Positions 1-56,466 of a DNA stretch of 56,466 nucleotides are shown here, piece by piece. The stretch covers positions 1 through 56,466 of the forward strand of contig CAYLPA010000001.1 in the NCBI GenBank assembly GCA_964385385.1. The letters are read 5' to 3'. The notes beneath the pieces are model-generated. The model made no database searches. It was not told where the DNA came from and was given only the letters and a program-made list of their open reading frames with translations. Source of the DNA: an uncultured Saprospiraceae bacterium. GTDB taxonomy: Bacteria > Bacteroidota > Bacteroidia > Bacteroidales > CAYLPA01. The position numbers and the translations under genes are program-made. The first letter of the stretch is position 1. Every line of letters begins with the position of its first letter.

Positions 1-236
1 ATACTCCCTTTCCTTATAGCTTTGTTGACCATATTGATTTGGAAATCTTCAACCGTTGGGGACAAATTGTATTTACATCAATTGACCCTGACATAAATTG
101 GGACGGAAAAAATAAAAATAATGGCGATGATGTTAGTGATGGTGTTTATTTTTATGTGTGCGATGTGTATGAATATCGCCTTGAAGGTATTGTAAAACGT
201 ACTATAACAGGATATGTACATGTTTACAGAAAATAA
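1..236 (+). CDS. 3' end of a secreted protein carrying a T9SS type-B (gliding-motility/CHU_C-like) C-terminal sorting domain; the 5' end lies outside the window
   Basis: The frame of ORF 39..236 stays open back to base 3 (TPFPYSFVDHIDLEIFNRWGQIVF...). The IFNRWG..VF....W.G......V.DGVY.Y pattern is typical of type-B CTDs. Confidence 0.7.
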   Translation, partial: TPFPYSFVDHIDLEIFNRWGQIVFTSIDPDINWDGKNKNNGDDVSDGVYFYVCDVYEYRLEGIVKRTITGYVHVYRK

Positions 237-643
237 TCCTAATTTTTTGTTACACATATAAGAAATTCTATTGTTTAATTCCATGAATTACTAATGATTA
301 CAAGTGTTTTTTTAGATGGAAATGAATAAATGTTAGTTCATTTTATAATATAATATTATGTAAATTATTGTTAATCTGTTCGAATAAAAAGAGCAACTTG
401 TATTTTAGGTTTAATAAATTTGACATACAATATATTTCGTTTAAAATAGCAAACTCATCTGAATATTAAATAAGTATAAGAAGTCGTTATTTAGTCAGGA
501 TTTGATAAAAAAGTGATTTTCACATGTAATAATTAAAGAAAAATTTGTAATATTGAAATGATTTAAGAAAATTGTTTGAAGAATTTTGTAATTTTTTTGA
601 ATCAAAACTGAAAAATGAATTTTTATAACACACCTTTTTAATT

Positions 644-1681
644 ATGAAACAGATTAATGAAAAGCTTATTAGAGAATCTTTTAATGAAATGGTAAAATAC
701 CGTTCAGCATTAGTAAAACACCTTATTGTAGATGAAGACGAAGACGATGATGATGAAGTGGATTACAGAATATTGGGTGATTTAATTATTAAAAACTTTC
801 CTTGGCCAATAGGAGTTGAATTGAGAAGATTGTTCTCCGGTTCAATGCGTCAATTAGACCGCTTACGCTTAGACCAGATTTTTAAAACCATTGAACGAAC
901 TATGCAATTTGTAAGTTTTGTTATGGTTTCACAACTTTGGAAAGACACATCAAAAGAAAAAATCAAAGTTTCAGAAAGTTTTAGTAAAGATTTTGAAAGC
1001 AGATTTGCGATTCTTAGTTTAGGGAATTTCACTTGGATGATTAGAGCCATTGGCAAAATGTATGAAGAGCAAAATGTTGAATGGTTTATGTCTGAAATGA
1101 ATGAAAATTTTAATAAAAAATTCTATGCTGCATTAGACTTTTGGGTACCTGAAAGAAATGAAATAGGTCATTATCAAATTAATTTAACACAGGAAGAAAT
1201 TGAAAAACGTTGTGTAGAATACGAAGAGAAATTAACCTTCATACTTAAAACAATTGCTTTTATTACTAAATACAAACTTGTTTCAGTCAGGGAAATAAAA
1301 GTACACAATTCTAAAAATCATGATGCAACATTTAACCATGTTATTGATTTATTAAATAGCACTGATAGTGACTTTAAAGCTAAAGAAATTGAAGAAAGCA
1401 AGTTCACAGAAAGTAGAGCTGTATTACTTATGAAATCTATAAAAACTATTGAAGAATATTTGAATCTATCACCTTTAATAATTGACACAAATTCAGAAAT
1501 ACTTGACAATAAGGAGAAATTCGATATTAAGAAGGATATATTCATGTTTACAAAACATCGTTCAGGGCATTTAATGTACGTTGGTACAGAAGTTACTGAT
1601 AAATGTGACCTACGGACTTTAAGTAATTATGATTTGCTAGTTGAAGAGTACAATGAACTTATTGATGCTATTTGTAATTAA
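644..1681 (+). CDS. Hypothetical 345-aa protein with a HEPN-like R-x4-H motif (PERNEIGHY); candidate RNase effector
   Basis: Long ATG-started ORF with an acidic tract (DEDEDDDDE). The RNEIGH motif matches the RNxxxH form of HEPN active sites. No other family was recognised. Confidence 0.6.
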   Translation: MKQINEKLIRESFNEMVKYRSALVKHLIVDEDEDDDDEVDYRILGDLIIKNFPWPIGVELRRLFSGSMRQLDRLRLDQIFKTIERTMQFVSFVMVSQLWKDTSKEKIKVSESFSKDFESRFAILSLGNFTWMIRAIGKMYEEQNVEWFMSEMNENFNKKFYAALDFWVPERNEIGHYQINLTQEEIEKRCVEYEEKLTFILKTIAFITKYKLVSVREIKVHNSKNHDATFNHVIDLLNSTDSDFKAKEIEESKFTESRAVLLMKSIKTIEEYLNLSPLIIDTNSEILDNKEKFDIKKDIFMFTKHRSGHLMYVGTEVTDKCDLRTLSNYDLLVEEYNELIDAICN

Positions 1682-1696
1682 AAATAATTCTAATCT

Positions 1697-1813
1697 ATGA
1701 AAAGTCCATTCAAATTTTTAGATAGCTACACCAAACCTGCCTTTAATAAAATTTCGGCAGGCGAGGAAGATGAAAATATTTTATTTGGCAGAGATAAAGA
1801 AACCGAAGAATAA
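1697..1813 (+). pseudogene. Truncated 38-codon copy of the 5' end of the STAND NTPase gene at 3055..7170
   Basis: Translates to MKSPFKFLDSYTKPAFNKISAGEEDENILFGRDKETEE*, compared with MKSPFKFLDSYTKEDKNIFFGRDKETEELYQ at 3061. The DNA is clearly homologous except for a 30-nt insert containing the hairpin CCTGCC..GGCAGG. Confidence 0.75.
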
Positions 1814-1867
1814 AACAAAATGGACAAACCGTATAACCAACTATATGATTTGTCCAAAAAATAATTG

Positions 1868-1875
1868 TATCTTTG
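1868..1875 (+). promoter_or_regulatory. Bacteroidota -7 box (TATCTTTG) directly upstream of the DUF4143 ATPase gene
   Basis: Exact TAnnTTTG match ending 5 nt before the ATG at 1880, which implies a very short or absent leader. Confidence 0.4.
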
Positions 1876-1879
1876 AATT

Positions 1880-3055
1880 ATGATTAACAGAATTCTAACA
1901 CACAAACTGCTCTATTTTGCAGATTTATATCCTGTTGTAAGCGTAACAGGTCCAAGGCAGTCAGGAAAAACAACCTTGGTTAAACAAGCCTTTCCTAATT
2001 ACCAATATGTTACTCTCGAAGATATTGATACCAGAAATATTGCCTTGAATGACCCAAAAGGATTTCTTGAAAGTCATAAAAATGGTTTAGTTATTGACGA
2101 AATTCAACGCATTCCTGAACTATTTTCATACATACAAGGAATTGTTGATAAAACGAATAATTCCGGACAGTTTATAATTACAGGCTCCCAGAATTTTTTA
2201 TTAATGGAAAATATTTCACAAACATTAGCAGGCAGAATTGCTATTTTGAAATTATTGCCATTTAGTTTCGAAGAGTTAAATAAGAATAACTTACTGCCGG
2301 ACAAATATGAATTATTAATATTTAATGGCTTTTATCCTCGCTTATATGATAAACAAATTTCACCAACAGACTTTTATCCGTTTTATATTCAAACATACAT
2401 TGAACGAGATGTGAAGTTGCTAAGAAATATTACAAATCATAATTCTTTTATAAGGTTCATAAAAATGTGTGCAGGAAGAACAGGGCAATTATTAAATATT
2501 ACTGAATTAGCTAATTCTTGCGGTATTACCCAAATTACTACAAAATCATGGTTGTCAATTCTTGAAGCAAGTTATATAATTTATTTTTTTCGTCCACATT
2601 ATAAAAACTATAATAAAAGATTAACCAAAATGCCAAAATTGTATTTTTATGATACCGGATTAGTATGTTCTTTGTTAGGGATTAAAAATAAAGAACAATT
2701 AAAAACTCATTTTTTATTTGGAGCATTATTTGAGAATTTTATTATTAATGAATTCATTAAACACGCCTATAACAATGCAATTAATCCCGAATTATATTTT
2801 TGGAGAGACAAACACGGAAAAGAAATAGATTTAATTATTGAAACTTCTGATAAGCTTATTCCAATTGAAATAAAAGCAGGAAAAACTTTTTCTATTGATT
2901 ATTTTAAAAACCTGAAATATTGGAATAAAATATCAGGTAATACTTCTGAGAATGCTTATGTAATATATGGAGGAAGTGAAAGTCATAAAACAAAAGATGG
3001 TCAAATATATAGCTGGAAAAGCATACTGGATTTATTTAATTTATTAAACTCATAA
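1880..3055 (+). CDS. AAA-family ATP-binding protein (AAA_14 + DUF4143 type)
   Basis: Walker A GPRQSGKTT, Walker B LVIDEIQ, and the 391-aa length and C-terminal region typical of DUF4143 ATPases common in Bacteroidota. Confidence 0.85.
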   Translation: MINRILTHKLLYFADLYPVVSVTGPRQSGKTTLVKQAFPNYQYVTLEDIDTRNIALNDPKGFLESHKNGLVIDEIQRIPELFSYIQGIVDKTNNSGQFIITGSQNFLLMENISQTLAGRIAILKLLPFSFEELNKNNLLPDKYELLIFNGFYPRLYDKQISPTDFYPFYIQTYIERDVKLLRNITNHNSFIRFIKMCAGRTGQLLNITELANSCGITQITTKSWLSILEASYIIYFFRPHYKNYNKRLTKMPKLYFYDTGLVCSLLGIKNKEQLKTHFLFGALFENFIINEFIKHAYNNAINPELYFWRDKHGKEIDLIIETSDKLIPIEIKAGKTFSIDYFKNLKYWNKISGNTSENAYVIYGGSESHKTKDGQIYSWKSILDLFNLLNS

Positions 3056-6000
3056 TGTATATGAAAAGCCCATTCAAATTTCTCGACAGTTATACCAAAG
3101 AAGATAAAAACATATTTTTTGGAAGAGATAAAGAAACCGAAGAACTTTATCAAAAAGTTTTTGAGAGTAAAGTATTGTTGGTTTATGGAGTTTCCGGTAC
3201 TGGAAAATCATCGCTTATTCATTGTGGGCTTGCTAATAAATTTAATGAGAGTGACTGGTTACCAATTAATATTAGGCGTGGAGCAAACATTAATGTTAGT
3301 TTGGGAAGAGCTATTGAAAAAGAGATTACTTCGACTTCGTTTCGTAATGACAATAAGAAAGGACTTTCACTTAAAAAACTATTACGCAATCTTTATCTTG
3401 ATAATTTTAAACCAATCTACCTTATCTTCGACCAGTTTGAAGAACTATTTATTTTTGGCTCAAAACCCGAAAGGGAAGATTTTATTAAATCAGTAAAATC
3501 AATTGTTGATAGTGATTTAAATTGCAAATTTCTTTTTGTGATTCGTGAAGAATATCTTGCAGGAATAACTGAGTTTGAAAAGCAGTTGCCGCAAATAATG
3601 CTAAACCGTATCCGCATTGAGAAAATGGGCAGGACTAATGCTATTCAAGCGATTGAAGGTCCTTGCAAATTTGCTGATATTTCATTGGAAAATGGTTTTT
3701 CAGAAGCATTAATTGAAAAACTATCACCTGATAGTGCTGAAGTTGAGTTAACCTATTTGCAGGTTTATTTAGATAAGCTTTTTAAAGTATCAGATAGTGG
3801 TTTTACAAAAGATTTAATTGAATCATTTGGAGATGTAAAAGATTTGCTGGGTTCATTTTTGGATGAACAAATTGCTGAATTAGAATCACCTGACGAAGGA
3901 CTTACTATTTTAAAAGCTTTTGTCTCAACCAAAGGAACAAAACGACAAATCACAGAATCAGAAGTTACTGATTATGCACTTACGCTTGGCAAACAAATAG
4001 AATCAGAACAATTAAGAAGTTTAATTCAAAAGTTTATTGCATTAAGGATTTTACGTGATAAAGACGAAAACAACCGTTACGAATTACGCCATGATGCTCT
4101 GGCAGCCAAGATTTATGAAAAAATTACTCTTGTTGAAAAAGAGCTTTTAGAAGTAAGACAGTTTATTGAGCATGCTTATGAAAATTATAAAAGACGAAAA
4201 GTATTATTAAACAAAACTGATTTAAGCTATATCGCACCTTATGAAGATAAAATATACTTTGGAAAAAATTTACAGGAATTTCTGAATAAAAGCAAATATG
4301 AGGATGAAAAGGCAAAACGCCGAAAACGTATATTAATATCTACTGCAGCAATCATTTTGTTACTGATTTTTGCAGGATTTAGTTGGTGGGCATTGAATGA
4401 AAGAAGTAAGGCTCAGGATAAAGAAAAACTTGCAAATGAATTATATATTAAATCTCAAGCAAACAATTTTAATTTCCTTGCAATAGAAGTTTTAGAAACC
4501 AATCCAACAAAAGCATTAGGTATTGCTGAATATGCTTATTCTCTAGATTCTAATAATAAAAACATTTACCAAAACTTATTAAACATTTATTATAACTATC
4601 CAATATATAAAAGGATCATAAAGAGGCTTAATAATGAAATAAGCTCAGTATGTTTCTCCCCAGATGGAAAAACATTAATAACTGGTTCTTGGGATAATAC
4701 TGCCCGTTTATGGGATTTGAATGGAAATCTGTTGCAGATTTTTAAAGGGCATAAATATGAAATTACTTCAGTAAGTTTCTCACCTGATGGGAAAACAATA
4801 CTAACTGGTTCTTTGGATATGACTGCCCGCTTATGGGATTTGGATGGAAAACAATTGCAGGTATTTAAAGGGCATGAAGGCTCTATTCATTCAGTATGTT
4901 TTTCACCTGATGGAAAAAAATTACTAACTGGTTCTTTTGATAAGACTGCCCGTTTATGGAATTTGGATGGTAACCAATTGCAGGTATTTAAAGGACATGA
5001 AAGCATAATCGTATCCGTATGTTTTTCACCTGATGGAAAAACAATACTAACTGGTTCTTCAGATAAGACTGCCCGTTTATGGGATTTGGATGGAAAACAA
5101 TTGCAGGTATTTAAAGGGCATAAAAGCTCTATCAATTCCGTATGCTTTTCACCCAATGGAAAAACAATACTAACTGGTTCTAATGATAAAACTGCCCGTT
5201 TATGGGATTTGGATGGAAAACAATTGCAGGTATTTAAAGGGCATAAAAGCTTTATTCGTTCAGTATGTTTTTCACCTAATGGACAAACATTACTAACTGG
5301 TTCTTTTGATAATACTGCCCGTTTATGGGGTTTGGATGGAAACCAATTGCAGGTATTTAAAGGACATAAAATGAGAATTCATTCCGTTTGTTTTTCCCCT
5401 GATGGAAAAACATTACTAACTGGTTCTTGGAATAATGTCCATTTATGGGATATGGGTGGAAACCTATTGCAGGTATTTAAAGGGCATGAAAGCTCTATTC
5501 GTTCAGTATGTTTTTCACCTGATGGAAAAACATTACTAACAGGTTCTGATGATAAGACTGTCCGTTTATGGGATTTGGATGGAAAACAATTGCAGGTATT
5601 TAAAGGGCATGAAAGCGGTATTCATTCAGTATGTTTTTCACCTGATGGAAAAACATTAATAACTGGTTCTTGGGATAATACTGCCCGTTTATGGGATTTG
5701 GATGGAAACCAATTGCAGAGATTTAATATGCAAGAGATTTCATCAATGTGTTTTTCCCCTGATGGAAAAACATTACTAACTGGTTCTTGGGATAATACTT
5801 TAAATTTATGGGATTGGGATGGGAACCAATTGCAGGTATTTAAAGGACATGAAGGCAATATTATTTTAGTATGTTTTTCACCTGATGGAAAGACAATACT
5901 AACAGGTTCTGTTGATAAGACTGCCCGTTTATGGGATTTGGATGGGAACCAATTGCAGGTATTTAAAGGGCATGAAGATGATATTTACACAGTGTGTTTT

Positions 6001-7170
6001 CACACTGATGGAAAGACAATACTAACGGGTTCTCGGGATAAAACTGCCCGTTTATGGGATTTGGATGGAAACCAATTGCAGGTATTTAAAGGACATGAAG
6101 GCAGTATTAGTTCAGTATGTTTTTCCCCTGACGGGAAATCAATAATAACTGGTTCAAGTGATGATGACAAATTAATATTATGGGATTTAGAAGGGCATCA
6201 ATTGCAATTATTTGCAAATCTGGGCTTTTCTTCTAATATGATTGATTTTTCTCCTGATGGTAAAACTATCTTAATTGGTTTAGAAAATGGAACAGCACAA
6301 CTATGGAAATTAAAAACACCATATAATAAATTTAAACAAAAAGACAAATATCCGAAGTTAAGTATAACTGATAAATTGGAATATGGCATATATAATTTCA
6401 ATGATGTTAAAAAAACAGAAAACAAAAATGAACTATTTCAAGCAGCTATGTTTTATTTTGAAAACTATAACAGAGAACCAAAAAGAAATTATGATTATTT
6501 GAATAATGCAGAATTTATTTTCAATAAACTATACAATATAAGCAAAGACGTTAATTATTTAATACAATATCAAAAACTTATATTAATTAAATACCTACAA
6601 AAAGCTGATGAAAAGCTAATTGATAAATCAAAAAAAATACATAAAAAATTATTAGAATATTATGATATGAAATATTTATGGGAAATAATACGAGAGTATG
6701 ATTCTCTATTGGAAAAATATTCTGAAAATGTTAATATTTCTGAATTTAATTTTCATAAAAAACGTTTAGACATATATAAAAAAACACTAAATCATAAAGA
6801 TGCAACAAAAGAAACAAAAAAAACTATATCACTACGCTTATCAAAAGATTCATACAATTTATTATTAGATAAAAAATATGAAGAGGCAAAACAAGCAGCG
6901 TTATTAGCTAAGCAAGCAAATCCAAATAACACAATTCTATATACCAATTTAGCACTTGCTTACCTTTTAACTGATGATTGGCAAAAAGCAAAAGAAGTTT
7001 ATACAAATTGGAAGGATAGTACCTATATTAACAATAATAATCCGGAAAGAAAGTGCAGAGATGCTTTCTTAGAAGGTTTAAAAGAATTAGAAAGCGAAGG
7101 CATAACTCACCCAGATTTCTCCAAAGTCAGAGAATTGTTAAAAGAAGAAAAAACTGAAACCAATGAATAA
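3055..7170 (+). CDS. STAND (nSTAND/NACHT-like) P-loop NTPase, single TM helix, 14 WD40 repeats, C-terminal TPR-like region
   Basis: FFGRDKETEEL..LLVYGVSGTGKSS (Walker A) and IYLIFDQFEELF (Walker B-like DQFEE). TM helix ILISTAAIILLLIFAGFSWWAL. Fourteen repeats of about 41 aa of the form SVCFSPDGKT.LTGS.D.TARLWDL.G.QLQVFKGH. TPR-like tail. The true start may be the ATG at 3061, which matches the remnant copy. Confidence 0.9.
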   Translation: MYMKSPFKFLDSYTKEDKNIFFGRDKETEELYQKVFESKVLLVYGVSGTGKSSLIHCGLANKFNESDWLPINIRRGANINVSLGRAIEKEITSTSFRNDNKKGLSLKKLLRNLYLDNFKPIYLIFDQFEELFIFGSKPEREDFIKSVKSIVDSDLNCKFLFVIREEYLAGITEFEKQLPQIMLNRIRIEKMGRTNAIQAIEGPCKFADISLENGFSEALIEKLSPDSAEVELTYLQVYLDKLFKVSDSGFTKDLIESFGDVKDLLGSFLDEQIAELESPDEGLTILKAFVSTKGTKRQITESEVTDYALTLGKQIESEQLRSLIQKFIALRILRDKDENNRYELRHDALAAKIYEKITLVEKELLEVRQFIEHAYENYKRRKVLLNKTDLSYIAPYEDKIYFGKNLQEFLNKSKYEDEKAKRRKRILISTAAIILLLIFAGFSWWALNERSKAQDKEKLANELYIKSQANNFNFLAIEVLETNPTKALGIAEYAYSLDSNNKNIYQNLLNIYYNYPIYKRIIKRLNNEISSVCFSPDGKTLITGSWDNTARLWDLNGNLLQIFKGHKYEITSVSFSPDGKTILTGSLDMTARLWDLDGKQLQVFKGHEGSIHSVCFSPDGKKLLTGSFDKTARLWNLDGNQLQVFKGHESIIVSVCFSPDGKTILTGSSDKTARLWDLDGKQLQVFKGHKSSINSVCFSPNGKTILTGSNDKTARLWDLDGKQLQVFKGHKSFIRSVCFSPNGQTLLTGSFDNTARLWGLDGNQLQVFKGHKMRIHSVCFSPDGKTLLTGSWNNVHLWDMGGNLLQVFKGHESSIRSVCFSPDGKTLLTGSDDKTVRLWDLDGKQLQVFKGHESGIHSVCFSPDGKTLITGSWDNTARLWDLDGNQLQRFNMQEISSMCFSPDGKTLLTGSWDNTLNLWDWDGNQLQVFKGHEGNIILVCFSPDGKTILTGSVDKTARLWDLDGNQLQVFKGHEDDIYTVCFHTDGKTILTGSRDKTARLWDLDGNQLQVFKGHEGSISSVCFSPDGKSIITGSSDDDKLILWDLEGHQLQLFANLGFSSNMIDFSPDGKTILIGLENGTAQLWKLKTPYNKFKQKDKYPKLSITDKLEYGIYNFNDVKKTENKNELFQAAMFYFENYNREPKRNYDYLNNAEFIFNKLYNISKDVNYLIQYQKLILIKYLQKADEKLIDKSKKIHKKLLEYYDMKYLWEIIREYDSLLEKYSENVNISEFNFHKKRLDIYKKTLNHKDATKETKKTISLRLSKDSYNLLLDKKYEEAKQAALLAKQANPNNTILYTNLALAYLLTDDWQKAKEVYTNWKDSTYINNNNPERKCRDAFLEGLKELESEGITHPDFSKVRELLKEEKTETNE
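4639..6312 (+). repeat. Tandem 123-bp coding repeats (14 WD40 blades), highly homogenised at DNA level
   Basis: The core actgcccgtttatgggatttggatggaaa(a/c)caattgcaggtatttaaagg(g/a)cat recurs near-identically at 123-nt spacing (for example 5068 and 5191 are identical). Confidence 0.9.
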
Positions 7171-8482
7171 ACAAATTAAAATATCAAAAACAACTCCCGT
7201 AGAATCATTTTATATTATAGTCTGTGGTATGTTCAAATACGACACTAAGGCTATTAATCAGAAAGAGTTCTGGAGTTTATACACACACTGGCAAAATCGC
7301 ATAAACAAAGGAGATTATCAGGCAACCTTTAATTATTTCAATTCATCCTATTATGATGGTTACCTAAATAATGTCTTTCCGGAAATACGTCATGACAAAT
7401 CAAGAAGAGATGAATTGGACCCTAAATTCTTAAATCATCTGACAAACAAATCACTTATAAAAAACAGATTGGATATTGGCTTAATGATAAATTCTGAGAA
7501 AACTGTTTCTTGTTTTATTGAATTTGCTGACATTTATCTTTTTCCTCATGGTAATGGGATTTTTTCGATAAAATTGTCATTAGACGATGATAATCTAAAT
7601 TTAGGTAAAATATCAGATTTTATTAATAAAGTCAGACAATTAAATTCTATTGTGAAAATCGACAAAAAGGAAATTAAGCTAAAGGATTTTATTGACGATA
7701 TAATTTTCAAACCATTAAACTCAAAAGAAGATTGGACTTACTATAATCCAAAATTAAAGTCCTACAATATAATTGATGTAAAGAAGCAAATTTCAGAAGA
7801 TGAATTAAATTATTTGCTTTATGATATGGGGAATGTAGCCCCAATAGGTTCTGCTAAGGGTGATGGTGTTTATGCCCCATCTGACGAATATTTGAAAAAC
7901 CAAATGGAAAATAATAAGCTGTCTGTTTTTAAAAATTGGTCAGCAATTTCTTTGTTTGATACATTTACGAAAATAAGCTGGACATTTCCTGATACTGTGA
8001 AGAGCTGGGAGTATGATTATTTTCATATTTACATTCACTGTCTGCATTTAAAATTTTACATGTATCTTACTAACTCAAAAATTAGTGATGTTACTATTGT
8101 TACTAAAGAAACTGAAAATATAAGGGATGATTTCATTGAGTTTATTAACGATTATTATCAAACGCAAATTTCATATAAGTTTTTGCCTGATTTAATTCAG
8201 GATAAATTATTGTATGCATTGGAAATCCATTCTGAAATTCAAATGATGGAAACAAAAATTCAACGCATAAATGAACATGCTCAGGAAAAACGAGAACGAA
8301 ATATGAACTTCGTTTTAATGGTCATTACATTTTTAGGTGTTTTCTCTCTTATTCATGATTTGTCAAACTGGATAGTTAAAATGGGAAGTCCAATAGATGT
8401 TGTTTTTCCATGGATAAGTAGCGGAATTGGTGTTGCTATTATTACATCAATATTTATTTTATTTAAACTACGAAAGAAATAA
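7163..8482 (+). CDS. Hypothetical 439-aa protein with a soluble N-terminal region, a coiled-coil and a C-terminal 2-TM hairpin (CorA-like architecture); candidate membrane effector
   Basis: Its ATG overlaps the STAND stop (ATGAATAA). The C-terminus has two hydrophobic helices (FVLMVITFLGVFSLI and SGIGVAIITSIFILF) after EIHSEIQMMETKIQRINEHAQEKRERN. Confidence 0.75.
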   Translation: MNKQIKISKTTPVESFYIIVCGMFKYDTKAINQKEFWSLYTHWQNRINKGDYQATFNYFNSSYYDGYLNNVFPEIRHDKSRRDELDPKFLNHLTNKSLIKNRLDIGLMINSEKTVSCFIEFADIYLFPHGNGIFSIKLSLDDDNLNLGKISDFINKVRQLNSIVKIDKKEIKLKDFIDDIIFKPLNSKEDWTYYNPKLKSYNIIDVKKQISEDELNYLLYDMGNVAPIGSAKGDGVYAPSDEYLKNQMENNKLSVFKNWSAISLFDTFTKISWTFPDTVKSWEYDYFHIYIHCLHLKFYMYLTNSKISDVTIVTKETENIRDDFIEFINDYYQTQISYKFLPDLIQDKLLYALEIHSEIQMMETKIQRINEHAQEKRERNMNFVLMVITFLGVFSLIHDLSNWIVKMGSPIDVVFPWISSGIGVAIITSIFILFKLRKK

Positions 8483-8489
8483 TATCTAA

Positions 8490-9083
8490 GTGAAGGAAAT
8501 AGACTTAAATAAAGTAATTTTCACAATTGAAGCACAGTTTCATGTATTGAAACATTTCAATAGCATTGATAAGGAATTTCTCGACGAATTAATTATTGCT
8601 GGTTTTTCAAAATCTGATATAAATAGTCAGTTGAAGATTTCTAGTTCCAAATTTAATCCTTCTTTCTGCATTAATCCAATACAACTTTTAAGTATTATTA
8701 AAAGAGCAAATAAAAGGTCAGAAATACAAGCAAATTCAGGAAAAAAGAACATTGAACTATCATTTGAATTTTCAAAAAATGACTATCCTAATGGTATTGG
8801 ATGGGACCATTTAATTCGCATTATAGATTTGACAGAAAAACAACTCATAAACATTGAAAAAAGAAAAGTTCAAAATACAGTTATAAATTTCACTGAAGGA
8901 AAACCTATTCCAACACATGAATTAAATTTTGTACTGGAACAAAAAGATAGTAAACATCATATTGTTACAATATACCCTGGTATTTATGCTCCACCATTTC
9001 AAGATATAACATCTCAAAATAATGGATTATTCCAGATTTCTAAAGTTTTTTGGGATGAACATGTATTTGTTTTTATAAGCTGA
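8490..9083 (+). CDS. Hypothetical 197-aa protein, last gene of the STAND block
   Basis: GTG start 7 nt after the upstream stop, with no in-frame ATG nearby. No family recognised. Confidence 0.6.
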   Translation: MKEIDLNKVIFTIEAQFHVLKHFNSIDKEFLDELIIAGFSKSDINSQLKISSSKFNPSFCINPIQLLSIIKRANKRSEIQANSGKKNIELSFEFSKNDYPNGIGWDHLIRIIDLTEKQLINIEKRKVQNTVINFTEGKPIPTHELNFVLEQKDSKHHIVTIYPGIYAPPFQDITSQNNGLFQISKVFWDEHVFVFIS

Positions 9084-9200
9084 TTAATTCATGCGTTTAT
9101 TTTTTGGCTATATTTTTTATTTTTTGCTCCACATACCTTATTTTTGGTTTTTTAATATAATTTTGCCTACAAATTAATTTCTAAATAAATAACAATAATT

Positions 9201-9812
9201 ATGTTTACAGGAATCGTTGAAAGAACAGCAAAGGTTGTGAATATTGAAAAAGAAGGCACAAATATTCATTTCACATTGGAAACAAAAATTGCCAAAGATT
9301 TAAAAATTGACCAGAGCATGTCTCACGATGGGGTTTGCTTAACAATTGTTAAAGTTGACACCAAAAAAAATCAATATGTTGTTACAGCCATTCAGGAAAC
9401 CCTTGATAAATCTTGCCTTGGGATATGGGATATCGGCTATGAAGTAAATCTTGAAAGAAGCATGAAAATGGATGGACGTTTTGACGGACATATTGTTCAG
9501 GGACATGTTGACCAAACTGCAATTTGCCGAAAAGTTGAAAAATTTGATGGCAGTTGGAAATTCTATTTTGAATATGACCCTTCTTACGGAAATATCACCG
9601 TTGGAAAAGGTTCTATTTCTGTCAATGGTGTTAGTTTAACCGTTGTAGATTCTGAACCTAAGATGTTCTCTGTTGCAATCATTCCTTATACTTATGATAT
9701 TACTAATTTCCACAATTTTAAAAATGGCACAGTAGTTAACATTGAATTCGACATTTTCGGAAAATATGTTTCTAAACTTTTAAAACTCTATTTGGAAGAT
9801 CAAAAAAAGTAA
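9201..9812 (+). CDS. ribE: Riboflavin synthase alpha chain
   Basis: MFTGIVE N-terminus, duplicated lumazine-binding halves (SHDGVCLT / SVNGVSLT), 203 aa. Confidence 0.92.
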   Translation: MFTGIVERTAKVVNIEKEGTNIHFTLETKIAKDLKIDQSMSHDGVCLTIVKVDTKKNQYVVTAIQETLDKSCLGIWDIGYEVNLERSMKMDGRFDGHIVQGHVDQTAICRKVEKFDGSWKFYFEYDPSYGNITVGKGSISVNGVSLTVVDSEPKMFSVAIIPYTYDITNFHNFKNGTVVNIEFDIFGKYVSKLLKLYLEDQKK

Positions 9813-9878
9813 TAAAATAAATATTGAAAAATTTGCGTTGTTAAATAAGAAAGTCTGTCTTTCTTAAGCAAAATTTTT

Positions 9879-10595
9879 ATGAAAACTAATATTTATAAAA
9901 CCATTTTATGGGTTTGCATTTTAGCAATTGCTATGGCATTTCTGGAAAGTGCAATCGTTGTTTATCTCCGAAAATTATATTATCCCGAAGGATTCTGTTT
10001 TCCATTAAAAAGCATTGAATTTGACATTGCAGTTACTGAATTTCTCCGAGAAATTGCAACGCTAATAATGTTGATAGCAATAGGAATTATTGCGGGCAGA
10101 AAAAACATTGAACGTTTTGCATTCTTTATTTTTTCCTTTGCTATCTGGGACATTTTTTATTATGTATTTCTAAAATTGCTTATCAGTTGGCCTGAATCTT
10201 TAATGACCTGGGATGTTCTATTTCTTGTTCCAGTTACATGGGTAGGTCCTGTTCTCGGACCTATAATAAATTCATTAAGTATGATAATTTTGGCTTTACT
10301 TATAATTTTCTTTGTTCAAAAAAACGGAAATGCAAGAGTTGTCTGGATTGAATGGATATTATTGATTGTTGGCTCTCTAATTATTATTATCTCCTACACC
10401 GAAGAATATGTTAGATTTATGATAAATGATTTTACTTTTTTTCAGTTGATTATTTCTAATAATTCTCAAGCAATCTTAAGCAAAGCATTAACTTTTGTTC
10501 CCCAATTTTATAATTGGTTTATTTTTCTGATTGGTGAACTAATGTTTTTAATAGCTTTCGTGATGGTGCTTATAAGAAATAGAAAACTTTCTTAA
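9879..10595 (+). CDS. Polytopic inner-membrane protein, function unknown
   Basis: 238 aa with about 6 hydrophobic segments. No family recognised. Confidence 0.7.
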   Translation: MKTNIYKTILWVCILAIAMAFLESAIVVYLRKLYYPEGFCFPLKSIEFDIAVTEFLREIATLIMLIAIGIIAGRKNIERFAFFIFSFAIWDIFYYVFLKLLISWPESLMTWDVLFLVPVTWVGPVLGPIINSLSMIILALLIIFFVQKNGNARVVWIEWILLIVGSLIIIISYTEEYVRFMINDFTFFQLIISNNSQAILSKALTFVPQFYNWFIFLIGELMFLIAFVMVLIRNRKLS

Positions 10596-10601
10596 AAATT
10601 T

Positions 10602-12194
10602 TTACTGCAACACAACTTTTTCAACCTTAACAAAATCTTTATTTGCAAGTTTGATGAAATATATTCCTTTAAGTTGTGATGACAAATCAAATTGGAGATT
10701 ATTTTGATTGTGAAAAATCAATTTGGGTTTTATTATTTCCTGACCTAATATGTTTTGTATTGAAAGTATAAAATCTTTTTTTATTCCCGAATGATTAATC
10801 TTAATAATTCCTGTAGTTGGATTTGGGTATATATTTATTTTGGCTTGTTTTAAATCAAAATGCGGCAATCCCACATTCGCACATAAGGAAGAATCCTGAA
10901 TATATTGAATATTGCCCACACCACTATGAGCTCCTTTCACAATACAACCTGAGCTAATCTGAATCGGATCATAGTATGTTAATGTTGATGGACTACTGAC
11001 AATAGTATTTGTTGGAAAACAATTACAAAGTGTATTACCGTATTTGTCTGTTTTAATCATATAAACATTAAGGGGTAAAGAACCTACATTAAAGCTACCA
11101 CTCTGTCCCGTAATTATAAATCCACTATCACTTGTTATCTCTAACGCATACGCGAAGTCATGGTCAATTCCACCATACATTTTAGTCCATAAAGTATCAC
11201 CAACAGAATCCGTTCTAATTAAATAAACATTATAACATGGGTTACTTGGTGTACATTTTTCACCACCAATATTATTACTTTGCATTCTTCCGGCAATTAT
11301 ATACCCATTATCATAAGTTTGTCTTACAATATAGCCTTCATCTCCATAACTATCACCATAAGTTTTTGACCATTGAAGATATCCGAGAGAATCAGTTTTT
11401 ATAAAATATACATCAACAATACCACCTACTGCATAGCTTACCGTTGAACCTATGATTGCATATCCACCATCATTGGTTTCAATAACATCTTTAGCCCAAT
11501 CATAAGTTGAACCTCCATAAATTCTTGTCCACAAGGTATCTCCGTTAGGATTAATTTTAATTAAACAAACATTATCATAGAAATTTTGCGCAATAGCTCC
11601 TGTAATAACATAATTACTGTCGGAAGTCATTTTTATAGATTTTCCATTATCACTCTTTATTCCTCCAAAGGTTCTTGTCCAAATTGTATCGCCTGATGAA
11701 TTAATTCTAATCACATAAATATCTGATAAACCTGCTCCATAACTTTCAGTTAAACCCGTAATAATATATCCATTATCTTTAGTATATTCTATCGAAAATG
11801 CCTCATCACTATTTAAACCTCCATAAGTTTTGGTCCAAATTGTATCTCCGTATTTGTCAGTCTTAACAACATATATATCATGCCCCCCTGCACCTGAACT
11901 ATGAGTCCTTCCCGCAGCAATAAAACCACTATCATTAGTTTCTTTTACCGCATAAAAATAACCCTGACTTACCAAAACTCCAATATCATAGTTCTTTGCC
12001 CATTCAATATTTCCCAAACTATCGGTTTTTGTCATTCCACTACCTGCCATTAGGTAACCATTATCATAAGTAATAATGCAGGCATTATTTGTTGTTAAAT
12101 CCTTACCACTATAAGCTTTTTGAAAATTTTGTGCATTAATAATTATACTTATAGTTTGGCAAAACACCATTGTAATAAAAAATATCTTTTTCAT
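10602..12194 (-). CDS. Secreted repeat protein with a T9SS (Por_Secre_tail) C-terminal sorting domain
   Basis: Signal peptide MKKIFFITMVFCQTISIIINAQ, taken from the ATG at 12194 rather than the track start at 12224. Repeated GDT.WT.TYGG...D modules. C-terminus is IYPNPTTGIIKI...KGIYFIKLANKDFVKVEKVVLQ. Confidence 0.85.
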   Translation of the reverse strand: MKKIFFITMVFCQTISIIINAQNFQKAYSGKDLTTNNACIITYDNGYLMAGSGMTKTDSLGNIEWAKNYDIGVLVSQGYFYAVKETNDSGFIAAGRTHSSGAGGHDIYVVKTDKYGDTIWTKTYGGLNSDEAFSIEYTKDNGYIITGLTESYGAGLSDIYVIRINSSGDTIWTRTFGGIKSDNGKSIKMTSDSNYVITGAIAQNFYDNVCLIKINPNGDTLWTRIYGGSTYDWAKDVIETNDGGYAIIGSTVSYAVGGIVDVYFIKTDSLGYLQWSKTYGDSYGDEGYIVRQTYDNGYIIAGRMQSNNIGGEKCTPSNPCYNVYLIRTDSVGDTLWTKMYGGIDHDFAYALEITSDSGFIITGQSGSFNVGSLPLNVYMIKTDKYGNTLCNCFPTNTIVSSPSTLTYYDPIQISSGCIVKGAHSGVGNIQYIQDSSLCANVGLPHFDLKQAKINIYPNPTTGIIKINHSGIKKDFILSIQNILGQEIIKPKLIFHNQNNLQFDLSSQLKGIYFIKLANKDFVKVEKVVLQ

Positions 12195-12216
12195 AATTTG
12201 TAAAGTTAATAAAAAC

Positions 12217-12257
12217 AATAACAACCATAATTAAATATAATAATTATGGTTGTTATT
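12217..12257 (-). terminator. Perfect 17-bp stem hairpin between the lipoprotein gene and the T9SS repeat-protein gene
   Basis: aataacaaccataatta / taattatggttgttatt with a 7-nt loop. On the minus strand it is followed by gtttttatt. Confidence 0.55.
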
Positions 12258-12263
12258 ATATAT

Positions 12264-13283
12264 TTAAAGGGAAGTTGGTGCAGTATGTGAAGTAACAGGT
12301 ACACCATATTCAATGGTAGCTACATGTTCATATATCTGAGGAGAAGTACCCCAAGTTGTTCCAACTAAATTAAAATAAATTTTATATAAGCCGGAAGGCT
12401 TTTCTTGATTAATTACATCAATAGCAGCAGTATGATAAAAATTCATTTCGGCAGGACATAAACAGTCATGATGATTTGGATTACAACTGACACTAAAGAA
12501 CAATAGATAATCACATAAGTTATCATTAGGAGTTATGTCATTTGGATTAAGAAGAGGATTGAAGACATCATCAGGAAAATAAATATTGCCTTGAATATCT
12601 ATATAATGACAATATACACCAGCAGAATAGCTAATAGTTGTTTCAAAATTCACACTATTATTAATTAATTTTGCTGCATCAATTCCAGAACCACCTGAAA
12701 ATCCACCACATTTACCTCTTCCAGCATCATGTAACCAATAATCAGATGAACTATAATCTTCACCTGTTGCTTGATTTGTTCCATATCCAAATCTTGAAAC
12801 AAATATTAAATCAACTTCATCTTCTCTAGTTTCTTTAATACTAACATCAACAATGATAAGGTGTTTTGTGTTATCATCAATTTCATCATAAAAATCTTGA
12901 ACTTCTTCAAACATTTCATCATAAAAATCAGCTACATCCTGAAAGTTTATAACTTCATCTGTAATTGAAATTGTATAAACTACTGAGTCACTTAGAGCTG
13001 TTTCATATAATGAATCCGTAAATGCATATTGATAGTTTATTGCAGCTTCAACAAACCAAACGGTTTCTTCAAGTGATAAATCATCTGCATTTTCCGGGTC
13101 TTCAAGATCGCTTATAAAACCTACAATAAAACCTTCTATTTCCTCGTCAGATTCTTCTTCGAAAAGTCTGGCATTACTATAAGGATTATAATTATCATCA
13201 GTGATTTTCTCAATATCCTTTTTACAAGAATTCATGCTTAAGAGTATTGTTATTATACTAATAAATATTGTTATTCTTTTCAT
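12264..13283 (-). CDS. Acidic lipoprotein, function unknown
   Basis: Lipobox-type signal (ILLSMNSCKKD) and D/E-rich N-terminal half, 339 aa. Confidence 0.75.
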   Translation of the reverse strand: MKRITIFISIITILLSMNSCKKDIEKITDDNYNPYSNARLFEEESDEEIEGFIVGFISDLEDPENADDLSLEETVWFVEAAINYQYAFTDSLYETALSDSVVYTISITDEVINFQDVADFYDEMFEEVQDFYDEIDDNTKHLIIVDVSIKETREDEVDLIFVSRFGYGTNQATGEDYSSSDYWLHDAGRGKCGGFSGGSGIDAAKLINNSVNFETTISYSAGVYCHYIDIQGNIYFPDDVFNPLLNPNDITPNDNLCDYLLFFSVSCNPNHHDCLCPAEMNFYHTAAIDVINQEKPSGLYKIYFNLVGTTWGTSPQIYEHVATIEYGVPVTSHTAPTSL

Positions 13284-13639
13284 ATTTCTAAGTTTTTTAA
13301 TTAATATTTTGTTTTATATTTTTTCACTTTTATTAGCCCACTGTTAATAACATTTTAAAGTGAGGGATAAAAGCATTCACCTAATTAAATATAGGTATAG
13401 AGAAAATTCTTTCATCCAAATTTTTCAATTTGGTTTTCGCTATTTTTCTAAAACATCACTATCGTAATTTTTAGATTTAAAGATTTATTTTACATTTGCA
13501 GTTCCTCCTATTTTTAGTTTTTGTGGTTAATTATTAGTCTATGCGACCCCATATTCATTATCAATAGGGGGTTTTTCTTTAAAATGATTAATTTTTTTAA
13601 AATATTTGAATCCCTTATTTCTAGAGAGAGAGAACCTGC

Positions 13640-13759
13640 GCTAAAGCTTCGGTTATTAAAAAAATATAGGCTGAAACTTCGGTTGTTTAAACAAGCTAAG
13701 CTAAAGTTTCGGTTGTTAAAATTAGATTTACTAAAACTACGACAGTATTCTAAAAAGCT
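13640..13759. repeat. Four phased 30-bp direct repeats (core GCTAAAGYTTCGGTTRTTAAA; the 4th is degenerate)
   Basis: Copies start at 13640, 13670, 13700 and 13730, inside the 937-bp ORF-poor gap 13284-14220. Confidence 0.7.
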
Positions 13760-14220
13760 GCATAATTTGTAAAAATTACGCACTAATACCGTATTCAGAG
13801 AATTTATACAAAGTACCGATAAAAGTTTTAAAATAGAGGACATAAGTGAAGAATTTAGTTCGTGTAATAAACTTCAAAGTATATACTATATGTGTTCAAT
13901 ATATTCTATATATATATGTCATAAAACATAAAAAGGTTACCCTAAAAAATGAAGTTCTTTTTAACAAGTTATTAACAATGCTTTTATATGTATTATTATC
14001 AGGCTATTGTATTATTTATTTTTTTAAACTTAATTTATCGGGAATTAAATCGCTTGCAATTTGTCTCAATTCATTGAACACGTTCAAAAAATGCTTCCTG
14101 AAATAAATGATACAGTAAAAGAACTTAAAAAAATTTCAATAGAAAAAATTAGTTTCTAGCAAAGAAAAACTTCGCCAGTATGATCAAAGGAAGTCCGTTT
14201 TGATGAGTTTCCAAATACTT

Positions 14221-15633
14221 TTACTGCAACACAACTTTTTCAACCTTAACAAAATCTTTGTTTGCAAGTTTGATTAAGTAGATTCCCTTGGAGTAAGATG
14301 ATAAATCAATTTTACTAAAATAATCTGTAAGTTGACCACTATAAACAGCTTTGCCGTTTTGACTATAAATTTTAATATTAACCGGCTCAAGTTGATTTTC
14401 TATGGTGATATTAACAAGTCCATTTGTTGGGTTTGGATAAATATTAATACTATTTGAAATATCTTCAAAATTTTCGACACTTGATATAATTGCAACAGAA
14501 CAATCAAAAGAATGAACATCAGTTGTTGAACCTGTTCCAAGTTGCCCTATATAATTAGCACCTGTAACACATATAGAATTTGCATTATCTTTCAAAGCTG
14601 CTGTATGTAATCCATACATTGAATTTCCTGCATAAAGAGGTTTTGCCGGCGAAATCATTAACCAATTTTCGTTGGTAGATATAGCTTTTGGAGAATTCAT
14701 TTGAGTAGTATTTCCAGTACTAAGTTGACCATTACCATTAAAACCCCATGCATATAATGTTGAATCGCTTCTGAAAGCAAATGAAAAGCCGGAACCAGCC
14801 GAAACAGAAATCCAGTTAAAATAGGTTCCAATTTTTTCGGGATAATGTTTTTCTGTTGTGCTTCCAATCCCAAGTTGTCCATTACCATTAAATCCCCATG
14901 ACCATAAAGTACTATCTTTCTTTAGTGCCACACTAAACTCTCCACCTCCGCCAATATCTATCCATTTTTCGTTATTTAATTTAATAGGGTATAATTTATC
15001 TATTGTTGTACTATCTCCAAGTTGACCTGAATAATTAAATCCCCAAACCCATAAACTGCTATCGTTTTTTAGTGCCAATGTATGAAGACCACCCGAAGAA
15101 ATAACTTTCCAATCATTTTCCAAACCAACTCTTATAGGAAAATTTTTATCTACAAGAGTACTATCACCTAACTGTCCGCAATAATTATATCCCCATGCCC
15201 AAAGACTTCCATCCGTTTTAATTGCATATGAACTTGCATAAGATGCTTCAATAAAAGTCCAATCATTTGAACTACCAATTTGAACCGGTGAAGTTTTATC
15301 AGTATTTGAACTATCTCCCAAACAACCAATATAATTTAAACCCCATGCCCATAAACTATGGTCACTTTTTAGAGCTAAACAATGAGCTCCTCCGGCAACA
15401 ATATCAATCCAGTTTGTATCTGTTCCAATCTGGATTGGATTATATTGAGTTGTTTTATTACCAATTCCTAGTTGCCCATTTCCATTAAATCCCCATGACC
15501 AAAGTGTTCCGTCTGATTTTAATGCAACAGTAAATTCTCCACCGCATTTTACTTTTAACCATTTTGTTTGGGCATTGGTATTTAAAACCAATAATAATAA
15601 AACAATAAATAATAGGATATTAGTTTTTTTCAT
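14221..15633 (-). CDS. RCC1-repeat (beta-propeller) secreted protein with a T9SS C-terminal sorting domain
   Basis: Signal peptide, repeated W.WG.N..GQLG.G motifs, and C-terminus IYPNPTNGLVNI...KGIYLIKLANKDFVKVEKVVLQ. Confidence 0.88.
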   Translation of the reverse strand: MKKTNILLFIVLLLLVLNTNAQTKWLKVKCGGEFTVALKSDGTLWSWGFNGNGQLGIGNKTTQYNPIQIGTDTNWIDIVAGGAHCLALKSDHSLWAWGLNYIGCLGDSSNTDKTSPVQIGSSNDWTFIEASYASSYAIKTDGSLWAWGYNYCGQLGDSTLVDKNFPIRVGLENDWKVISSGGLHTLALKNDSSLWVWGFNYSGQLGDSTTIDKLYPIKLNNEKWIDIGGGGEFSVALKKDSTLWSWGFNGNGQLGIGSTTEKHYPEKIGTYFNWISVSAGSGFSFAFRSDSTLYAWGFNGNGQLSTGNTTQMNSPKAISTNENWLMISPAKPLYAGNSMYGLHTAALKDNANSICVTGANYIGQLGTGSTTDVHSFDCSVAIISSVENFEDISNSINIYPNPTNGLVNITIENQLEPVNIKIYSQNGKAVYSGQLTDYFSKIDLSSYSKGIYLIKLANKDFVKVEKVVLQ

Positions 15634-16017
15634 AATAATTCTTTTTTAATAGGATGAAATACAAATTTAATAAATTAAATTTATTTATACGCACTTTATA
15701 TCAATTTAATTGAATTAATCCTTAACAAAAGAAATCGTAGAGTTGTAAACTCAATTCAAAATCAAATTTTAAATTTTTATCAATAAATTTATTATTATTC
15801 AGACAAAAATAATATTTGTTATTTTTGCAATCAAATTTGTATATGACTTTAACGATTGTTCACTTAATTAGAATAAATATCTTTAATTTTAGAGATTATT
15901 TATTTTTTTATATAAATTTGAATTTATTAAATTTTGTTAAAATATAATTTTGTTACATTAAAATGTATAACTTTACCGTTTAATAAACAATATAAAATAT
16001 GTACAATATTTTAAAAA

Positions 16018-16749
16018 ATGAAGTTACCAACAAAAATAACACCTGATAGAATTAGAGATTCAATTGTACAAGTTTTTTTTAAATCAGATATTCCTTTTCT
16101 TCCTTTAATAGGATATTTTCACTCATATTTATCAAGTATGAGTTATGAGTATATAAGTGAAGTAAAGGAAAAGGAAAAGAAAAATATAATTTCATTAGAT
16201 TTTTTAAACCATCTATTTGTTAATACCGAACTTGGTGTAAAAATTAGTTTACATCCAACTAAATCAATAATATTTAATTGTACAGGTAATTATATTGGGT
16301 GGTCAAAATATAATATTGCAATTATTGATGTTATTGGTAAGTTCATTGAAGTTGGACTTATAAGGGAGGTTGTTCGAGTAGGAGTAAGGTTTACAAGTGA
16401 ATTCCCAAATATTAATATTCTAGAAAAAGTAAATTTTGATTACCATTATCAAATAGATAAAGAAAAAATTAAATCAGGTAAATTTAATATTGAATACTTA
16501 GATGAAAATAATTGTAGAGTTATATTAAATATTGTTTCAAATGCTCCTTTAAATCCATTTACTGATATTAAAGGGAAAGTTGATACTTTATCATTGATTG
16601 ATATTGATATTATAAAAGAAAAATTTACTCATTCAGATTTGAATAAAATAAAAGAAATAATTTTTGATACTCATGAAAAGCAAAAAAGAGTATTTTTCTC
16701 ATTATTGAAAAAAGAGTTTTTAGATGAGTTAAACCCAGAATATGATTAA
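16018..16749 (+). CDS. TIGR04255-like protein of unknown function
   Basis: 243 aa. The N-terminal I.DSIVQVFF, the central VVRVGVRFTSEF (compare the RIGLRYIN motif) and the C-terminal H-containing helix resemble the family as I recall it. Confidence 0.55.
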   Translation: MKLPTKITPDRIRDSIVQVFFKSDIPFLPLIGYFHSYLSSMSYEYISEVKEKEKKNIISLDFLNHLFVNTELGVKISLHPTKSIIFNCTGNYIGWSKYNIAIIDVIGKFIEVGLIREVVRVGVRFTSEFPNINILEKVNFDYHYQIDKEKIKSGKFNIEYLDENNCRVILNIVSNAPLNPFTDIKGKVDTLSLIDIDIIKEKFTHSDLNKIKEIIFDTHEKQKRVFFSLLKKEFLDELNPEYD

Positions 16750-16751
16750 TT

Positions 16752-17342
16752 ATGGATGCAATTATTCTTAGTATTCCCAGTAATTATAGAGTTTTAAACA
16801 AACAGAATAAAACCGTTGGAAAGCTTAATTATAATCAAATTCTTTCGAGAATGTTTTTTGAGATTCAACCAGATATTAAAGTTTTTAATTCTATAAAATT
16901 AGATATTTCTAAAACAATTAATATTATTCAAAAATTTATTCGAGACTATAATTCAAAAATTGAATTTTTCAATGATATTAAATCAAAACTTGTGAATTCA
17001 GCATTTGTAAAATGTAGTGTTAAATTTGCTCAGTTAAATCCTGATAAAATTGGGGTTGAAGTTACTAACTCAAAAACAATTTACTTTTTTATTAGAAAAG
17101 ACCAATACAAAATTCATTTTGAAGTATTTTTTAATCATCAATTGGAAACAGAGCCATTTGAATGTGTATTAAATGTATTTGACTGTAATAATCCAATATT
17201 AAATGCAAGTGGTTCATTTGATTATGTATTTGAAAGTTTATCTCAATTAATTCCCAACGATAAAGAGATTTATTTAGATTATATTGATAACAGTTCACAA
17301 TATGGAATATCCGAAAGAACTTTTGCCAAAAGTTGGTTATAA
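16752..17342 (+). CDS. Hypothetical protein (196 aa), second gene of the three-gene module
   Basis: ATG 2 nt after the upstream stop. No family recognised. Confidence 0.65.
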   Translation: MDAIILSIPSNYRVLNKQNKTVGKLNYNQILSRMFFEIQPDIKVFNSIKLDISKTINIIQKFIRDYNSKIEFFNDIKSKLVNSAFVKCSVKFAQLNPDKIGVEVTNSKTIYFFIRKDQYKIHFEVFFNHQLETEPFECVLNVFDCNNPILNASGSFDYVFESLSQLIPNDKEIYLDYIDNSSQYGISERTFAKSWL

Positions 17343-17922
17343 AAGAATCGAATCTAAATTGTACGGATTTTATCTCCTGAGACGTACATTAAAAAAGAAT
17401 ATTTTTGACTCATCAACAGAGCAATTGAAAAATGAATTTCTTGAGGAAGATGGAAAAGATATAAGGTTTTTGTCATGGTCATGCAATCTTTATAATCTTT
17501 ATAAATATGAGTATCTGAAAATATTAATTACGAATAAATATCTTACAAAAAAGGAATGGGATTTTGAAACTCCTGTTGAAACTCCAGCCTTAAATGATGA
17601 TTACATAATTATAGATGAGTATGGTTGCTATTTATTAGATATCTTAAGCGTTATTAAAAACTTACAAGTCCCTTATTCTAAAGGTAAAGTTAATAGAGTT
17701 TATGCTAGACCAAAATTGTACCATTCTCCTAACCTTTCTAATTTTTGGCATTTTGAAATTAGGTGGATAGATTATGATAATAATTTGATTAGCAAAAATC
17801 CATCAAAATGGAAAAACACCCTTGTTGCTTCTATTCGTTCTTTTATTCGTAACTATTGTAAACCGATTGATGAAATAAACAATTCTGATATTCCAAAATT
17901 AGATATTTCTGAATACTCGTAA
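17302..17922 (+). CDS. Hypothetical protein (about 206 aa), third gene of the three-gene module
   Basis: First ATG in the ORF 17284..17922 (the track start is TTG). It overlaps the upstream gene by 41 nt. No family recognised. Confidence 0.6.
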   Translation: MEYPKELLPKVGYKRIESKLYGFYLLRRTLKKNIFDSSTEQLKNEFLEEDGKDIRFLSWSCNLYNLYKYEYLKILITNKYLTKKEWDFETPVETPALNDDYIIIDEYGCYLLDILSVIKNLQVPYSKGKVNRVYARPKLYHSPNLSNFWHFEIRWIDYDNNLISKNPSKWKNTLVASIRSFIRNYCKPIDEINNSDIPKLDISEYS

Positions 17923-18221
17923 AGTTATGTTTAAATAAGCTTAATTAGTTATATTTAATTCTTTAATGCTATATAATTAATTCCCATCTTAAAATATCAA
18001 AAACAAATATTCTAAATCCGTGGCAATATTATTCTTAATTTTGCATTATAAATAGCGCAACTAAGAAAACTCAATATTTTTTTGTGGCTTTTTTAGAAAG
18101 CTTCAAGAACGAGACTTGCGTAAAATTTAAATTCAGGAGTTCGTACGGATGATTGGTTTTAAATATGAGTGTAACGATTTATTGATGTTTTCTTAAAGCC
18201 ACTAATTAAATTTTAAACTCA

Positions 18222-19133
18222 ATGTCAATAGAAGTAAAAAATATTACAAAGCTTTATGGAGAGCAAAAAGCTCTCGACAGCGTTTCCTTTGAAATTAAAA
18301 GCGGAGAAGTTGTTGGTTTGTTAGGACCAAACGGAGCCGGAAAATCTACGATGATGAAAATAATCACCTGCTTTTTGCCACCAACTTCCGGTGATGTAAA
18401 AGTCAGTGGATTCGACATCTATGAGCAATCTATGGAAATAAGAAAAAGAGTAGGATATTTACCTGAGAACAATCCCCTTTACATTGACATGTATGTGAAA
18501 GAATATCTTGAATTTATAGCAGGTGTCCATAAACTCGGCAAATCGAAAAAGAAACGCATAGAGGAAATAATTGAAATAACAGGACTTGAAATAGAGATGA
18601 GCAAAAAAATCGGTGCTCTTTCAAGAGGCTACAGGCAGCGTATCGGGCTTGCTCAAGCACTAATTCATGAGCCGGAAGTTCTGATAATGGATGAGCCAAC
18701 TTCGGGGCTTGATCCAAATCAATTAGTTGAAATCCGAAATCTGATAAAAAAAATTGGAAAAGAAAAAACCGTCTTGCTTTCAACTCACATTATGCAGGAA
18801 GTTGAAGCAGTTTGCGACAGAGCAATTATTATTGACAGGGGTAAAATCGTTGCTGACGATTCAACTGAAAACCTTCATCAGATTTCATCAGGGAAAGATT
18901 TTGTTATTGTTGAATTCAACAAGGAAATTTCGAAATCGCTTATTGAAGGAATTGAAGGTGTGAAATCTGTTAAAAATATTAAAGAGAATAAATGGCAGAT
19001 TGAAGCTTCAAGCAAGAAAGATGTAAGAGAAGAAATCTTTCAATTTGCTGTTCAGAAAAAACTTTCTGTTCTATCAATGAATAAAGAAGAACAAAGCCTG
19101 GAGAAGGTTTTTCAATCTTTAACAAAAAAATAA
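18222..19133 (+). CDS. gldA: Gliding-motility-associated ABC transporter ATP-binding protein GldA-like
   Basis: [37 protein letters not shown]...., YLPE.NPLY.DMYV.EYL, LSRGYRQR signature, about 300 aa. Confidence 0.8.
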   Translation: MSIEVKNITKLYGEQKALDSVSFEIKSGEVVGLLGPNGAGKSTMMKIITCFLPPTSGDVKVSGFDIYEQSMEIRKRVGYLPENNPLYIDMYVKEYLEFIAGVHKLGKSKKKRIEEIIEITGLEIEMSKKIGALSRGYRQRIGLAQALIHEPEVLIMDEPTSGLDPNQLVEIRNLIKKIGKEKTVLLSTHIMQEVEAVCDRAIIIDRGKIVADDSTENLHQISSGKDFVIVEFNKEISKSLIEGIEGVKSVKNIKENKWQIEASSKKDVREEIFQFAVQKKLSVLSMNKEEQSLEKVFQSLTKK

Positions 19134-19137
19134 AGTA

Positions 19138-19335
19138 GCCACAGATTCACAGATTAAAAAAAAATTATAAATAGAATTTCATCAGATTGTCTTACAAATA
19201 ATAAAAAAATATTTTTTATTATTTGTAATTCAGAGATAATTCCAAATTATTTTACTTAACTAATAAACTTTTGCATAAAATATCTTGATTTATCAAATTA
19301 GAACAATTTCATATAAAATTCTGTGAATCTGTGGC
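19138..19335. repeat. 198-bp inverted-repeat element downstream of gldA (16-bp terminal IRs plus an inner 17-bp AT palindrome)
   Basis: gccacagattcacaga (19138-19153) pairs with tctgtgaatctgtggc (19320-19335) and is followed by a T7 run. The inner palindrome spans 19192-19228. Confidence 0.6.
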
Positions 19336-19425
19336 TTTTTTTATTTAGGACTAATTAGTTACATAGTATTTGATAATCTGAGAACCTGTTGCAAATCTAT
19401 TTCTACAAAAAAATAATTGTTTAGA

Positions 19426-19458
19426 TTTGTTTTAAATAAAAATAATTTCCTACTTTTG
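19426..19458 (+). promoter_or_regulatory. Candidate metK promoter (TTTG-N21-TACTTTTG)
   Basis: Matches the Bacteroidota -33 TTTG / -7 TAnnTTTG consensus and leaves a leader of about 250 nt before the ATG at 19714. Confidence 0.5.
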
Positions 19459-19464
19459 TCTTTT

Positions 19465-19713
19465 GTTAGTGGAAAGATTTGATTGATTGCAACCACGGAA
19501 AAAAATGCTAAAACAATTTGTTTTCCAACCTATCAATCAAATCCCGCAAACATTTTAACGTAAAATAAGTTCTTGAAGCTTTTTATCTTTAGACATCTGC
19601 CTACGCAAAATTTTGCTTCTGCAGACAGGCTCTAAGTACTTTAGGCACTCTAGACACTTAAAATACTTTAGGCACTTATTTTACAATTTATTAATAAACA
19701 AAAAATCAAAAAT
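19465..19713 (+). promoter_or_regulatory. Long structured 5' leader of metK (riboswitch/attenuator candidate, class unassigned)
   Basis: 12-bp stem gatttgattgat (19476-19487) / atcaatcaaatc (19532-19543) encloses mutually exclusive inner helices. Palindrome gcaaaattttgc at 19605-19616. 13-bp direct repeat tactttaggcact at 19637 and 19664. Confidence 0.4.
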
Positions 19714-21015
19714 ATGGGATATTTATTTACATCAGAATCAGTTTCTGAAGGACATCCTGATAAAGTAGCAGATCAAATATCAGATGCATTATTAGACAAA
19801 TTTTTAGCAAACGACCCCGAATCAAAAGTGGCTTGTGAAACACTCGTAACAACCGGACTTACGGTACTTAGCGGGGAAGTAAAGACAGATCATTATATTG
19901 ATGTTCAGGACATAGCTCGTGATGTGATAGCAAGAATTGGATATACGAAAGCAGAATATCAATTTGATGCAAAATCATGTGGAGTTATTTCAGCAATTCA
20001 CGAACAATCAGGAGATATTAATCAAGGAGTTGTTAGAGCAAAAGATGAAGATCAGGGAGCAGGTGACCAAGGGATGATGTTTGGTTATGCTTGTCGCGAA
20101 ATGGACAATTATATGCCAATTCCAATTGAGCTTGCACATATTTTCTTGCAGGAACTTGCAGACATTCGCCGAGAAGGCAAAAAAATGAAATATTTAAGAC
20201 CGGATTCAAAGTCTCAAATTACGGTTGAATACAGTGATAACAATAAACCTTTGAGAATTGATGCAATTGTTATTTCTACTCAACATGATGATTTTGATGA
20301 AGAAGAAAAAATGCTTGCCAAAATCAGAGAAGATGTTCAGAACATTTTAATTCCAAGGGTTAAAAAACAAATTCCGAGAAAGTATAAAAAACTATTTCAG
20401 GGAGATTTTACTCTTCATGTAAATCCAACTGGTAAGTTTGTTATTGGCGGACCTCATGGCGATACAGGATTAACAGGTCGTAAAATAATTGTTGACACTT
20501 ATGGTGGAAAAGGTGCTCACGGTGGTGGTGCTTTTTCAGGAAAAGATTCTTCAAAAGTTGACCGTTCTGCAGCTTATGCAACTCGACATATTGCAAAAAA
20601 TCTTGTTGCTGCAGGAGTAGCTGACGAAGTATTGGTTCAAGTAGCTTACGCAATTGGAGTTGCCCAGCCAGTCGGCTTATACATTAATACTCACAAAACC
20701 GGAAAAGTAAGAAATGCTGAAGGCAAAAAACTTACTGATGGTGAAATTTCAAAAAAAGTAAATAAAATTTTCGATATGCGTCCTTTTGCAATTATCAAAA
20801 GATTTGGTTTGAAAAATCCTATTTTTGAAAGAACTGCTTCTTATGGTCATTTTGGAAGAGATTATTATACTGAAGAAGTTGAAGTTTTCTATGATGGAAA
20901 AGATGTAACTACCAAAAAAATTGATGGCGTTGAACGTAAATTCAAAAACGTTGAATTTTTTGCATGGGAAAAACTTGATTATGTAGAAAAAATTCAAAAG
21001 GCTTTTGGGCTATAG
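19714..21015 (+). CDS. metK: S-adenosylmethionine synthetase
   Basis: [46 protein letters not shown] motifs, 433 aa. Confidence 0.95.
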
Positions 21016-21047
21016 AATCGAAAGCACAAAATATTAATGGATATTGG

Positions 21048-21077
21048 AACCTCTCATGAAATTGGGAGGTTTTTTTT
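21048..21077 (+). terminator. Intrinsic terminator after metK
   Basis: aacctctc / gggaggtt 8-bp stem (one G.U pair), 8-nt loop, followed by a T8 run. Confidence 0.75.
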
Positions 21078-21311
21078 ATTCATTTTGACAAAATTAATTT
21101 AACTGTTAAAATTCAAAACAATTGAAGAAAAAAATTATTGATTGAAAAATTTCAATATTAATTGAATTTTTGTAATTTTATAGAAAAATTATATGATTCA
21201 TTAATATGATTTTATTTCAAAAAAGTGCTGTATGGGTTATTAATTATATAATTTAGTTTTAGTAAATATCTGAATTTAAAATAACAAGTAAAAACAATTT
21301 TAATATTAATT

Positions 21312-22514
21312 ATGGAGACATTTAAATTAAAAGCTGAAGATCCACTATTAAATGATAATTACGACAACTCATTATATAATCAATCAGGTTTCATTTTAAA
21401 TCTTCAAACACTAATTTCTGATACAGTTGAACCTCCATATTCTATTTCTTTGAATGGGGATTGGGGCTCAGGTAAAACTACTGTATTAAAAAGTTTAGAA
21501 GAGGATTTGATAAAAGATAAGTTTGAAGTATTATGGTTTAATCCTTGGGAATATGAAAGGTCAAATGATGTTGTTCTTGTTTTCTTACAGCAATTATCAA
21601 ATCTTGCAAAAGGCGATTATTCTGATGTATTAACAGAGCTTTCAATTATTGGGAAAACCATATTAGCTGGAGCAGTTGATACAGTTGCAAGGTTTTTTAC
21701 AAATGGTAATCTTTCTGTAGAAAATATTCAAAAAATTCATGAATTAGTTGAAAGAGATTCACAAAGTAAGTATGATACCTATTCGAGCTTTGTAGATGAA
21801 ATAAAATCAGACTTTAAAAAGTTAACTAATAAAATCTCAGAGAAAAAACAAGACAAGCCATTAATCATCATTCTTGATGACCTTGATCGCTGTTTACCTG
21901 AAAATGCATTAGAATTAATAGAAGCTTTAAAGAATATTTTTATTGTTAAGGATGCGAAAGCAATTTTTATTGCTGGAATAGACACAAATATTGCAAAAAT
22001 GTTTATTCAGTCAAAGTATAAGGGATTACCTGATGAGTTTGCGTATAATTATTTTAAAAAGATTTTCAATTCTACTATTAATCTGCCAAATTTTGATAAG
22101 ATTCAAATTCATAATTTCATTGATAGTTATTTAAAAAAATGGAGTACAAATTTAATTAACTCAGATGAAAAAGAATTTATAGCAGGTTGTTTAATTTATG
22201 CAGAAGTCAAAAGTATAAGATCAGTTCAAAACATATTTGCTAATTTTTATTTATATAAGAAACTAAATAAAAATTCAAGTTTGAATAATAATCAAGTAAT
22301 GATTCTTAATGTTTTCAAGGAAATATGGCCATCAGAATACGAAAGATTATTAATGCAATGCAGGAAAAATCCTAGTGTTAGTATTAGTAATATTCTTAGT
22401 CGCGAAATTGATCCAATTGATCGAAAAAATGATGATAAGCTATCATATAAATTTAATCAAACATATTCACATAAGTATTTTCGGGAAACAGAAGGTAGTC
22501 AACTGATATATTAG
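21312..22514 (+). CDS. KAP-family P-loop NTPase
   Basis: LNGDWGSGKTT (Walker A) and PLIIILDDLDRCLPENALELIEALKNIF (KAP Walker B region), 400 aa. Confidence 0.85.
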   Translation: METFKLKAEDPLLNDNYDNSLYNQSGFILNLQTLISDTVEPPYSISLNGDWGSGKTTVLKSLEEDLIKDKFEVLWFNPWEYERSNDVVLVFLQQLSNLAKGDYSDVLTELSIIGKTILAGAVDTVARFFTNGNLSVENIQKIHELVERDSQSKYDTYSSFVDEIKSDFKKLTNKISEKKQDKPLIIILDDLDRCLPENALELIEALKNIFIVKDAKAIFIAGIDTNIAKMFIQSKYKGLPDEFAYNYFKKIFNSTINLPNFDKIQIHNFIDSYLKKWSTNLINSDEKEFIAGCLIYAEVKSIRSVQNIFANFYLYKKLNKNSSLNNNQVMILNVFKEIWPSEYERLLMQCRKNPSVSISNILSREIDPIDRKNDDKLSYKFNQTYSHKYFRETEGSQLIY

Positions 22515-22596
22515 TATAAATTATAATTGAAAATTCAAAAGTTGTTTGGGTTGTAAAATGTAAGACAAAATATTATTTTGAAAAATAAATTTTTGT

Positions 22597-23817
22597 TTAA
22601 GTCAAAAACAAACAACTATCACCATAACTTAAAAACCTAAAATTGTTCTTCAAACAATAATCATAAACATCTTTCCATGAATCACCAATTAATGCGGCTA
22701 CTAATAGTAATAAGGTACTTTTTGGCATATGGAAATTTGTAAGCAGTCCTTTGGCAATTCTAAACTTATAACCCGGAACAATTATTAATTGTGTTGTTCC
22801 TGTTAATAGCTCCAAATTATTATGATTCATATATTTTAATATAATTTCTAAAGAATCCGATGCTGAAATTTCAAAACCATTATTGTTTTCATAAGTTTTC
22901 CATTGTTTTATTTCAAAAATCGAATTAAAACCTTTTGTGATTAAATCAACACCAAACCAGTAAATACTTTCAAGAGTTCTCATGCTTGTGGTTCCAACAG
23001 GAATAATATTTCCATGAAGATTTTTCAATAAATTCATAATATTATCCTTGCTGAAGGCAATATGTTCGGTGTGCATTTGGTGTTCCTGAATTGTTGGAGT
23101 GCTGACAGGTTTAAATGTACCGGCACTAACATGGAGAGTAATAAAATCAGTTTTAATACTTTTCTTTTCAAGGCTTTTAAAAACATTTTCTGTAAAGTGC
23201 AATCCTGCTGTTGGAGCTGCAACCGAGCCATTGTTTTTTGCAAAAACTGTTTGATATCTTTCTTTATCCGAATCAATAGCCTGTCTTTTCAAATAGGGAG
23301 GCAAAGGAACGACTCCCAATAAATCAAGAATTTCCGCAAAAGTTAAATCTTCGGGTTGCCAGAAAAATTCTATCAAGAAAGCATTTTCTAAAACTTCCTT
23401 CTTTTTAGCTTTCAACTTAAGAAATTTTCCATCATGCTCAAAGTTTATAGAAAGCTCATCGGATTTCCATTTTTTAAGATTGCCAATCATACATTTCCAA
23501 ACAACAGATTTTTTTTGCTGGAAAGCTAATTGAATTTCTGTAGGAAAAAACGGTTCAATGCAAAATATTTCAATTTTTGAGCCTGTTTTTTTATAAAAAT
23601 TTAATCTTGCCTGAACCACTTTAGTTTCGTTGAAAACTAACAAACTTTCTTCAGGTAAATAATCTGTAATATTTTGAAAAACACTTTCCGAAATTTGATT
23701 ATTTCTAAAAATTACAAGCTTTGATTTGTCTCTTTGAGCAAGAGGAAACTTTGCAATTTTTTCTTCCGGCAAATTATAATCGTAGCCTGAAATTGAAATA
23801 TTTTGTAAGACACTCAT
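22597..23817 (-). CDS. queA: S-adenosylmethionine:tRNA ribosyltransferase-isomerase
   Basis: YDYNLPEEKIA..P...RD.SKL, LPPYLKR, YQTVFA...GSVAAPTAGLHF, VGTTS.RTLES, TNFH.P.STLL.LV, FRFLSYGDSCLF. Confidence 0.9.
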   Translation of the reverse strand: MSVLQNISISGYDYNLPEEKIAKFPLAQRDKSKLVIFRNNQISESVFQNITDYLPEESLLVFNETKVVQARLNFYKKTGSKIEIFCIEPFFPTEIQLAFQQKKSVVWKCMIGNLKKWKSDELSINFEHDGKFLKLKAKKKEVLENAFLIEFFWQPEDLTFAEILDLLGVVPLPPYLKRQAIDSDKERYQTVFAKNNGSVAAPTAGLHFTENVFKSLEKKSIKTDFITLHVSAGTFKPVSTPTIQEHQMHTEHIAFSKDNIMNLLKNLHGNIIPVGTTSMRTLESIYWFGVDLITKGFNSIFEIKQWKTYENNNGFEISASDSLEIILKYMNHNNLELLTGTTQLIIVPGYKFRIAKGLLTNFHMPKSTLLLLVAALIGDSWKDVYDYCLKNNFRFLSYGDSCLFLT

Positions 23818-23941
23818 TACCTAATTGTTAATCTAATTGAATTAGCTTTGAAAATTTTAAATTTTTTAACAAAAATAAATTAATAAAATCATTTTTAAAT
23901 TATTATTATTTTTATTAGCTTTGTAGCATATCTTAAAAAAG

Positions 23942-24145
23942 ATGGAAGAAATAACTAAAGATACGACATTTAAAGAAATTGTTGAAATATATCCAACTAC
24001 AATTAAGTTTTTGCAAAAACAAGGATTTGAATGTATTGTTCAGGGTGATCCAATTTGGGGAACAATTGAAGAAGCTGCCAAAGTTAAAGATTGGAGAGAT
24101 GAAGAAGTTGACCAACTCGTTATTGAATTGAATAATTTACTATAG
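23942..24145 (+). CDS. DUF1858-domain small protein
   Basis: 67 aa. T.KEIVEIYP.TIKFLQKQGF.C pattern typical of DUF1858. Confidence 0.6.
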   Translation: MEEITKDTTFKEIVEIYPTTIKFLQKQGFECIVQGDPIWGTIEEAAKVKDWRDEEVDQLVIELNNLL

Positions 24146-24150
24146 TATAA

Positions 24151-24849
24151 ATGACTTTTAAAAAACACTTCCCCAATTTTATCACAATACTAAATCTTCT
24201 TTGTGGATGTCTCGCTATTGTTGCTTCATTTAGCAACAACTTAGTTGTAGCTTCTTATTTTATTGGGCTTGCTGCAATTTTTGATTTCTTAGATGGCATG
24301 TTTGCAAGGCTTTTAAATGTAAAATCAGAAATTGGAAAACAACTTGATTCGCTTGCAGATTTAATATCTTTTGGATTAGCTCCTGGAATAATTGTTTTTA
24401 TTCTTTTAAAAAATTCAAATCTACCGGATTTTCAAATAGGCAACATTAATCCTATACCATTTATTGCATTCTTAATTCCAATATTTTCAGCTCTTCGTTT
24501 GGCTAAATTTAATATTGACCCCGAACAAACCGAATCTTTTATTGGTTTACCAACACCTGCTAATGCAATATTTATTGCATCTTTCCCTTTGATTTTGGAA
24601 TATCAATCAATTGAATTTGTTTCTAATTTAATAGCCAATACTTGGTTTTTGTTTGGATTATCTATTTTGATGTCTGCTTTACTTGTACTTAGAATTCCTT
24701 TGTTTTCGCTGAAATTTAAATCCCTAAAATGGATTGATAATCAGAAAAAATTTATTTTGTTAGCAATTTCAATAATTTTATTAATATTTTTTCAATTTCT
24801 AGCTATCCCTTTAATTATTATTATTTACATATTGCTATCACTTTTTTAA
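24151..24849 (+). CDS. pssA: CDP-diacylglycerol--serine O-phosphatidyltransferase
   Basis: PN.IT..NL.CG, and the CDP-alcohol phosphatidyltransferase motif FDFLDGMFARLLNV.S..G.QLDSLADLISFG.AP. Polytopic membrane protein. Confidence 0.88.
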   Translation: MTFKKHFPNFITILNLLCGCLAIVASFSNNLVVASYFIGLAAIFDFLDGMFARLLNVKSEIGKQLDSLADLISFGLAPGIIVFILLKNSNLPDFQIGNINPIPFIAFLIPIFSALRLAKFNIDPEQTESFIGLPTPANAIFIASFPLILEYQSIEFVSNLIANTWFLFGLSILMSALLVLRIPLFSLKFKSLKWIDNQKKFILLAISIILLIFFQFLAIPLIIIIYILLSLF

Positions 24850-24965
24850 ATTCTAATTCAATAAAATCCAAATCATTACTCCTAAAACTAATTCTTTAGT
24901 AATAATATTAATAGGTAAATTACCTACAAAAAAAAGGTAATCTGCTGTTCCTTTTCAATACAATT

Positions 24966-25385
24966 ATGTTTTATCTTTATATATTGAATTTATCCATAAT
25001 AAAATCAATTATGTTTTTAGAGTATAATCAAAATACAAGAGAGCACCTAAACTTAACAATAACAGGCAAATTAGAAGATTTTGATTTTTTTTATTATATC
25101 GTTTTGTATGCAAACACTTTTGATGTTGTAGGATACGTTAAACAAAAAGACGAGCAAACAATTTATATTGAAACTGAAGGAACTAAAAGAAATTTAGAGA
25201 AATTTATTGACATATTTCGAGAAGGCACCTTGGCATCATTTACTGAATATATAAAAATTGAAAAAGGACTTCTTGGAGATTATTATAAATTTAAAGTAAT
25301 CAAAGATAAAATCAAAACAAAGAAATATATCGACTTTCCGGCTCTAAGTAGATTTTCCTTGTCTTTCCGGAATTTTTTGCATTAA
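24966..25385 (+). CDS. Hypothetical protein with an acylphosphatase-like core
   Basis: LTITGK...........A....V.GYVKQ....IYIETEG....L.KFI..... resembles an acylphosphatase-like fold. The start is uncertain (alternative ATG at 25011). Confidence 0.4.
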   Translation: MFYLYILNLSIIKSIMFLEYNQNTREHLNLTITGKLEDFDFFYYIVLYANTFDVVGYVKQKDEQTIYIETEGTKRNLEKFIDIFREGTLASFTEYIKIEKGLLGDYYKFKVIKDKIKTKKYIDFPALSRFSLSFRNFLH

Positions 25386-25401
25386 CACCTAAATCAAAGT
25401 G

Positions 25402-25431
25402 AAAAGCATTGCGAAAGCAATGCTTTTTTTT
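25402..25431. terminator. Bidirectional intrinsic terminator between convergent genes
   Basis: aaaagcattgc-GAAA-gcaatgctttt gives an 11-bp stem with a GAAA loop, flanked by A and T runs. It abuts the lptB stop. Confidence 0.8.
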
Positions 25432-26155
25432 ATTTTCTTAATTCGAATTTCTTTCCAAGATAAACTCGTCTCACTTGCTCGTCTTCAGCAAGTTCTTCTG
25501 ATGTTCCTGATTTCAACAATGCCCCTTCAAACAAAAGATAAGCTCTGTCGGTGATTGATAAAGTTTCATGAACATTATGGTCAGTTATTAAAATTCCAAT
25601 ATTTTTTTCTTTCAATTTAGCAACTATTAACTGAATATCTTCAACAGCAATAGGGTCAATTCCTGCAAAGGGTTCATCCAATAAAATAAACTTTGGGTCA
25701 ACAGCTAAGGCTCGTGCAATTTCAGTTCTTCTTCTTTCTCCTCCTGATAAAGTATTACCTACACTTTTTCTTATTTGATTTAATCCAAACTCATCGAGCA
25801 ATGATTCAAGTCTTTGTTTCTGTTCAGTTTTACTAAATTTAGAAAATTGTAAAACAGCTTTAATATTATCTTCAACGTTTAAACTTCGAAAAATAGAAGC
25901 TTCCTGAGAAAGATAACCAATACCTTTTTTAGACCTTTTATACATTGGTTCTTCAGTAATATCAATATTATCTAAAAGTATTTTACCATAATTAGCTTTT
26001 ATCAAACCAACTATCATATAAAAAGTTGTTGTTTTTCCTGCTCCGTTAGGACCTAAAAGACCAACAATTTCACCTTGTTTAACTTCAACAGTAACATTGT
26101 CAACTACAGTACGAAGCCTATATTTTTTCACTAAATTTTCCGCTCTCAATATCAT
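25430..26155 (-). CDS. lptB: LPS export ABC transporter ATP-binding protein
   Basis: L.AENL.K.Y..R.VV..V...[38 protein letters not shown], 241 aa. Confidence 0.9.
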
Positions 26156-26222
26156 TCTACAAAATATTTAAATATTGCATTCTTAAAAAGAACATGTAAA
26201 AATATAAATTATTGTTTACTTC

Positions 26223-28745
26223 TCAGAAATAAAATTGCATAGTAATCATTAAATTAAATTTATTAACATTTGGATGGTCCAAATATGATAATCTCCAAAC
26301 ACCATCTATTCTGAAAAACTTAAAAATATTTTCAATGCCAACCCCTGCTTCATAAAAAGGTTGATTAAGTTCATTTAGTTCAAAAGCTGATGAATTATAT
26401 TTCTTGTTTTTTTCTGAAAGTGCCCCAATAACTCCTTTTCCATAAATAACTTCTCTCCATTTTAATTTACGCATTAGCGGAATATGGTTCAAAAACAATC
26501 CGTCAAAATGATGAGAAAAATACACGCTTAAATATCTATCACTAACAAATTCATAGTAGTTCATAGTATTAAAAGAGTATTCATCAAAATAATAAGTTTC
26601 GTTTCCTTCGTGAAGTTTTAACAAAGGATATGGTAATTGTCCCCAAATTTTTCCTGCTTCAATAATATATTTCGACCAACCAAAACTTCCAATATTAAAC
26701 CAATGTTTAACTCTTAACTGAACTTTTTGATAATTATAATCACTACTCAAAACATCTTTAAAACCAAAGCTAAGTTGAACATCAAAAACAGGATATTTTG
26801 TTCCAAAACTAACTCTTTCAAATTCGCCCATCATAAACTTTTCTTTATAGGCAAAGTGTCCATCCAGCCTTATCTCTGAAGTTGTTATATGATTTTTGTT
26901 TGCTCCATCAAAATTAAAGTTAAAAGTATCGATGCCAACAGGGTAATTTACTCTATGTAAAAGGTATATTTTACTTGATAATCCTGTAATCCATTCATGC
27001 TCATAAAATCCTTTAAATTGCTCAACCATCGAAAGCTTACTAATAGGATTTCGTCTTAAGAAAGATGCAAGCAAATAATCTTCTCCCAAAGCACTCTGGC
27101 TAAGCCCTAATTGTTCAATATCATATTTATAATCAATGCCAAATGACCTTCTGGGATTTTTAGAAAGCATATATAAAAAACCACCACCATATTTGAATTT
27201 TTCATCTTTTGTTCCATAGGCTATGTGGGCAAGTAACATAATTTTTGTGCTAAATTTATTGCTTGACCTTCCTCCAACTCGTAAACGATAACCTTCCAAT
27301 TCATTAAAACTAATTAATGACATATAAGGACCTATCTCAAAATTTCCTTTAATATAATAGCTCGTAAAAATTGTTTGGGCGATATCATAGTAAGTATTGA
27401 AAAGTGGAACATTTTTAACAGAGTCGATAATATCATAAATGGTTTGCTCATCTTGTGTTAAACTATCGTGCCTTGCATCAACCCAAAATACTTTATCTTT
27501 ATTTAATGATACTTCATCAACTTGCACATGAACAGGGCTTGAGAAAATTTTATTATCTTTATCAATATTAAAATCAAATTTTTTATAGGATGTAGTTTTA
27601 TGACCAAAAAACCCAAATGTTCCTTTGGGTTCTTCAACAATATTAAAATCAATAACCACGCTTTCTTTTACAAGCATCCAATGTTTTCCATCAACTAATT
27701 CATATTCTTGTTCAGCAAACAAATCATTAATAAGGTTGATATTTGCATCATCGGCAATTTGCACATCTACTTTCTTTACTGCAAAACTTGTATCGCTTAT
27801 CCATAGAGAACCTGTGAATGTTAGCTCTTGTTTTCTGCGTGGTTTAAACATTAATTTATAACACCACTTATCTCCGATATATGTACTGTCAACCAAATAG
27901 TATTTGTAATAATTTAGAGATTGATTAGCAATTGGGCTGATAAAGTTTTTTTCAAAAAGCGTAATAAAATTATTATAGATATTAACTTTTTGATACATGT
28001 TTCCCAAATATTGAGAAAAGCTCTCATTCTCAACTCCAGATGCTTTTGAAGCTAATATTACTTCTCTCGAAGTTTGGGGACTTTTACGATGATAAAAATC
28101 CGATAAAGTTTCTACTAAGAATAAAGGCAAATATGCTTTTCCGTTAACAGTTGAAGTATCGAGATTATCGAAAACAAATTGAAACTGATTAAAAACTCTT
28201 CTCTTTCGGAACTTATCAGTAATATTATTTACATCAATTTGAATTTTATTATAAACTTCGTATTTATACTTTTCTAAATTATCACTATTATATTTTTTCT
28301 TGTTTTCTATCACCTTTTCCAATATTACTTCAGCAGGATTTCTTCCGGGTTTAATTACAACCTCCGAAAGAGTAATATTTTTAGGCGAAAGGATAAAATC
28401 TATTTTCTGAAATTGACGCTTTAGTATATGTTTCTTTTGAGTTAAATATCCAATATAAGATACAATCAGTGTGTCGGAAGGATGTTTTGTTTCTATAGAA
28501 TATTCACCGTTAAAATTTGTTGTTGCTCCAATTGAAGTTCCTTTAAGAATGACATTTACAAAAGGGATGGGTTCCTTTGTTAAAGAATCTGTTATTATGC
28601 CCATTATTTTTGTAAGCTGTGAAAATCCTGCAAATGGAACAATTGATAAAAATGTAATCAGTATATAAAAAAAATATTTTTTCCCCTTTTTCAATCTCAA
28701 CGTATTTAAATATCTAATAATTTTTTTACTTAAAATTTCTAACAA
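26223..28745 (-). CDS. Carboxypeptidase-regulatory-like domain + DUF5686 outer-membrane protein
   Basis: N-terminal signal followed by GIITDSLTKEPIPFVNVILKGTSIGATTNFNGEYSI (CarbopepD_reg), then a beta-rich region of about 700 aa ending in aromatic residues. 840 aa. Confidence 0.75.
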   Translation of the reverse strand: MLEILSKKIIRYLNTLRLKKGKKYFFYILITFLSIVPFAGFSQLTKIMGIITDSLTKEPIPFVNVILKGTSIGATTNFNGEYSIETKHPSDTLIVSYIGYLTQKKHILKRQFQKIDFILSPKNITLSEVVIKPGRNPAEVILEKVIENKKKYNSDNLEKYKYEVYNKIQIDVNNITDKFRKRRVFNQFQFVFDNLDTSTVNGKAYLPLFLVETLSDFYHRKSPQTSREVILASKASGVENESFSQYLGNMYQKVNIYNNFITLFEKNFISPIANQSLNYYKYYLVDSTYIGDKWCYKLMFKPRRKQELTFTGSLWISDTSFAVKKVDVQIADDANINLINDLFAEQEYELVDGKHWMLVKESVVIDFNIVEEPKGTFGFFGHKTTSYKKFDFNIDKDNKIFSSPVHVQVDEVSLNKDKVFWVDARHDSLTQDEQTIYDIIDSVKNVPLFNTYYDIAQTIFTSYYIKGNFEIGPYMSLISFNELEGYRLRVGGRSSNKFSTKIMLLAHIAYGTKDEKFKYGGGFLYMLSKNPRRSFGIDYKYDIEQLGLSQSALGEDYLLASFLRRNPISKLSMVEQFKGFYEHEWITGLSSKIYLLHRVNYPVGIDTFNFNFDGANKNHITTSEIRLDGHFAYKEKFMMGEFERVSFGTKYPVFDVQLSFGFKDVLSSDYNYQKVQLRVKHWFNIGSFGWSKYIIEAGKIWGQLPYPLLKLHEGNETYYFDEYSFNTMNYYEFVSDRYLSVYFSHHFDGLFLNHIPLMRKLKWREVIYGKGVIGALSEKNKKYNSSAFELNELNQPFYEAGVGIENIFKFFRIDGVWRLSYLDHPNVNKFNLMITMQFYF

Positions 28746-29568
28746 AACTTTTTATATCAATAATCGTGCTTTTTTGTTCTTCTAATATTTTACGGAATTT
28801 CTTCTCAGTATTTTTAATATTCCAATAAAAAATCAATTTCTCTTTTTTACTTAAATTCACTTTAGGAATATTAATATCTACTTCATGCGGATGAAGATAA
28901 ATAAACACATTATTTCCTTTATTATTTTTCTTAGAAATATTTTTGTTGATAAACCAAGCAGGAAAAAACCTAAGGAAAAAACCACCACTAAATCCAACAT
29001 TTTTCCCTAAAATATTTATTAAACTTTGAGGAATTTCAAGAACACTTTTTACTTTACCATCTATTACCGGAAAATGAACATTTGAAGGAAAGTCGGGCAA
29101 ACCATACAAATATGTTTTTGCAGGATAAACCGATGAAGAATATAAAAATCCGTTATCGTGAAGAACATCATAGAACCACTCCAAAATTTTCTCATTCACC
29201 GACCATGATGGAGCCCTAAAACCTATAACTTTTTCACCGATTAAATTTTCTAATACAGAGCTAGCTTTTTTTAAATCTTCATCAAATTCCTTTGAAGTCA
29301 TTTCATAAATCAATTTATGATTAAAGCTATGACATGCAATTTCATGCCCTGCATCGTGAATTTTTTTTATTATTTGTGGCTTTTCCTGAGCAAGTTTACC
29401 TAAAACAAAAAAAGTTGATTTAACATCATACTCATTACAAATATCAATCAACTTGTCAACGTTGGATTCTAAATTGCTTGTTTGATTACTAAACTGATTT
29501 AGGTCGAGACTCTTAAAATTGGCGTTATACCATTCCTCAATATCAAAAGTTAGAAAATTCTGTATCAT
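28726..29568 (-). CDS. Polysaccharide deacetylase family protein
   Basis: LTFDIEEWY, STFFVLG, GHEIA.HS..H motifs, 280 aa. Confidence 0.8.
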   Translation of the reverse strand: MIQNFLTFDIEEWYNANFKSLDLNQFSNQTSNLESNVDKLIDICNEYDVKSTFFVLGKLAQEKPQIIKKIHDAGHEIACHSFNHKLIYEMTSKEFDEDLKKASSVLENLIGEKVIGFRAPSWSVNEKILEWFYDVLHDNGFLYSSSVYPAKTYLYGLPDFPSNVHFPVIDGKVKSVLEIPQSLINILGKNVGFSGGFFLRFFPAWFINKNISKKNNKGNNVFIYLHPHEVDINIPKVNLSKKEKLIFYWNIKNTEKKFRKILEEQKSTIIDIKSFVRNFK

Positions 29569-29925
29569 CTTTTTTTATCTATACTTAAAACATATAATCC
29601 ACCACTAAAATAGTTCAATTAGTATTACTGCGAATATAGTCGAAATACCAAAATTCAATTACCAAAATTCAAATAATTTTCAATTTATCATCCCGATAAA
29701 TATCGGGACAATTTCTAAAACTATTTACATATTAAAAATCGATTTGCAAATATAGAGAGTTAATCTAAAACACTTCAATGAATTGCGTTGATTTAGCTTT
29801 TGCGTTATTTGAGTTTTTGAACATTGAAATTTGGAGTTTATTTGTTATTTGTTTTTTGCTATTTGGAATTTATTGAATATTAAAAATATTTTCATTTACA
29901 CTAAAACAATAGTAGAACCATTTAA

Positions 29926-30777
29926 TTAATAGGCATCAAAATCAATACACTGAAACTTCAAGGTTTCAGAATCTAAACTTACATTATTATTAGTCAAATC
30001 CTTAAAAATTAAATAAAGAGGAGATGGTTTTATTTTATCGGGGAAATTTACATAGGCTAATTTCTTCCAGTTTATCTTATCGTCAACTCCAATCCAAACT
30101 TTTACTTTATTAAAAATTGCTTTATTATTAATGGATATTTCATCGCAAATATTATTATCAAAAACACTTATTGTTGTATGAATTCCAAATTTTTTCGCTG
30201 GGGCTAAAATATATATTTGCCCATTTTTCTCTTTTATTTTATAATTAATTATGGGATTTAATAATCTCCATTTAATTGATTCCTTATCCCATAATCGCAT
30301 ATAACTATAATCATTATTTTGTTGCTCTTTATGCAATCCTAATCCGATTTTCACATCCAATGGTTTAATCAAATTAAAACCTAAATATTTTGTAAAGCCT
30401 TTAATACTATTTTCATTTGCAACACCAATCACAAATTTATATTCCTCTTTTGCAGCAAGTTTATAAGTCATTTCTGCCAATAAAGTAAATAATCTTTTGC
30501 CTCTATGGTCAGGATGTGTTGCAGTGTTTAAAGACAATAATCCCTTAGTTTCAACTCCCTTAATTCTGGATTTTATAGGCTGAGTAACATAATGTGCAAC
30601 TAAATTTTTATCATAATAAGCATTAAATCCAACTGCTTTTCCCTCAGGATTCTTATTATATTCCCAATCTAAATATTCAAAACTATTAGCATCAGTGTTT
30701 GGAAACACAAGTTTAAGCAAATCCGAAATCTCCTGAATTCCATCCTTTGATAAATCTAATTGTTTGAACTCATACAT
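29926..30777 (-). CDS. GNAT-family N-acetyltransferase-like protein
   Basis: HPDHRGKRLFT..L (acetyl-CoA binding R/Q-x-x-G-x-G/A-like motif), 283 aa. Confidence 0.55.
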   Translation of the reverse strand: MYEFKQLDLSKDGIQEISDLLKLVFPNTDANSFEYLDWEYNKNPEGKAVGFNAYYDKNLVAHYVTQPIKSRIKGVETKGLLSLNTATHPDHRGKRLFTLLAEMTYKLAAKEEYKFVIGVANENSIKGFTKYLGFNLIKPLDVKIGLGLHKEQQNNDYSYMRLWDKESIKWRLLNPIINYKIKEKNGQIYILAPAKKFGIHTTISVFDNNICDEISINNKAIFNKVKVWIGVDDKINWKKLAYVNFPDKIKPSPLYLIFKDLTNNNVSLDSETLKFQCIDFDAY

Positions 30778-30960
30778 ATTATTATGTTATTTGGCAGATA
30801 TTTATATTAAGAATTATGATAATCAAATTAATACAAACATATCTTATTGCAAATATAAAACAAATTAATGAGTATCAAAATTGACAATCACTGATTCTAC
30901 AATGATTTTTCTGTTTAATTAAAATTATTTGGCTAATATTTCATTTGAACAATTTATTAT

Positions 30961-30968
30961 TAAATTTG
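30961..30968 (+). promoter_or_regulatory. -7 box TAAATTTG upstream of the GT-C/TPR gene
   Basis: Exact TAnnTTTG match 28 nt before the ATG at 30997. Confidence 0.4.
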
Positions 30969-30996
30969 CTACTTAACTAAAAAATATCTTAAACAG

Positions 30997-33336
30997 ATGA
31001 AGGAAAAAAATATATTTATATTATTAGTTTTAAGCCTCCTAATATTATTAATTATTACTTATTGGAATCATTTTGATAATGATTTTCATTTTGATGATTC
31101 ACACACAATTCAAAACAATTTCTATATTCAGAAACTTAGTAATATTCCTCTGTTTTTCACTAAAGGTGCAGAGACCGTAAGCAATCTTCCTCCTAATCAA
31201 GTTTATAGACCATTTCTATCAACAACAATTGCAATCGATTATTGGATTAGCAGCAAACTGAGCCCCGAAGGTCATGGATTAGACACACATTTTTATCATC
31301 TTTCAATGTTTATTGTTTTTGTTATTCAATTGTTATTAATGTTTTTACTCTTTAAAAAGATTTTAGATAAAGTTTTACAAAACGATTGGAATAAATATCT
31401 TGCACTTTTTGCTGTTACATTCTATGCTTTCCACATGGTTAATGCCGAAACGATAAACTATATAATTTCCCGCTCCGACTCATACTCTACTTTTGCTGTT
31501 GTTTTATCTTTCGTAATTTATGCTTACTTCCCCCGAAAAAGAATTTATGGTTTGTTCCTGATTCCATTAATTTTTGGGCTTTTCACAAAGCTAACAGCAG
31601 CAATGTTTTTCCCTTTACTGATTGTTTATTTTATTTTGTTCGAGTATAAAGAATTAAAAAAAGAAGGAAATCTAAAAATTTATAAACAAACAATCTATAG
31701 CTTACTTTATACATTTGCAATTACCGCTATTATTACAATTTTAAACCTGATAATGTCATCTGACACATATAGTCCCGGTGGTCCAAGTCGATTGATTTAC
31801 TTAATAACTATGCCTTATGTGATATTTCATTATTTTATTTCCTTCTTTGTTCCTTACAGCCTTAGTGCAGATGCAGGTTGGGGATTTACTGAAAGTATTT
31901 GGAATTTTAAATTTATCATTGGATTTCTCTTCATTCTACTAATGTTATATGTAATTTACAGAACATATAAAAAACCCGAACAGCGTCCGATTGCATTTGG
32001 AATTTTATGGTTTTTTATTGCTCTTGTTCCCACATCAAGTTTAGTTCCTCTTGCTGAACCAATGAATGACCATAGAATGTTTTTTCCTTTCGTTGGTCTT
32101 GTGTTAAGTTTTTCATGGGCTATTGGTCTATTATTATATAGATGGAAAGAAAAAATTTCTAAAAGTTTTGCGTTGAAAAATACTATAATTCTCTTTGCTT
32201 TTCTAATAATTGGAGTCCATGCTTATGGCACTTCTATTAGAAATGCAGTTTGGGACAACGGAGAATCACTTTGGTATGATGTTACAATAAAAAGCCCAAA
32301 AAATGGACGCGGTTTAATGAACTATGGTTTAACACAAATGCGAAAAGGTGATAATGAAACTGCTTTAAAATATTTCGAAGAAGCCTTGATTTACAATCCT
32401 TATTATTCTTATTTACATGTTAATATTGGTGTTGTTAAAGATGCAATGGGCTTAACTGAAGAAGCAGAAACTTTTTACAAAAGTGCTATAAACTGTTCTT
32501 TTCAATTTCACCAATCATACTACTATTATGGCATATTTCTAAAAAACCATGGACGGAATAAAGAAGCTATCGAGAACTTTGAAAAAGCTGTAGAATATGA
32601 TCCTGGATTTATTTTTTCCATGTATAATTTAATGGAATTATACGCTGCCGACTATCAATGGGATAAGCTAAAAGATATATCGAATAAAGCACTACAATTA
32701 AATCCCGGAAACGAAACTGCAATTTATTACCTTGCATTATCTGAAGGAAAAAAATCAAAAGTTGAGACCTATCTCGATATAATTAAAAAAAATCCAACTG
32801 CTGATAATTATATTAATTTAAGTCTTGTTTATTATGAGAAAGGAGAATTCGAAAATTGTATCAAAGTTTGTGAAAAAGCTCTGGAACTGGACCCTAATTA
32901 TGTAAACGCTTACAATAATATTTGCTCAGCTTACAATTCTCTACAAAAATGGGACAAAGCAATTGAAGCATGCAATAAAGCATTACAGCTTATGCCGGAG
33001 CATAATTTAGCAAAAGGCAATCTTGAAAGAGCAAAAAAAATGAACGATTTAGAAAATACTTCATCAAAAAACCTAAACTATGATGAGTTGATTAATCTCA
33101 GTTTAACATACTATAACAAAGGTTTATACATGAAATGTGTTGAAGCATGTGAAAAAGCATTGAGATTAAAACCCAAAGATGCTACAGCATATAACAATAT
33201 TTGTTCAGCTTACAATGCTTTGCAAGAATGGGATAAAGCTATTGAAGCTTGTGAAAAAGCTGTAAAATATGCTCCAGATTTTGAATTAGCTAAGAATAAT
33301 TTAAAGTTGGCGAATGGGGGGAAAAATAAACAGTAA
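30997..33336 (+). CDS. Polytopic GT-C-type glycosyltransferase-like membrane protein (PMT/TMTC-like) with C-terminal TPR repeats
   Basis: About 10 TM segments with an N-terminal HFDDSHTI loop motif. The C-terminal 330 aa is TPR (AYNNICSAYN.LQ.WDKAIEAC.KA occurs twice). Confidence 0.7.
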   Translation: MKEKNIFILLVLSLLILLIITYWNHFDNDFHFDDSHTIQNNFYIQKLSNIPLFFTKGAETVSNLPPNQVYRPFLSTTIAIDYWISSKLSPEGHGLDTHFYHLSMFIVFVIQLLLMFLLFKKILDKVLQNDWNKYLALFAVTFYAFHMVNAETINYIISRSDSYSTFAVVLSFVIYAYFPRKRIYGLFLIPLIFGLFTKLTAAMFFPLLIVYFILFEYKELKKEGNLKIYKQTIYSLLYTFAITAIITILNLIMSSDTYSPGGPSRLIYLITMPYVIFHYFISFFVPYSLSADAGWGFTESIWNFKFIIGFLFILLMLYVIYRTYKKPEQRPIAFGILWFFIALVPTSSLVPLAEPMNDHRMFFPFVGLVLSFSWAIGLLLYRWKEKISKSFALKNTIILFAFLIIGVHAYGTSIRNAVWDNGESLWYDVTIKSPKNGRGLMNYGLTQMRKGDNETALKYFEEALIYNPYYSYLHVNIGVVKDAMGLTEEAETFYKSAINCSFQFHQSYYYYGIFLKNHGRNKEAIENFEKAVEYDPGFIFSMYNLMELYAADYQWDKLKDISNKALQLNPGNETAIYYLALSEGKKSKVETYLDIIKKNPTADNYINLSLVYYEKGEFENCIKVCEKALELDPNYVNAYNNICSAYNSLQKWDKAIEACNKALQLMPEHNLAKGNLERAKKMNDLENTSSKNLNYDELINLSLTYYNKGLYMKCVEACEKALRLKPKDATAYNNICSAYNALQEWDKAIEACEKAVKYAPDFELAKNNLKLANGGKNKQ

Positions 33337-33344
33337 ACAAATAT

Positions 33345-34019
33345 CTATTCTTTTTGTCCAGCCTTAATTGGTTTGTTTTGAGCAAAATTTATTGCAAATG
33401 ATTTAATTGTTATTTTAAATCCATTTTTGTTAATTCTTAACCATGCAAAATTTCTATTTTCTCCATAATCTATTGATAAACCCATATATTTATCACCAAT
33501 AAAATCAGCACCACCATAAGGTCCTCCCATATAATTTACATCATATAAAATAGTGGAGATATTATCCCATTGAAGTGTACTATCTATTAACTCACCTATT
33601 GTAAAATATTTAGGAATATTCCATTCTCCTATACCAGAAACAAAATTTTCAGAACTACTTCCATAAATACCAATAACGTAATTATAATTAACACAAGGAT
33701 GTGGACTAATGTTTTTATAAAAATGTCTTATTGTTATTTTAAAATCATTAACACCATTTGAATCAATATCAACATAAAAATCAACTGATCCATTTAAAGG
33801 GCTTGGAGTTTGACAGTTGGGATAAGAATTATAAAATGTATCAACTGAAGTTAACTCCACATAAGGTTGAAATTCTTTAAAGTAGATTTTATCGGGCTCA
33901 ATCATAGGATCATCTTTACAGGAAGTAATTGATAGAAATCCAATTACTAGTAAAAATAAGATTAGCTTTAGTTTAGAAGATTTATTTCGAAAATACATAA
34001 GCATCTTTAAATCACACAA
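33345..34019 (-). CDS. Lipoprotein, function unknown
   Basis: Signal plus lipobox (FLSITSCKDD), 224 aa. The start is uncertain among the first three Met codons. Confidence 0.65.
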   Translation of the reverse strand: MCDLKMLMYFRNKSSKLKLILFLLVIGFLSITSCKDDPMIEPDKIYFKEFQPYVELTSVDTFYNSYPNCQTPSPLNGSVDFYVDIDSNGVNDFKITIRHFYKNISPHPCVNYNYVIGIYGSSSENFVSGIGEWNIPKYFTIGELIDSTLQWDNISTILYDVNYMGGPYGGADFIGDKYMGLSIDYGENRNFAWLRINKNGFKITIKSFAINFAQNKPIKAGQKE

Positions 34020-34252
34020 ATTTACAAATATTTTCCAAACACTCTAATAATCAAAAGAAAATATTTTAAAAATTTAAAAATTGATTTTGATTTTTGTGAT
34101 TTAAAGTTTGCCTGAGTTAGGCACTTGAATACTTTTGTCTTTAATAATTTCTATTGCAACAATTTGCTTGAATAGCTTTAACTTCAATTCTGATGTATTT
34201 ATATCTTTAAATTTACACAGAAGAAAAATAATAAATAGTAATTATTTTTTTT

Positions 34253-34260
34253 TATATTTG
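34253..34260 (+). promoter_or_regulatory. -7 box TATATTTG upstream of the C10 peptidase gene
   Basis: Exact TAnnTTTG match 28 nt before the ATG at 34288. Confidence 0.45.
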
Positions 34261-34287
34261 CAGCAAAATCCACAAATTAACCTTTGT

Positions 34288-36027
34288 ATGACATATAAAA
34301 AATTCCTTTCGTTAGCTATAATAATATTATTTTTCAGTATAAATTTATTTGCCGGAAAAGTTAATATAAAAGATGCTCAAAAAGTTGCCATTAAAGTATT
34401 TACTGAAAAATCAACACAGCAAGCTTTAAGTTCTAAAAGTCTATCAATCACTAAAGAATATATTGAAAAATATCAAAACGAAGCAGTTTATTATATTTTT
34501 AATATTAACTCTAATGGCTTTGTGATTATTTCTGGAGATGATAAATTCTACCCTATTCTTGGCTTTTCATTTGAAGGAAATTATAATCCTAATGAACAAG
34601 CACCTGCTTTCACTGATTTGATGGAAGCATATAAAAACAGCATCATTCAAATAAGAAATTCAAAGGCTGCAACAGATAAAAAAACTAAGGATGCATGGAA
34701 ATATTATTTGTCAAACTCAACAAAAAAATCAAATACAAAAGAAAAAAATGTTCCTCCTTTAATCAAATCAAAATGGAATCAAGGCTCACATTATAATGAA
34801 ATGTGTCCTGCACATCCAGGCGGAACTAACGGACATTGCGTAACAGGGTGTATTGCAACTGCAATGGCTCAAATTATGTATTATTATAAATTCCCTGAAA
34901 AAGGTATTGGTACTCACTCATATTATCATCCTTATTATGTTAGCATTTCAGCAGATTTCGGAAACACAACATATCAATGGTCAAAAATGACAAACTCAAT
35001 AAATGCAGGCAGTACTAATGCTATAGCCGAATTAATGTTCCATTGTGGAGTTGCTTCAAATATGTATTACACACCCACTTATGCTTCATCTTCATCCTAT
35101 GCTGCTATTAATGGACTTAAACAATATTTTAATTATTCGAACCGTGCTAAATTAATTAATAAAGGAAATGCACCTGACAGTCTTTGGTGTGAAATGTTAA
35201 TCGCCGACCTTGATGATGCTAAACCTATTCTTTATAGAGGAAGTGGCTCAGCTGGTGGACATGCTTTTGTTTGTGATGGATATTATGGTGCTGATAAATT
35301 TCATTTTAATTGGGGTTGGGGTGGATATAATGACGGATACTTCCTTTTAAATAATATTGATTTTAACTACGGAATGGGTGCTATTGTTGACCTCGTACCT
35401 TACGACCATCCATATTGCTCAAACGCTAAAACCTTTACAAAAACATCAGGCTTTTTTGATGACGGAAGCGGACCATCAAAATATTGGAACAATACTGACT
35501 GTGAATGGCTGATATCACCAAGTAATGGAAAGCCTATATTTCTTATTTTTTATCAACTCAACACAGAATCAGGAAAAGATATTATTACAATTTATGATGG
35601 AGATAACATTTCCGCACCTGTTTTAGGTAGTTTTTCAGGCTCTACAATCCCTCCTATTCTTGTTTCAAGTGGAAGCAAAATGTTAATACGATTTACTACT
35701 GACGACAAGAATAATGATTTAGGCTGGACTATTGTTTATTCTTCGGAAACAGCAGGTTTAGAAACTGAAAATCATATTGAAAATGTTGAAATTTTTCCAA
35801 ATCCTGCTCATTCAATTTTAAATATTGAACTTACTTTAATCAAACCAACAAATACTATAACTAATATTTTTGACCTAAGCGGTAAAATTATTTATTCAGA
35901 AGAAAAACATAATCCGGTTGGAAAAATAAATAATTCAATCAACGTTTCATCACTGTCGAAAGGAATTTACTTTTTGAGAATTGTTAGTGATAATAGTGTT
36001 ATCAACAAAAAAGTTATTATTGAATAA
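34288..36027 (+). CDS. Secreted C10-family (streptopain/interpain-like) cysteine peptidase with a CUB-like domain and a T9SS C-terminal sorting domain
   Basis: Signal peptide from the ATG at 34288. WNQGSHYNEMCP....GCIATAMAQIMYYYKFP (catalytic Cys), GGHAFVCDGY (His), CUB-like CEWLISP...ITIYDG, and tail EIFPNPAHSILNI...KGIYFLRI. Confidence 0.85.
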   Translation: MTYKKFLSLAIIILFFSINLFAGKVNIKDAQKVAIKVFTEKSTQQALSSKSLSITKEYIEKYQNEAVYYIFNINSNGFVIISGDDKFYPILGFSFEGNYNPNEQAPAFTDLMEAYKNSIIQIRNSKAATDKKTKDAWKYYLSNSTKKSNTKEKNVPPLIKSKWNQGSHYNEMCPAHPGGTNGHCVTGCIATAMAQIMYYYKFPEKGIGTHSYYHPYYVSISADFGNTTYQWSKMTNSINAGSTNAIAELMFHCGVASNMYYTPTYASSSSYAAINGLKQYFNYSNRAKLINKGNAPDSLWCEMLIADLDDAKPILYRGSGSAGGHAFVCDGYYGADKFHFNWGWGGYNDGYFLLNNIDFNYGMGAIVDLVPYDHPYCSNAKTFTKTSGFFDDGSGPSKYWNNTDCEWLISPSNGKPIFLIFYQLNTESGKDIITIYDGDNISAPVLGSFSGSTIPPILVSSGSKMLIRFTTDDKNNDLGWTIVYSSETAGLETENHIENVEIFPNPAHSILNIELTLIKPTNTITNIFDLSGKIIYSEEKHNPVGKINNSINVSSLSKGIYFLRIVSDNSVINKKVIIE

Positions 36028-36061
36028 TATTAGATTTTTTAAAATTCTGAACACATTTATT

Positions 36062-36943
36062 TTATAAGACTTCTAAAGTTTCAAAACAGCTTTTCGGCTC
36101 TAAGTTAAATATTTTTAAATCCTTTTCAACATCTAATGATTTCATTTGTTTCAAGCCAAGAAGGTTCTCTTTGGAAACGGAAAACGAAATTCTAATAAAT
36201 TCAAAAAAGCATAATAAAATATTTGCGAAAAAATAGTGGAAATAAATCCAAATCACTTTCTTGTTTAATTTTTTTGCAACAGCTTTATAAAATGCTTTCA
36301 TTTTTATCGGCAACTTTTCTGCTATAGCATATTTCCCTGAAATATCATTTTTAAGTGCAAAGTCAATACATCTAACTAATTCATCAATATGAAGAGTTTG
36401 CAATGCTTGTTTGCCACCATCAATTAAAGGTATGAACTTATTTTTTTTGATAATACTTTCAATATTTTTAAATAATCCACCATTTCCGAGAACTAAACCC
36501 GGTTTTATTACAAGGTCAGAATTTTTATCAAATATTTTTTCAAGCTCAAACTTTGTTTTCCCATAATTTGACAAAGCATCTTTGTGAGCAGAAAAACTCG
36601 ATAAAAAGACAAATTTCTTTAATTTGTATTTCCTGCTTATTTCCAGCAATCTTTTTGTGCTTTCGATATTTATTCGGCTAGTATCATTATTTTTTGAACT
36701 TTTCAAATAAGCACAATGAATAATATAATCAGCATTTTCAAAACTTAATTCATCCACAGTTTTATTCATGTCATACTGAACATATTCAACATTTTCAATA
36801 GCAACTTTAACCGGAGAATATACAAAAGCGACCACTTTAAAATTTCTTTTACTAAAATAATTTATAAGTTCAAAACCTATAAATCCGTTTGCACCGGTTA
36901 TTATTATTTTCTTTTCCAAAAATTTAATTTTTATTATTTTCAA
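36062..36943 (-). CDS. NAD-dependent epimerase/dehydratase-family (SDR) protein
   Basis: IIITGANGFIGFEL Rossmann motif, 293 aa. Overlaps the upstream oxidoreductase gene by 20 nt. Confidence 0.8.
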   Translation of the reverse strand: MKIIKIKFLEKKIIITGANGFIGFELINYFSKRNFKVVAFVYSPVKVAIENVEYVQYDMNKTVDELSFENADYIIHCAYLKSSKNNDTSRINIESTKRLLEISRKYKLKKFVFLSSFSAHKDALSNYGKTKFELEKIFDKNSDLVIKPGLVLGNGGLFKNIESIIKKNKFIPLIDGGKQALQTLHIDELVRCIDFALKNDISGKYAIAEKLPIKMKAFYKAVAKKLNKKVIWIYFHYFFANILLCFFEFIRISFSVSKENLLGLKQMKSLDVEKDLKIFNLEPKSCFETLEVL

Positions 36944-38549
36944 TTATCCCTTTTGCGACATTATGAGCATTTGCCATTAAAGATAAAGTAATTCCTTTTG
37001 CAGGCAAATATTTAAAACCTGAACCATCAGCAATAAAAACATTTTTAGTACCATTTAACTTCCCTGAAGGGTGAGTTGTTCCAAATTTATTTTCATCATC
37101 GCTGAAGGGAATTGTTCCTGCATAATGAATACTTGAGCCATAGCCCGGGTCCATTCTTTTTATTGGGAAACAAGAAATTTTTCTTAAATAATGTTTTATG
37201 GTTTTTTCTCTTTTTGCTATTTCTGAAATGTCATTTTTATCTAAAGAATAGTGAGCAAAAAGTTTATCTCCTGTAAATGAATTTGGAGATTTTTGTAATT
37301 CAAGATATTTTTCTTGACTTGGTTTATCAGGATGATGAATTCCCGCGATTACAAAAGCCGACTGAAGATATTGCATAATAATTCTTCCATCAACAAAATT
37401 CAAAGGAGCTTCTTTTATTAATTTAAAAAGCATTAATGAACGATAAGTATAAAAAGTAGTAGTAACTAAATCATCATGTTTTCCTGTAACATCATAAATC
37501 ATTAATGCTTGAGCCATGCTTGTTTTAAATCTGCTCAAGGGTTTTCCGAGCATTTTAAGATAAATACAAGGCATGTAAGCATATGGATTGCAAAGTAAAG
37601 GCAAGCGGCTAATTTTTTTATCAAAAGTTCTCAAAACTATTCGAGCTGTTGCCAAAGCTCCTGTTGCCAATAATAATTTCCTGCATTTAAAAACCTTTAT
37701 CTCTCCCGTATCTGTTCTCTTTACTTCAACATTTACAATATTTTCTTTCTCTTCAAATTTAAGCATCAAACACTTATCAATGTATTGAAAATTGTTTTTT
37801 GTTTTAAGTTCATCAACAGTAATCCATGAACGATAGGCAGCTTTTTCTTTGTCGGAATAAAAATCCATATCATTATATGAAGTCTTCTTTCTGTTTTTAA
37901 AATCTTCCGAAAGAAAAGCCATGGAAGGAATTCCGAAATAAATATTTTTCTTATTGAATTTTGATTTTTTCTTATTATATGAATTAAAAAGTTTCTGGGT
38001 TGAATTATCCATTTTCAGTGGCTGCTGAAGATTTTTTAAATCTCCGACAACAAATTTTGTAACATCATCATTAGCTACCGAAAGTCCAATTCTGTCAGCA
38101 ACATTTTGATATGCTATCTTCATTGCTTCTGAGTTCAAACCCACTTTTTCAATTTCTTTATCAGAATAAACATAGCTTCCTAAGCCCCATCCGCTTCCTA
38201 AACCGCCATATCCAAGACTTTCCATCGGGAAAAAATTATCAGAAACAATAGGAGTAAATTTGCTCACATTTCTTATCATGGATTTTCTCGAAGGTGTCAA
38301 TTGAGCTCCTACTTTCACATCGTCCCAGGGAATTGCTTCAAAATCATCGCCGAGTAAATATTTCTTCTGTCCCTTTTCTTCTTTTCTAATATTTTCAAAA
38401 TCTTTGTCAGGAACAATTTTAGAATATTTTTCATCCTTTTCCCCAACGTCAAGCATAACAACTTGCTTGCCTGCTTCAACAAGAGTTTGAGCAGCCATTG
38501 CACCGCTTGGTCCTGAACCGACTATTATGTATTTGTGTGTGTTTGACAT
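36924..38549 (-). CDS. FAD-dependent oxidoreductase (GMC-like)
   Basis: YIIVGSGPSGAMAAQTLVEAGKQVVMLDVGE dinucleotide-binding motif, 541 aa. Confidence 0.75.
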   Translation of the reverse strand: MSNTHKYIIVGSGPSGAMAAQTLVEAGKQVVMLDVGEKDEKYSKIVPDKDFENIRKEEKGQKKYLLGDDFEAIPWDDVKVGAQLTPSRKSMIRNVSKFTPIVSDNFFPMESLGYGGLGSGWGLGSYVYSDKEIEKVGLNSEAMKIAYQNVADRIGLSVANDDVTKFVVGDLKNLQQPLKMDNSTQKLFNSYNKKKSKFNKKNIYFGIPSMAFLSEDFKNRKKTSYNDMDFYSDKEKAAYRSWITVDELKTKNNFQYIDKCLMLKFEEKENIVNVEVKRTDTGEIKVFKCRKLLLATGALATARIVLRTFDKKISRLPLLCNPYAYMPCIYLKMLGKPLSRFKTSMAQALMIYDVTGKHDDLVTTTFYTYRSLMLFKLIKEAPLNFVDGRIIMQYLQSAFVIAGIHHPDKPSQEKYLELQKSPNSFTGDKLFAHYSLDKNDISEIAKREKTIKHYLRKISCFPIKRMDPGYGSSIHYAGTIPFSDDENKFGTTHPSGKLNGTKNVFIADGSGFKYLPAKGITLSLMANAHNVAKGIIENNKN

Positions 38550-38574
38550 ATTTTATGAGCCATTTGTCACAGTT

Positions 38575-39030
38575 TCATTCTATTAATATTTTACTTTTTA
38601 CTTCAATGTAAGTCCGTCTGTCGAACACAAAATCATAGTAACTTGCGTCTCCCGCTTTACTTTCTACTTCCAATCTCGTCCTACCAATTTCAAGTTCGTT
38701 TTTATCAAACGCTTTAACAGTTAAAGTGTCATTAAAATCCTTATCAAAAATAAGATAAAGCGTCAGAAGATTGTTGACTGCACCTGTAGTATCATTTTCA
38801 ATTGAAAACTTTCCTGTCTTTAATCCTTTGTTTTGAAGGTTCTGAGATAAAGATATATCACATTGAAGTGTTTTGTCAACACCTTCGGAAACTCCTTCAA
38901 AAAACTCTGTTGCAGTTTTACCAACAGTCTCACCACCTTTGTTAATAGCTTCTTTTGTCTTTTCCTTTGCTCTATTGCATGAGATTGTCAATATTGTCAA
39001 CAATATCAAAAGAGTGATTGTTTTTTTCAT
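38575..39030 (-). CDS. Small lipoprotein, function unknown
   Basis: MKKTITLLILLTILTISCNR lipobox signal, 151 aa. Confidence 0.7.
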   Translation of the reverse strand: MKKTITLLILLTILTISCNRAKEKTKEAINKGGETVGKTATEFFEGVSEGVDKTLQCDISLSQNLQNKGLKTGKFSIENDTTGAVNNLLTLYLIFDKDFNDTLTVKAFDKNELEIGRTRLEVESKAGDASYYDFVFDRRTYIEVKSKILIE

Positions 39031-39054
39031 AATTATCTGTTTTTTTATTTGTAA

Positions 39055-39195
39055 TTAAATAAATTTATGATATTTTTCATACTTCTCACCCACATCAAGC
39101 AATTTAACACTTTTGCCTGCATCAACTAATGTTTTTGCAGCCATTGCTCCACTTGGTCCTGAACCAACTACTATATATTCGTGTATTTCTGACAT
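39055..39195 (-). pseudogene. 46-codon remnant or paralogue of the FAD-oxidoreductase N-terminus
   Basis: Translates to MSEIHEYIVVGSGPSGAMAAKTLVDAGKSVKLLDVGEKYEKYHKFI*, compared with MSNTHKYIIVGSGPSGAMAAQTLVEAGKQVVMLDVGEKDEKY in 36924..38549. Confidence 0.6.
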
Positions 39196-39225
39196 TTTTT
39201 TCTATATAGCAAACAAGCACAAAAA

Positions 39226-39609
39226 TTATAATATCTTTATTAAAATCATTCCAAAAATTCCTCTAAAAACGCCTCTAATTCCCGAGCCGGCAATTTTGAA
39301 TAAATACCAAAAAGAAAAATTCTTAGGTAAAAACTTATCACTGTATTCGGGAATGGTTTCTAAAATTGCCAACATCGTAAAAGTCTTTTTTCTAACAACA
39401 GAATTACTTTTAACTAAAGCTAAACCTCCGTCAACCAAGGGTAGAAAAATTGGGTGTTTTTCAATAAACTTTTCGATTTTAATGTCTTTTTCATCAGGAT
39501 TAAACTGCAATTTTTCCATAGCATCAGCATACAAAGAAATGCAATACTCATTAACATTTTTCCCTAAAAGAAATTTCCCAAAGATTTTAGCTTCTTTCTG
39601 GTGGTTCAT
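39226..39609 (-). CDS. Hypothetical protein (127 aa)
   Basis: ORF abutting the upstream DUF2304-like gene (its start at 39609 is adjacent to the stop at 39610). No family recognised. Confidence 0.55.
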   Translation of the reverse strand: MNHQKEAKIFGKFLLGKNVNEYCISLYADAMEKLQFNPDEKDIKIEKFIEKHPIFLPLVDGGLALVKSNSVVRKKTFTMLAILETIPEYSDKFLPKNFSFWYLFKIAGSGIRGVFRGIFGMILIKIL

Positions 39610-39996
39610 TTATTCGTTTTCAGCAGGTTTATTATTTTTGCTTTTATCCTTTTTTATTTCATTTTTTAAAAAAGCAATTTCTTGTGTAAGGCTTTTGTTA
39701 TTATCTGAAAGTTTGGAAACAACAGTTGACAAATGTAAAAGATAAACTAGTATTGCAAATATTGCCCCCATAAAAACAAGATTCGGTGGCAAATAAACTC
39801 CAACCATTCGAGCCATTACATCTAATCCATCACGCCAGAAAGAGAAAACAATAAGAATAATTGTTCCTGCTAACCAAAAGATTGCATATTCTTCACGCAA
39901 TTTTCCTTTAATAATCAATCGGCTTACATAAAATAAAAAAGCCAAACTAACGATGATGCTAATAATTTGAATTCGCATCGAAGCTACATTTTCCAT
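39610..39996 (-). CDS. DUF2304-like small membrane protein
   Basis: Three hydrophobic helices followed by an amphipathic or coiled C-terminus, 128 aa. The position directly downstream of a GT2 gene is typical of DUF2304. Confidence 0.6.
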   Translation of the reverse strand: MENVASMRIQIISIIVSLAFLFYVSRLIIKGKLREEYAIFWLAGTIILIVFSFWRDGLDVMARMVGVYLPPNLVFMGAIFAILVYLLHLSTVVSKLSDNNKSLTQEIAFLKNEIKKDKSKNNKPAENE

Positions 39997-40727
39997 TTTC
40001 TAAATTTTTGTTTAACACTTATTAAAGAATAAAATATCGAAAGACTAACCTTTATAATATAATAAATTGTATTCAAGTCGCTGATTGATGACTTTCCGCC
40101 ATGTCTTTCTTCCATAATAACAGGAACTTCGGCAATTTTTAATTTGCTTGCATAAAAAAGTATGACGGATTCGGGTTCAGGATATTCGTCAGGATAATAT
40201 TCAACAACAACTTCAAGGGCTTTTTTGTTTAAAATACGAAATCCCGAAGTGCTGTCAGTAATTTTTAAGCCACTTAAAATTTTAATCAGAAACCTTAAAT
40301 AATTTATTCCCAATCGACGAAAAAATGTAGACTGAAAACCTGATTTATCAATAAAACGAGAACCGATAACAACATCAATATTTTCTTGTTGAATTGCCTC
40401 AATAAGCTTAGGAATTTCTTCGGGGGGATGCTGACCGTCTCCATCAACCTGTATGGCAAAATCATATCCATTTTGAAAGGCATAAATAAATCCCGATTGA
40501 ACAGTTCCTCCAATTCCGATGTTCACCGAAAGGTCTAACAAAATACAATTCAAGTTTGATACAACTTCAACAGTATTATCTTTCGAGCAATCGTTTACAA
40601 CAATTGCATCGAAACTAAAACCATCAACTTTCAATTTATTAACACCCGAAACAACTGAAGCTATTGCTTTTTCTTCGTTATAAGCCGGTATGACAACTGC
40701 AACTTTTTTCATGATTTTGTTAACCAT
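39984..40727 (-). CDS. Family 2 glycosyltransferase (polyprenyl-phosphate sugar synthase-like)
   Basis: VAVVIPAYNEEKAI, VVNDCSKDNT, QVDGDGQHPPEE motifs, 247 aa. Confidence 0.85.
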   Translation of the reverse strand: MVNKIMKKVAVVIPAYNEEKAIASVVSGVNKLKVDGFSFDAIVVNDCSKDNTVEVVSNLNCILLDLSVNIGIGGTVQSGFIYAFQNGYDFAIQVDGDGQHPPEEIPKLIEAIQQENIDVVIGSRFIDKSGFQSTFFRRLGINYLRFLIKILSGLKITDSTSGFRILNKKALEVVVEYYPDEYPEPESVILFYASKLKIAEVPVIMEERHGGKSSISDLNTIYYIIKVSLSIFYSLISVKQKFRKWKM

Positions 40728-41629
40728 GTATTAATTATCTTAAAAATATTTTCGCTATCCAAACCCGACTCTTTTTGGTGAAATTTTTGATTTCCATAAG
40801 TATTGCTTGGATATCCTTTTGCATGAAGCCCACAAAATTCATCTAACTGTATTTTACTTTCCAAAATATCGGAAGAAAGATGATTAGACAAACCACCATG
40901 TTTTTTATGTTCTTCAATCACCAAAAGCTTTTTTGTTTTCTGTAAACTTGAAACAAAATTATCATCAATTTTAAGATATGGAATTTCAGTTATTGTAAAT
41001 ACATCAATTTTATCTTTCAGCTTATTAAATTGCGAATCTCCTAATAAATTATCCGCAACAGGACCAAGAACAGCAACAGTAATTTTAGGATTAACTGCTG
41101 AATTTATTTTTTGAAAACTTGTGTTTTTATTAAAATCTCCGAGATGTTCGACACCTAATCCCAATCGTAAATATGCAGGCTTGTTTTGAGTAATAATTTT
41201 CTGAACAATCGGCTCAACATCTTGTTTGAAAGCAGGAATAAAACAAGTCATATCCGGCAATCCTGCCAAACTTGCAATATCCTCCAAAGCATGATGAGAT
41301 GAGCCCATAATACCATAACCATAGCCACCACCATTTCCGACAAGAAAAACCGGAAGTTTATGAAAACAAACATCATTGCGAATTTGCTCAAGTGAACGAT
41401 AAACAATAAAAGGAGCAATGCTGTAACAAAAAACTTTAAATCCTTTGGAAGCCATTCCGGCAGCAACACTAATCATATTTTGTTCCGCAACTCCCATATT
41501 GATGAAACGTTCGCCCATTTTTTTCTGTAAATTTTCAAAAGCATTGAAACCTAAATCACCCGTAAGGAAAATGATTTTATCATCTTTCAGTGCTAATTCT
41601 TCTATAATATTTGAAAATGAGCGTCTCAT
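40709..41629 (-). CDS. Transketolase, C-terminal (pyrimidine-binding) subunit
   Basis: FLTGDLGFNAFE......RFINMGVAEQNMISVAAGMA, 306 aa. Confidence 0.85.
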   Translation of the reverse strand: MRRSFSNIIEELALKDDKIIFLTGDLGFNAFENLQKKMGERFINMGVAEQNMISVAAGMASKGFKVFCYSIAPFIVYRSLEQIRNDVCFHKLPVFLVGNGGGYGYGIMGSSHHALEDIASLAGLPDMTCFIPAFKQDVEPIVQKIITQNKPAYLRLGLGVEHLGDFNKNTSFQKINSAVNPKITVAVLGPVADNLLGDSQFNKLKDKIDVFTITEIPYLKIDDNFVSSLQKTKKLLVIEEHKKHGGLSNHLSSDILESKIQLDEFCGLHAKGYPSNTYGNQKFHQKESGLDSENIFKIINTWLTKS

Positions 41630-41635
41630 AAAATG

Positions 41636-42577
41636 TTATTTTATTTTCTCATAAATTTCCATATAATCGAAATTCTCAAGATACATTTGAGTTCTTAAAA
41701 ATACTTCCTTGATTTCTTCAGAGTTCAATTCTTTTGCAGTTTCAATATTTACTTCCTGAGTTGGAATTTTAACTGTTCCCCAAGGGTAAACTTCTTTTAA
41801 TGCTTCGCCATTCCAACTGGGATTATTCAAAGAATCAGATTTTTCAAGACCCATTTCTGTCATCACTCTACCTAAAATTTCTTTAGGATTTGCAATAATA
41901 TCCTCATATCTGACAAAGTAAAAGTTATTAGGAAATTTGGTTGCAAGGTATTGTGCATAATATTGATTGATTACCCAAGCATTAATATAGTGGTCTAATG
42001 ATAAAGGGACAGGGCGTTTTTTTGTTTCGGCATAGCACGAAAAAGGATTTCTCATCACATGAAGAACATAAGCGTTTCCATCCATTTCTGTAATAATTTT
42101 CTCTCCGTCAACTCCAATAATCGGACTATAACCAACCCAAACTTTTTCTTTTCCTGTTCGATTATAGTTTTTCCATGCATCAAAAGTAGAACGAAAAAAT
42201 GCTTCCATCACATTTGCTCGTGATATTTTTTTCCCTTCAAGGTATTTAATAAAAATTTCTTTCCTTTCTTCATCATTGAAGTCAAAATCAGCATTTCGGA
42301 ACTTGCTAACAAAAGGAGTTCTTGCTCTTATCTTACATTCTTCATCAATGATTGAGTAGTAAATTTGCTCAATCTTTAAATTTTCAGGTACAACAGGCCA
42401 ACGATATTTCAATGGAAACATTGAAGATAAATGGTCTGTAACATATTTTGTCCCGGGTTGAGATTCAAAAGGATAGACAAACAATTCGGGATGTCCGTCA
42501 AGAAAACGGTGGGTAGTGTTACCACCATTTTCATACATTGCGCCTAACATTAATAATTTAAATGGTTGTTCGTTCAT
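41636..42577 (-). CDS. Sulfotransferase-like protein
   Basis: N-terminal FKLLMLGAMYENGGNTT (PAPS-loop-like) and HVMRNPFS (RNP motif). Weak, motif-level evidence only. Confidence 0.45.
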   Translation of the reverse strand: MNEQPFKLLMLGAMYENGGNTTHRFLDGHPELFVYPFESQPGTKYVTDHLSSMFPLKYRWPVVPENLKIEQIYYSIIDEECKIRARTPFVSKFRNADFDFNDEERKEIFIKYLEGKKISRANVMEAFFRSTFDAWKNYNRTGKEKVWVGYSPIIGVDGEKIITEMDGNAYVLHVMRNPFSCYAETKKRPVPLSLDHYINAWVINQYYAQYLATKFPNNFYFVRYEDIIANPKEILGRVMTEMGLEKSDSLNNPSWNGEALKEVYPWGTVKIPTQEVNIETAKELNSEEIKEVFLRTQMYLENFDYMEIYEKIK

Positions 42578-42582
42578 AAATT

Positions 42583-43773
42583 TTAAATAAAATATTTATA
42601 ATAAAAGTTTTTTTCATTTTCTGTTGATGGTTGAACTTTTTTATGCAGAAACCCACTGCAATTTGAAGAATCAATAAGTTCTATTCCAAATATTTGATTT
42701 CCATAAAGCCAGTTTATTGAGCCTACTATTTCAAAGTTTTCGGTGTTAATCGCATAAATTCCGCATTTTTGTTTTACATTTTTCAAACCCGGTGCATATT
42801 GTTTAAATCTGTCAAGTACTCTTGAAACACCAACAAACATAATGTTTTTATAAAAACACAAACCTCTTGTCCAACCCGGGAGTTTAACTGCTGAAACAAA
42901 TTTTTCATTCTCAATAAATCCTACTTCGCCATAGCCACTATTGTTTACCCAAATTTTTCCTTTATAGAATCTGGCTGAATGTGGTCTTGTCAAGCCTCTT
43001 GCAATAACATCACGAGTTTTCCCTGAAAAAATAACTCCCTTTTTATCAATCGGGTAATTTTTATGTCCCGGTCTTCTTTTTGAAATTTTATCACTTGATG
43101 CAGAAAAAAAAGATTTCTCAATAGATGAGCCTGCTGCAATAGAATTTAATTGAATGTAATTTGCTTTTGTGTTAGGCTTTTGGTTTTCATCCTCAACGCA
43201 GCGAGGAAACCAAATCAATTTATCATGTTCAAGAGAGTTGAAATCAATTTTCACTATTCCATTTTGCCCAACGGAAGTTCCATGAAGTTCCTCTCCAATA
43301 AAAGCAAGGTCGTGAAAATAATATGTTCCGGGAAAATATTTTGCTCTAACAGGCATCAACACTTTTGATGAATTTGCTGTTCCATCAATTTGAGATTTAA
43401 CAGCTTTGAATTCAACAATTTTATTTGGATTTCTTGTTGAAGCAACATAAACAGTGTTTGTTTTTCTATTTACTGCTATTCCAGAGGGATGTGGTAAATT
43501 TGTAAAAGTTTGATTTAATTTGTTGTTTTCAGCATTTAATCCTATTAACAAATGCTCATACTCTCTGGAAATCAAGAGCGTTATTTTCATTTCGGATAAA
43601 AGCTGCACAAAAGAATCATCAACTTTATGTTTCAAGGAATCGGAAACAATCCCGCAATCAGCAAAGTTAGAAGAACCGAAAACCTGAGCAGGGTCACGAA
43701 TCGCATTGCTTTGTTTTTCCCAAAGTTCTTCTTTTGTATATTTTGATTTTGAATTCATTTTTTCTTCTAACAA
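42583..43773 (-). CDS. TIGR03032/DUF4915-like protein
   Basis: LTRPHSARFYKGKIWVNNSGYGEVG resembles the PHSPR....LWV.NSG.GE.G core of the family as I recall it, 396 aa. Confidence 0.5.
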   Translation of the reverse strand: MLEEKMNSKSKYTKEELWEKQSNAIRDPAQVFGSSNFADCGIVSDSLKHKVDDSFVQLLSEMKITLLISREYEHLLIGLNAENNKLNQTFTNLPHPSGIAVNRKTNTVYVASTRNPNKIVEFKAVKSQIDGTANSSKVLMPVRAKYFPGTYYFHDLAFIGEELHGTSVGQNGIVKIDFNSLEHDKLIWFPRCVEDENQKPNTKANYIQLNSIAAGSSIEKSFFSASSDKISKRRPGHKNYPIDKKGVIFSGKTRDVIARGLTRPHSARFYKGKIWVNNSGYGEVGFIENEKFVSAVKLPGWTRGLCFYKNIMFVGVSRVLDRFKQYAPGLKNVKQKCGIYAINTENFEIVGSINWLYGNQIFGIELIDSSNCSGFLHKKVQPSTENEKNFYYKYFI

Positions 43774-43781
43774 TATTCTAT

Positions 43782-44462
43782 TTAAATCTTTTTCTTGAGC
43801 TTGAATAATCCAAAATACATTTTAAATGCTGATAAAAAATCCGTTGTGCTTTTTCCGCTAATTCTTGATGCAGAGAATATCGGAATTTCTATTACAGGAG
43901 TTTTGTTTTTAAAACACTTGGCAATTAGTTCCGCATCAATTAAATCTCCATAAGAAATAATTTCAGAATCCTTAATAATATTGGAAGGGAACACTTTTGG
44001 AGTTCCATTAACATCCCAAATTGGAGTATTGAAAAGTTTCCTGTTTTCAAAATTAAAAATTACCGAACCTACTCTTCTTATAATGCTTTCGCGAATAATT
44101 CTATTTGCTTTAATAACATTTTGTTTGTTTACCAGTGCATAATTCAAAATCATAATAAGCTCGTTAATGTCAGTCCTAGCAGAATTTGTATAACAAATTA
44201 ATTTGCCTTCAGCTTTTTCAATTCCAAGTTTAACAGCTCTTCCCCAACCGGATTTTTCACTAATAATTGTTTTAATATTGGAATTTTCATCGGCATATTT
44301 TTCTGCCAAAGCATAAGAACCATCATCAGGTCCATTAACGACAAAAATAATTTCCCAGCTTTCGTCTAACTCTGATAATTTCTGAGTATAATTCTCATAA
44401 ATCACTGGCAAATGCTTTATCTGCTTAAATATTGGTAATACTATAGAAAATGTTAGTTCCAA
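43782..44462 (-). CDS. Family 2 glycosyltransferase
   Basis: FSIVLPIFKQ..., IIFVVNGPDDGS, 226 aa, TTG start. Confidence 0.6.
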   Translation of the reverse strand: MELTFSIVLPIFKQIKHLPVIYENYTQKLSELDESWEIIFVVNGPDDGSYALAEKYADENSNIKTIISEKSGWGRAVKLGIEKAEGKLICYTNSARTDINELIMILNYALVNKQNVIKANRIIRESIIRRVGSVIFNFENRKLFNTPIWDVNGTPKVFPSNIIKDSEIISYGDLIDAELIAKCFKNKTPVIEIPIFSASRISGKSTTDFLSAFKMYFGLFKLKKKI

Positions 44463-44657
44463 AATTGAATATTTAATTTAATGCTTTTTCTTCACATAGT
44501 GGCAATAAGAAAATGTCAATTACTTCGTTACGCTCATATTTAAAATCAGTCATTTACAAAAGCAAACTTCTGATTTTAAATACTTCGCAAGCCTCGTTCT
44601 TGACACCTTCTTAATAGCCGCACTATAAATACAGTGTTTTCTTAGAGGCACTTCTTA

Positions 44658-45677
44658 TTATTTTTCCTTTGTCCAATTCCAAAATGCCTTGTCAAAATTA
44701 ACTTCTTTTTGCCAATTTATTGTTTCAATAATTCCATCTTTTAGTGAAATCATTGGTTTCCATCCTAATTCATGATTAATTAATTTTGGATTAGCATACC
44801 AATCGGGCAAATCCCAATTGCGGTTTTTCATTTTACCAAACTCGGGCTCAGCAGCTATCTTAAGAACTTCTTTAACAAGAAAGGCAAGTTCTTTTATTGT
44901 TGTTTTTCTTCCTGTTCCCACATTAAAAGCTTTACCAAAATATTCAGGTTTTATTTTTGCTGCTGCCAAAATAAAAGCTGAAATAACATCTTTAACATGA
45001 ACAAAATCTCTTGAAATATTTGGTTGAACTAAAAATGGAAAAGTATTGTTTCTTGCTTTTGACAGCAGTACAGGAATAAGTCGGTCTGGTTCTTCCCATG
45101 CTCCATATGCAGAATATAATCTCAAATGAACTACGGGCAATTTTTCTATTTCTCCAAAATATTTTATTGCTTGATAAATCGCAGCTTTAGAAACAGCATA
45201 ATGACTGTTTGGAATTAAAGTAGATTCTTCGCCCGGACCGTTTGAATTTAAACCATATTCGGAGCTTGACCCCGCTTGTATGAAAACTTCAAAGCCTGTT
45301 TTTTTTATTGCTTCAATAATATTAACAGAGGCAGTAAAGTTTGTGCTGTATATTTTTTCATATTCTTTCTGCTTAGAATATGCTCCGTAGGCTGCAAGAT
45401 TAAAAATCGTTTTAGGTTCTATCTCATTAACCAAATCACGTAATTCTTGATTTTGAGTAATATCACAACTTCTTAAATTCAAAAGATGAGTTTGGGAAGC
45501 AGAAAATCTCCAATTATTAATATGGTCTTGGGAAATACCATAAACATCATCACGATATAAAAGTATTGATTTAAGCAAATTAACTCCTATAAAACCTCCG
45601 GCACCAAAAATCATTATTGGACCTTTAAGTTTTTTTAGTTCATCAACTATGTTGGTATTTAATTTATAATAATCCAT
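44658..45677 (-). CDS. NAD-dependent epimerase/dehydratase (extended SDR)
   Basis: IMIFGAGGFIGVNL, S..Y.VSK catalytic motif (HYAVSKAA), 339 aa. Confidence 0.85.
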   Translation of the reverse strand: MDYYKLNTNIVDELKKLKGPIMIFGAGGFIGVNLLKSILLYRDDVYGISQDHINNWRFSASQTHLLNLRSCDITQNQELRDLVNEIEPKTIFNLAAYGAYSKQKEYEKIYSTNFTASVNIIEAIKKTGFEVFIQAGSSSEYGLNSNGPGEESTLIPNSHYAVSKAAIYQAIKYFGEIEKLPVVHLRLYSAYGAWEEPDRLIPVLLSKARNNTFPFLVQPNISRDFVHVKDVISAFILAAAKIKPEYFGKAFNVGTGRKTTIKELAFLVKEVLKIAAEPEFGKMKNRNWDLPDWYANPKLINHELGWKPMISLKDGIIETINWQKEVNFDKAFWNWTKEK

Positions 45678-45773
45678 GATTCTTTTGTTCGTAGTTTAAA
45701 TTGATAATTTATAAAATAAAAAAGGTATCCTAATATCTCCTCCTTTGCCTTTGCCTTTGCCTTAGCCTCAGCC

Positions 45774-46565
45774 TTAACTTTTCACAACCTCCGATTTTGC
45801 TTGCTCGTACTGCTCATCAGTCATTGGCCAATAGTGCCAGTCAACAGTATTTTCCATAAAAGAAACACCTTTTCCTTTAACAGTATTTGCAATAATAAGT
45901 TTTGGTTTTTTGTTTTTCAGTTCCTTTATTTTTTGAATTGAGTTAATGATATCATCGGAGTTGTGTCCATCAATTTCCAAAACATCAAAACCTAAAACCT
46001 GCCATTTTTCTATAGCTGAACTATCGCCCAGAATATCATTGGTCTTGCCAAATCCCTGTATTTTATTTTTGTCAATAATTAAAATCAAATTATCTAATTT
46101 ATGTTTAACTGAAAAATGAGCTGCTTCCCAAGTTGTTCCTTCGTTAGTTTCTCCATCTGACATTAATACATAAACAAAATCCTTATTATTATTCAATTTA
46201 TTTGCTTTTGCTATTCCTGCACCAATTGGAAATCCGTGCCCAAGTGAACCGGTTGCAAAAGGAATTGAATTATATTTTAAAGGAGCGGGGTGAGCAGGCA
46301 GAGATGTTCCGTTTCTATAAAAACTCAATAATTCTGTGTCGGTGATTTCTCCTAATTCATTTAAAACAGCATACAAAGCAACAGCAGCATGCCCTTTTGA
46401 TAAAATAAAATCATCATCATTTTTTTTATGCTCAAAAAAAACAGCAGATAAAATTTCAACACAACTCAACGAACATCCGATGTGACCGGCATGAGCATTA
46501 AAATAAGTTTTTAAAATCTTTAATCTTAATTTTTTATTTAGTTTTTGTAAGTCCATCGTTTGCAA
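45774..46565 (-). CDS. Transketolase, N-terminal (TPP-binding) subunit
   Basis: GHIG.SLS..E......., SKGHAA.ALY, MSDGE.NEG..WEA motifs, 263 aa. Confidence 0.85.
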   Translation of the reverse strand: MQTMDLQKLNKKLRLKILKTYFNAHAGHIGCSLSCVEILSAVFFEHKKNDDDFILSKGHAAVALYAVLNELGEITDTELLSFYRNGTSLPAHPAPLKYNSIPFATGSLGHGFPIGAGIAKANKLNNNKDFVYVLMSDGETNEGTTWEAAHFSVKHKLDNLILIIDKNKIQGFGKTNDILGDSSAIEKWQVLGFDVLEIDGHNSDDIINSIQKIKELKNKKPKLIIANTVKGKGVSFMENTVDWHYWPMTDEQYEQAKSEVVKS

Positions 46566-48774
46566 CTTTCAAATTATTTTTAGCTAACTGATTTTCTGGA
46601 TTAATTTTCATTGCTTTTTCACATGCTTTTTTTGCTAATTTGTATTTGCCAAGTGCATTATAAGCTGAGCACATATTATTATAAGCAATAAAATTATCCG
46701 GTTCAATTTCAATAATCTTTTTTGTAATTTCTATACTTTTATAATAATCTCCCTGCATATAATAATCATAGCTTAAAGTTAAATATTCCTGAACACCAAG
46801 ATTAATTTTTTTAAAAGATTTTATTCCATCCTGAGCAACATTAAGATTATTTTTGGCAAGTTCAAATTCAGGGTAATATTTTAAAGCATTATTACAAGCT
46901 TTTTCAGCATCTTCAAACATTTGCATGCTGTTATAAGCTGAACAAATATTATTATAGGCAATTGCATTTTTTGAATCAATCTTCAGGGCTTCTCTACAAG
47001 CAACAATACATTTATTAAAATCATTCATTCCATAATAAAATAAACTTAGTTCAATAAAATTATCTGAAGTAGGATAAAGCTTTACTTTTTCTTCAAGACT
47101 TAACAAATTAGTTTCGAATTGATTTTTCACAATAGCACATAAAGGAGTATTTCCGGCTTTTATTTCGTGGACAGTTTCTTTTGGGGGCCAGTTCCATAAT
47201 AAATCTTGATTAAATTTTGCCGCCGCCGGGAAAACAATTTCATAATCCCAATTGTCTGAACTATTGCCATAGGCATATTCCAATTTTGGATATTTCTCAG
47301 TATAATAAGATGTTTTCAATCTTTCACCATAAAACATTTTCACACGAATAGGATTGTTTTCTGATTCAGCTTCAATATTTTCGTTTATCCACTCAACTGC
47401 AGCTTTGTTTGAAACTCCCCAGTAATCCATTTCATATTTTTTGAATGCTCCATCAATTCCACCAACAACAGGACTGAAATACATTGATTGAAAAGGGTGA
47501 TTCTTTATCATCCATTTCAATGGTTGAAACAAAAATATTATTAGAATTGCTGTAGTAGCATAATAGAACATCGTTGGTTTTACAAGTTTTATTAAGAACT
47601 TCCATGCAAATGCACAGCAAACAATCAAAGGTGGGAAAACAAATAATAAATGCCTGATTCCGTTATAAATATTTGAATCCTTTATGATTATATAAAATAC
47701 TGGAAAAACAAAAGTAAATATTAGAAATGATAATAATTTCAATTCAACACTTTTTACCTTTAATTTTTTCTGGAAAAATAAAAGAACAATCAAAAATAGT
47801 CCTGTAAATACAAACAATGGAATAGTAATTAAAATCCATTTTATAGTATAATGCCAGGGTATTTCCCATGCATTAATCCATTTTCCACTATACAATTCAT
47901 AAGAATTAAAAATATTAAAATTCGAAACTTTCTGTAAAACTAAAATCGGGGCAAAAATATTTGTTCTCATAAATGGCCAAAATATTGCCGTTGCAAAATA
48001 TGATGCTAAACCAATTAATATAACAACTCCGGCAATCTTAAAACCAGAGTTAATTTTTTCTTTTTCAAATTTATTTTTATAAGCATCAATAAACCAATAA
48101 ATGAAAGTAAACAAAAATAAATACGCAATTAATAGCAAACCTGAAACCCTTATTGCAATAGATATTGAAATGCTTAGAATAACAAAAATTATGTTTGCAA
48201 TTTTGAATTTTGGAAGGTTTTTCAGAAAGACGAAAATGCTGTAGATTGAAATAATATAAAAAGCAGCAAAAGGAATATCTTTAGAATTATTGAAAGAATG
48301 TCCGAATAAGCGGGGAGTTAAAACAGCAAATACTAAAGCTAACAATCCTGTTTTCCAGCCGTCCATATTCTTTGCTAAAAGCCCAACAAATAAAATAATT
48401 AAAAATCCAAAAATAGAATTTATCAAATGGCGAAGTTCATATTCTCCAACACTTGGGAATATTTGATTTCCAAGAGCAACAACGAAATCAAAAAATCCAC
48501 CAAAGAAATTCATTCCTTGAATTTTATCATCAACTACCGGAGAAAAAGTTTTTATTAAACCCCCATCATTATCAATCGGACTCATTGAAGCAATTGAATC
48601 TTTTCCCTGAAAATATTTTAGGATTAATTTCCCATGAACATCATGCATGGGCTCATCATTAGATATTCCATAATCAAAACTTATGCTTGTCATTATAATA
48701 AAAATAACAATACTTAAAATTATAAACATCCATTTATAAGAAGTAGAGTTTAACTTAAATTGAAATTTTACCAT
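46534..48774 (-). CDS. Polytopic GT-C-type (GT39/ArnT/PMT-like) membrane glycosyltransferase-like protein with C-terminal TPR repeats
   Basis: About 12 TM segments with an early DEPMH loop. C-terminal TPRs carry AYNN(I/M)CSAYN twice, paralogous to 30997..33336. Confidence 0.7.
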   Translation of the reverse strand: MVKFQFKLNSTSYKWMFIILSIVIFIIMTSISFDYGISNDEPMHDVHGKLILKYFQGKDSIASMSPIDNDGGLIKTFSPVVDDKIQGMNFFGGFFDFVVALGNQIFPSVGEYELRHLINSIFGFLIILFVGLLAKNMDGWKTGLLALVFAVLTPRLFGHSFNNSKDIPFAAFYIISIYSIFVFLKNLPKFKIANIIFVILSISISIAIRVSGLLLIAYLFLFTFIYWFIDAYKNKFEKEKINSGFKIAGVVILIGLASYFATAIFWPFMRTNIFAPILVLQKVSNFNIFNSYELYSGKWINAWEIPWHYTIKWILITIPLFVFTGLFLIVLLFFQKKLKVKSVELKLLSFLIFTFVFPVFYIIIKDSNIYNGIRHLLFVFPPLIVCCAFAWKFLIKLVKPTMFYYATTAILIIFLFQPLKWMIKNHPFQSMYFSPVVGGIDGAFKKYEMDYWGVSNKAAVEWINENIEAESENNPIRVKMFYGERLKTSYYTEKYPKLEYAYGNSSDNWDYEIVFPAAAKFNQDLLWNWPPKETVHEIKAGNTPLCAIVKNQFETNLLSLEEKVKLYPTSDNFIELSLFYYGMNDFNKCIVACREALKIDSKNAIAYNNICSAYNSMQMFEDAEKACNNALKYYPEFELAKNNLNVAQDGIKSFKKINLGVQEYLTLSYDYYMQGDYYKSIEITKKIIEIEPDNFIAYNNMCSAYNALGKYKLAKKACEKAMKINPENQLAKNNLKVANDGLTKTK

Positions 48775-49108
48775 AACAGATTACTATAATTTTATCAATA
48801 TGTTTTATTTCTTGATTTGATTTCAAAATAACTTAATAAATTATTCAAAAAAACACTTCACAAATATAAGCAAAATATGCAATTATTATAATTCAAAAAT
48901 AATGTTATAGGATATAAAAATAAATAATTTAAAATCAAACTAATAATTCATTGAAATAAAATTTTTTTATACTTTTGCGTGCGTTTTTAAAAAAATAGAT
49001 TTTTTTTTGACTAAATTTTGTTAAAAAAAAATTTTAATTTTTTATTCTATATTAAAAAAAATTAATATATTTATAAAACGAAATGCAAAAAAGTGTAAGA
49101 TAAGGAAA

Positions 49109-51319
49109 ATGGAAATTAAGGATAATTATTCTCTTAAGGAATTATTGAAGAAAATATTCGGATTTGACAGTTTCAAAGGAAATCAAGAGGCGATTATAGA
49201 AAATGTTCTTGCAGGCAAAGATTCTTTCGTTATCATGCCAACAGGAGGTGGAAAATCCATGTGCTATCAACTTCCGGCTTTAATCAGTGAAGGAACAGCT
49301 ATAATTGTGTCCCCTCTTATTGCTTTAATGAAAAATCAAGTTGATGCAATTCGTAATTTCGGTGCAGAAAGAGGAATTGCTCATGTTATGAATTCATCAT
49401 TATCTAAACAAGAATTAGCAATAGTAAAAGAAGACTTAATTAACGGTAAAACCAAACTATTATATGTTGCCCCGGAATCGCTAACAAAAGAAGAAACTGT
49501 TGATTTCTTAAAAAACAGCATAAACATTTCATTATTTGCAATTGATGAAGCACATTGTATTTCAGAATGGGGACATGATTTCAGACCAGAATATCGCAGA
49601 TTAAGACCAATCATTGAATCTATTGGAAAAAAAGTGCCGATAATAGCTCTTACAGCAACAGCAACCCCAAAAGTTCAGCAGGATATTCAGAAAAATTTGA
49701 ATATGGTTGATGCAGTTGCTTTCAAATCGTCATTCAACAGACCAAATCTTTATTATGAGGTAAGGCCAAAGACAAAAAATGTTATTAAAGATATTATAAG
49801 GTATATTAAAACTCAACCCGGAAAATCAGGTATTGTATATTGTTTAAGTAGAAAAAAAGTTGAAGAATTAGCAGAAACTCTTCAGGTTAACGGAATAAAA
49901 GCTCTTCCTTATCATGCAGGTTTAGATACTGCAACACGACGAAACAATCAAGACCAGTTTCTCATGGAAGAAGTTGATGTTATTGTTGCAACAATTGCCT
50001 TTGGTATGGGAATTGACAAACCTGATGTTCGCTTTGTTATTCACCATGATATTCCAAAAAGTCTTGAAGGTTATTATCAGGAGACCGGTAGAGCCGGACG
50101 CGACGACGGTGAAGGAGTTTGTTTGGTTTTTTACAATTATGATGATATTCAGAAGCTGGAAAAATTTATGAAAGACAAACCTGTTGCCGAACAAGAAATT
50201 GCAAAACAACTTCTGTTAGAAACCGTTTCTTATGCTGAATCTGCAATCTGCAGAAGGAAACAATTACTGCACTATTTTGGCGAAGTATATTTAAATGATA
50301 ATTGCAATTGTTGCGACAACTGTTTGCATCCAAAAACAAAATTCGAAGGAAAAGACTATATTAAATCTGTTATTGAAGCAGTTATTGAAGTTAAACAATT
50401 GTTTAAAGCAAAACATATTTGCAACATTCTTGCAGGAAAAAATAATGCAACAATAAAATCATTCAAACATAACAAACTAAAATCCTTTGGGAAAGGTGCT
50501 GATAAAGATGAGAAATTCTGGAATGCTGTTGTTCGTCAAACTTTAATTAACAGACTTATAGTTAAAGATATTGAAAACTATGGATTACTGAAAGTTACTG
50601 ATGCCGGCAAAGAATTCCTGACAAAATCTTACTCAATCATGCTCGCCAAAGACCATGATTATGAAAATCCTGATGATGAAGACGATTTCTTTACTTCGGC
50701 AACCGGACAAAAAACAAGCACTACTGATTTTACGCTTTTCTCTATGCTTAAAGATATTAGAAAAGATATTTCAAAAAAAGAAAAACTGCCCCCTTTCGTA
50801 ATATTCCAGGACCCTTCATTAGAAGACATGGCTATTCAATACCCTTTGACTATTGACGAACTCAAACAAATTACAGGAGTTGGTACAGGCAAAGCATTGA
50901 AATATGGGAAACCATTTATTGAATTTATAAAATCCTATGTTGAAGAAAATGACATTATGCGTCCAATGGACATAGTCGTTAAGTCAGTAATAAACAAATC
51001 CGAACTAAAAGTTCATATCATCAAAGGCATCGACAGAAAATTATCTCTTAAAGATATTGCCAGAGCAAAAAATCTTACACCTGACGAAATTTTAACAGAA
51101 ATTGAACATATCGTCGCTTCGGGAACAAAATTAGATATTGGCTATTATATTGAAGAAACCGTTGATATATTTCATCAGGAAGAAATTTATGAATATTTCA
51201 AAGAAGAAGCCGAATCAGATTCACTTCAGGAAGCTTTAGAAGAGTTAGGTGAAGACGAATACGCTGAAAATGAAATAAGATTGGTAAGAATTAAGTTTAT
51301 TTCTGATGTAGGTAATTAA
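49109..51319 (+). CDS. recQ: ATP-dependent DNA helicase RecQ
   Basis: FGFDSF.G.QE.II......[31 protein letters not shown], zinc-binding CCDNC, C-terminal HRDC-like region, 736 aa. Confidence 0.95.
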
Positions 51320-51405
51320 TTAGAAGCAATCAATAAAACCTAATAGTTTATATCTCAATAAAAAAACGCAAATAATAATCACCAAATTTTAAAATAATAA
51401 AAGAC

Positions 51406-52092
51406 ATGAATGAAGAAATCAATGACGAAAATCAAATTAAAGAAGATTTTTATTCACAACCAACAATAATTGACCAAAGAAATTCCAAGAAAATATTTTT
51501 CCCAATTTTAAATATAATCATTCTGATTGGGTTAATTATTCTTTATGTTTTATTTTTCACAAAAAACAAAACTAACAAAGAAGAAACAATCATTACTAAT
51601 CAAAATCCAAATTCATTATCTATCGCTTTTATAAATTCTGATACTCTTTGGGAAAACTATGAATTTGTTAATGTTATTAAAGAAAAACTAAAAAATACAG
51701 AAACAACGATGCAATCCCAGTATGATGCTCAGGTTTATTCTTTAAAAAAAGATTACGATGAATATGTGAAAAAAGGAACTGCCGGTTTATTATCTTTAAA
51801 CCAGCAGAAACAAACTGAAGAACAACTTTCAAAACGACAAAAAAGATTGGTAGAATTAGATGAAAAACTATCAACTCAACTGATTGAGGAAAAACAAAAA
51901 CTAAATACTATGCTTCAGGACTCTATAATTAATTATATAAAAAGATATAACAAGAAAACAAACTATACTTACATTTTAGAGTATTCAAAAATAAGTGGAG
52001 TTCTGTTTGCTAATGACTCCTTCAACATTACTGAAGATATACTTAACGGACTCAATGAAGAATACAAAGAAGTCAAAGCAAAAAATGAATAA
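51406..52092 (+). CDS. OmpH/Skp-like periplasmic chaperone
   Basis: N-terminal TM or signal anchor followed by a long coiled-coil (Q/K/E-rich) region with an OmpH-like layout, 228 aa. Confidence 0.55.
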   Translation: MNEEINDENQIKEDFYSQPTIIDQRNSKKIFFPILNIIILIGLIILYVLFFTKNKTNKEETIITNQNPNSLSIAFINSDTLWENYEFVNVIKEKLKNTETTMQSQYDAQVYSLKKDYDEYVKKGTAGLLSLNQQKQTEEQLSKRQKRLVELDEKLSTQLIEEKQKLNTMLQDSIINYIKRYNKKTNYTYILEYSKISGVLFANDSFNITEDILNGLNEEYKEVKAKNE

Positions 52093-52105
52093 ACAAATTT
52101 GTAAA

Positions 52106-52531
52106 ATGAAAAAATCTATAATTTCCTTTTTTTTAATAGTATTTATTGTTGCTTGTTCAAGCCCTTTAATTGAAGTTGTTGAAGAAACATATCCCGATGG
52201 AAATCCAAAAGTTATAAAATTTTATTCCGAAGAAACAGGCACTCGTGAATTAGTCAAAGAAATAGTATATTACGAGAACAAGCAAAAACAATCTGAAGGA
52301 GAATTTAAGAATAATAAAATGTCCGGCAAGTGGACTTACTGGTATGATAACGGAAACAAATGGGCAGAAGGATATTACATTAATCAAATTGAACACGGTT
52401 TAAAAACCATCTGGCATAGAAACGGGCAAAAGTATTACGAAGGAAAATTTGAAAATGGAAAAAGAATTGGAGTTTGGAACTTTTGGGACGAAACCGGAAA
52501 ATTGGTTAAAAGTGTTGATTATGATTCTTGA
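52106..52531 (+). CDS. MORN-variant repeat lipoprotein (YwqK-like)
   Basis: Start taken at the ATG at 52106 (MKKSIISFFLIVFIVACSS lipobox). Repeats G.W..W..NG.K..EG.Y. Confidence 0.7.
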   Translation: MKKSIISFFLIVFIVACSSPLIEVVEETYPDGNPKVIKFYSEETGTRELVKEIVYYENKQKQSEGEFKNNKMSGKWTYWYDNGNKWAEGYYINQIEHGLKTIWHRNGQKYYEGKFENGKRIGVWNFWDETGKLVKSVDYDS

Positions 52532-52586
52532 CTTTAAATTTTGTTTTTTTTCGAGTAAACATATTAAAGATATATCACCATTGACA

Positions 52587-52967
52587 TTAAGAATAATCTT
52601 TTAATTTGTCAATATTTCTTCTCTCTCTTTTTGTAGGACGTCCTATACCTCTGATGCGGTATTCAAAATTCTTGCTTTTTATTGTTTTCAGCTTTTCGTA
52701 TTCTTCTTCAGGTGTAAGGTCTTTCATATAATTTTCAACAAATTTTGCTCCCACTCTATTATTTAATAAAGAAATAACTTTTACAGTTCGGATTATATGG
52801 TCTTTATTAATTGTAATAGTTTCATTGATTTTTATTTCTCTCGAGGGTTTAATAGTTTTGTCGTTAATTTTTACTTTCCCAGCTCTGCAAGCATCAGTAG
52901 CCTGAGAACGTGTTTTAAAAATTCTTACAGCCCAAAGCCATTTATCAATTCGAAAAGTGCTTTTCAC
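52587..52967 (-). CDS. S4-domain RNA-binding protein (Hsp15-like)
   Basis: RIDKWLWAVRIFKTRSQA..AC..GKVKIN, 126 aa. Confidence 0.8.
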   Translation of the reverse strand: MKSTFRIDKWLWAVRIFKTRSQATDACRAGKVKINDKTIKPSREIKINETITINKDHIIRTVKVISLLNNRVGAKFVENYMKDLTPEEEYEKLKTIKSKNFEYRIRGIGRPTKRERRNIDKLKDYS

Positions 52968-52972
52968 AACAA

Positions 52973-54277
52973 TTATTTTTTTCTGAAATAAATTTCTATA
53001 GGTACTCCGTGAAAATCAAAATTCTCACGAATTTTATTCTCAATAAATCGTTTATAAGGATCTTTGATATACTGAGGAAAATTACAAAAAAAGGCAAAAG
53101 CAGGAAAATGTGTTGGTAATTGAGTAATATATTTTATCATTATTTTTTTTCCTTTTATTGCAGGAGGTGGTATTTTTTTTATGTATGGTAACATTGTTTC
53201 GTTTAGCTTAGAAGTTGCAATTCTTGTGTTCCTTGATTTATATATTGTCTGAGCAAACTCAAGTATTTTAAAAATTCTCTGCTTTGTTAAAACCGAAGCA
53301 AAAACTATAGGAACATCAGAAAAAGGAGCAATTTTATCTCTGATATTTTCTTCAAGAATTTTAGTTGTATTTGTTTCTTTTTCGATTAAATCCCATTTAT
53401 TGACAACAATGACAGCTCCTTTATGATTTTTTTCAATTAAATGAAATATAGCAAGGTCTTGAGATTCAAAACCGTTTTCAGCATCAATCATAAGAATACA
53501 AATATCACTGTTTTCGATTGCTCTCACTGAACGTAAAACAGAATAAAATTCAATATTTTCGTGAACCTTTACTTTTTTTCTTAAACCCGCAGTATCGATA
53601 AATAAAAATTCAAAACCGAAATTATTATATTTTGTATATAAGGAATCACGAGTTGTGCCGGGTATTGGAGTTACAATATGCCGCTCAATACCCATCAAAA
53701 CATTTATCAATGAAGATTTTCCTACATTAGGTCTGCCTACTACAGCGATTTTTGGTAAGTCGGGAACTTCTTCATGCAAAACTTTGTCAAATTCTTTTAC
53801 GACAATATCAAACAAATCACCAGTACCGCTTCCTGTTATTGAAGAAATACAATACACTTGACCGAGTCCAAGTTGAAAAAATTCGGCAGAATTACTAATA
53901 AGTTCATTAGTATCAACTTTATTTGCAACAAGAAATATTTTTTTATCAGATTTTCTAAGAATATTCGCAACATCTTTGTCCATATCGGTTAAGCCGTCTT
54001 TAACATCAACCATAAAAACAATCAAATCAGCTTCATCAATTGCAAGAACTGCCTGCTTTTTGATTTCATCTTCAAAAACATCATCGCTATCCTCGACATA
54101 ACCCCCAGTATCAATTATCGAAAATTCAACACCATTCCAATCAGTTTTACCGTAATGACGGTCACGAGTAACTCCGCTAGTTTCTTCAACAATAGCTTTC
54201 CTGCTTCCAACTAATCTGTTGAATAAAGTTGATTTTCCAACATTTGGTCTTCCTACGACGGCTAAAATATTTCCCAT
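52973..54277 (-). CDS. der: Ribosome-associated GTPase Der (EngA)
   Basis: Two tandem GTPase domains ([14 protein letters not shown] and [14 protein letters not shown]) plus a KH-like C-terminus, 434 aa. Confidence 0.95.
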
Positions 54278-54298
54278 GATTTTATACTTTTTTTAGAT

Positions 54299-55177
54299 TT
54301 ATAACTCATAACCAAAACGTTTCAATTGGTTCTCGTTATTTCTCCAATCTTTATTTACTTTCACTGTAAGCTCAAGGTAAACATGATTATCAACAAACTC
54401 TTCAATGTCTTTTCTGGCATCGATTCCCAATTGTTTTATTGCTTTTCCTTTATGCCCTAATAGAATCATTTTCTGAGATTCTCTTGTAACAAAAATCGTT
54501 GTGTATATTCTGATTATATCTTTGCTTTCCTTATACTCATCGACAACTACTTCAACAGAATAGGGAATCTCCTTTTGATAATTCAAAAGCACTTTCTCTC
54601 GTACAATTTCTGAGATAAAAAATCTTGTTGACTTGTCGGTAAGTTCATCTTTAGGAAAATATGGCGGGTTTTCAGGGAGTGCTTCTAATATTCTATTGAA
54701 AACCATATCTACATTAAACTTCTTTAAAGCAGAAACCGGAAGAATTGCAGCTTTAGGAATTTTTGAATGCCAATATTCAACTTTTTCTTCCAATTCTTTT
54801 TGGTTAGAAAGGTCAATTTTATTTATTACTAGTATTTTAGGAATATTGGAATCGTTAAGAATTTTAATAAATTCATCGTTGATACTATCACCTTTTATTT
54901 CACTTACGAAAAGTATTATATCTGCATCTTTTAAAGAATTAGTTACAAATTTCATCATTGAAGCTTGCAATTTATAATTTGGCTCCATTATTCCGGGAGT
55001 GTCAGAATATACTATTTGAAAATCCTCACCATTGACAATTCCCATGATACGATGTCGTGTTGTTTGAGCTTTGGAAGTAATAATTGATATTTTTTCGCCA
55101 ACAAGTGCATTCATCAAAGTAGATTTCCCTACATTCGGACTTCCAATAATATTCACAAAACCAGCTTTATGAGTCAT
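54299..55177 (-). CDS. era: GTPase Era
   Basis: [13 protein letters not shown]...G.K..I.S...QTTR, DTPG, NK.D, and a C-terminal KH domain, 292 aa. Confidence 0.95.
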   Translation of the reverse strand: MTHKAGFVNIIGSPNVGKSTLMNALVGEKISIITSKAQTTRHRIMGIVNGEDFQIVYSDTPGIMEPNYKLQASMMKFVTNSLKDADIILFVSEIKGDSINDEFIKILNDSNIPKILVINKIDLSNQKELEEKVEYWHSKIPKAAILPVSALKKFNVDMVFNRILEALPENPPYFPKDELTDKSTRFFISEIVREKVLLNYQKEIPYSVEVVVDEYKESKDIIRIYTTIFVTRESQKMILLGHKGKAIKQLGIDARKDIEEFVDNHVYLELTVKVNKDWRNNENQLKRFGYEL

Positions 55178-55199
55178 AATTATTTAATTAATAAATATA

Positions 55200-55231
55200 T
55201 TTGCAAAATAAATAAACAAAATCTATCTTTG
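55200..55231 (+). promoter_or_regulatory. Candidate promoter of the tRNA gene (TTTG-N20-TATCTTTG)
   Basis: TTTG at 55200-55203 and TAnnTTTG at 55224-55231, about 60 nt upstream of the tRNA. Confidence 0.5.
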
Positions 55232-55290
55232 CACCGCAAAAATACATAGAATTAATCGTTCTTTAGAAATTATTAAAATTAAAAATATAT

Positions 55291-55364
<74 letters not shown>

Positions 55365-55368
55365 CAAA

Positions 55369-55387
55369 AAGCCGGTTTTTCCGGCTT
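55369..55387 (+). terminator. Hairpin immediately after the tRNA
   Basis: aagccgg-ttttt-ccggctt gives a 7-bp stem. No downstream T run, so it may be a processing or terminator element. Confidence 0.5.
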
Positions 55388-55421
55388 GGCGATTCATTAA
55401 CCAAAAGAAAGTTTAAGTTGT

Positions 55422-55452
55422 ATCTCGCAAGATAAATTTTGGCGAGATTTTT
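55422..55452 (+). terminator. Second terminator-like hairpin downstream of the tRNA
   Basis: atctcgc / gcgagat 7-bp stem with a 13-nt loop, followed by TTTTT. Confidence 0.5.
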
Positions 55453-55710
55453 CGATTAATATATACAATAAAGGAATTACTTCAAAATTTTCTAAAAATA
55501 TATTTCAGAAGTCAATACAAACTAAGCCATAATAAAAATTACATTATAATTCCATTTTTGTTTAAGAAACAAAATCAACAATTTAACAATTCAACAATAA
55601 ATCACAATCCTTTTCAATCAATTTGAGTTATTAACAATTGTTAATAACCCATGTTAATATTATGTTTATAATTGAACCTCAGATTTCTTGGATAAAGAGC
55701 AGTATTGAAT

Positions 55711-55718
55711 TATATTTG
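55711..55718 (+). promoter_or_regulatory. -7 box TATATTTG upstream of the candidate large ncRNA
   Basis: Exact TAnnTTTG match, with a TTG 20 nt upstream (55688-55690). Confidence 0.5.
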
Positions 55719-55724
55719 CAAGCA

Positions 55725-56360
55725 TCAAGTGAGAGATAAAAGGTAGCCTGGAAAAGCCAGGGTTTAGATAGAGAAGTTCCGAAAGGTGCAGCTTGATTTA
55801 AACAGATCTTTGAAATAATAAATTCGAAAGGATTTATTGCAGAAAAGGTGCTCGAAAGAGCAGGGGTTGAAAAAGTAAAATTCGTAAGAATAATGCTTGG
55901 GAAACCCGGGCCAGAAGCAAATATGTTCGCAAGAACTTATTAACCGAAGGTCAGCTTGAAAAGCACGGGAAAATGAAAGCTTAGCTCGAAAGAGTCAAAG
56001 TGGGAATGGAACCGATTCCGGAAGCAGAAACCCGCAAGGATTGAAGTTGATGGAAATGCTTCGAGCTCGAAATTCTAACATTATGCTTGCAAAAGGATGG
56101 TGATAAAGTTTCGGACTTGTCAAAGTTTAGCTTAAACGAAATATTTCTGCCATCATGTCGGCTTGCGAAAGCCGGGGAATAACAGGACGAAGCTTGCAAG
56201 AGTGGAAGCCAGCGAAGCCCGGAACTGAGAAAAGAGTATTAGCTATAAGTTATTCACAGAGTCAGCCATAATAACTGTAACTTGGCGCTTCTCAAAAGCT
56301 ACGGCTATTGAAAAGTGAATGGGAATGATTCCGAACAGGAATGATTCCCATTTTGTTTTT
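55725..56360 (+). ncRNA. Candidate large (about 630 nt) highly structured ncRNA, family unassigned
   Basis: No credible ORF. My hand counts of 60-nt lines give 43-58% G+C inside versus about 22% in the 5' flank. At least six GNRA-capped hairpins, all in plus-strand sense. Bounded by a promoter box and a strong terminator. Confidence 0.6.
56320..56360 (+). terminator. Strong intrinsic terminator ending the candidate ncRNA
   Basis: tgggaatgattcc-gaaca-ggaatgattccca gives a 13-bp stem with one mismatch, followed by ttttgttttt. Confidence 0.8.
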
Positions 56361-56466
56361 ATAGGAAATCATCCAACTTATTTGTACTTTTAAAAACTAA
56401 ACTGGATAAACAATAGGTAGTGTCCACATTAGTGTGTCTATTGCATGTAAAAAGTTTTCAATAAAT

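Follow-up and report, generated by a model that had tools for sequence, protein, structure and literature searches.

Gene content and setting of the locus

The window analysed here, a 56,466-nt stretch of DNA, derives from an uncultured Bacteroidales genome. The core of the locus is a conserved, previously undescribed gene pair predicted to encode a HEPN-type RNase and a membrane-spanning NLR-like ATPase; alongside it, this genome has an ATPase gene inserted into the locus and an optional module built on a CorA-like membrane protein. The four forward-strand ORFs listed by a sequence-only reading were all recovered by ORF calling: g1 (644–1681; 345 aa), encoding the constant partner protein; g2 (3055–7170; 1371 aa), a membrane-spanning nSTAND1 NTPase with a sensor made of WD40 repeats and a helical tail; g3 (7163–8482; 439 aa), a CorA-like membrane protein; and g4 (8490–9083; 197 aa, GTG start), a soluble protein without a known family. 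That list was incomplete, as it overlooked a complete 391-aa gene on the same strand, gX (1880–3055), which encodes an ATPase with AAA_14 and DUF4143 domains.

Downstream of the block, ribE is present at 9201, as had been read (Lum_binding, 2.4e-42), and on longer contigs a gene for an 863-aa CHU_C protein and htpG are found upstream, the neighbourhood extending past the window start. No defence island surrounds the locus on the longer contigs examined, where CHU_C/htpG and ribE are ordinary flanking genes, so that the defence-island setting considered earlier was not borne out; nor was the locus found in a search of viral contigs. PADLOC, Pfam and NCBIfam searches matched no Avs, bNACHT or other named defence system, in agreement with the initial impression, and cas10 and other cas genes are absent from the locus and from the related loci examined.

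The conserved g1–nSTAND1 pair

Genes g1 and nSTAND1 constitute a core two-gene module, for which we found no description in the literature. An nSTAND1 gene lies directly 3′ of g1, on the same strand, in 65 of 75 GTDB Bacteroidales loci (median gap 37 nt), and the sequence identities of g1 and the NTPase co-vary (Spearman 0.785; Mantel, 0 of 300). The nSTAND1 partners range from 605 to 1557 aa and have C-termini that include WD40, GldM_3rd/4th and ABC2_membrane. At least four copies occur in one 3.5-Mb genome, and paralogous nSTAND1 genes also form tandem arrays with fragments and insertions. Neighbouring positions in related loci are occupied by SIR2-like, RhuM, PycTM and PDC-S01 genes, and the signalling genes TPR-SpoIIE, TPR-HATPase_c and TPR-cyclase are found near such loci.

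In the locus studied here, a pseudogene remnant identified by sequence comparison (1697–1813, forward strand) starts 15 nt after g1, preserves ~28 codons from the start of an nSTAND1 gene and ends in TAA. It is 85–89% identical to 3061–3144, with homology ending at 1810, and contains an in-frame 30-nt hairpin insert (1736–1765). The sequence-only reading had recognized this copy of the g2 5′ end and proposed that g1 and g2 were once adjacent; the copy is there, and the proposed former adjacency agrees with the pairing in 65 of 75 loci, which makes it the family norm. The intervening gX carries the AAA_14 (2.5e-32) and DUF4143 (7.1e-53) domains in Pfam and shares with PADLOC PDC-S01 (PDLC04790) a full-length match (2.5e-104; residues 2–373 on model positions 12–407 of 422), and its stop codon adjoins the start of g2. 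PDC-S01 is a single-gene PADLOC candidate without a demonstrated mechanism, whereas gX sits squeezed in between g1 and nSTAND1, a position it also takes in four other loci (L035, L039, L050 and L084); in a further locus, L092, the order is gX, nSTAND1, g3, g4. Clearly, gX is a later arrival, either a secondary insertion or an accessory gene.

The nSTAND1 NTPase module of g2 (3070–4191, forward strand; residues 6–379) matches PF20703 at 139.7 bits (curated cut-off 27.1), covering model positions 1–372 of 379. Its P-loop is intact, with the Walker A motif GVSGTGKSS at residues 45–53 (K51), and its Walker B motif is acidic, LIFDQFEE at residues 123–130 (D126 and E129-E130) within IYLIFDQFEELF (residues 121–132), which bears out the earlier assignment of these motifs to an nSTAND NTPase. 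Because the Pfam match begins at residue 6, g2 carries neither a fused N-terminal effector nor an N-terminal adaptor; by comparison with homologues, translation probably begins at the ATG at 3061 (MKSPFKF...). The orthologue in L092 is 65% identical and has the same architecture.

A hydropathy scan located a single transmembrane (TM) helix in g2 (4330–4386, forward strand; residues 426–444), with KAKRRKR on its N-side, and 73 of 81 nSTAND1 homologues likewise carry such a helix beyond the NTPase. Taken with the positive-inside rule, this arrangement would place the WD40 blades and the tail in the periplasm, so that, on a topology drawn only from the hydropathy scan and charge bias, the g2 sensor is probably periplasmic and the NTPase cytoplasmic. 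Sister nSTAND1 proteins end in GldM C-terminal domains, which in GldM itself are periplasmic.

The sensor contains 14 WD40 units (4627–6342, forward strand) arranged as two propellers (Pfam WD40, 6.8e-166 over 13 stretches). Each unit is ~41 aa long (TRF: period 123 nt, 12.4 copies, 82% matches), and the units are near-identical, their differences being concentrated at unit positions 2, 3, 6 and 22. The one TM helix and the 14 blades had thus been read correctly, while the TPR-like tail also announced at that time is accurate only in part: a helical tail does form the g2 C-terminus (6343–7167, forward strand), but it is weakly TPR-like, TPR_19, TPR_17 and TPR_2 all matching below threshold (E 0.0035–0.02). 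This tail is the most divergent segment of g2 with respect to the L092 orthologue (50% identity). PADLOC reported no Avs or bNACHT for g2, just a WD40-driven HEAT-ARM_XIII match and a weak mad8 match.

g1, a candidate HEPN RNase

The g1 protein returned zero matches in Pfam, NCBIfam, PADLOC and PDB. It has >1092 homologues, the best 120 of which are 67–100% identical; the mean column identity is 77% (alignment A2), and the mean pairwise identity is 0.67 versus 0.59 for the NTPase module. The AF2 model (pLDDT 80.6, pTM 0.86) consists of a helical, HEPN-like N-domain (residues ~45–209) and a beta domain (residues 211–313), followed by a C-terminal helix.

The RNEIGH motif noticed earlier (R171–H176; 1154–1171, forward strand) is a candidate HEPN active site, with the upstream glutamate E84 (nt 893–895, forward strand) as its candidate partner. 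Since R-x4-H is expected by chance ~0.3 times in a protein of this size (our own estimate), the weight of the motif comes from its conservation, not its presence. RNEIGH is unchanged in 41 close homologues, and E84, R171, N172 and H176 are the sole invariant columns among 16 divergent solo relatives, that is, relatives not fused to another domain. The motif is retained in 34 of 48 solo relatives versus 2 of 65 fused ones, the latter comprising CHAT-sized proteins (about 560–660 aa; 2/53), longer AraC-HTH/cyclase-type proteins (0/7) and mid-length proteins (0/5). Its loss on fusion to another output domain, and its retention in solos, is what would be expected if the motif were the solo output.

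HEPN proteins have been described as all-alpha, with a core of four helices and an R-x4-6-H motif (with a polar residue after R) that closes the third helix, ahead of the loop to the fourth (PMC3710099). In g1, the motif takes the form RN-x3-H, invariant in the close and divergent solos and with a polar residue after R as HEPN proteins have it (N, D or H), and an invariant Glu lies upstream of it. In the AF2 model, the motif ends helix 167–180 and is followed by the last core helix, 183–203, a placement that would fit this description, in a region where pLDDT is only 63. E84 provides the second HEPN feature, a conserved upstream acidic residue in helix 2; it lies in the long helix 72–103, in the context E-x3-[QH], not the typical E-x3-[KR]. 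Sub-threshold matches to the four Pfam families HEPN_RiboL-PSP (best 5.5e-4), HEPN_Apea (5.2e-3), HEPN_Swt1 (7.6e-3) and HEPN_MAE_28990 (0.011), and further weak HEPN-type matches to Cas13a and RTasHEPN, stem from divergent g1 relatives, not from g1 itself, and are largely motif-driven. No HEPN family gave a significant profile match to g1 (Pfam on g1 being empty), hhalign against one DUF4145 protein gave a probability of 2%, and Foldseek of the g1 model against PDB and BFVD returned no HEPN structure (E ≥ 0.14). The proposal that g1 is of the HEPN RNase type therefore draws on the RNxxxH/Glu conservation and the sub-threshold hits, but its fold was not confirmed by profile or structure comparison; we regard g1 as probably a HEPN RNase, a candidate whose activity is predicted.

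The g3–g4 pair

The g2 stop and the g3 start overlap (ATGAATAA), and the GTG start of g4 lies 7 nt past the g3 stop, both as had been read in the sequence. The two TM helices ascribed to g3 are C-terminal (hydropathy scan; 8309–8365 and 8402–8458, forward strand; residues 383–401 and 414–432). The protein matches the PADLOC CorA-like model PDLC01174 (4.8e-13; residues 148–434 on model positions 174–436 of 446) and a second PADLOC model (1.2e-6); Pfam CorA (PF01544) was unmatched at E ≤ 0.1. Its AF2 model (pLDDT 88.8) combines an alpha/beta domain in the cytosol with long helices and the C-terminal TM pair, and Foldseek ranks 1–12 are all CorA, ZntB or CmaX (best E 2e-3, probability 0.99), with alignments of 306–343 columns and low TM-scores of 0.2–0.3. 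Both HMM and fold comparisons place g3 among CorA-like proteins, and it is not an orphan. The mark of Mg2+-transporting CorA is the GMN motif; this is absent from the TM1–TM2 region of g3 and from the g3 family consensus, so that g3 cannot be counted among the canonical Mg2+ transporters.

In 19 of 30 loci, g4 is found directly 3′ of g3. Its invariant residues are Q16, H18, L20, H22, F23, S53, F55, G102, G104, P163, G164, P168, F187 and W188, and searches of Pfam and PDB found no family for it, NrN, DEDD and SAM lyase included.

Only 4 of the 80 g1-anchored loci contain g3. In L129, g3–g4 come directly after TPR-SpoIIE, without nSTAND1 within 10 kb upstream and with the contig ending just after g4; in L127, they follow a gene for an ABC/TerB protein, without nSTAND1 nearby. 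Given these distributions, a functional link between g1–g2 (module A) and g3–g4 (module B) is putative, and g3–g4 is an autonomous pair, separate from g1–g2. The original view of one four-gene system accordingly had to be given up: g1 with nSTAND1, and g3 with g4, are linked across genomes, but the four genes are not fixed together. No signal-generating enzyme able to gate a CorA-like channel is evident at the locus.

Known systems, possible mechanism and competing explanations

Conflict systems centred on nSTAND1 have been described by Kaur, Iyer, Burroughs and Aravind 2020/2021 (PMC7159879, PMC8195603), and DGR-diversified nSTAND1 sensors are also on record (PMC10907252). These conflict systems share with the g2 locus PF20703, variable C-terminal repeat sensors, adjacent-gene effectors, and annotated TM segments and signal peptides. 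Their effectors are engaged via EAD or Death-like adaptors, or are a fused caspase, TIR or trypsin, whereas g2 has no such adaptor and is partnered by a conserved 345-aa HEPN-like protein without a family model. Avs/AVAST and bNACHT likewise have a tripartite make-up (repeat sensor, STAND NTPase, nuclease-type effector) and are activated through oligomerisation, but each is one soluble polypeptide that has its effector fused at the N-terminus and binds phage proteins through a sensor in the cytoplasm, whereas in g2 a TM helix separates NTPase and sensor, the candidate effector is encoded in trans and PADLOC finds no match. The fungal NWD/HET-E NLRs also join a STAND NTPase to internally near-identical WD40 repeats with few variable positions per repeat, a focused variability shared with g2; unlike g2, they are NACHT-family proteins of the cytoplasm with a role in allorecognition. 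In Ire1 and RNase L, a sensor controls a KEN-type HEPN RNase via an oligomerising nucleotide-binding module, across a membrane in the case of Ire1; KEN is counted as a HEPN family (PMC3710099). A kinase or pseudokinase replaces STAND in these proteins and the RNase is fused, so the likeness is one of analogy only, with no sequence relationship. Finally, CorA effectors associated with type III CRISPR are paired with a small soluble enzyme, namely NrN, DEDD or SAM-AMP lyase (PMC10600005), and CorA with NrN resembles g3–g4 in the CorA fold, the two C-terminal TM helices, the large cytosolic domain and the small soluble partner gene; g3–g4 differ in lacking cas10/cas genes or a known signal synthase and in that g4 is unrelated to NrN, DEDD and SAM lyase.

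We infer that the locus is a STAND/NLR-like conflict system differing from the named ones, with a putative role in defence or in envelope signalling. The reading that we tentatively favour, with slightly less than even confidence, sees the locus as an inserted gene added to a pair of conserved modules: module A, an NLR-like surveillance pair; module B, an optional CorA-like arm; and gX as a latecomer, which would have truncated the nSTAND1 gene that originally came after g1. In module A, g2 would be a single-pass inner-membrane protein with its NTPase in the cytoplasm and its two WD40 propellers and helical tail in the periplasm. Binding of a ligand outside the cytoplasm, possibly derived from a phage or another attacker or representing an envelope cue, would lead to nucleotide-dependent oligomerisation of the NTPase modules, which in turn would recruit or dimerise the dedicated partner g1; the HEPN-like domain of g1 (E84, R171, N172, H176) would then cleave RNA, with growth arrest or a stress response as the outcome. 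Such a logic would be Ire1/RNase L-like, with the RNase supplied in trans. In module B, g3 would be a CorA-like, probably pentameric, ligand-gated membrane protein acting as a membrane effector, and g4 a small soluble partner regulating it, the two forming an optional second arm that here appears translationally coupled to g2.

A less probable yet serious competitor is that module A has no immune or abortive function but transduces signals across the envelope in response to envelope, nutrient or cell-contact cues, with g1 as a dedicated adaptor whose HEPN-like site processes a specific regulatory RNA or is non-catalytic. The strong conservation of g1 speaks for this, as ~70% identity across an order is unusually high for a conflict-system effector, and so do a sensor probably facing the periplasm, the housekeeping neighbours and the nearby TPR-SpoIIE, TPR-HATPase_c and TPR-cyclase genes; Bacteroidota are, moreover, known for expanded families of membrane sensors. 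Fusion partners of g1 relatives point both ways: AraC-HTH and class III cyclase domains fit signalling, the AraC-HTH fusion among close relatives favouring transcriptional signalling over cell killing, but a CHAT protease, typical of conflict systems, is the fusion partner of many relatives. Near-identical sensor repeats with focused variability, tandem paralogous nSTAND1 arrays with fragments and insertions, and the SIR2-like, RhuM, PycTM and PDC-S01 genes in neighbouring positions also argue against a signalling role.

That g1–g2, gX and g3–g4 are instead three independent units in a variable region, g3–g4 being unrelated to the STAND pair and perhaps an ion-transport or regulatory pair of TPR-SpoIIE, we consider unlikely. 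It would explain the scarcity of g3 in g1 loci, the nSTAND1-free settings of g3–g4 in L127 and L129 and the later arrival of gX, but nSTAND1 is present in 8 of the 20 g3 loci with enough flank, against ~6% by chance on our own rough estimate. The association of g3 with g1 or nSTAND1 also persists over at least five arrangements (L092, L010/L108, L009, L031/L111/L114 and L089/L110), some with g3 and g1 divergent and separated by about 80 nt, and the g2–g3 overlap seen here has a counterpart in L092, where the nSTAND1 gene and g3 abut. Still more doubtful is a g1 that is no nuclease but serves the NTPase as inhibitor, chaperone or scaffold, in the manner of an antitoxin or a constant structural subunit, leaving the output to g3 or an unlinked effector. 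The residues best conserved family-wide (P53, R75, C190, E194, L197, F206, Y210 and P277; 92–99%) lie outside RNxxxH, fused forms make up more than half of the 150 g1 relatives listed and almost all lack the motif, and Foldseek found no HEPN fold; all this would suit such a role, but it would not account for a motif lost specifically upon fusion to another output domain and kept in solos, nor for E, R, N and H being all that stays invariant in the divergent solo proteins.

Layout of the locus and its nSTAND1 NTPase

The block at 644-9083 comprises, all on the forward strand, five intact genes and a pseudogene fragment. g1 (644-1681, 345 aa), which falls in no described family and carries a HEPN-like motif, is followed by a 38-codon remnant of the 5′ end of an nSTAND1 NTPase gene (1697-1813), gX (1880-3055, 391 aa; AAA_14 and DUF4143 domains, PADLOC candidate PDC-S01), g2 (3055-7170, 1371 aa; nSTAND1, TM helix and WD40), the CorA-like g3 (7163-8482, 439 aa) and g4 (8490-9083, 197 aa), likewise without a family. 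A sequence-only reading had proposed g1 to g4 as a four-gene NLR/STAND conflict system, and gX is absent from that account. The features it described are all present, namely the RNEIGH motif of g1 (residues 171-176), the Walker A (GVSGTGKSS) and Walker B-like (LIFDQFEE) motifs and single TM helix (residues 426-444) of g2, the g2/g3 overlap (ATGAATAA), the two C-terminal TM helices of g3, the GTG start of g4 7 nt past g3, and the STAND remnant 15 nt past g1.

On longer contigs with an identical locus, a CHU_C protein (863 aa) and htpG lie upstream and ribE downstream, and therefore the block sits among ordinary genes. We also took as ordinary context, just past ribE, a multi-pass membrane protein of 238 aa that matches no Pfam family (9879-10595) and, on the minus strand, a 540-aa repeat-rich ORF (10602-12224), whose counterpart on the longer contigs measures 522-530 aa and has a Por_Secre_tail (T9SS sorting) domain. 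A scan for terminators and for promoters of the sigma-70 type, which does not extend to those of Bacteroidota, was uninformative (54 promoter sites, with 58 expected by chance; no terminator).

g2 clearly belongs to the nSTAND1 family (PF20703, 139.7 bits versus a cut-off of 27.1), and its true start is likely the ATG at 3061, as in homologues. The NTPase is followed by the stretch KAKRRKR, the TM helix, 14 WD40 units of ~41 aa each, in agreement with the blades counted earlier, and a helical tail; the tail had been called TPR-like, and its TPR matches are sub-threshold only. At the DNA level, the WD40 array (4627-6342) is a 123-nt tandem repeat of 12.4 copies with 82% matches, and the amino-acid variation is focused at four positions of each 41-aa unit (2, 3, 6 and 22), a pattern reminiscent of fungal NLRs, in which the repeats of one protein are highly conserved among themselves. 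Identity to the g2 orthologue in a related locus (L092) declines along the protein, from 79% in the NTPase through 70% in the linker and 66% in the WD40 array to 50% in the tail. This orthologue has one WD40 unit fewer.

The TM helix stands right behind the NTPase module in 73 of 81 distinct homologues (median start residue 435), and sister proteins of g2 carry GldM_3rd/4th domains past it, which in GldM are periplasmic. Because of the TM helix, the charge bias and the GldM domains of the sister proteins, the NTPase of g2 is predicted to be cytoplasmic and its sensor periplasmic.

A putative HEPN protein paired with the NTPase

g1 has no significant match in Pfam, NCBIfam or PADLOC, and neither g1 nor its family profiles match PDB sequences. 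Its homologues number more than 1092, the best 120 being 67-100% identical, and the members of its clusters are all named 'hypothetical' or 'class 3 adenylate cyclase'. When one genome per GTDB species was scanned, 171 copies turned up; all 80 g1 loci kept come from Bacteroidales/Bacteroidia MAGs, and at least four copies lie on a single chromosome of 3.5 Mb. Scans of viral contigs for g1 and for a CHAT-fused relative found no relatives.

For every locus fetched, we predicted ORFs and ran profiles of the five proteins against them. A same-strand nSTAND1 gene comes next after g1 in 65 of the 75 loci with downstream sequence (median gap 37 nt), and a gX-type gene does so in 4/75. The more alike two g1 proteins are, the more alike are their adjacent NTPase modules (Spearman 0.785 between the pairwise identities, a value reached by 0/300 Mantel permutations). 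The 65/75 linkage and the correlated identities support the earlier proposal that genes 1 and 2 belong together. The constant part consists of g1, at a mean identity of 0.67, and the NTPase module, at 0.59; the C-terminal sensor is variable, with total nSTAND1 protein lengths of 605-1557 aa. Several MAGs (L045, L051, L065 and L049) have duplicate g1 genes, tandem or divergent, upstream of a single nSTAND1 gene. We considered g1 as an EACC1-like constant component and rejected this, EACC1 being a single-TM domain paired with a caspase.

The AF2 model of g1 is good (pLDDT 80.6, pTM 0.86), with a helical domain reaching residue 209, followed by a beta domain (211-313) and a terminal helix. When searched with Foldseek against PDB and BFVD, it gave no match below E 0.14, and no HEPN structure was among the matches listed. 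A HMMER search of 1.84 billion cluster representatives placed 804 relatives (clusters at 50% identity) in the g1 family. Among the best 150 of these, many of ~560-660 aa bear an N-terminal CHAT domain and closer relatives an AraC-HTH with or without a class III cyclase; the R..H pair of the motif is kept in 34/48 stand-alone relatives (solos), 2/53 CHAT-sized, 0/7 long and 0/5 mid-length proteins. The sole invariant columns in 16 divergent solos (16-46% identity) are E84, R171, N172 and H176 in g1 numbering. HEPN proteins are described as having an Rx4-6H motif at the end of helix 3, the R being followed by a polar residue (N, D or H), and an acidic residue upstream in helix 2 (PMC3710099). 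The invariant residues of g1 follow this pattern, and in the model, at low confidence for this region (pLDDT 63), the motif ends a helix (167-180) directly before another (183-203). The best Pfam matches of the divergent solos, all sub-threshold, are HEPN families (RiboL-PSP, 5.5e-4; Apea, 5.2e-3; Swt1, 7.6e-3; MAE_28990, 0.011), and PADLOC gives weak sub-threshold matches to Cas13a and RTasHEPN. An hhalign comparison of the divergent-solo profile with one DUF4145 (HEPN) protein aligned the motif region without significance (probability 2%). We regard g1 as a probable HEPN protein, not as a demonstrated one.

Across the whole family, P53, R75, C190, E194, L197, F206, Y210 and P277 are better conserved than the motif, which fits a common docking scaffold with differing outputs, either an RNase site of its own (solos) or a fused domain. 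In three close g1 relatives (P0218, P0233 and P0234; E ~1e-110 to 1e-77), the fusion partners are AraC-HTH and a class III cyclase domain; the latter has a weak match to PycC, the Pycsar cyclase (2.7e-9).

The CorA-like module and rival readings

g3 matches PADLOC CorA-like models (4.8e-13 and 1.2e-6), and its AF2 model (pLDDT 88.8) retrieves CorA, ZntB or CmaX at Foldseek ranks 1-12 (best E 2e-3, probability 0.99, TM-scores low). It falls below Pfam CorA, the GMN motif is absent and its profile has no match among PDB sequences, the CorA link being drawn solely from PADLOC and Foldseek. g4 lies directly behind g3 in 19/30 loci and several of its His, Gln, Ser, Gly, Pro and Trp residues are invariant; four relatives came from a word-indexed homologue search and more were drawn from the loci, and neither the single sequence nor a 15-member profile has a match in Pfam, NCBIfam or PDB. 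Between the window (8490-9083) and L092 (8757-9356), g4 is ~30% identical, diverging far faster than the neighbouring g3 (~70%) and g2 (65%).

The notion of a fixed four-gene system did not survive the census. Because g3 is present in only 4/80 g1 loci, yet nSTAND1 in 8/20 g3 loci with sufficient flank, g3-g4 is a separate, facultative module, enriched near nSTAND1; it also occurs elsewhere without nSTAND1, as in L129, where none was found in the 10 kb upstream, and in L127, where the 10 kb on each side had none. The order nSTAND1-g3-g4 is seen in the window, L092 and L010/L108, and nSTAND1-x-TPR-SpoIIE-g3-g4 in L009, L094, L097 and L098; g3/g1 pairs are divergent in L031, L111 and L114, and the arrangement is convergent in L089/L110. 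The module often has a TPR-SpoIIE gene (PP2C phosphatase) directly upstream, as in L009 (8038-9936), L129 (8155-9996) and L130 (7926-9824), and an ABC/TerB gene precedes the module in L127. TPR-HATPase_c and TPR-guanylate-cyclase genes neighbour g1 in L004 and L010, and together with TPR-SpoIIE they may mark a wider signalling neighbourhood around these loci. The closest functional precedent for g3-g4 is the type III CRISPR CorA effector, whose obligate partner is a small enzyme that degrades the signal (PMC10600005); unlike that system, the g3-g4 locus has no cas genes or known signal synthase.

Our tentative reading, which we put slightly short of an even chance, is an NLR-like pair in which the outward-facing repeat sensor would control oligomerisation of the NTPase, and this in turn would activate the HEPN-like g1 in trans; the CorA-like module would be an optional membrane arm and gX a later insertion. 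The main rival, somewhat unlikely in our estimate, holds that this architecture works in envelope or environmental signalling, not in conflict, and it draws on the strong conservation of g1, the AraC-HTH fusions and the housekeeping context; it would still give Bacteroidota a new signalling architecture. That the modules are unrelated neighbours we consider distinctly unlikely. Very unlikely, too, is that g1 is a non-catalytic scaffold.

A fuller version of the NLR-like pair, unlikely to hold in all its parts, is a trans-envelope immune or surveillance pathway of environmental Bacteroidales. A hypervariable WD40 (or GldM-like) periplasmic sensor would detect an extracytoplasmic threat, oligomerisation of the membrane-anchored nSTAND1 would signal to a dedicated new HEPN RNase family, and a non-CRISPR CorA-like ligand-gated channel with its partner would form an interchangeable second effector arm; in other lineages, a CHAT protease, cyclase or AraC-HTH output would have replaced the RNase site of the docking module. 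Such a design would be Ire1/RNase L-like, with an independent origin, and, if true, g2 would be the first STAND receptor with demonstrated extracytoplasmic sensing.

Earlier work has described nSTAND1, effectors encoded as separate genes, and STAND sensors associated with membranes (PMC8195603, PMC7159879, PMC10907252). Searches of Pfam, NCBIfam, PADLOC v2 and the searchable literature found neither the g1 family and its pairing with TM-nSTAND1, nor the pattern of active solos and inactive fusions, nor the non-CRISPR CorA-like/g4 pair; no named system of this composition was found there either, in line with the sequence-only reading, which knew of none. To our knowledge, the bacterial STAND/NLR-like immune proteins characterised so far are soluble, recognise phage proteins in the cytoplasm and have their effector on the same polypeptide. 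The pair would add a membrane-spanning receptor with an outward-facing, repeat-diversified sensor, a separately encoded, strongly conserved partner from a sizeable unannotated family (804 clusters at 50% identity), and a natural experiment, the RNase-type motif being kept in the stand-alone partner and lost upon fusion to a protease, cyclase or DNA-binding output. CorA-like membrane proteins with a small partner outside CRISPR loci raise the question of the gating ligand.

gX, the remnant and a proposed history of the insertion

gX matches AAA_14 (2.5e-32), DUF4143 (7.1e-53) and PDC-S01 (2.5e-104). The remnant before it is 85-89% identical to the first 84 nt of g2, with homology stopping at 1810, and contains a 30-nt in-frame insert (1736-1765) with a hairpin (CCTGCC-14 nt-GGCAGG) that is absent from the intact g2 5′ end and may be a small REP-like element. 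Within the 69-nt leader just upstream of gX, an inverted repeat at 1821-1856 (TGGACAAACCGTATA / TATATGATTTGTCCA; 15 nt, 87% complementary, 6-nt loop) coincides in part with a pair of sigma-70-like hexamers.

Genes of the gX type lie between g1 and nSTAND1 in L035, L039, L050 and L084 and frequently adjoin the nSTAND1 start codon; in L092 the order is TPR-SpoIIE (188-2044), gX, the g2 orthologue, g3 and g4. A truncated nSTAND1 5′ end precedes an unrelated gX homologue in L001 (29% identity) and an IS200/RAYT-like gene in L084, and the remnants are cut at differing codons (~16, 27, 38 and 78). The conserved nSTAND1 5′ end may be a hot spot of recombination or insertion. Most simply, an L092-like gX-nSTAND1-g3-g4 block would have recombined into a resident g1-nSTAND1 locus, truncating the resident gene. 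A site-specific mobile element was rejected for gX, the homologues at this slot being too different (29% identity in L001).

Truncated nSTAND1 genes elsewhere (~codons 16, 27 and 78) include L084 12138-13060 and L001 13217-13453. Defence-type genes are scattered near related loci (L130 3446-4000, L127 18947-21332, L001 5795-7330 and 15098-16120), among them PycTM between two nSTAND1 genes, DUF4145 (HEPN) with AAA_15, a faint SIR2_2 and RhuM.

Follow-up and report, generated by a model that had tools for sequence, protein, structure and literature searches.

In prokaryotes, self-similar WD40 repeats with variation at hotspots have already been described (Hu et al. 2017, Sci Rep, PMC5587647; Dyrka 2020). 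Hu et al. named such proteins "Highly-Repetitive", a class with an internal repeat identity of at least 0.7, and laid their main stress on the youth and stability of its members. The fungal HNWD genes carry repeats that are 80-100% identical, with four hypervariable codons and a double propeller (PMC12222747). Related architectures are found among bacterial NLR-like and nSTAND1 conflict systems (Kaur 2020/2021 eLife; Dyrka 2020), including the DGR-diversified nSTAND1-CLec sensors (PMC10907252).

Here we analyze a WD40 array of an uncultured Bacteroidales bacterium, encoded in a DNA stretch of 56,466 nt (the window). We propose that this array is probably the ligand sensor of a STAND NTPase that belongs to the nSTAND1 clade, crosses the membrane once and would act through a 345-aa protein.

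Results

Organization of the STAND gene

The array is part of a 1371-aa protein, in which an nSTAND1 NTPase is followed by a predicted transmembrane (TM) helix, a linker, 14 WD40 units and a TPR-like tail. The gene was delineated from the ORF list and its translation, and the linker by sequence comparison:

3055..7170, + strand: whole STAND gene, 1371 aa
3070..4191, + strand: nSTAND1 STAND NTPase domain, aa 6-379 (PF20703)
4324..4395, + strand: single predicted transmembrane helix, aa 424-447, with KAKRRKR just before it
4396..4623, + strand: juxtamembrane helical linker, aa 448-523
4624..6339, + strand: 14 WD40 units, aa 524-1095
6340..7167, + strand: alpha-helical C-terminal tail, aa 1096-1371, ending ...GITHPDFSKVRELLKEE

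The native start of this gene is likely the ATG at 3061, because homologues and a remnant copy of the 5' end (see below) begin MKSPFKF. The NTPase belongs to nSTAND1 by a full-length profile match (E 1.5e-41, covering profile positions 1-372 of 379) together with both Walker motifs (Walker A GVSGTGKS, Walker B LIFDQFEE). We were not able to find a NACHT profile match at E<=0.1 in aa 1-422, and a HET-like N-terminal effector is absent, as the NTPase profile begins at residue 6 without an N-terminal extension. The linker is common to a subfamily of homologues (P0009, P0036 and L007), and the AF2 model of the array opens with a helix that corresponds to it. The C-terminal tail gives a weak TPR signal (TPR_19/TPR_17, E about 5e-3, below the cut-off), and its homologues are limited to L005 (46%) and L007 (30%). 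A minus-strand ORF (4887..5156) is also found within the array, antisense to the strongly supported coding repeat.

Self-similarity of the WD40 units

The array matches the WD40 family (PF00400) with E 6.8e-166 in 13 stretches, and keeps the signature residues H (column 2), S/T (20-22), D (24) and W (30), which complete the DHSW tetrad. Tandem Repeats Finder (TRF) detected a period of 123 nt at 4645-6155 (12.4 copies, 82% matches). A preliminary description of this DNA had counted 14 repeats of 123 nt each; manual parsing confirmed the 14 units but not a uniform length, since eleven measure 123 nt while units 7, 9 and 13 measure 120, 117 and 126 nt, respectively. The identical 60-nt cores that it had reported at 5068 and 5191 are indeed present (5068-5127 equals 5191-5250), and the exact match extends to 61 nt. 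Its wording "near-identical at DNA level" was however overstated: pairwise identity among units 2-13 averages 81% for nucleotides (range 67-92%) and 72% for amino acids, and the divergent units 13 and 14 share only about 70% and about 45% nucleotide identity with the rest.

The nucleotide identity of 0.81 nevertheless exceeds the 0.67 expected from the protein sequence and codon usage. At positions where units have the same residue, codon identity is 0.835 versus an expectation of 0.46 from the codon usage of the window (the maximum of 300 resamplings was 0.54). This homogeneity of the DNA, above protein constraint and codon bias, shows that the units share recent common ancestry at the DNA level, via tandem amplification and/or homogenization. 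Moreover, column 10 is Cys in 12 units but Ala in the consensus of related arrays; this shared Cys implies amplification from one founder unit. A Sawyer-type gene-conversion test reached significance only with the hypervariable sites included (0/1000 permutations for all sites), giving P=0.07 when limited to third positions of non-hypervariable codons. Unit similarity showed no clear decay with distance along the array, and no clean higher-order period was seen, a 369-nt TRF period being marginally better than the 123-nt one.

Repeats of this kind could result from short-read assembly, by collapse or chimerism. Related arrays are often located at contig ends (P0036, P0232, P0001 partial), and fungal arrays of such kind were not assemblable from Illumina data (PMC12222747). 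For the present array this explanation is close to refuted, and we regard it as highly improbable. An independent MEGAHIT contig (ENA ERZ27317826 k141_8099) encodes an identical 1371-aa protein, and the strain it comes from, 99.8% identical, differs from the window at 25 positions, none of them within the 4.1-kb STAND gene. The longest exact internal repeat (61 nt) is below k=141 and well below the read length, the reading frame stays open from the first unit to the fourteenth, and the predicted structure is well folded.

The array was identical in both strains compared (n=2). We could not find further alleles among 5.8 billion proteins and JGI contigs; in the JGI metagenome contigs, neither the tail sequence nor a DNA pattern that allowed for wobble gave a match. 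The C-terminal tail search yielded one partial relative only, and the genome collection held no relative above 73% N-terminal identity. Rapid diversification, as had been suggested for this module, is therefore not demonstrated, the sole second strain having an identical array.

Hypervariable columns and possible selection

Each unit was treated as 41 codons, and the entropy of each column was calculated from units 2-13. Entropy peaks at columns 7 (2.86 bits), 23 (2.86 bits), 5 (2.75 bits) and 4 (2.22 bits), with most other columns below 1 bit:

5002, 5005, 5011 and 5059: hypervariable codons of columns 4, 5, 7 and 23, as positioned in unit 4

When mapped to the WD40 hotspot fingerprint (I)-R1-R2-(V) (Wu et al. 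2012, PMC3419727), column 7 corresponds to R1, column 5 to R1-2 and column 23 to D-1. The three columns of highest entropy are exactly these hotspots (chance among 41 columns about 1e-4), in agreement with the earlier proposal that the variable sites are top-face hotspots. The earlier listing of residues preceding Asp (W,L,F,S,N,F,W,D,W,W,V,R,S), as well as of the triplets that flank the blade-opening Ile, also proved exact.

The claim that variation is focused on contact positions stands for the entropy peaks, but the larger part of the differences falls in other columns. Columns 4, 5, 7 and 23, which are 10% of the columns, hold 31% of the pairwise amino acid differences, and the six top-face columns (3, 4, 5, 7, 23 and 25) hold 43%; the remaining 57% come largely from the degenerate units 7, 10 and 13. 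The exposed bottom loops hold 7% (columns 12-16) and 14% (columns 31-35). Replacements are thus concentrated on three canonical top-face hotspots and one neighboring position, while the scaffold and bottom loops are constant, so that the blades have one frame in common but differ in the contact surface they offer.

An AF2 model of the array (pLDDT 92.6, 56 strands) supports a double 7-bladed propeller, with units 1-7 and units 8-14 forming the two predicted propellers. Mapping onto this model, which the preliminary description had put forward as a check, places the hypervariable columns in the d-a loop/start of strand a and in the turn between strands b and c. The array also matches PDB 2YMU, which likewise supports two propellers (sequence E 3e-183, Foldseek 2e-57), and the 7-bladed designer protein 7BIG aligns with a TM score of 0.96 and an rmsd of 0.8 A.

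In the proposed combination of entropy and dN/dS analysis, entropy peaks at the hotspots and JC-corrected dN at the four hypervariable codons is 1.59, about 5-fold above the dS of 0.31 at other codons, but dN/dS within the hypervariable codons is only about 1.2, and saturated (pN 0.66, pS 0.62). This near-equality of pN and pS is what would be expected if the array were a neutral young repeat, recently amplified, in which the least constrained surface columns of a stable scaffold propeller vary without diversifying selection or a role in recognition. The youth and stability stressed for such proteins (PMC5587647), the identical array in two strains, and the 57% of differences outside the top-face columns are also in line with neutrality. 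We consider this explanation unlikely, as the other solvent-exposed loops, on the bottom face, remain conserved, and the flanking codons, whose synonymous divergence is 5-fold exceeded, have the same history. Furthermore, the three hotspots each show eight different residues among 12 units, and the same columns are the most variable in the independent arrays L014, L022, L031, P0232, P0126, P0199 and L079. Scaffold identity is higher within arrays than between them, and the three paralogues of one genome have one repeat type.

Predicted membrane topology

The TM segment (Kyte-Doolittle 2.37) is the only hydrophobic span, of about 22 residues, with a second span absent, and a helix is found at the same site in about 113 of 120 homologues. 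Across homologues, the N-flank contains 6.75 K+R versus 3.28 in the C-flank, and the N side is richer in 97%. Topology was judged by hydropathy and the positive-inside rule only; the conserved helix and the strong positive-inside bias predict an N-in/C-out orientation, with the NTPase and the WD40 units on opposite sides of the membrane and the array outside the cytoplasm. In paralogues the domain that follows the helix is replaced by GldM-type, FGE-sulfatase or ABC2_membrane domains. GldM-type domains are periplasmic in the type 9 secretion system, and their occurrence at the array's position therefore supports a periplasmic placement.

The array also holds twelve unpaired Cys, which is unusual for a periplasmic domain and would fit the cytoplasm. 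One could accordingly imagine a cytosolic NLR-like receptor of the HET-E/D or Avs type, with the hydrophobic segment serving as a tether or not spanning the membrane and the WD40 units sensing an intracellular invader protein. A STAND domain joined to highly conserved WD40 repeats fits the architecture of NLR-like proteins in both fungi and bacteria, conflict systems are where nSTAND1 was defined, and the neighborhood includes the adjoining defense candidate PDC-S01 and a KAP NTPase (21312..22514). The single span with its family-wide charge asymmetry, which puts the NTPase and the WD40 units on opposite sides, argues against such a receptor, as do the GldM-type domains in paralogues and the lack of an N-terminal effector and of a NACHT match. 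In addition, the curated defense-system models of PADLOC 2.0 (Avs, bNACHT and others) gave no match for the STAND protein, whose PADLOC matches were only HEAT-ARM_XIII, driven by WD40, and mad8 at 0.003. We therefore find the cytosolic alternative improbable.

The partner gene and its neighborhood

In the transmembrane-sensor reading that we prefer, the output would depend on the gene located upstream. The genes surrounding the STAND gene are:

644..1681, + strand: conserved partner gene, 345 aa, the constant 5' neighbor of nSTAND1 genes
1697..1813, + strand: remnant of an nSTAND1 5' end, 38 codons (MKSPFKFLDSYTK...FGRDKETEE*)
1880..3055, + strand: AAA_14 + DUF4143 ATPase gene, PADLOC candidate PDC-S01
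7163..8482, + strand: gene of a 439-aa protein, weakly CorA-like, that has two TM helices at its C-terminus
8490..9083, + strand: gene of a 197-aa protein that accompanies the 439-aa gene

In 52 of 77 genome loci the nSTAND1 gene is immediately preceded on its 5' side by a partner homologue; KSB1, Aminicenantes, Moduliflexus and one alphaproteobacterium are represented among these loci. The partner domain occurs in 569 representative proteins (E<1e-3). Elsewhere it is fused to AraC-HTH, with or without a nucleotide cyclase, or to CHAT, and these fusion proteins are likewise positioned 5' of nSTAND1 genes. The partner in the window contains no recognizable output domain, and Pfam, NCBIfam and PADLOC all lacked a family for it. 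When 34 members of the partner family were scanned against Pfam, no consistent family emerged. A profile search turned up no match in PDB (best E 0.47), and a single-sequence structure model reached a pLDDT of 35.

The remnant begins 16 nt past the partner stop, the usual start site of nSTAND1, and shares 85-89% nucleotide identity with 3060-3144, plus a 30-nt insertion. Between it and the STAND gene lies the ATPase gene (Pfam DUF4143 7e-53 and AAA_14 2.5e-32; PADLOC PDC-S01 2.5e-104), whose stop overlaps the STAND ATG by 1 nt. This gene appears to be an insertion that separates the STAND gene from its partner in the window; this separation, like the lack of an output domain in the partner, speaks against the proposed coupling of the two. 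The L002 locus shows the same fragment-plus-DUF4143 arrangement.

Downstream, the 439-aa gene (PADLOC CorA 4.8e-13) overlaps the STAND stop by 8 nt. In L007 its domain is fused to TPR and SpoIIE-like sequence; at L007 and L036 a homologue of the 197-aa protein follows that of the 439-aa protein, and L074 also has one of the 197-aa protein. A tie of the 439-aa gene to the STAND system is uncertain, and we rejected this gene as a dedicated effector or core component, its homologues being near nSTAND1 in only 2-3 of the 77 loci. Positions 1-12000 contained no Rfam family; terminator-like sites were absent, promoter-like sites stood at background level, and a plasmid match was not found.

Discussion

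If the array is the sensor of a transmembrane STAND NTPase, its N-in/C-out topology would make both the propellers and the TPR-like tail periplasmic, and a ligand, probably a protein or peptide, would bind the propellers there. The signal would cross via the membrane helix, and the cytoplasmic nSTAND1 domain would then undergo nucleotide-dependent switching or oligomerization, acting through the 345-aa protein encoded 5', which elsewhere is fused to CHAT protease, AraC-type DNA-binding or nucleotide-cyclase domains. The output may be defense or cell death, or ordinary envelope signaling. More tentatively, this protein could represent an undescribed class of trans-envelope STAND proteins abundant in Bacteroidota, composed of a cytoplasmic nSTAND1 switch, a TM helix, an exchangeable periplasmic sensor and the so far unnamed 345-aa adaptor domain as signaling partner, with a self-diversifying 14-blade WD40 array as the sensor here. 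The sensors exchanged in the proposed class would be WD40, GldM-like, FGE or other domains.

The array itself is a Bacteroidales example of a documented phenomenon and changes little; what is new here is the conserved 345-aa partner, 5' of nSTAND1 genes and with CHAT or AraC/cyclase fusions elsewhere. Periplasmic propellers would mean that NLR-like sensing, through a repeat surface that diversifies, also operates at the Gram-negative cell envelope. The partner and its fusions would then mark the output arm of a widespread uncharacterized two-gene module, for signaling or defense, found at hundreds of loci and often several times per genome. The hotspot residues provide a mutagenesis map toward the ligand.

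The array is a further example of the known class of highly repetitive bacterial WD40 sensors (Hu 2017). It shares with this class its 14 units, about 0.72 identity, DHSW tetrad, hotspot variation and two 7-bladed propellers, and its best sequence and fold match, 2YMU of Nostoc punctiforme, is a solved example of the class. Residual diversity is present at the predicted hotspots (R1-2, R1, D-1). Its internal identity is borderline, at the low end of the class (mean 0.72, best six-repeat window 0.73, by a measure not exactly that of Hu 2017). It further differs in belonging to an uncultured Bacteroidales host, in following a TM helix and nSTAND1, and in bearing a TPR-like tail.

With the fungal HNWD genes het-e, het-d and het-r (NACHT-WD40; Paoletti 2007; Ament-Velasquez 2025, PMC12222747), the window's gene shares an upstream STAND NTPase, high internal conservation and a double-propeller sensor. 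In both, each repeat has four hypervariable codons at the interaction surface, diversifying selection on these few codons being judged here indirectly, by dN against background dS. The parallel drawn with HET-E/D in the preliminary description is apt as an analogy of repeat pattern; beyond that, the window's protein has nSTAND1 rather than NACHT, no HET effector, and a predicted TM helix. Whereas HNWD proteins are cytosolic NLRs, it would be membrane-spanning with a predicted extracytoplasmic sensor. Its repeats are also less similar (81% nucleotide identity, against 80-100%), and have shown no repeat-number polymorphism so far, with one other strain compared.

The nSTAND1 conflict systems have in common with this locus the NTPase clade, a variable C-terminal sensor, several paralogues per genome and the idea of a diversifying sensor. 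Those systems rely on effectors at the N-terminus or on EAD adaptor pairs, and their sensors are mostly cytoplasmic. The window's protein instead lacks an N-terminal extension, its sensor is preceded by a predicted TM helix, and a conserved 345-aa protein is encoded separately on its 5' side. The source of diversity also differs, being repeat evolution here and a retroelement in the DGR-diversified nSTAND1-CLec proteins. Finally, Ser/Thr kinases of the PknD/PknB type combine a cytoplasmic enzyme, one TM helix and an extracytoplasmic beta-propeller or PASTA sensor. The window's protein presumably follows the same N-in/C-out logic, with a STAND NTPase in place of the kinase and homology only at the level of the general propeller fold.

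Architecture and predicted topology of the STAND protein

The WD40 array lies in a single open reading frame with the following features:

3055..7170, + strand: STAND protein, 1371 aa
aa 6-379: nSTAND1 NTPase domain (PF20703, E 1.5e-41, full profile; Walker A and B motifs)
aa 424-447: hydrophobic helix, with KAKRRKR just before it
nt 4624-6339, + strand (aa 524-1095): 14 WD40 units, parsed from the protein
C-terminal to the array: helical tail, 276 aa, TPR matches sub-threshold only

The STAND protein matched no NACHT profile and carries no N-terminal effector. A search with its N-terminal 523 aa found 2055 homologues (E<1e-10), nearly all from Bacteroidota MAGs, and the helix is found at the same place in about 113 of the 120 best. 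In homologues the N side of the helix is richer in K+R in 97% of cases (6.75 vs 3.28 on the C side), and in paralogues the helix is followed by 7 divergent WD40 blades, GldM third/fourth or N-terminal domains, FGE-sulfatase or ABC2_membrane. Within the type 9 secretion system, GldM domains lie in the periplasm. We infer a cytoplasmic NTPase, with the array and the tail on the periplasmic side; the 12 cysteines of the array speak mildly against this placement. The cytosolic setting implied by an earlier comparison with fungal receptors is not supported.

Paralogues of this nSTAND1-TM-X type are clustered or multicopy in genomes, as in L002/L003 (GCA_964435855.1; JGI 3300031645) and chromosome OY970346.1 (loci L022, L035 and L038). 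Their N-terminal modules are up to 75-80% identical to that of the window, their post-TM domains differ (GldM-like, WD40, ABC2_membrane) and their C-terminal domains are unrelated, which looks like domain shuffling onto a constant signalling module. A single hydrophobic span just ahead of a WD40 array also occurs in P0122, P0123, P0145 and P0166, unrelated proteins from other phyla that contain TIR or other NTPase domains; the domain order 'NTPase or effector - TM - WD40' may be widespread.

The array units have recent DNA ancestry in common

At 4645-6155 Tandem Repeats Finder detects 12.4 copies of a 123-nt period (82% matches). Of the 14 units, 11 span 41 codons; the exceptions are units 7 (40 codons), 9 (39) and 13 (42). 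Re-parsing reproduced all residue lists of the preliminary description as well as its identical 60-nt cores (5068-5127 and 5191-5250), the exact match extending to 61 nt. Its statement that the units are near-identical at the DNA level captures a strong similarity but is overstated: pairwise nucleotide identity among units 2-13 is 67-92%, with a mean of 81% (mean amino acid identity 72%), and units 13 and 14 are about 70% and 45% identical to the others.

Since genome G+C is about 29%, similar DNA could follow from conserved protein sequence alone. We therefore redrew codons 300 times from the window's own usage, keeping the protein sequence of each unit fixed. Observed nucleotide identity among units was 0.81 vs 0.67 expected (sd 0.006), and codon identity at same-residue positions was 0.835 vs 0.46, the maximum over all resamplings being 0.54. 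The units therefore have recent common DNA ancestry. Cysteine at column 10 (columns being codon positions within the 41-codon unit) in 12 units (SVCFSPDG), vs alanine in the consensus of related arrays, is a further sign of it. A Sawyer-type conversion-tract test was significant with all sites and gave P=0.07 with third positions of non-hypervariable codons only; amplification or ongoing conversion may have made the array homogeneous.

Units differ at predicted ligand-contact positions

Among units 2-13, the columns of highest entropy are 7 (2.86 bits), 23 (2.86), 5 (2.75) and 4 (2.22). Top-face hotspots of WD40 proteins can be defined from sequence (Wu et al. 2012, PMC3419727): two bulky residues where strand a begins flank R1 and R2, R1-2 is two residues ahead of R1, and D-1 precedes the tetrad Asp. 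Mapped via I-x-S-V, R1, R1-2 and D-1 correspond to columns 7, 5 and 23, exactly the three top-entropy columns (chance about 1e-4), which bears out the earlier proposal that variation is focused on predicted contact positions. Six top-face columns account for 43% of pairwise differences and four for 31%; the loops exposed on the bottom face are not variable (7% for columns 12-16, 14% for columns 31-35).

Substitution between units (pooled Nei-Gojobori counts; dN and dS JC-corrected)
Four hypervariable codons: pN 0.66, pS 0.62, JC dN 1.59
35 codons outside columns 3, 4, 5, 7, 23 and 25: pN 0.10, pS 0.25, JC dS 0.31

Replacement divergence at the hotspots is thus about 5-fold the silent divergence at neighbouring codons of the same history, an excess that supports diversifying selection. 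The within-codon ratio at the hypervariable codons is about 1.2, a saturated value that is not decisive alone.

An AlphaFold2 model of aa 505-1100 (pLDDT 92.6, pTM 0.66) has the following strands in each unit:

Strand a: columns 6-11
Strand b: columns 17-22
Strand c: columns 27-31
Strand d: columns 36-40

The variable columns therefore fall in the modelled d-a loop, the start of strand a and the b-c turn. The nearest solved relative is 2YMU from Nostoc punctiforme, described as "a highly repetitive propeller structure" (E 3e-183 by sequence, 2e-57 by Foldseek), and one half of the model can be superposed with 7BIG, a 7-bladed designer WD40 protein (TM 0.96, rmsd 0.8 A). Together with a drop in model confidence at unit 7, which bears a one-codon deletion, these matches indicate that the array would fold as two propellers of seven blades each, the first from units 1-7 and the second from units 8-14.

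Strain comparison and independent repetitive arrays

An independent MEGAHIT contig (L001; ENA ERZ27317826 k141_8099) matches the window at 99.8% identity across 13.6 kb. Assembly collapse of the array is excluded, because its longest exact repeat is 61 nt and the STAND gene is identical in both contigs. This identity gives no support to the "rapid" diversification suggested earlier; no repeat turnover was found between the two, a comparison of shallow time depth and low statistical power. None of the 25 differences lies before position 9641, and 20 of them fall into one 300-nt patch (9641-9938), where the riboflavin-synthase gene ends and a gene for a 238-aa membrane protein begins; this patch looks like a recombination tract.

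No full-length orthologue of the STAND protein was found in the collections searched, and the nearest locus by architecture (L007; 63% N-terminal identity, homologous tail) has only 7 divergent blades; the window array is therefore a lineage-specific expansion. Internal identity of at least 0.4 was seen in only 2 of the 120 best N-terminal homologues. A genome scan nevertheless found a recurrent nSTAND1-TM subfamily with repetitive arrays.

Mean internal amino acid identity of repetitive arrays
L014: 0.67
L022: 0.77
L035: 0.81
L038: 0.73
P0232: 0.76
L072 (Aminicenantes): 0.70
L079 (Aminicenantes): 0.68

Variability in most of these arrays is again highest at columns 5, 7 and 23, together with 4 and 25. 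Scaffold identity is higher within than between arrays (0.81 for the window vs at most 0.77 to any other), and one repeat type is common to three paralogues of a single chromosome (0.83-0.90), the hallmark of evolution that is concerted or very recent. In a relative (L005, GCA_016209245.1) an N run at about 5950-6000, exactly between WD40 array and tail, is an assembly gap at the repeat; because of it the gene is called as two pieces of 1223 aa and 171 aa.

A conserved partner gene

Upstream of the STAND gene we found:

644..1681, + strand: partner protein, 345 aa, without known family
1697-1813, + strand: decayed 38-codon copy of an nSTAND1 5' end, directly after the partner gene
1880-3055, + strand: AAA_14/DUF4143 gene (PADLOC PDC-S01)

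In 52 of 77 loci, from several phyla, a partner homologue is encoded directly 5' of nSTAND1. Across loci L006-L085 the partner domain is nearly always found on the 5' side of nSTAND1 genes. An exhaustive search placed the partner domain, an unannotated family, in 569 representative proteins, often C-terminal to another module: an AraC-type HTH with or without an adenylate/guanylate-cyclase (Guanylate_cyc) domain, or in others a CHAT protease. Because examples of both fusion types also sit directly 5' of nSTAND1 genes, partner and nSTAND1 are best read as a putative two-gene module, its output carried by the partner.

In the window the pair is interrupted by the decayed nSTAND1 start and the AAA_14/DUF4143 gene, followed by the intact STAND gene. 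Locus L002 has the same arrangement of nSTAND1 fragment and DUF4143 ATPase, which suggests that such ATPase genes repeatedly insert or recombine at nSTAND1 gene starts.

Downstream, genes for a 439-aa protein (two C-terminal TM helices, weakly CorA-like) and a 197-aa protein (7163-9083) overlap or abut the STAND gene, and are beside nSTAND1 in only 2-3 loci. They form a recurring pair (also L007, 4246-7985, and L036); in L007 a TPR and SpoIIE/PP2C-like protein of 1043 aa has the 439-aa domain as its C-terminal part, and a TPR-SpoIIE gene also occurs within the L002 nSTAND1 cluster. The region sits among housekeeping genes of the chromosome (metK, queA, ribE) in a Bacteroidota with type 9 secretion, with an RCC1-repeat propeller protein bearing a type 9 secretion sorting domain (14221-15633) and a KAP-family P-loop NTPase gene (21312-22514).

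We propose that a periplasmic ligand would be bound by the variable top faces of the propellers, that the signal would pass via the membrane helix, and that the nSTAND1 domain might then switch or oligomerise and engage the partner protein.

Comparison with known systems

The array observation is real, statistically solid and correctly placed on contact positions. Most worth attention are the array's predicted location in the periplasm and the conserved partner module; we found no published description of the TM-nSTAND1 architecture or the partner domain, an absence that is weak evidence given incomplete literature coverage. The nSTAND1 clade was originally defined within conflict systems. Hu et al. 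2017 (PMC5587647) catalogued prokaryotic "Highly-Repetitive" WD40 proteins (internal identity at least 0.7) in which predicted hotspot sites stay diverse, and Dyrka et al. 2020 described bacterial NLR-like proteins with WD/TPR repeats of 80-90% identity that may diversify like fungal ones. Fungal HNWD genes (NACHT-WD40 genes het-e/d/r) have repeat identity of 80-100%, four hypervariable codons and a double propeller (PMC12222747). The parallel with HET-E/D drawn in the preliminary description is fair as an analogy, and as a sensor the array behaves alike, but the parallel does not extend to family membership, the STAND protein having neither a NACHT nor a HET domain. The window array is therefore an additional example of already described repetitive WD40 sensors.

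Follow-up and report, generated by a model that had tools for sequence, protein, structure and literature searches.

Our results show that three co-directional open reading frames on the forward strand (positions 16018–17922, a module of 1905 bp) belong together as a unit that recurs in Bacteroidota. They lie in the window, by which we mean the whole stretch of 56,466 nucleotides analysed here, from an uncultured Saprospiraceae bacterium. We call the genes g1, g2 and g3. The trio makes a good candidate for a toxin-antitoxin or anti-phage system that has yet to be described; the initial annotation had likewise considered a defence or toxin-type operon as a possibility. We hold with moderate confidence that it is a self-contained mobile operon, most likely a three-component module of the toxin-antitoxin type that would act in abortive infection or addiction.

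The genes are packed as tightly as the initial annotation had described. g1 (16018–16749) encodes a TIGR04255 family protein of 243 amino acids, and only 2 nt separate its stop from the start of g2 (TAATTATG). g2 (16752–17342, 196 amino acids) and g3 (17302–17922, 206 amino acids counted from the ATG) belong to unnamed families. These two genes overlap by 41 nt in different frames (17302–17342, read directly from the sequence), an arrangement that is consistent with translational coupling. For g3 the program that lists open reading frames gives a TTG at 17284 as an alternative start. We prefer the ATG at 17302 because homologues keep the N-terminus M-x-Y-P-x-x-L-L-P. The identical 41-nt overlap is kept at loci L001, L003, L004, L010, L014 and L019. 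In other clades g2 and g3 overlap by 35–68 nt or stand 3–25 nt apart.

Two AT-rich spacers flank the module, again as described earlier: 384 bp with 14.6% G+C upstream (15634–16017) and 299 bp with 24.7% G+C downstream (17923–18221). The genes further upstream bear T9SS sorting domains (Por_Secre_tail), and the downstream spacer precedes the gene of an ABC ATPase (the gldA of the initial annotation), after which comes metK. This places the module between T9SS cargo genes and gldA, as had been proposed. The upstream spacer contains three forward-strand matches to the Bacteroidota-type −7 box TAnnTTTG (15945–15952, 15913–15920 and 15820–15827), the first of which stands 65 nt before the ATG of g1. 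We infer that these boxes may belong to the promoter of the module; the density of this motif on the forward strand of the window is 0.89 per kb. A scan with a sigma-70 promoter model, which is uninformative for Bacteroidota, gave 27 sites where 22 are expected. The downstream spacer yielded neither an intrinsic terminator nor an RNA family, and our searches of 15400–18400 turned up neither tRNAs nor Rfam families, nor any meaningful repeat, tandem or otherwise. A 17-nt inverted repeat (15579–15595 and 18149–18165, 16 of 17 positions complementary) flanks the module. We rejected it as a terminal repeat or att site because chance alone would yield about 0.65 such pairs in 3 kb of this composition (our own estimate) and because its left arm lies inside an RCC1 gene.

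That the three genes form a unit is best seen from their recurrence. When genome loci were retrieved with g3 alone, 20 of the 26 carried g1, g2 and g3 in the same order, and all of them are from Bacteroidota. Eight more metagenomic contexts hold the same trio. The three proteins also diverge together (Mantel r 0.77–0.87, p = 0.0005, the lowest value that 2000 permutations allow), and g2 is present at every locus with an intact g3. Mean pairwise identity is 19% for g2 as opposed to 31–32% for g1 and g3. In all four decayed copies it is g3 that is broken or truncated; one of them (L041) retains intact g1 and g2.

The distribution of the trio is sporadic. TIGR04255 occurs in 25 of 401 genomes of our phylum sample, the g3 family in three of the 401, and none of 14 control genomes contains TIGR04255. 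It is also absent from all seven sampled genomes of the same order. The genome to which the window belongs has a single copy of the cassette, and a six-frame search of the whole genome returned the same single TIGR04255 match. At 24.8% G+C, the module lies at the 1.7th percentile of windows of its size (genome 30.2%). Measured per gene, G+C is 23.4% for g1, 23.9% for g2 and 28.0% for g3, so that the 25–27% estimated earlier from hand counts was about right; the 45% given for gldA and metK was wrong, their measured values being 35.5% and 35.3%. Compared with 2067 open reading frames of at least 180 amino acids in the genome, g1 and g2 fall at percentiles 1.0 and 1.3, whereas g3 is unremarkable (19th). 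Related families possess the conserved gldA-metK pair without the trio. The low G+C of the module, its single copy, the absence of TIGR04255 from the seven genomes and the gldA-metK pair without the trio together support the view, already put forward in the initial annotation, that this accessory operon was acquired horizontally. Because the nearest genomes are only of the same order (gldA 53–68% identical) and upstream synteny is not conserved, the exact boundaries of the insertion cannot be defined. With tblastn, g3 gave no match in PLSDB plasmids and g1 none in GenBank phages; one IMG/VR contig matched the cassette.

The surroundings of the cassette vary from regions with integrases or integrative and conjugative elements to defence islands and housekeeping genes. 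Judged by Pfam labels, its neighbours include a type I restriction-modification HsdR and a pAgo (L001), Shedu SduA_C with KAP and a methyltransferase (L004), HipA, RES and SocA/Panacea (L010), GmrSD with a relaxase (L012) and integrases (L008 and L013). Several copies, L014 and L003 among them, sit among housekeeping genes. The 139 neighbour proteins of 15 further loci matched 186 different Pfam families, none of which recurs; when the same proteins were compared with PADLOC, there were strong matches to type I restriction-modification, ZorA/ZorB, PtuA/PtuB, Ppl and AriA. Hence, homologues of the trio do not lie in a conserved housekeeping context: no neighbourhood is conserved, and many loci adjoin integrases, relaxases, defence or toxin-antitoxin genes. 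In a simple count over loci, the cassette often lies beside defence and mobile-element genes. Sporadic spread, the lack of a conserved neighbourhood, invariant residues and confident AF2 models of g1 and g3 lead us to conclude that the three genes are real although they are not part of the core genome.

TIGR04255 has been annotated in many phyla for over a decade, and homologues of g1 carry this name at JGI and NCBI. As the initial annotation suspected, g1 is a member of the family: it scores 67.9 bits against TIGR04255.1 (cut-off 30, E 1.1e-18) and covers model positions 7–252 of 252. Our literature search found no paper that names TIGR04255 or IPR026349, which agrees with the earlier remark that the operon has no described function. 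The C-terminal half of g1 matches phrog_5464 (7e-12), and hence g1 has phage relatives. The AF2 model of g1 is confident (pLDDT 91.2, pTM 0.87) and predicts two tandem TBP-like repeats with the order S1-H1-S2-S5-H2 (residues 12–111 and 117–229), which the order of secondary-structure elements in the model fits. In the TBP-domain (helix-grip) superfamily, two such repeats, each S1-H1-S2-S3-S4-S5-H2, follow one another and build a saddle. All 29 Foldseek matches with E≤1e-3 are TBPs (probability about 1.0, best E 4e-5), at TM-scores of just 0.25–0.45 and an rmsd of 9–11 Å. Arginine kinase and McsB follow with a TMq of 0.34–0.38 and are weaker than TBP by E-value (0.02–0.03). Since arginine kinase equals TBP by TM-score (0.38), g1 could have an enzymatic instead of a binding role. 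No ATP-binding motif is recognisable in its sequence with Pfam or NCBIfam. Neither database gives a match to SecB, and the model resembles TBP-like folds, not SecB. Y92, R124, S192, H219 and K223 are invariant in the alignment of homologues.

The g2 family is acidic and evolves fast. Its alignments show a variable N-terminus and a beta-rich conserved core at about residues 95–165, and a C-terminal tail (Y-G-I-S...) is found only in the clade in which g2 overlaps g3. Across the family the median pI is 4.76 and 98% of the members are acidic; the copy in the window is near neutral (pI 7.6). Neither the single sequence nor profiles of 48–53 sequences matched Pfam, NCBIfam, PHROG or PDB sequences. 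We treated a PADLOC match to CARF3 (E 0.0075, 14 bits) as noise, and likewise weak matches to PRD domains in eight of 48 members (best E 0.0015).

The family of g3 is large and comprises 937 clusters at 50% identity (E≤1e-3, among 1.84 billion representatives). It has no match in Pfam, NCBIfam, PADLOC or PHROG at E≤1, and its profile finds nothing significant among PDB sequences. The initial annotation had recognised nothing in g2 and g3, and these searches bear it out. PADLOC-DB v2.0.0 (2023 models) matches neither g1 nor g3. The AF2 model of g3 is beta-rich and very confident (pLDDT 94.5, pTM 0.90), and Foldseek finds no match for it in the PDB (best E 0.38, TM≤0.15) or in BFVD (best E 0.23). 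Sequence profiles and Foldseek against these two databases also failed to place g3 in the MazF/PemK, HEPN, PIN, RelE/BECR, HicA or ART superfamilies. Besides the N-terminus quoted above, the family motifs are R27, D/S58-x-S60-T-N-L-L-G and H141-T-P-x3-N147-F-W149-H150-F-S. Among 187 diverse sequences Ser60, His141 and Trp149 are conserved in 100%, Pro143, Asn147 and His150 in 99%, and Arg27 in 94%. Given these conserved residues in a confident model, g3 looks like an enzyme. The family has a median pI of 5.9 and most members are not basic. Cultured hosts with relatives of g3 include Arenibacter palladensis DSM 17539, Pedobacter superstes P351 and Sphingobacterium bambusae.

The trio is one of many cassettes led by TIGR04255. 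The phylum sample contains 28 other TIGR04255 loci, and in 22 of them the TIGR04255 gene is followed by a small gene at an offset of −83 to +12 nt (in most cases −26 to +12) and then by a second small gene. The third gene encodes PemK/MazF in three of the 22 cassettes (8.5e-15) and, weakly, a HEPN protein in one. The middle proteins have a median pI of 4.9, and a few carry a helix-turn-helix domain of their own. Hence, these cassettes resemble the trio in having the TIGR04255 gene first and two small genes after it, in their acidic middle protein and in their sporadic spread. They differ in the third gene, and the g2/g3 of the window are a different, unnamed pair. Remote relatives of this pair occur in only two of the sampled cassettes (L056 and L064), with the motif E-H-x-P-x3-[ND]-Y-S-H. 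We found no docking motif common to g2 and the middle genes of the 22 cassettes; the two matches obtained were L064 (E 3.5e-4) and L067 (E 0.01). We rejected the L064 match as a universal docking motif because the third gene of L064 is also g3-like, so that L064 belongs, distantly, to the same pair. Conversely, the g2-g3 pair stands behind a different first gene, a DUF3467-like protein of 115–118 amino acids, at L038, L083 and L086. The partners of the cassette are interchangeable on both sides.

How could such a module work? In the three-component reading g3 would be the effector, a putative enzyme of a new fold with a predicted active site of Ser60, His141 and His150 together with Arg27 and Asn147. 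Judging from the MazF/PemK and HEPN-like proteins at the same position of sister cassettes, the target of g3 would most plausibly be a phosphodiester substrate, for instance RNA. No toxin fold or family known to date fits g3, so that we call it a toxin by its position and by analogy. g2 would bind and neutralise g3, and the 41-nt overlap would couple its translation to that of g3. g1 would be a two-lobed, TBP-like hub that senses a trigger, be it a nucleic acid, a nucleotide or a phage protein. Alternatively, g1 may stabilise the g2-g3 complex or recruit the substrate, like the TBP-like domains of RnlA. In favour of this mechanism are the strict linkage of the genes, their asymmetries, which are those of toxin-antitoxin systems, the defence context, the modularity, the enzyme-like g3, the precedent of RnlA and the TBP-like topology of g1. 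Against it speak the missing toxin fold and the mostly non-basic members of the g3 family, the near neutral g2 of the window, a g2 family with no recognisable DNA-binding or antitoxin domain, the lack of a common docking motif, some housekeeping contexts, the near absence from plasmids and phages and the low TM-scores of g1 to TBPs.

One could also argue that the trio is cargo of mobile elements that is not toxic at all, for example an anti-defence or exclusion system, or a complex that modifies nucleic acids or nucleotides with g1 (phosphagen-kinase-like) and g3 as enzymes and g2 as scaffold. The cassette often adjoins a relaxase, a T4SS coupling protein or integrases, g1 has the phage relatives and the weak structural resemblance to arginine kinase and McsB described above, and g3 is unlike any known toxin. 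We nevertheless consider this explanation unlikely, though it is the strongest competitor: many copies are found away from recognisable mobile elements, sister cassettes hold bona fide MazF/PemK toxins at the position of g3, decay removes g3 first, and g1 lacks a sequence-recognisable ATP-binding motif. Somewhat less probable still is that g2 and g3 are an ordinary two-component toxin-antitoxin pair and that g1 is only an autoregulator, which would sit like a TBP saddle on the AT-rich promoter and provide the DNA binding that g2 lacks. TBP binds DNA via its concave sheet, and g1 has a TBP-like fold. Moreover, g2 contains no helix-turn-helix, ribbon-helix-helix or other DNA-binding domain and no recognisable antitoxin domain. 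A few middle genes of other TIGR04255 cassettes have their own helix-turn-helix. Because the g2-g3 pair exists with other first genes, g1 is dispensable for the core pair. Yet the invariant residues R120, G122, R124, Y125, S192, D195, H219 and K223 of g1 probably cluster in the second repeat, where they would form something like a pocket and not an extended DNA surface. g1 is also acidic (median pI 5.8) and only distantly similar to TBPs by TM-score, and in the upstream spacer no operator palindrome rises above the level that chance produces in AT-rich sequence.

The module in the window adjoins gldA and metK, and in some homologous loci the neighbours are tRNA synthetases, an RND pump or metabolic genes. 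This could mean that the trio is an ordinary housekeeping or regulatory operon of a particular lineage. It could even consist of non-functional open reading frames in AT-rich DNA. Such explanations are very improbable in our view, given the low frequency of both families in the phylum sample, the absence from sampled genomes of the same order, the lack of any conserved neighbourhood, the strong conservation at the protein level with invariant residues and the very confident models of g1 and g3.

We would also put forward a bolder and more tentative proposal of two linked claims, which we consider less likely than not to hold. The first is that g3 founds an unrecognised enzymatic effector fold with a Ser/His/His and Arg active site, which would make it a new kind of toxin with more than 900 clusters. 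The second is that the TIGR04255 family supplies the sensor hubs, two-lobed and TBP-like (or phosphagen-kinase-like), for a large class of modular three-gene abortive-infection systems that is still unpublished. In this class both the hub and the adaptor-effector pair could be exchanged: the hub would swap between TIGR04255 and the DUF3467-like protein of 115 amino acids, and the effector between the new fold, MazF and HEPN. Should the cassette indeed be of the toxin-antitoxin or abortive-infection type, it would contribute to bacterial immunity an effector enzyme with a new fold and a governing subunit of a new kind, TBP-like instead of SecB-like, and TIGR04255 would gain a function. g3 is a well-defined target for biochemistry, since it is small, confidently modelled, endowed with four or five invariant polar residues and related to proteins of cultured hosts. 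With partners that swap on both sides, nature also offers an experiment on the wiring of such modules.

Our search for literature on TBP-like domains and toxin-antitoxin systems returned only work on RnlA and HEPN proteins and no published description of the trio. Classical type II systems such as MazEF, HicAB and RelBE share with it small adjacent genes that overlap or are coupled, an acidic, fast-evolving partner in front of a more conserved one, and a context of mobile elements and defence islands. The trio differs from them in its additional conserved first gene and in the lack of a DNA-binding antitoxin domain. With about 206 amino acids, g3 is also roughly twice the size of classical type II toxins, and it matches no MazF, RelE, PIN, HEPN or HicA fold. 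HicA class 8 modules (PMC10865869) are not the same system.

RNase LS (RnlA/LsoA, of the anti-phage systems RnlAB and LsoAB) is a precedent with respect to fold. TBP1, one of the tandem TBP-like domains of RnlA, is required for binding of the RNA substrate (PMC8266594; PMC3710099). Hence, tandem TBP-like domains do serve a defence toxin, and g1 is predicted to consist of two TBP-like repeats as well. In RnlA these domains share a single polypeptide with a HEPN RNase bearing an Rx4-6H motif, and it is this HEPN part that the antitoxin RnlB binds. In the trio the TBP-like protein is separate and ends after the second repeat, the middle protein is distinct, and the beta-rich g3 has no HEPN match. 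We detected no sequence similarity to RnlA, and RnlA is absent from the best 50 Foldseek matches of g1.

In its overall organisation, the trio is reminiscent of toxin-antitoxin-chaperone (TAC) systems such as CmdTAC and HigBA-SecB(TA) of M. tuberculosis. The third protein of CmdTAC senses infection, and its release leads to degradation of the antitoxin (Vassallo et al. 2024; PMC11618068). The third component of TAC systems is a SecB-like chaperone, whereas in the trio it is a TIGR04255 protein with a predicted TBP-like two-repeat fold. The gene order is toxin-antitoxin-chaperone in TAC systems and, if the proposed roles are correct, hub-adaptor-effector in the trio. g3 is neither an ADP-ribosyltransferase nor HigB and matches no known fold, and we identified no chaperone-addiction segment. 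The likeness lies in the three small linked genes, the mobile and defence contexts and the modular toxin position. TAC toxins stop growth, their antitoxins neutralise them, and the antitoxin needs the chaperone to be stable; for such a division of roles in the trio, the acidic, fast-evolving g2 and its presence beside every intact g3 are indirect support. In TAC systems the toxin-antitoxin pair is under the control of a conserved third protein, and by analogy we propose that g1 may govern g2 and g3 in the same way.

The three genes behave as one unit. When gene 3 alone was used to query one genome from each of 185,579 species, it returned 26 loci, all of them in Bacteroidota. The hosts include Saprospiraceae, Lewinellaceae, Chitinophagales, Cytophagales, Prevotellaceae and Ca. 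Symbiothrix, as well as the named strains Arenibacter palladensis DSM 17539 and Pedobacter superstes P351. At 20 of the 26 loci a TIGR04255 gene, gene 2 and gene 3 lie in this order and all point the same way; the first gene of L027 encodes a divergent TIGR04255 protein (110 bits). The other six consist of genes 1 and 2 with a broken gene 3 (L041), three gene 3 remnants (L033, L034, L039), a locus that ends at the contig end (L040) and one with a different first gene (L038). All eight further metagenomic contexts, reached via homologues of gene 1 as distant as 31% identity, carry the same trio. The three proteins also diverge together (Mantel r 0.77–0.87, p = 0.0005, the lowest value possible with 2000 permutations). 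Because of this shared order and co-divergence, we treat the trio as a single cassette.

In the window, all three genes lie on the forward strand: gene 1 at 16018–16749 (243 aa), gene 2 at 16752–17342 (196 aa) and gene 3 at 17302–17922 (206 aa from the ATG at 17302). The tight packing described in the initial annotation is as reported, with 2 nt between genes 1 and 2 and a 41-nt overlap between genes 2 and 3. An alternative TTG start for gene 3 appears in the ORF listing at 17284, but the ATG is favoured because the N-terminus it produces, M-x-Y-P-x-x-L-L-P, is conserved among homologues. The out-of-frame overlap (17302–17342) encodes both this motif and the tail of gene 2 (Y-G-I-S…). In a tree of genes 1 and 3, the window copy falls into a clade with Chitinophagales and Saprospiraceae copies (support 99/99), in which 7 of 9 members have the 41-nt overlap, more than share any other arrangement. 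Prevotellaceae, Bacteroidales and Symbiothrix copies form a separate clade (100/100). In non-overlapping clades the gene 2 tail is absent and the gene 3 motif is retained.

The flanking AT-rich spacers noted earlier are also there, 384 bp at 14.6% G+C and 299 bp at 24.7%. The initial annotation had contrasted the low G+C of the module with about 45% in metK and in gldA, its name for the downstream ABC ATPase gene. The anomaly is real, since the 1905-bp module lies at the 1.7th percentile of same-size genome windows, but it is smaller than claimed: gldA and metK have about 35%. Gene 1 (23.4%) and gene 2 (23.9%) rank around the 1st percentile of the 2067 genome ORFs of at least 180 aa, and gene 3 (28.0%) is ordinary at the 19th; the whole genome has 30.2%. 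Upstream are T9SS cargo genes with Por_Secre_tail, and downstream the ABC ATPase, metK, a KAP NTPase and queA. The solitary KAP-family P-loop NTPase gene (21312–22514, forward strand; Pfam 2e-35; 27% G+C) is probably another accessory or defence-type insertion, close to the module. Searches of the module and its surroundings found no Rfam family, tRNA or repeat of note. Candidate −7 boxes of the Bacteroidota type, proposed from their match to the motif TAnnTTTG, lie 65 and 97 nt 5' of the gene 1 ATG. A 17-nt inverted repeat (15579–15595 and 18149–18165, 16/17 complementary) encloses the module and both spacers. It is probably fortuitous; by our estimate chance alone would give about 0.65 such pairs, and its left arm falls within the RCC1 gene.

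Gene 1 had been likened to the TIGR04255 family, and it matches that model over its full length with 67.9 bits, above the curated cut-off of 30. Its C-terminal half also matches phrog_5464. The AlphaFold2 model (pLDDT 91.2, pTM 0.87, 59-sequence alignment) consists of two successive strand-helix-four-strand-helix repeats, residues 12–111 and 117–229. All 29 Foldseek matches in the PDB at E ≤ 1e-3 are TATA-binding proteins (TBP; probability about 1.0), at low TM-scores of 0.25–0.45. Arginine kinase and McsB follow at E 0.02–0.03, with TMq (0.34–0.38) equal to or above that of TBP. On the strength of the predicted repeats and these matches, we describe gene 1 as a two-lobed TBP-like alpha/beta protein, which may be a binding module or an enzyme. 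Invariant or near-invariant residues (Y92, G94, W95, R120, G122, R124, Y125, S192, D195, H219 and K223) are concentrated in the second repeat.

Nothing had been recognised in genes 2 and 3, and our single-sequence and profile searches of Pfam, NCBIfam, PADLOC, PHROGs and PDB sequences likewise matched neither. The gene 3 family is nevertheless large: a profile search of 1.84 billion representatives recovered 937 clusters at E ≤ 1e-3, of which 651 reach E ≤ 1e-10. Its very confident model (pLDDT 94.5, pTM 0.90) predicts an alpha+beta fold around an antiparallel sheet. Foldseek recovered no related structure from the PDB (best E 0.38, TM ≤ 0.15) or BFVD (best E 0.23). Conservation among 187 non-redundant members is 100% at Ser60, His141 and Trp149, 99% at Pro143, Asn147 and His150, 97% at Pro9 and 94% at Arg27. 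This pattern, together with the motif H-T-P-x3-N-F-W-H-F-S, which in model and alignment extends across a beta-hairpin loop, suggests a catalytic site. Two third genes of other TIGR04255 cassettes (L056:356–910 and L064:433–954, both on the reverse strand) appear to be remote relatives. They match the gene 3 profile weakly, exactly at the putative catalytic hairpin (E-H-x-P-x3-[ND]-Y-S-H), and keep little else; the L064 middle gene weakly matches gene 2. As they retain the hairpin motif, the superfamily is probably broader than the 937 clusters.

Gene 2 encodes the least conserved protein of the three (mean pairwise identity 19% vs 31–32% for genes 1 and 3); its beta-rich core is conserved and its N-terminus varies. 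Across the family the median pI is 4.76 and 98% of members are acidic; the window copy has a pI of 7.6. Two homologues from JGI metagenomes (P0081 and P0089) are labelled "predicted HTH domain antitoxin"; a Pfam scan of 48 family members matched neither HTH nor UPF0175.

The same architecture occurs with other partners. None of 28 other TIGR04255 loci from a phylum sample carries the window-type pair. At 22 of them two small genes follow, the first of which starts −83 to +12 nt (in most cases −26 to +12) relative to the end of the TIGR04255 gene. The products of the middle genes are acidic, with a median pI of 4.9, and a few contain HTH domains. The 22 third genes comprise three PemK/MazF (best 8.5e-15), one weak HEPN, one DUF7689 and 17 unannotated genes. 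Conversely, genes 2 and 3 stand behind a conserved 115–118-aa protein instead of TIGR04255 in Pedobacter superstes P351 (L038:7134–8621), IMG/VR UViG_3300048856_000135 (L083:7104–8630) and genome G292 (L086:332–1707). The first two of these proteins share 46% identity, and one of them matches DUF3467 below the threshold (2.6e-4). This replacement suggests that the first position, which we call the hub, is swappable. In genome G301 (L085:271–2040) the pair is preceded by a 199-aa protein. Hhalign gave no link between it and TIGR04255, and its C-terminus (…ENFLNEFLEKYN) resembles the conserved C-terminal motif of gene 1 (…FL..LNPEY); the protein may be a hub that has diverged and become shorter.

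The initial annotation had raised a possible defence role, and the neighbourhoods qualitatively support an association with defence islands and mobile elements. Directly upstream of the closest relative of the window cassette (L001:2279–5849) are, by Pfam labels, a DUF4062-HATPase_c_4-Fic-like protein and a 689-aa Piwi-domain protein (pAgo), adjoining a type I restriction HsdR gene. Defence or toxin-antitoxin genes are also found near L004/5 (HTH, Zeta-like, Shedu SduA_C, KAP NTPase and N6-MTase) and L010/11 (HipA_2, RES and SocA/Panacea). Mobile-element genes adjoin other loci: two integrases and a TrwB-like protein at L008, and at L012/13 a relaxase plus a T4SS coupling protein, accompanied by GmrSD or an integrase. 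In 15 more loci, 139 neighbour proteins matched 186 Pfam families, none of which recurs; strong PADLOC matches among them are type I R-M subunits, ZorA/ZorB, PtuA/PtuB, Ppl, AriA and PDC candidates. Housekeeping genes surround the cassette at L014 (tRNA synthetases) and L003. In the latter, a metagenomic genome (L003:317–6900), the trio appears to be inserted into an operon, between an RND efflux pump gene (ACR_tran) and its outer-membrane factor gene (OEP). In the window's genome the cassette is single-copy. Of 401 genomes sampled across the phylum, 3 have the gene 3 family and 25 have TIGR04255, and TIGR04255 is absent from all seven sampled same-order genomes. In related families of the order gldA and metK stay linked, with the trio absent. 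On sequenced plasmids and phages the cassette is rare, with one IMG/VR contig and no match in PLSDB or GenBank phages.

The best-supported reading, to which we give about an even chance, is a three-part toxin-antitoxin-type module acting in abortive infection or addiction. Gene 3 would be the effector. Gene 2, acidic and co-evolving rapidly with it, would neutralise it and be coupled to it in translation. Gene 1 would be a conserved hub for trigger sensing, complex stabilisation or substrate recruitment. We infer toxicity, neutralisation, contacts, trigger and substrate alike. The support is indirect. The acidic, fast-evolving gene 2 gives the asymmetry typical of toxin-antitoxin pairs, intact gene 3 never occurs without gene 2, and decay always strikes gene 3. 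MazF occupies the same position in sister cassettes, and further support comes from the genomic context and from RnlA, a precedent for TBP-like domains serving a toxin.

Alternatively, the trio could be a non-toxic enzyme complex carried as mobile-element cargo, which we think unlikely. We regard it as a little less probable still that gene 1 does no more than regulate its own operon by binding DNA, with genes 2 and 3 as a two-gene toxin-antitoxin pair. A housekeeping operon or an artefact is very improbable.

The absence of a described function noted in the initial annotation holds for the literature searched: neither TIGR04255 nor IPR026349 is named in any paper we found, and cassettes of this kind are not described there. 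None of the three proteins is covered by a PADLOC 2023 model. RnlA combines a HEPN toxin with two TBP-like domains, and its RNA binding depends on TBP1 (PMC8266594, PMC3710099). Functionally, the nearest parallel to our trio is TAC/CmdTAC, in which antitoxin stability is controlled by a third protein that also senses infection (PMC11618068). The trio is not a TAC member, because the SecB-like chaperone that defines TAC is missing. What is new here is a different putative adaptor-effector pair (genes 2 and 3) behind TIGR04255, a proposed effector with a confident predicted model and no detectable fold relative, and evidence suggesting that the hub itself can be exchanged.

Follow-up and report, generated by a model that had tools for sequence, protein, structure and literature searches.

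What kind of gene, if any, lies in the G+C-rich stretch beside the tRNA-Met gene at the end of this contig? The window, by which we mean the whole analysed stretch of 56,466 nt, comes from the AT-rich genome of an uncultured member of Bacteroidota, and the candidate non-coding RNA (ncRNA) locus occupies about 0.6 kb of it (positions 55736-56360, plus strand) with a sequence that is identical in two independent assemblies, L001 and L003. A preliminary description had proposed here a large ornate RNA and had considered a link to GOLLD or ROOL, partly on account of the adjacent tRNA gene. That neighbour is real: tRNA-Met with CAT anticodon (55291-55363, plus strand) is predicted by ARAGORN and scores 65.5 bits against the Rfam tRNA model, and it is divergent from era (54299-55177, minus strand), an arrangement that recurs across many Bacteroidota loci. 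The described jump in base composition was also reproduced, because 200-nt windows give 22-22.5% G+C in the flank (55400-55699) and about 38-45% in 55800-56299; the G+C content of the locus is well above the genome level, as is that of the tRNA gene. In 55800-56299 the GC skew is positive (+0.13 to +0.41) and the AT skew is positive too, showing that the plus strand of the locus is purine-rich.

The locus has no credible ORF and is non-coding, as had been stated previously; the longest ORF has 72 aa on the minus strand and 38 aa on the plus strand. When a pseudo-protein concatenated from all six frames was compared with 5.8 billion proteins, no match was obtained, and the 85-aa stop-free frame of the minus strand gave, in a full HMMER search of 1.84 billion representatives, low-complexity matches in multiple stretches only. 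The exact look-up of a 31-aa ORF of the locus returned no record. These protein-space searches gave nothing credible, and a protein-coding gene or pseudogene is not supported, since the locus showed neither an open frame nor translated similarity to known proteins.

An important step was to compare the sequence with all described RNA families. A cmscan search of the whole window with all 4227 Rfam 15 models reported, at the gathering score, SAM-II and tRNA only. Searches of 55380-56466 and 56020-56240 at E <= 10 gave only noise of about 12-22 bits, comprising CRISPR-DR53, GibS, c4-a1b1, NEAT1_2 and an 11.8-bit fragment of RNase P outside the body of the locus. No described family, housekeeping RNAs included, can thus be assigned, and membership in GOLLD, ROOL, HEARO, OLE, raiA and other Rfam 15 families is ruled out; the proposed link to GOLLD or ROOL has to be given up for want of any covariance-model match. 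The earlier statement that tmRNA signatures are lacking agrees with our results, since ARAGORN reports tRNA-Met only and Rfam gives no tmRNA match. A nearby rRNA operon was set aside because no rRNA signatures occur in the era-flanking loci.

The feature that most strongly distinguishes the locus is its plus-strand hairpins, all of which were recovered within 1 nt of where they had been described. The predicted fold contains a 5-bp hairpin at 55747-55761, a 10-bp hairpin with GAAA loop at 55816-55839 (within 55806-55849), a 5-bp hairpin with GAAA loop at 55849-55862, a 4-bp hairpin with GUAA loop at 55880-55891 (within 55864-55907), a GCAA-loop hairpin at 55920-55941 enclosing 55925-55936, a GAAA-loop hairpin at 55984-55995 (pair probability 0.86) and a 7-bp hairpin with GCGA loop at 56158-56175. 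Most of the listed hairpins have a pair probability of at least 0.9, and 19 of the 26 listed local helices exceed 0.9. The specificity for the plus strand was confirmed by counting GNRA hairpins with a stem of at least 4 bp: eight are found on the plus strand and none on the minus strand, while 2000 dinucleotide shuffles gave a mean of 0.86 and a maximum of 5. Ranked by this count against all 650-nt windows on both strands of the 56-kb window (1118 in total), the locus comes first, and no comparable density exists in 713 kb of other examined loci, the next best having 5. The folding energy is -190.6 kcal/mol, corresponding to z = -5.35 on the plus strand and z = -3.14 on the minus strand (20 shuffles each). 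The orientation of the GNRA loops argues for a single-stranded function of the plus strand.

On comparison of its parts with one another, the body of the locus seems to consist of diverged units, each about 104 nt long, that are irregularly arrayed in tandem and bear repeated small hairpins. Unit U1 (55736-55840; alignment A1) carries hairpins at 55747-55761, 55762-55803 and 55806-55849, and its portion 55732-55797 has up to 67% identity with the stretch 104 nt downstream. Unit U2 (55841-55944) carries hairpins at 55849-55862, 55864-55907 and 55920-55941. Unit U3 (55945-56049), with hairpins at 55984-55995 and 56000-56035, resembles U1 at shift 208, and its portion 55955-56017 has up to 63% identity with a part of U5 lying 208 nt downstream. 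Unit U4 (56050-56154) is the least regular and contains a 44-nt three-tier hairpin (56069-56112), while U5 (56155-56262) contains hairpins at 56158-56175 and 56192-56203; all units are on the plus strand. Five consecutive slices of about 105 nt can be aligned nearly without gaps at a mean column identity of 61%, and an alignment of six units shows register shifts. Autocorrelation has peaks at shifts 104 (z 3.6), 208 (z 4.7) and 311 (z 2.8), the value at 208 being above the maximum of 4.4 in 500 shuffles. The similarity is distributed over the pairs U1/U2, U1/U3, U2/U3 and U3/U5, with the best 30-nt windows about 50-65% identical, and the 5' part of each unit (about 65 nt) is more conserved than the 3' part.

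Two types of short motifs at the hairpin tips are repeated in the array. The first, YTCGNRAGR (YUC-GNRA-GAR in RNA), occurs five times on the plus strand within 55823-55993, starting at 55823, 55851, 55881, 55926 and 55985; the mean in shuffles was 0.15 and none of 2000 reached five, and from the rest of the window 0.04 would be expected per 650 nt. The second, CTTGCRARAG (CUU-GCRA-RAG; repeat family D1), occurs three times within 56086-56202, starting at 56086, 56162 and 56193 on the plus strand (shuffle mean 0.01; 0 of 2000 reached three). The core CGNRAG has nine copies in the locus, a number attained in none of 2000 shuffles. The consensus structure of the units and of 44-nt modules, obtained with MAFFT and RNAalifold, was weak or empty, because the alignments were out of structural register. 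Tandem Repeats Finder (TRF) called no tandem array in the body, and a repeat search found just families of 11-23 nt with 2-3 copies. A CRISPR array and an RNA array of type III toxin-antitoxin systems were rejected since near-identical regular direct repeats are lacking; a degenerate CRISPR array was set aside for the lack of identical repeats, and REP-like elements because the window holds no other copies.

Is this array a transcription unit of its own? The sequence TATATTTG (55711-55718, plus strand) agrees with the Bacteroidota -7 consensus TAnnTTTG, and with TTG at 55688-55690, separated by a 20-nt spacer, it forms a putative Bacteroidota-type promoter (55688-55718). It is the sole occurrence of TAnnTTTG on the plus strand from 55245 to the window end. 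The consensus is not enriched in the window (105 observed, 107 expected), and thus position alone supports TATATTTG as a promoter; the -7 box proposed in the preliminary description is consistent with consensus and spacing but gains nothing from motif frequency. Upstream of the box by 63 nt, within an AT-rich spacer (55388-55710; 22% G+C) that G+C windows and blastn show to be unique to the source strain, there is a perfect 22-nt palindrome, GTTATTAACAATTGTTAATAAC (55627-55648; inverted repeats I3 and I13), which is operator-like. At the other end, an intrinsic-terminator-like hairpin (56318-56362, plus strand; inverted repeat I1) has a stem of 9 + 5 bp with one G.G mismatch, a GAACA loop and the following run UUUUGUUUUU; a further 3' hairpin precedes it (56287-56316; pair probability 0.79-0.98). 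The previously described terminator with its U-run is backed by the predicted fold and helix probabilities over 56318-56352, but the stem is interrupted by the mismatch, and this accounts for its absence from the consensus terminator scan of the plus strand. The G+C jump, the well-placed putative promoter of -7/-33 type and the terminator frame the unit.

A promoter followed by a long structured RNA, a terminator and a stretch of 190 nt or more of gene-free, AT-rich DNA is also the arrangement that a cis-acting leader or attenuator would show, in which a long structured 5' leader and a conditional terminator at 56318-56362 control genes past the contig end. Complementarity to the terminator's 3' arm (inverted repeat I15, 12 nt, 92%) is seen at 55996-56007 (CAAAGUGGGAAU), a segment that also resembles the 5' arm of the terminator (direct repeat D7) and so could act as an antiterminator. 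However, this candidate lies 336 nt from the terminator, the searches gave no match to a riboswitch, T-box or leader family, 600 nt of repeated hairpins is unlike known attenuators, and no downstream ORF starts in the AT-rich 190-200 nt after the terminator. We consider a leader unlikely. The contig ends about 190 nt past the terminator, and the contigs of two assemblies break there at points no more than 12 nt apart, suggesting that a repeat or strain-variable region lies at this place.

The sister strains, which are the closest metagenomic relatives with Era 98%, 90% and 89% identical, are without the locus. When 55178-56466 was compared with L085-L090 by blastn, only bases 1-210 of the query could be aligned (89-99% identity), placing the synteny breakpoint at about 55388. 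The last stretch common to the sister strains is a terminator-like hairpin of the tRNA gene (55369-55387, plus strand); divergence begins after CCGGCTT, and the T-run is replaced by GGCGATTC in the source strain. In L085, tRNA fragments and a GIY-YIG ORF occupy the flank downstream of tRNA-Met. The absence from strains with Era as much as 98% identical indicates that the locus is dispensable and possibly recent or decaying, and confinement to one strain speaks against a core function in regulation.

Homologues were searched for in a wide range of collections. Neither blastn nor nhmmer found a match in 80 era-centred Bacteroidota loci from GTDB, the best of which has 70% Era identity, phage and plasmid collections gave by blastn in distant mode nothing except a 28-nt chance match, and there is no second copy within the window. 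Among viral contigs, two exact 23-24-mers and a P4-like pair (discussed below) used as patterns had no match, a three-hairpin pattern matched three unrelated places without revealing a homologue, and a twin-hairpin pattern had one match, a phage RNase P-like RNA (L092). In a metagenome scan with the twin-hairpin pattern, none of 119 loci among the matches listed resembles the locus; these matches were dominated by CRISPR arrays that have in their repeats the 11-mer GCTCGAAAGAG, which is also part of the pattern, and the source contig was not among them. Because no search found a homologue, maintenance of the structure is without evolutionary support. RNA families called ornate are defined by a conserved, covarying architecture across homologues, and with no homologue found and a body resembling a diverged tandem array, a single ornate RNA has become doubtful. 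Judged by homologues and covariation, on which the preliminary description itself had made its proposal depend, the large RNA is currently unverified rather than refuted, since searches of public metagenomes were shallow.

These results bear directly on the view that the locus is a decaying tandem repeat or mobile-element remnant without RNA function, in which a palindrome-bearing unit of about 104 nt was amplified on recently acquired DNA and is now diverging, so that the hairpins, common motifs and low folding energy are inherited from the founder unit and not selected. Amplification of one hairpin-bearing unit alone would give many hairpins of the same sense and enriched motifs. The strain-specific occurrence, the failure to find homologues, the clear internal periodicity, the recombination hot spot downstream of tRNA-Met seen in L085 and the break of both contigs about 190 nt downstream of the terminator all speak for this view. 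Neutral decay to about 50-65% unit identity, on the other hand, should break most stems, whereas eight stems of 4-10 bp are intact with sequences that differ by unit. For example, GCUC/GAGC, AUUC/GAAU and GUUC/GAAC stay paired in units about 50-65% identical, although the hairpins in this comparison were picked for their pairing, and it is therefore an illustration and not an independent test. The tetraloops are, moreover, all GNRA and all on one strand, the locus clearly exceeds the genome in G+C as the tRNA gene does, and the array lies between a promoter at a plausible place and a terminator. Taken together, we regard the decaying repeat as possible but rather doubtful. If it is correct, the locus is a warning that a G+C jump, GNRA hairpins and low folding energy can stem from the amplification of a single unit; even many GNRA hairpins combined with such a jump and a very low folding energy are by themselves no proof of an RNA gene.

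A mobile element's single-stranded DNA signal that works in one orientation only, for example a single-strand origin, a priming site or a field of hairpins associated with oriT, could also account for the strand-specific hairpins and for the position next to a tRNA gene, where strain-specific DNA begins. The heptamer GCGAAGC, a very stable DNA mini-hairpin, is present at 56211-56217. Known single-strand origins are, however, 150-300 nt long and thus shorter than the locus, genes for a relaxase, Rep or an integrase are not visible, the plasmid and phage collections gave no match, and the framing by promoter and terminator suits an RNA gene better. A DNA signal of this type appears very unlikely.

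The explanation that we prefer, tentatively and with less than even confidence, is that a modular ncRNA made up of a hairpin array is transcribed on its own from a flexible island and functions as a multivalent scaffold or decoy. The gene, of about 0.6 kb on the plus strand, would extend from the promoter near 55711 to the terminator at 56318-56362 and sit on strain-specific DNA starting directly after the terminator of tRNA-Met. Its RNA is predicted to be not one intricately nested fold but a row of short hairpins, about 17-20 in number, joined by A-rich linkers. It probably arose as a unit of about 104 nt was duplicated in tandem several times over, and several three-tier hairpins of 42-44 nt recur in the array. 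Eight hairpins keep YUC-GNRA-GAR or CUU-GCRA-RAG tips, from which we infer that the RNA displays many copies of one small hairpin; its most likely mode of action would then be multivalent, i.e., a scaffold or decoy that may bind several copies of one partner. This partner might be a protein that recognises C-GNRA-G hairpins, or it might consist of tetraloop receptors, either in this RNA itself or in a different one.

A different identity is suggested by the viral match mentioned above, namely a highly diverged or rearranged RNA derived from class A RNase P beside a tRNA gene, as in the phage contig L092. The twin-hairpin pattern, which represents two identical hairpins in the locus, matched there a divergent RNase P RNA beside four tRNA genes. 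When the locus is aligned locally, with weighting, to the RF00010 consensus, the two are colinear between CR-I and CR-V, with a score of 150.5 compared with 132.4 +/- 7.1 in shuffles (4 of 500 as high; z 2.5) and 177 for L092 as a control. In addition, the best look-alikes of CR-I and CR-V, GGAAAUGCUUCG (56052) and ACAGGACGAAGCUU (56182), can form a P4-like pairing of 8 bp with one bulge and 118 nt between the strands, which was equalled in 4 of 20000 shuffles. This pairing is much less surprising than the shuffles suggest, because GCUU and AAGC are strongly over-represented throughout the locus, and one equally good composite occurs elsewhere in the window by chance. Competing mappings exist; several by-eye mappings are mutually exclusive, and the long-range helices P5, P7 and P10-11 are unsupported. 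The earlier finding of no RNase P signature is upheld: RF00010 has no match over 55711-56300, while even the divergent phage RNA of L092 still scores 58.9 bits, and there is no cmscan match over the body at E <= 10 even with 221 nt searched. The CR-I core GGAAAGUCC is absent, neither the conserved CR-I (GGAAAGUCCGG) nor CR-V (ACAGAAnCCGGCUUA) is present, and the regular expression GGAAAGTCC finds nothing in the window. We therefore do not assign the locus to class A RNase P. Absence from the sister strains shows that it is not the housekeeping rnpB, and even a remote derivation from RNase P is most improbable.

The period of about 104 nt calls for comparison with guide RNAs (gRNAs), since the transcript might be a small-RNA array cut into units of about 100 nt, each with a scaffold and a variable part, that would serve an RNA-guided protein whose gene lies past the contig end or in another part of the genome. 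The model for this would be the tandem gRNAs of 85-105 nt of Bacteroidota dCas12f-sigmaE ("Sigma-TnpB") systems, or their "irregular omega-RNA-like arrays". In these systems gRNAs of 85-105 nt have been described, with tandem gRNAs reported in two species and nearly identical to one another (PMC13472631); a gRNA comprises four paired regions and, at its 3' end, the guide (PMC12259091), and Sigma-TnpB loci are linked to relaxases and integrases, i.e., to mobile DNA (PMC10691335). Published gRNAs lie directly downstream of dcas12f within an hth-rpoE-dcas12f locus, but they may also be encoded apart from the effector genes. The Bacteroidota host, the period inside the published range, three to four hairpins per unit, the better conservation of the 5' part of about 65 nt, the tie of such systems to mobile DNA, the possible separation from effector genes and the operator-like palindrome upstream all fit. 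The one-strand array is, however, irregular with undefined unit boundaries, its units being just 50-65% alike with a shifting register where published copies are near-identical. No Cas12f/TnpB-like gene was found by tblastn with Cas14a1 in the window or the examined loci, and tRNA and era stand upstream where published gRNAs have dcas12f. A likeness to the tracrRNA and repeat of Un1Cas12f1 noticed on visual inspection was set aside as not above shuffles (305-494 of 1000 as high), and matches of 12-14 nt to the rest of the window did not go beyond chance. A guide array is accordingly improbable.

With considerable doubt, we may go further and propose a new class of bacterial RNA, of which this would be the first member sighted. 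Here a transcript of about 0.6 kb from a mobile island, composed of diverged tandem modules of about 104 nt with C-GNRA-G hairpins, would be either a multivalent platform on which a dedicated partner is assembled or sequestered, or a processed guide-like array for an RNA-guided protein encoded just past the assembly break. If transcribed and maintained, the locus would be a large bacterial RNA that is modular and repetitive rather than ornate, and a Bacteroidota addition to the short list of multivalent or array-type ncRNAs, carried by strain-variable DNA beside a tRNA gene, a setting in which accessory systems for defence and regulation are often found. Since the hairpin tips are repeated and identical, they offer a direct handle for pull-down of a partner.

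Comparison with known systems clarifies what is particular to this locus. It shares with class A RNase P RNA the position beside a tRNA gene, hairpins with GNRA loops and a weak colinear similarity to the consensus, but it has about 630 nt instead of about 370, lacks conservation of CR-I and CR-V, and is dispensable among strains. With the gRNAs of dCas12f-sigmaE systems it has in common the phylum, a unit length near 100 nt, a single-stranded orientation of its tandem, if irregular, units and several paired regions per unit, and the association of those systems with mobile DNA is similar to its own setting; no effector, rpoE or hth gene is seen up to the contig end, however, and divergence among its units is far greater than among the tandem gRNAs that have been published. 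The sponge RNAs CsrB, RsmZ and RsmY likewise have many hairpin-borne copies of a motif, internal duplication and an intrinsic terminator. Their loops present GGA, whereas the locus has C-GNRA-G hairpins (YUCGNRAGR or CUUGCRARAG) with GAAA, GUAA, GCAA or GCGA loops; we therefore do not count it among Csr/Rsm-type sponges, and the likeness is one of mechanism only, with no homology. RNAs of the GOLLD/ROOL type are similarly several hundred nucleotides long, non-coding, GNRA-rich and tRNA-adjacent, and occur in flexible, probably horizontally acquired DNA. The locus differs from them in having no covariance-model match at any threshold and in its architecture, in which diverged modules follow one another in tandem and most hairpins are local, in place of a deeply nested multi-domain fold.

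The hairpin excess of the locus (approximately 55736–56360) is real and statistically solid: GNRA-tetraloop hairpins with stems of at least 4 bp number eight on the plus strand and none on the minus strand, while the same count in dinucleotide shuffles has a mean of 0.86 and a maximum of 5 (n = 2000). Across both strands of the 56-kb window, every other 650-nt segment falls far short of this count, as does everything in 713 kb of other loci scanned. The folding-energy z-score is −5.35 on the plus strand versus −3.14 on the minus strand, and the purine richness of the stretch is likewise that of the plus strand. The preliminary description, made by a model from the sequence alone, had listed hairpins that made sense only on this strand, and all of them were recovered with a deviation of at most 1 nt. 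The G+C jump it pointed out was also found, from 22% in the 320-nt AT-rich spacer lying between tRNA-Met(CAT) (55291–55363, divergent from era at 54299–55177 on the minus strand) and the hairpin array, to 38–45% in the array itself. Its view that no credible ORF exists agrees with our searches: the longest ORF is at most 72 aa, a six-frame concatenate matched nothing among 5.8 billion proteins, and full HMMER with the longest stop-free frame gave low-complexity matches only against 1.84 billion representatives, by which a protein-coding gene is ruled out.

The body of the locus consists of repetitive, diverged units, and the single ornate fold proposed earlier is probably wrong. Five consecutive slices of approximately 105 nt, starting at 55736, 55841, 55945, 56050 and 56155, align nearly gap-free, and the autocorrelation of base identity has maxima at shifts of 104 (z 3.6), 208 (z 4.7, exceeding the top value of 4.4 among 500 shuffles) and 311 (z 2.8). 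The similarity is distributed over several unit pairs, reaching 60–67% in 30-nt windows, and the repeat register slips near the fourth unit; Tandem Repeats Finder did not detect the array because the units are too diverged. The tips YTCGNRAGR (five copies between 55823 and 55985) and CTTGCRARAG (three copies between 56086 and 56193), as well as CGNRAG (nine copies in the locus), each reach counts attained by none of 2000 shuffles. Extended hairpins of 42–44 nt with one three-tier build occur in three or four copies, as predicted helices at 55762–55803, 55806–55849, 55864–55907 and 56069–56112. Across the hairpin copies of the array, stem sequences vary with pairing kept, and since the copies had been picked for pairing, the paired-stem count is an illustration and not a test. 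The likeliest reading, which we hold tentatively, is a stand-alone ncRNA assembled from diverged tandem modules, whose gene would be borne on accessory DNA; a single small C-GNRA-G hairpin would be presented many times along these modules, and through it the RNA might act as a multivalent scaffold or decoy. The main rival, doubtful but of serious weight, is an amplified and decaying repeat whose hairpins are inherited, not selected; the stems, however, are intact although the units are 50–65% identical, and the tetraloop sense is exclusively that of the plus strand.

No family of Rfam 15, searched with the cmscan proposed in the preliminary description, matches the locus at the gathering score, and relaxed searches with 1087 nt and 221 nt of the locus region returned only noise of 12–22 bits, which leaves GOLLD, ROOL, HEARO, OLE, raiA, RNase P, tmRNA, riboswitches and self-cleaving ribozymes unsupported. 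The preliminary description was right in regarding the locus as structured-RNA-like and unassigned and in seeing neither RNase P nor tmRNA there, and wrong in suggesting kinship with GOLLD and ROOL. The window also has an ordinary SAM-II (long-loop) riboswitch (19463–19521, plus strand, 68 bits); metK (19714–21015) lies 190 nt downstream of it. A search for homologues, as the preliminary description had proposed, found no relative in 80 syntenic Bacteroidota loci, in phage and plasmid collections, by pattern scans of IMG/VR or in protein space, and no second copy inside the window. A metagenome scan anchored on the two identical GCTCGAAAGAG hairpins of the locus gave nothing related among the matches listed, which were mostly CRISPR arrays; many arrays in these contigs (L093–L211, from diverse metagenomes) have 36–37-nt repeats in which the hairpin GCGCUCGAAAGAGCGC precedes AUUGAAGC, as in GTCTCCGCGCTCGAAAGAGCGCGGCCCCATTGAAGC, and are unrelated to the locus, so GCTCGAAAGAG is a poor search anchor, and the coverage of metagenomes was shallow.

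The twin-hairpin pattern also matched a 172-kb viral contig, L092 (IMGVR_UViG_3300013121_000022), at a divergent class A RNase P RNA (3563–3941, plus strand; full-length alignment to the Rfam model RF00010 at 58.9 bits, E ~1e-17, short of the gathering score, 100); four tRNA genes follow it at 4495–5062. An RNase P-like RNA carried by a phage next to a cluster of tRNA genes may merit its own study, and the match led us to compare the locus with RNase P in detail. In weighted alignment with the RF00010 consensus, the locus is colinear and scores slightly higher than shuffles (150.5 versus 132.4 ± 7.1; positive control, 177), and a P4-like pairing can be drawn. However, cmscan finds nothing, the conserved regions CR-I and CR-V lack conservation, GCUU/AAGC is enriched all through the locus, and several incompatible mappings seem equally good by eye; on these grounds we reject membership, and an RNase P derivative is highly improbable.

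The spacer and the array are strain-specific DNA, because homology to the nearest metagenomic relatives (L085–L090) ends at 55387 and nothing resembling the locus follows the tRNA-Met terminator there. These relatives, whose Era identity to the source is 98% (L085–L088) or 89% (L089 and L090), share 89–99% DNA identity from era through tRNA-Met and its terminator hairpin, and past the breakpoint have, besides tRNA-like fragments and a GIY-YIG-like ORF, other genes. The source organism has no close cultured relative: Era identity reaches at most 70% among 185,579 GTDB species. Judging from this comparison, the spacer and array entered, by insertion or exchange, at a hot spot next to the conserved tRNA-Met/era pair. 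Downstream of tRNA-Met in L085 (1620–2170, read on the minus strand) lie three partial tRNA-like 3′ halves, of which the first and second each have a terminator-like hairpin after them, and a small GIY-YIG-like ORF; they look like the remains of integration or recombination events that recurred at tRNA-Met. An imperfect 11-nt direct repeat (CTTGGCGATTC at 55385–55395, CTTGGCGCTTC at 56281–56291) brackets 896 nt; its first copy coincides exactly with the synteny breakpoint, its second immediately precedes the 3′ hairpin and the terminator, and the repeat may be the footprint of an insertion or have arisen by chance. Eighteen nucleotides of the locus (CTTATTAACCGAAGGTCA, 55936–55953) match the anticodon arm and variable region of tRNA-Met (55321–55338) at 83% identity, probably by chance. 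It is very unlikely that the hairpins serve a mobile element as a signal in single-stranded DNA.

As to the proposed bounds of the unit, the terminator stood, as a predicted plus-strand hairpin (9 + 5 bp stem, then UUUUGUUUUU) at the 3′ end. The putative Bacteroidota promoter (TTG, 20 nt, then TATATTTG at 55711, plus strand) is well placed but not distinctive, and because its motif is, with the genome so AT-rich, about as frequent as expected by chance, we infer it only provisionally. A perfect 22-nt palindrome, GTTATTAACAATTGTTAATAAC (55627–55648), lies in the spacer 63 nt upstream and resembles an operator to which a dimeric protein would bind. The source contig (JGI 3300031657, 59 kb) stops 75 nt past the window end, and an independent ENA assembly with an identical locus ends 12 nt further; these two assemblies (L001 1–75 and L003 1–87) thus break within 12 nt, approximately 190 nt after the terminator, and two others (L002 and L004) stop at tRNA-Met. 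These ends suggest that the locus is flanked on either side by DNA that is repeated or varies between strains. A leader or attenuator for genes beyond the contig end is improbable in our estimation.

The locus is an orphan candidate, and finding a transcript, relatives or a neighbouring effector would make it much more interesting. A guide-like RNA array is, in our analysis, an unlikely reading: an effector gene is absent upstream, and likeness by eye to Cas12f tracrRNA plus repeat is no better than in shuffles. Nuclease-dead Cas12f-sigmaE systems of Bacteroidota have guide RNAs of 85–105 nt, sometimes tandem, and 'irregular omega-RNA-like arrays' are described in the same loci (PMC13472631, PMC12259091, PMC10691335). 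Although the strong divergence of its units sets it apart from these guide RNAs, the locus agrees with them in phylum and in unit length, and it is these two agreements that speak for a guide array.
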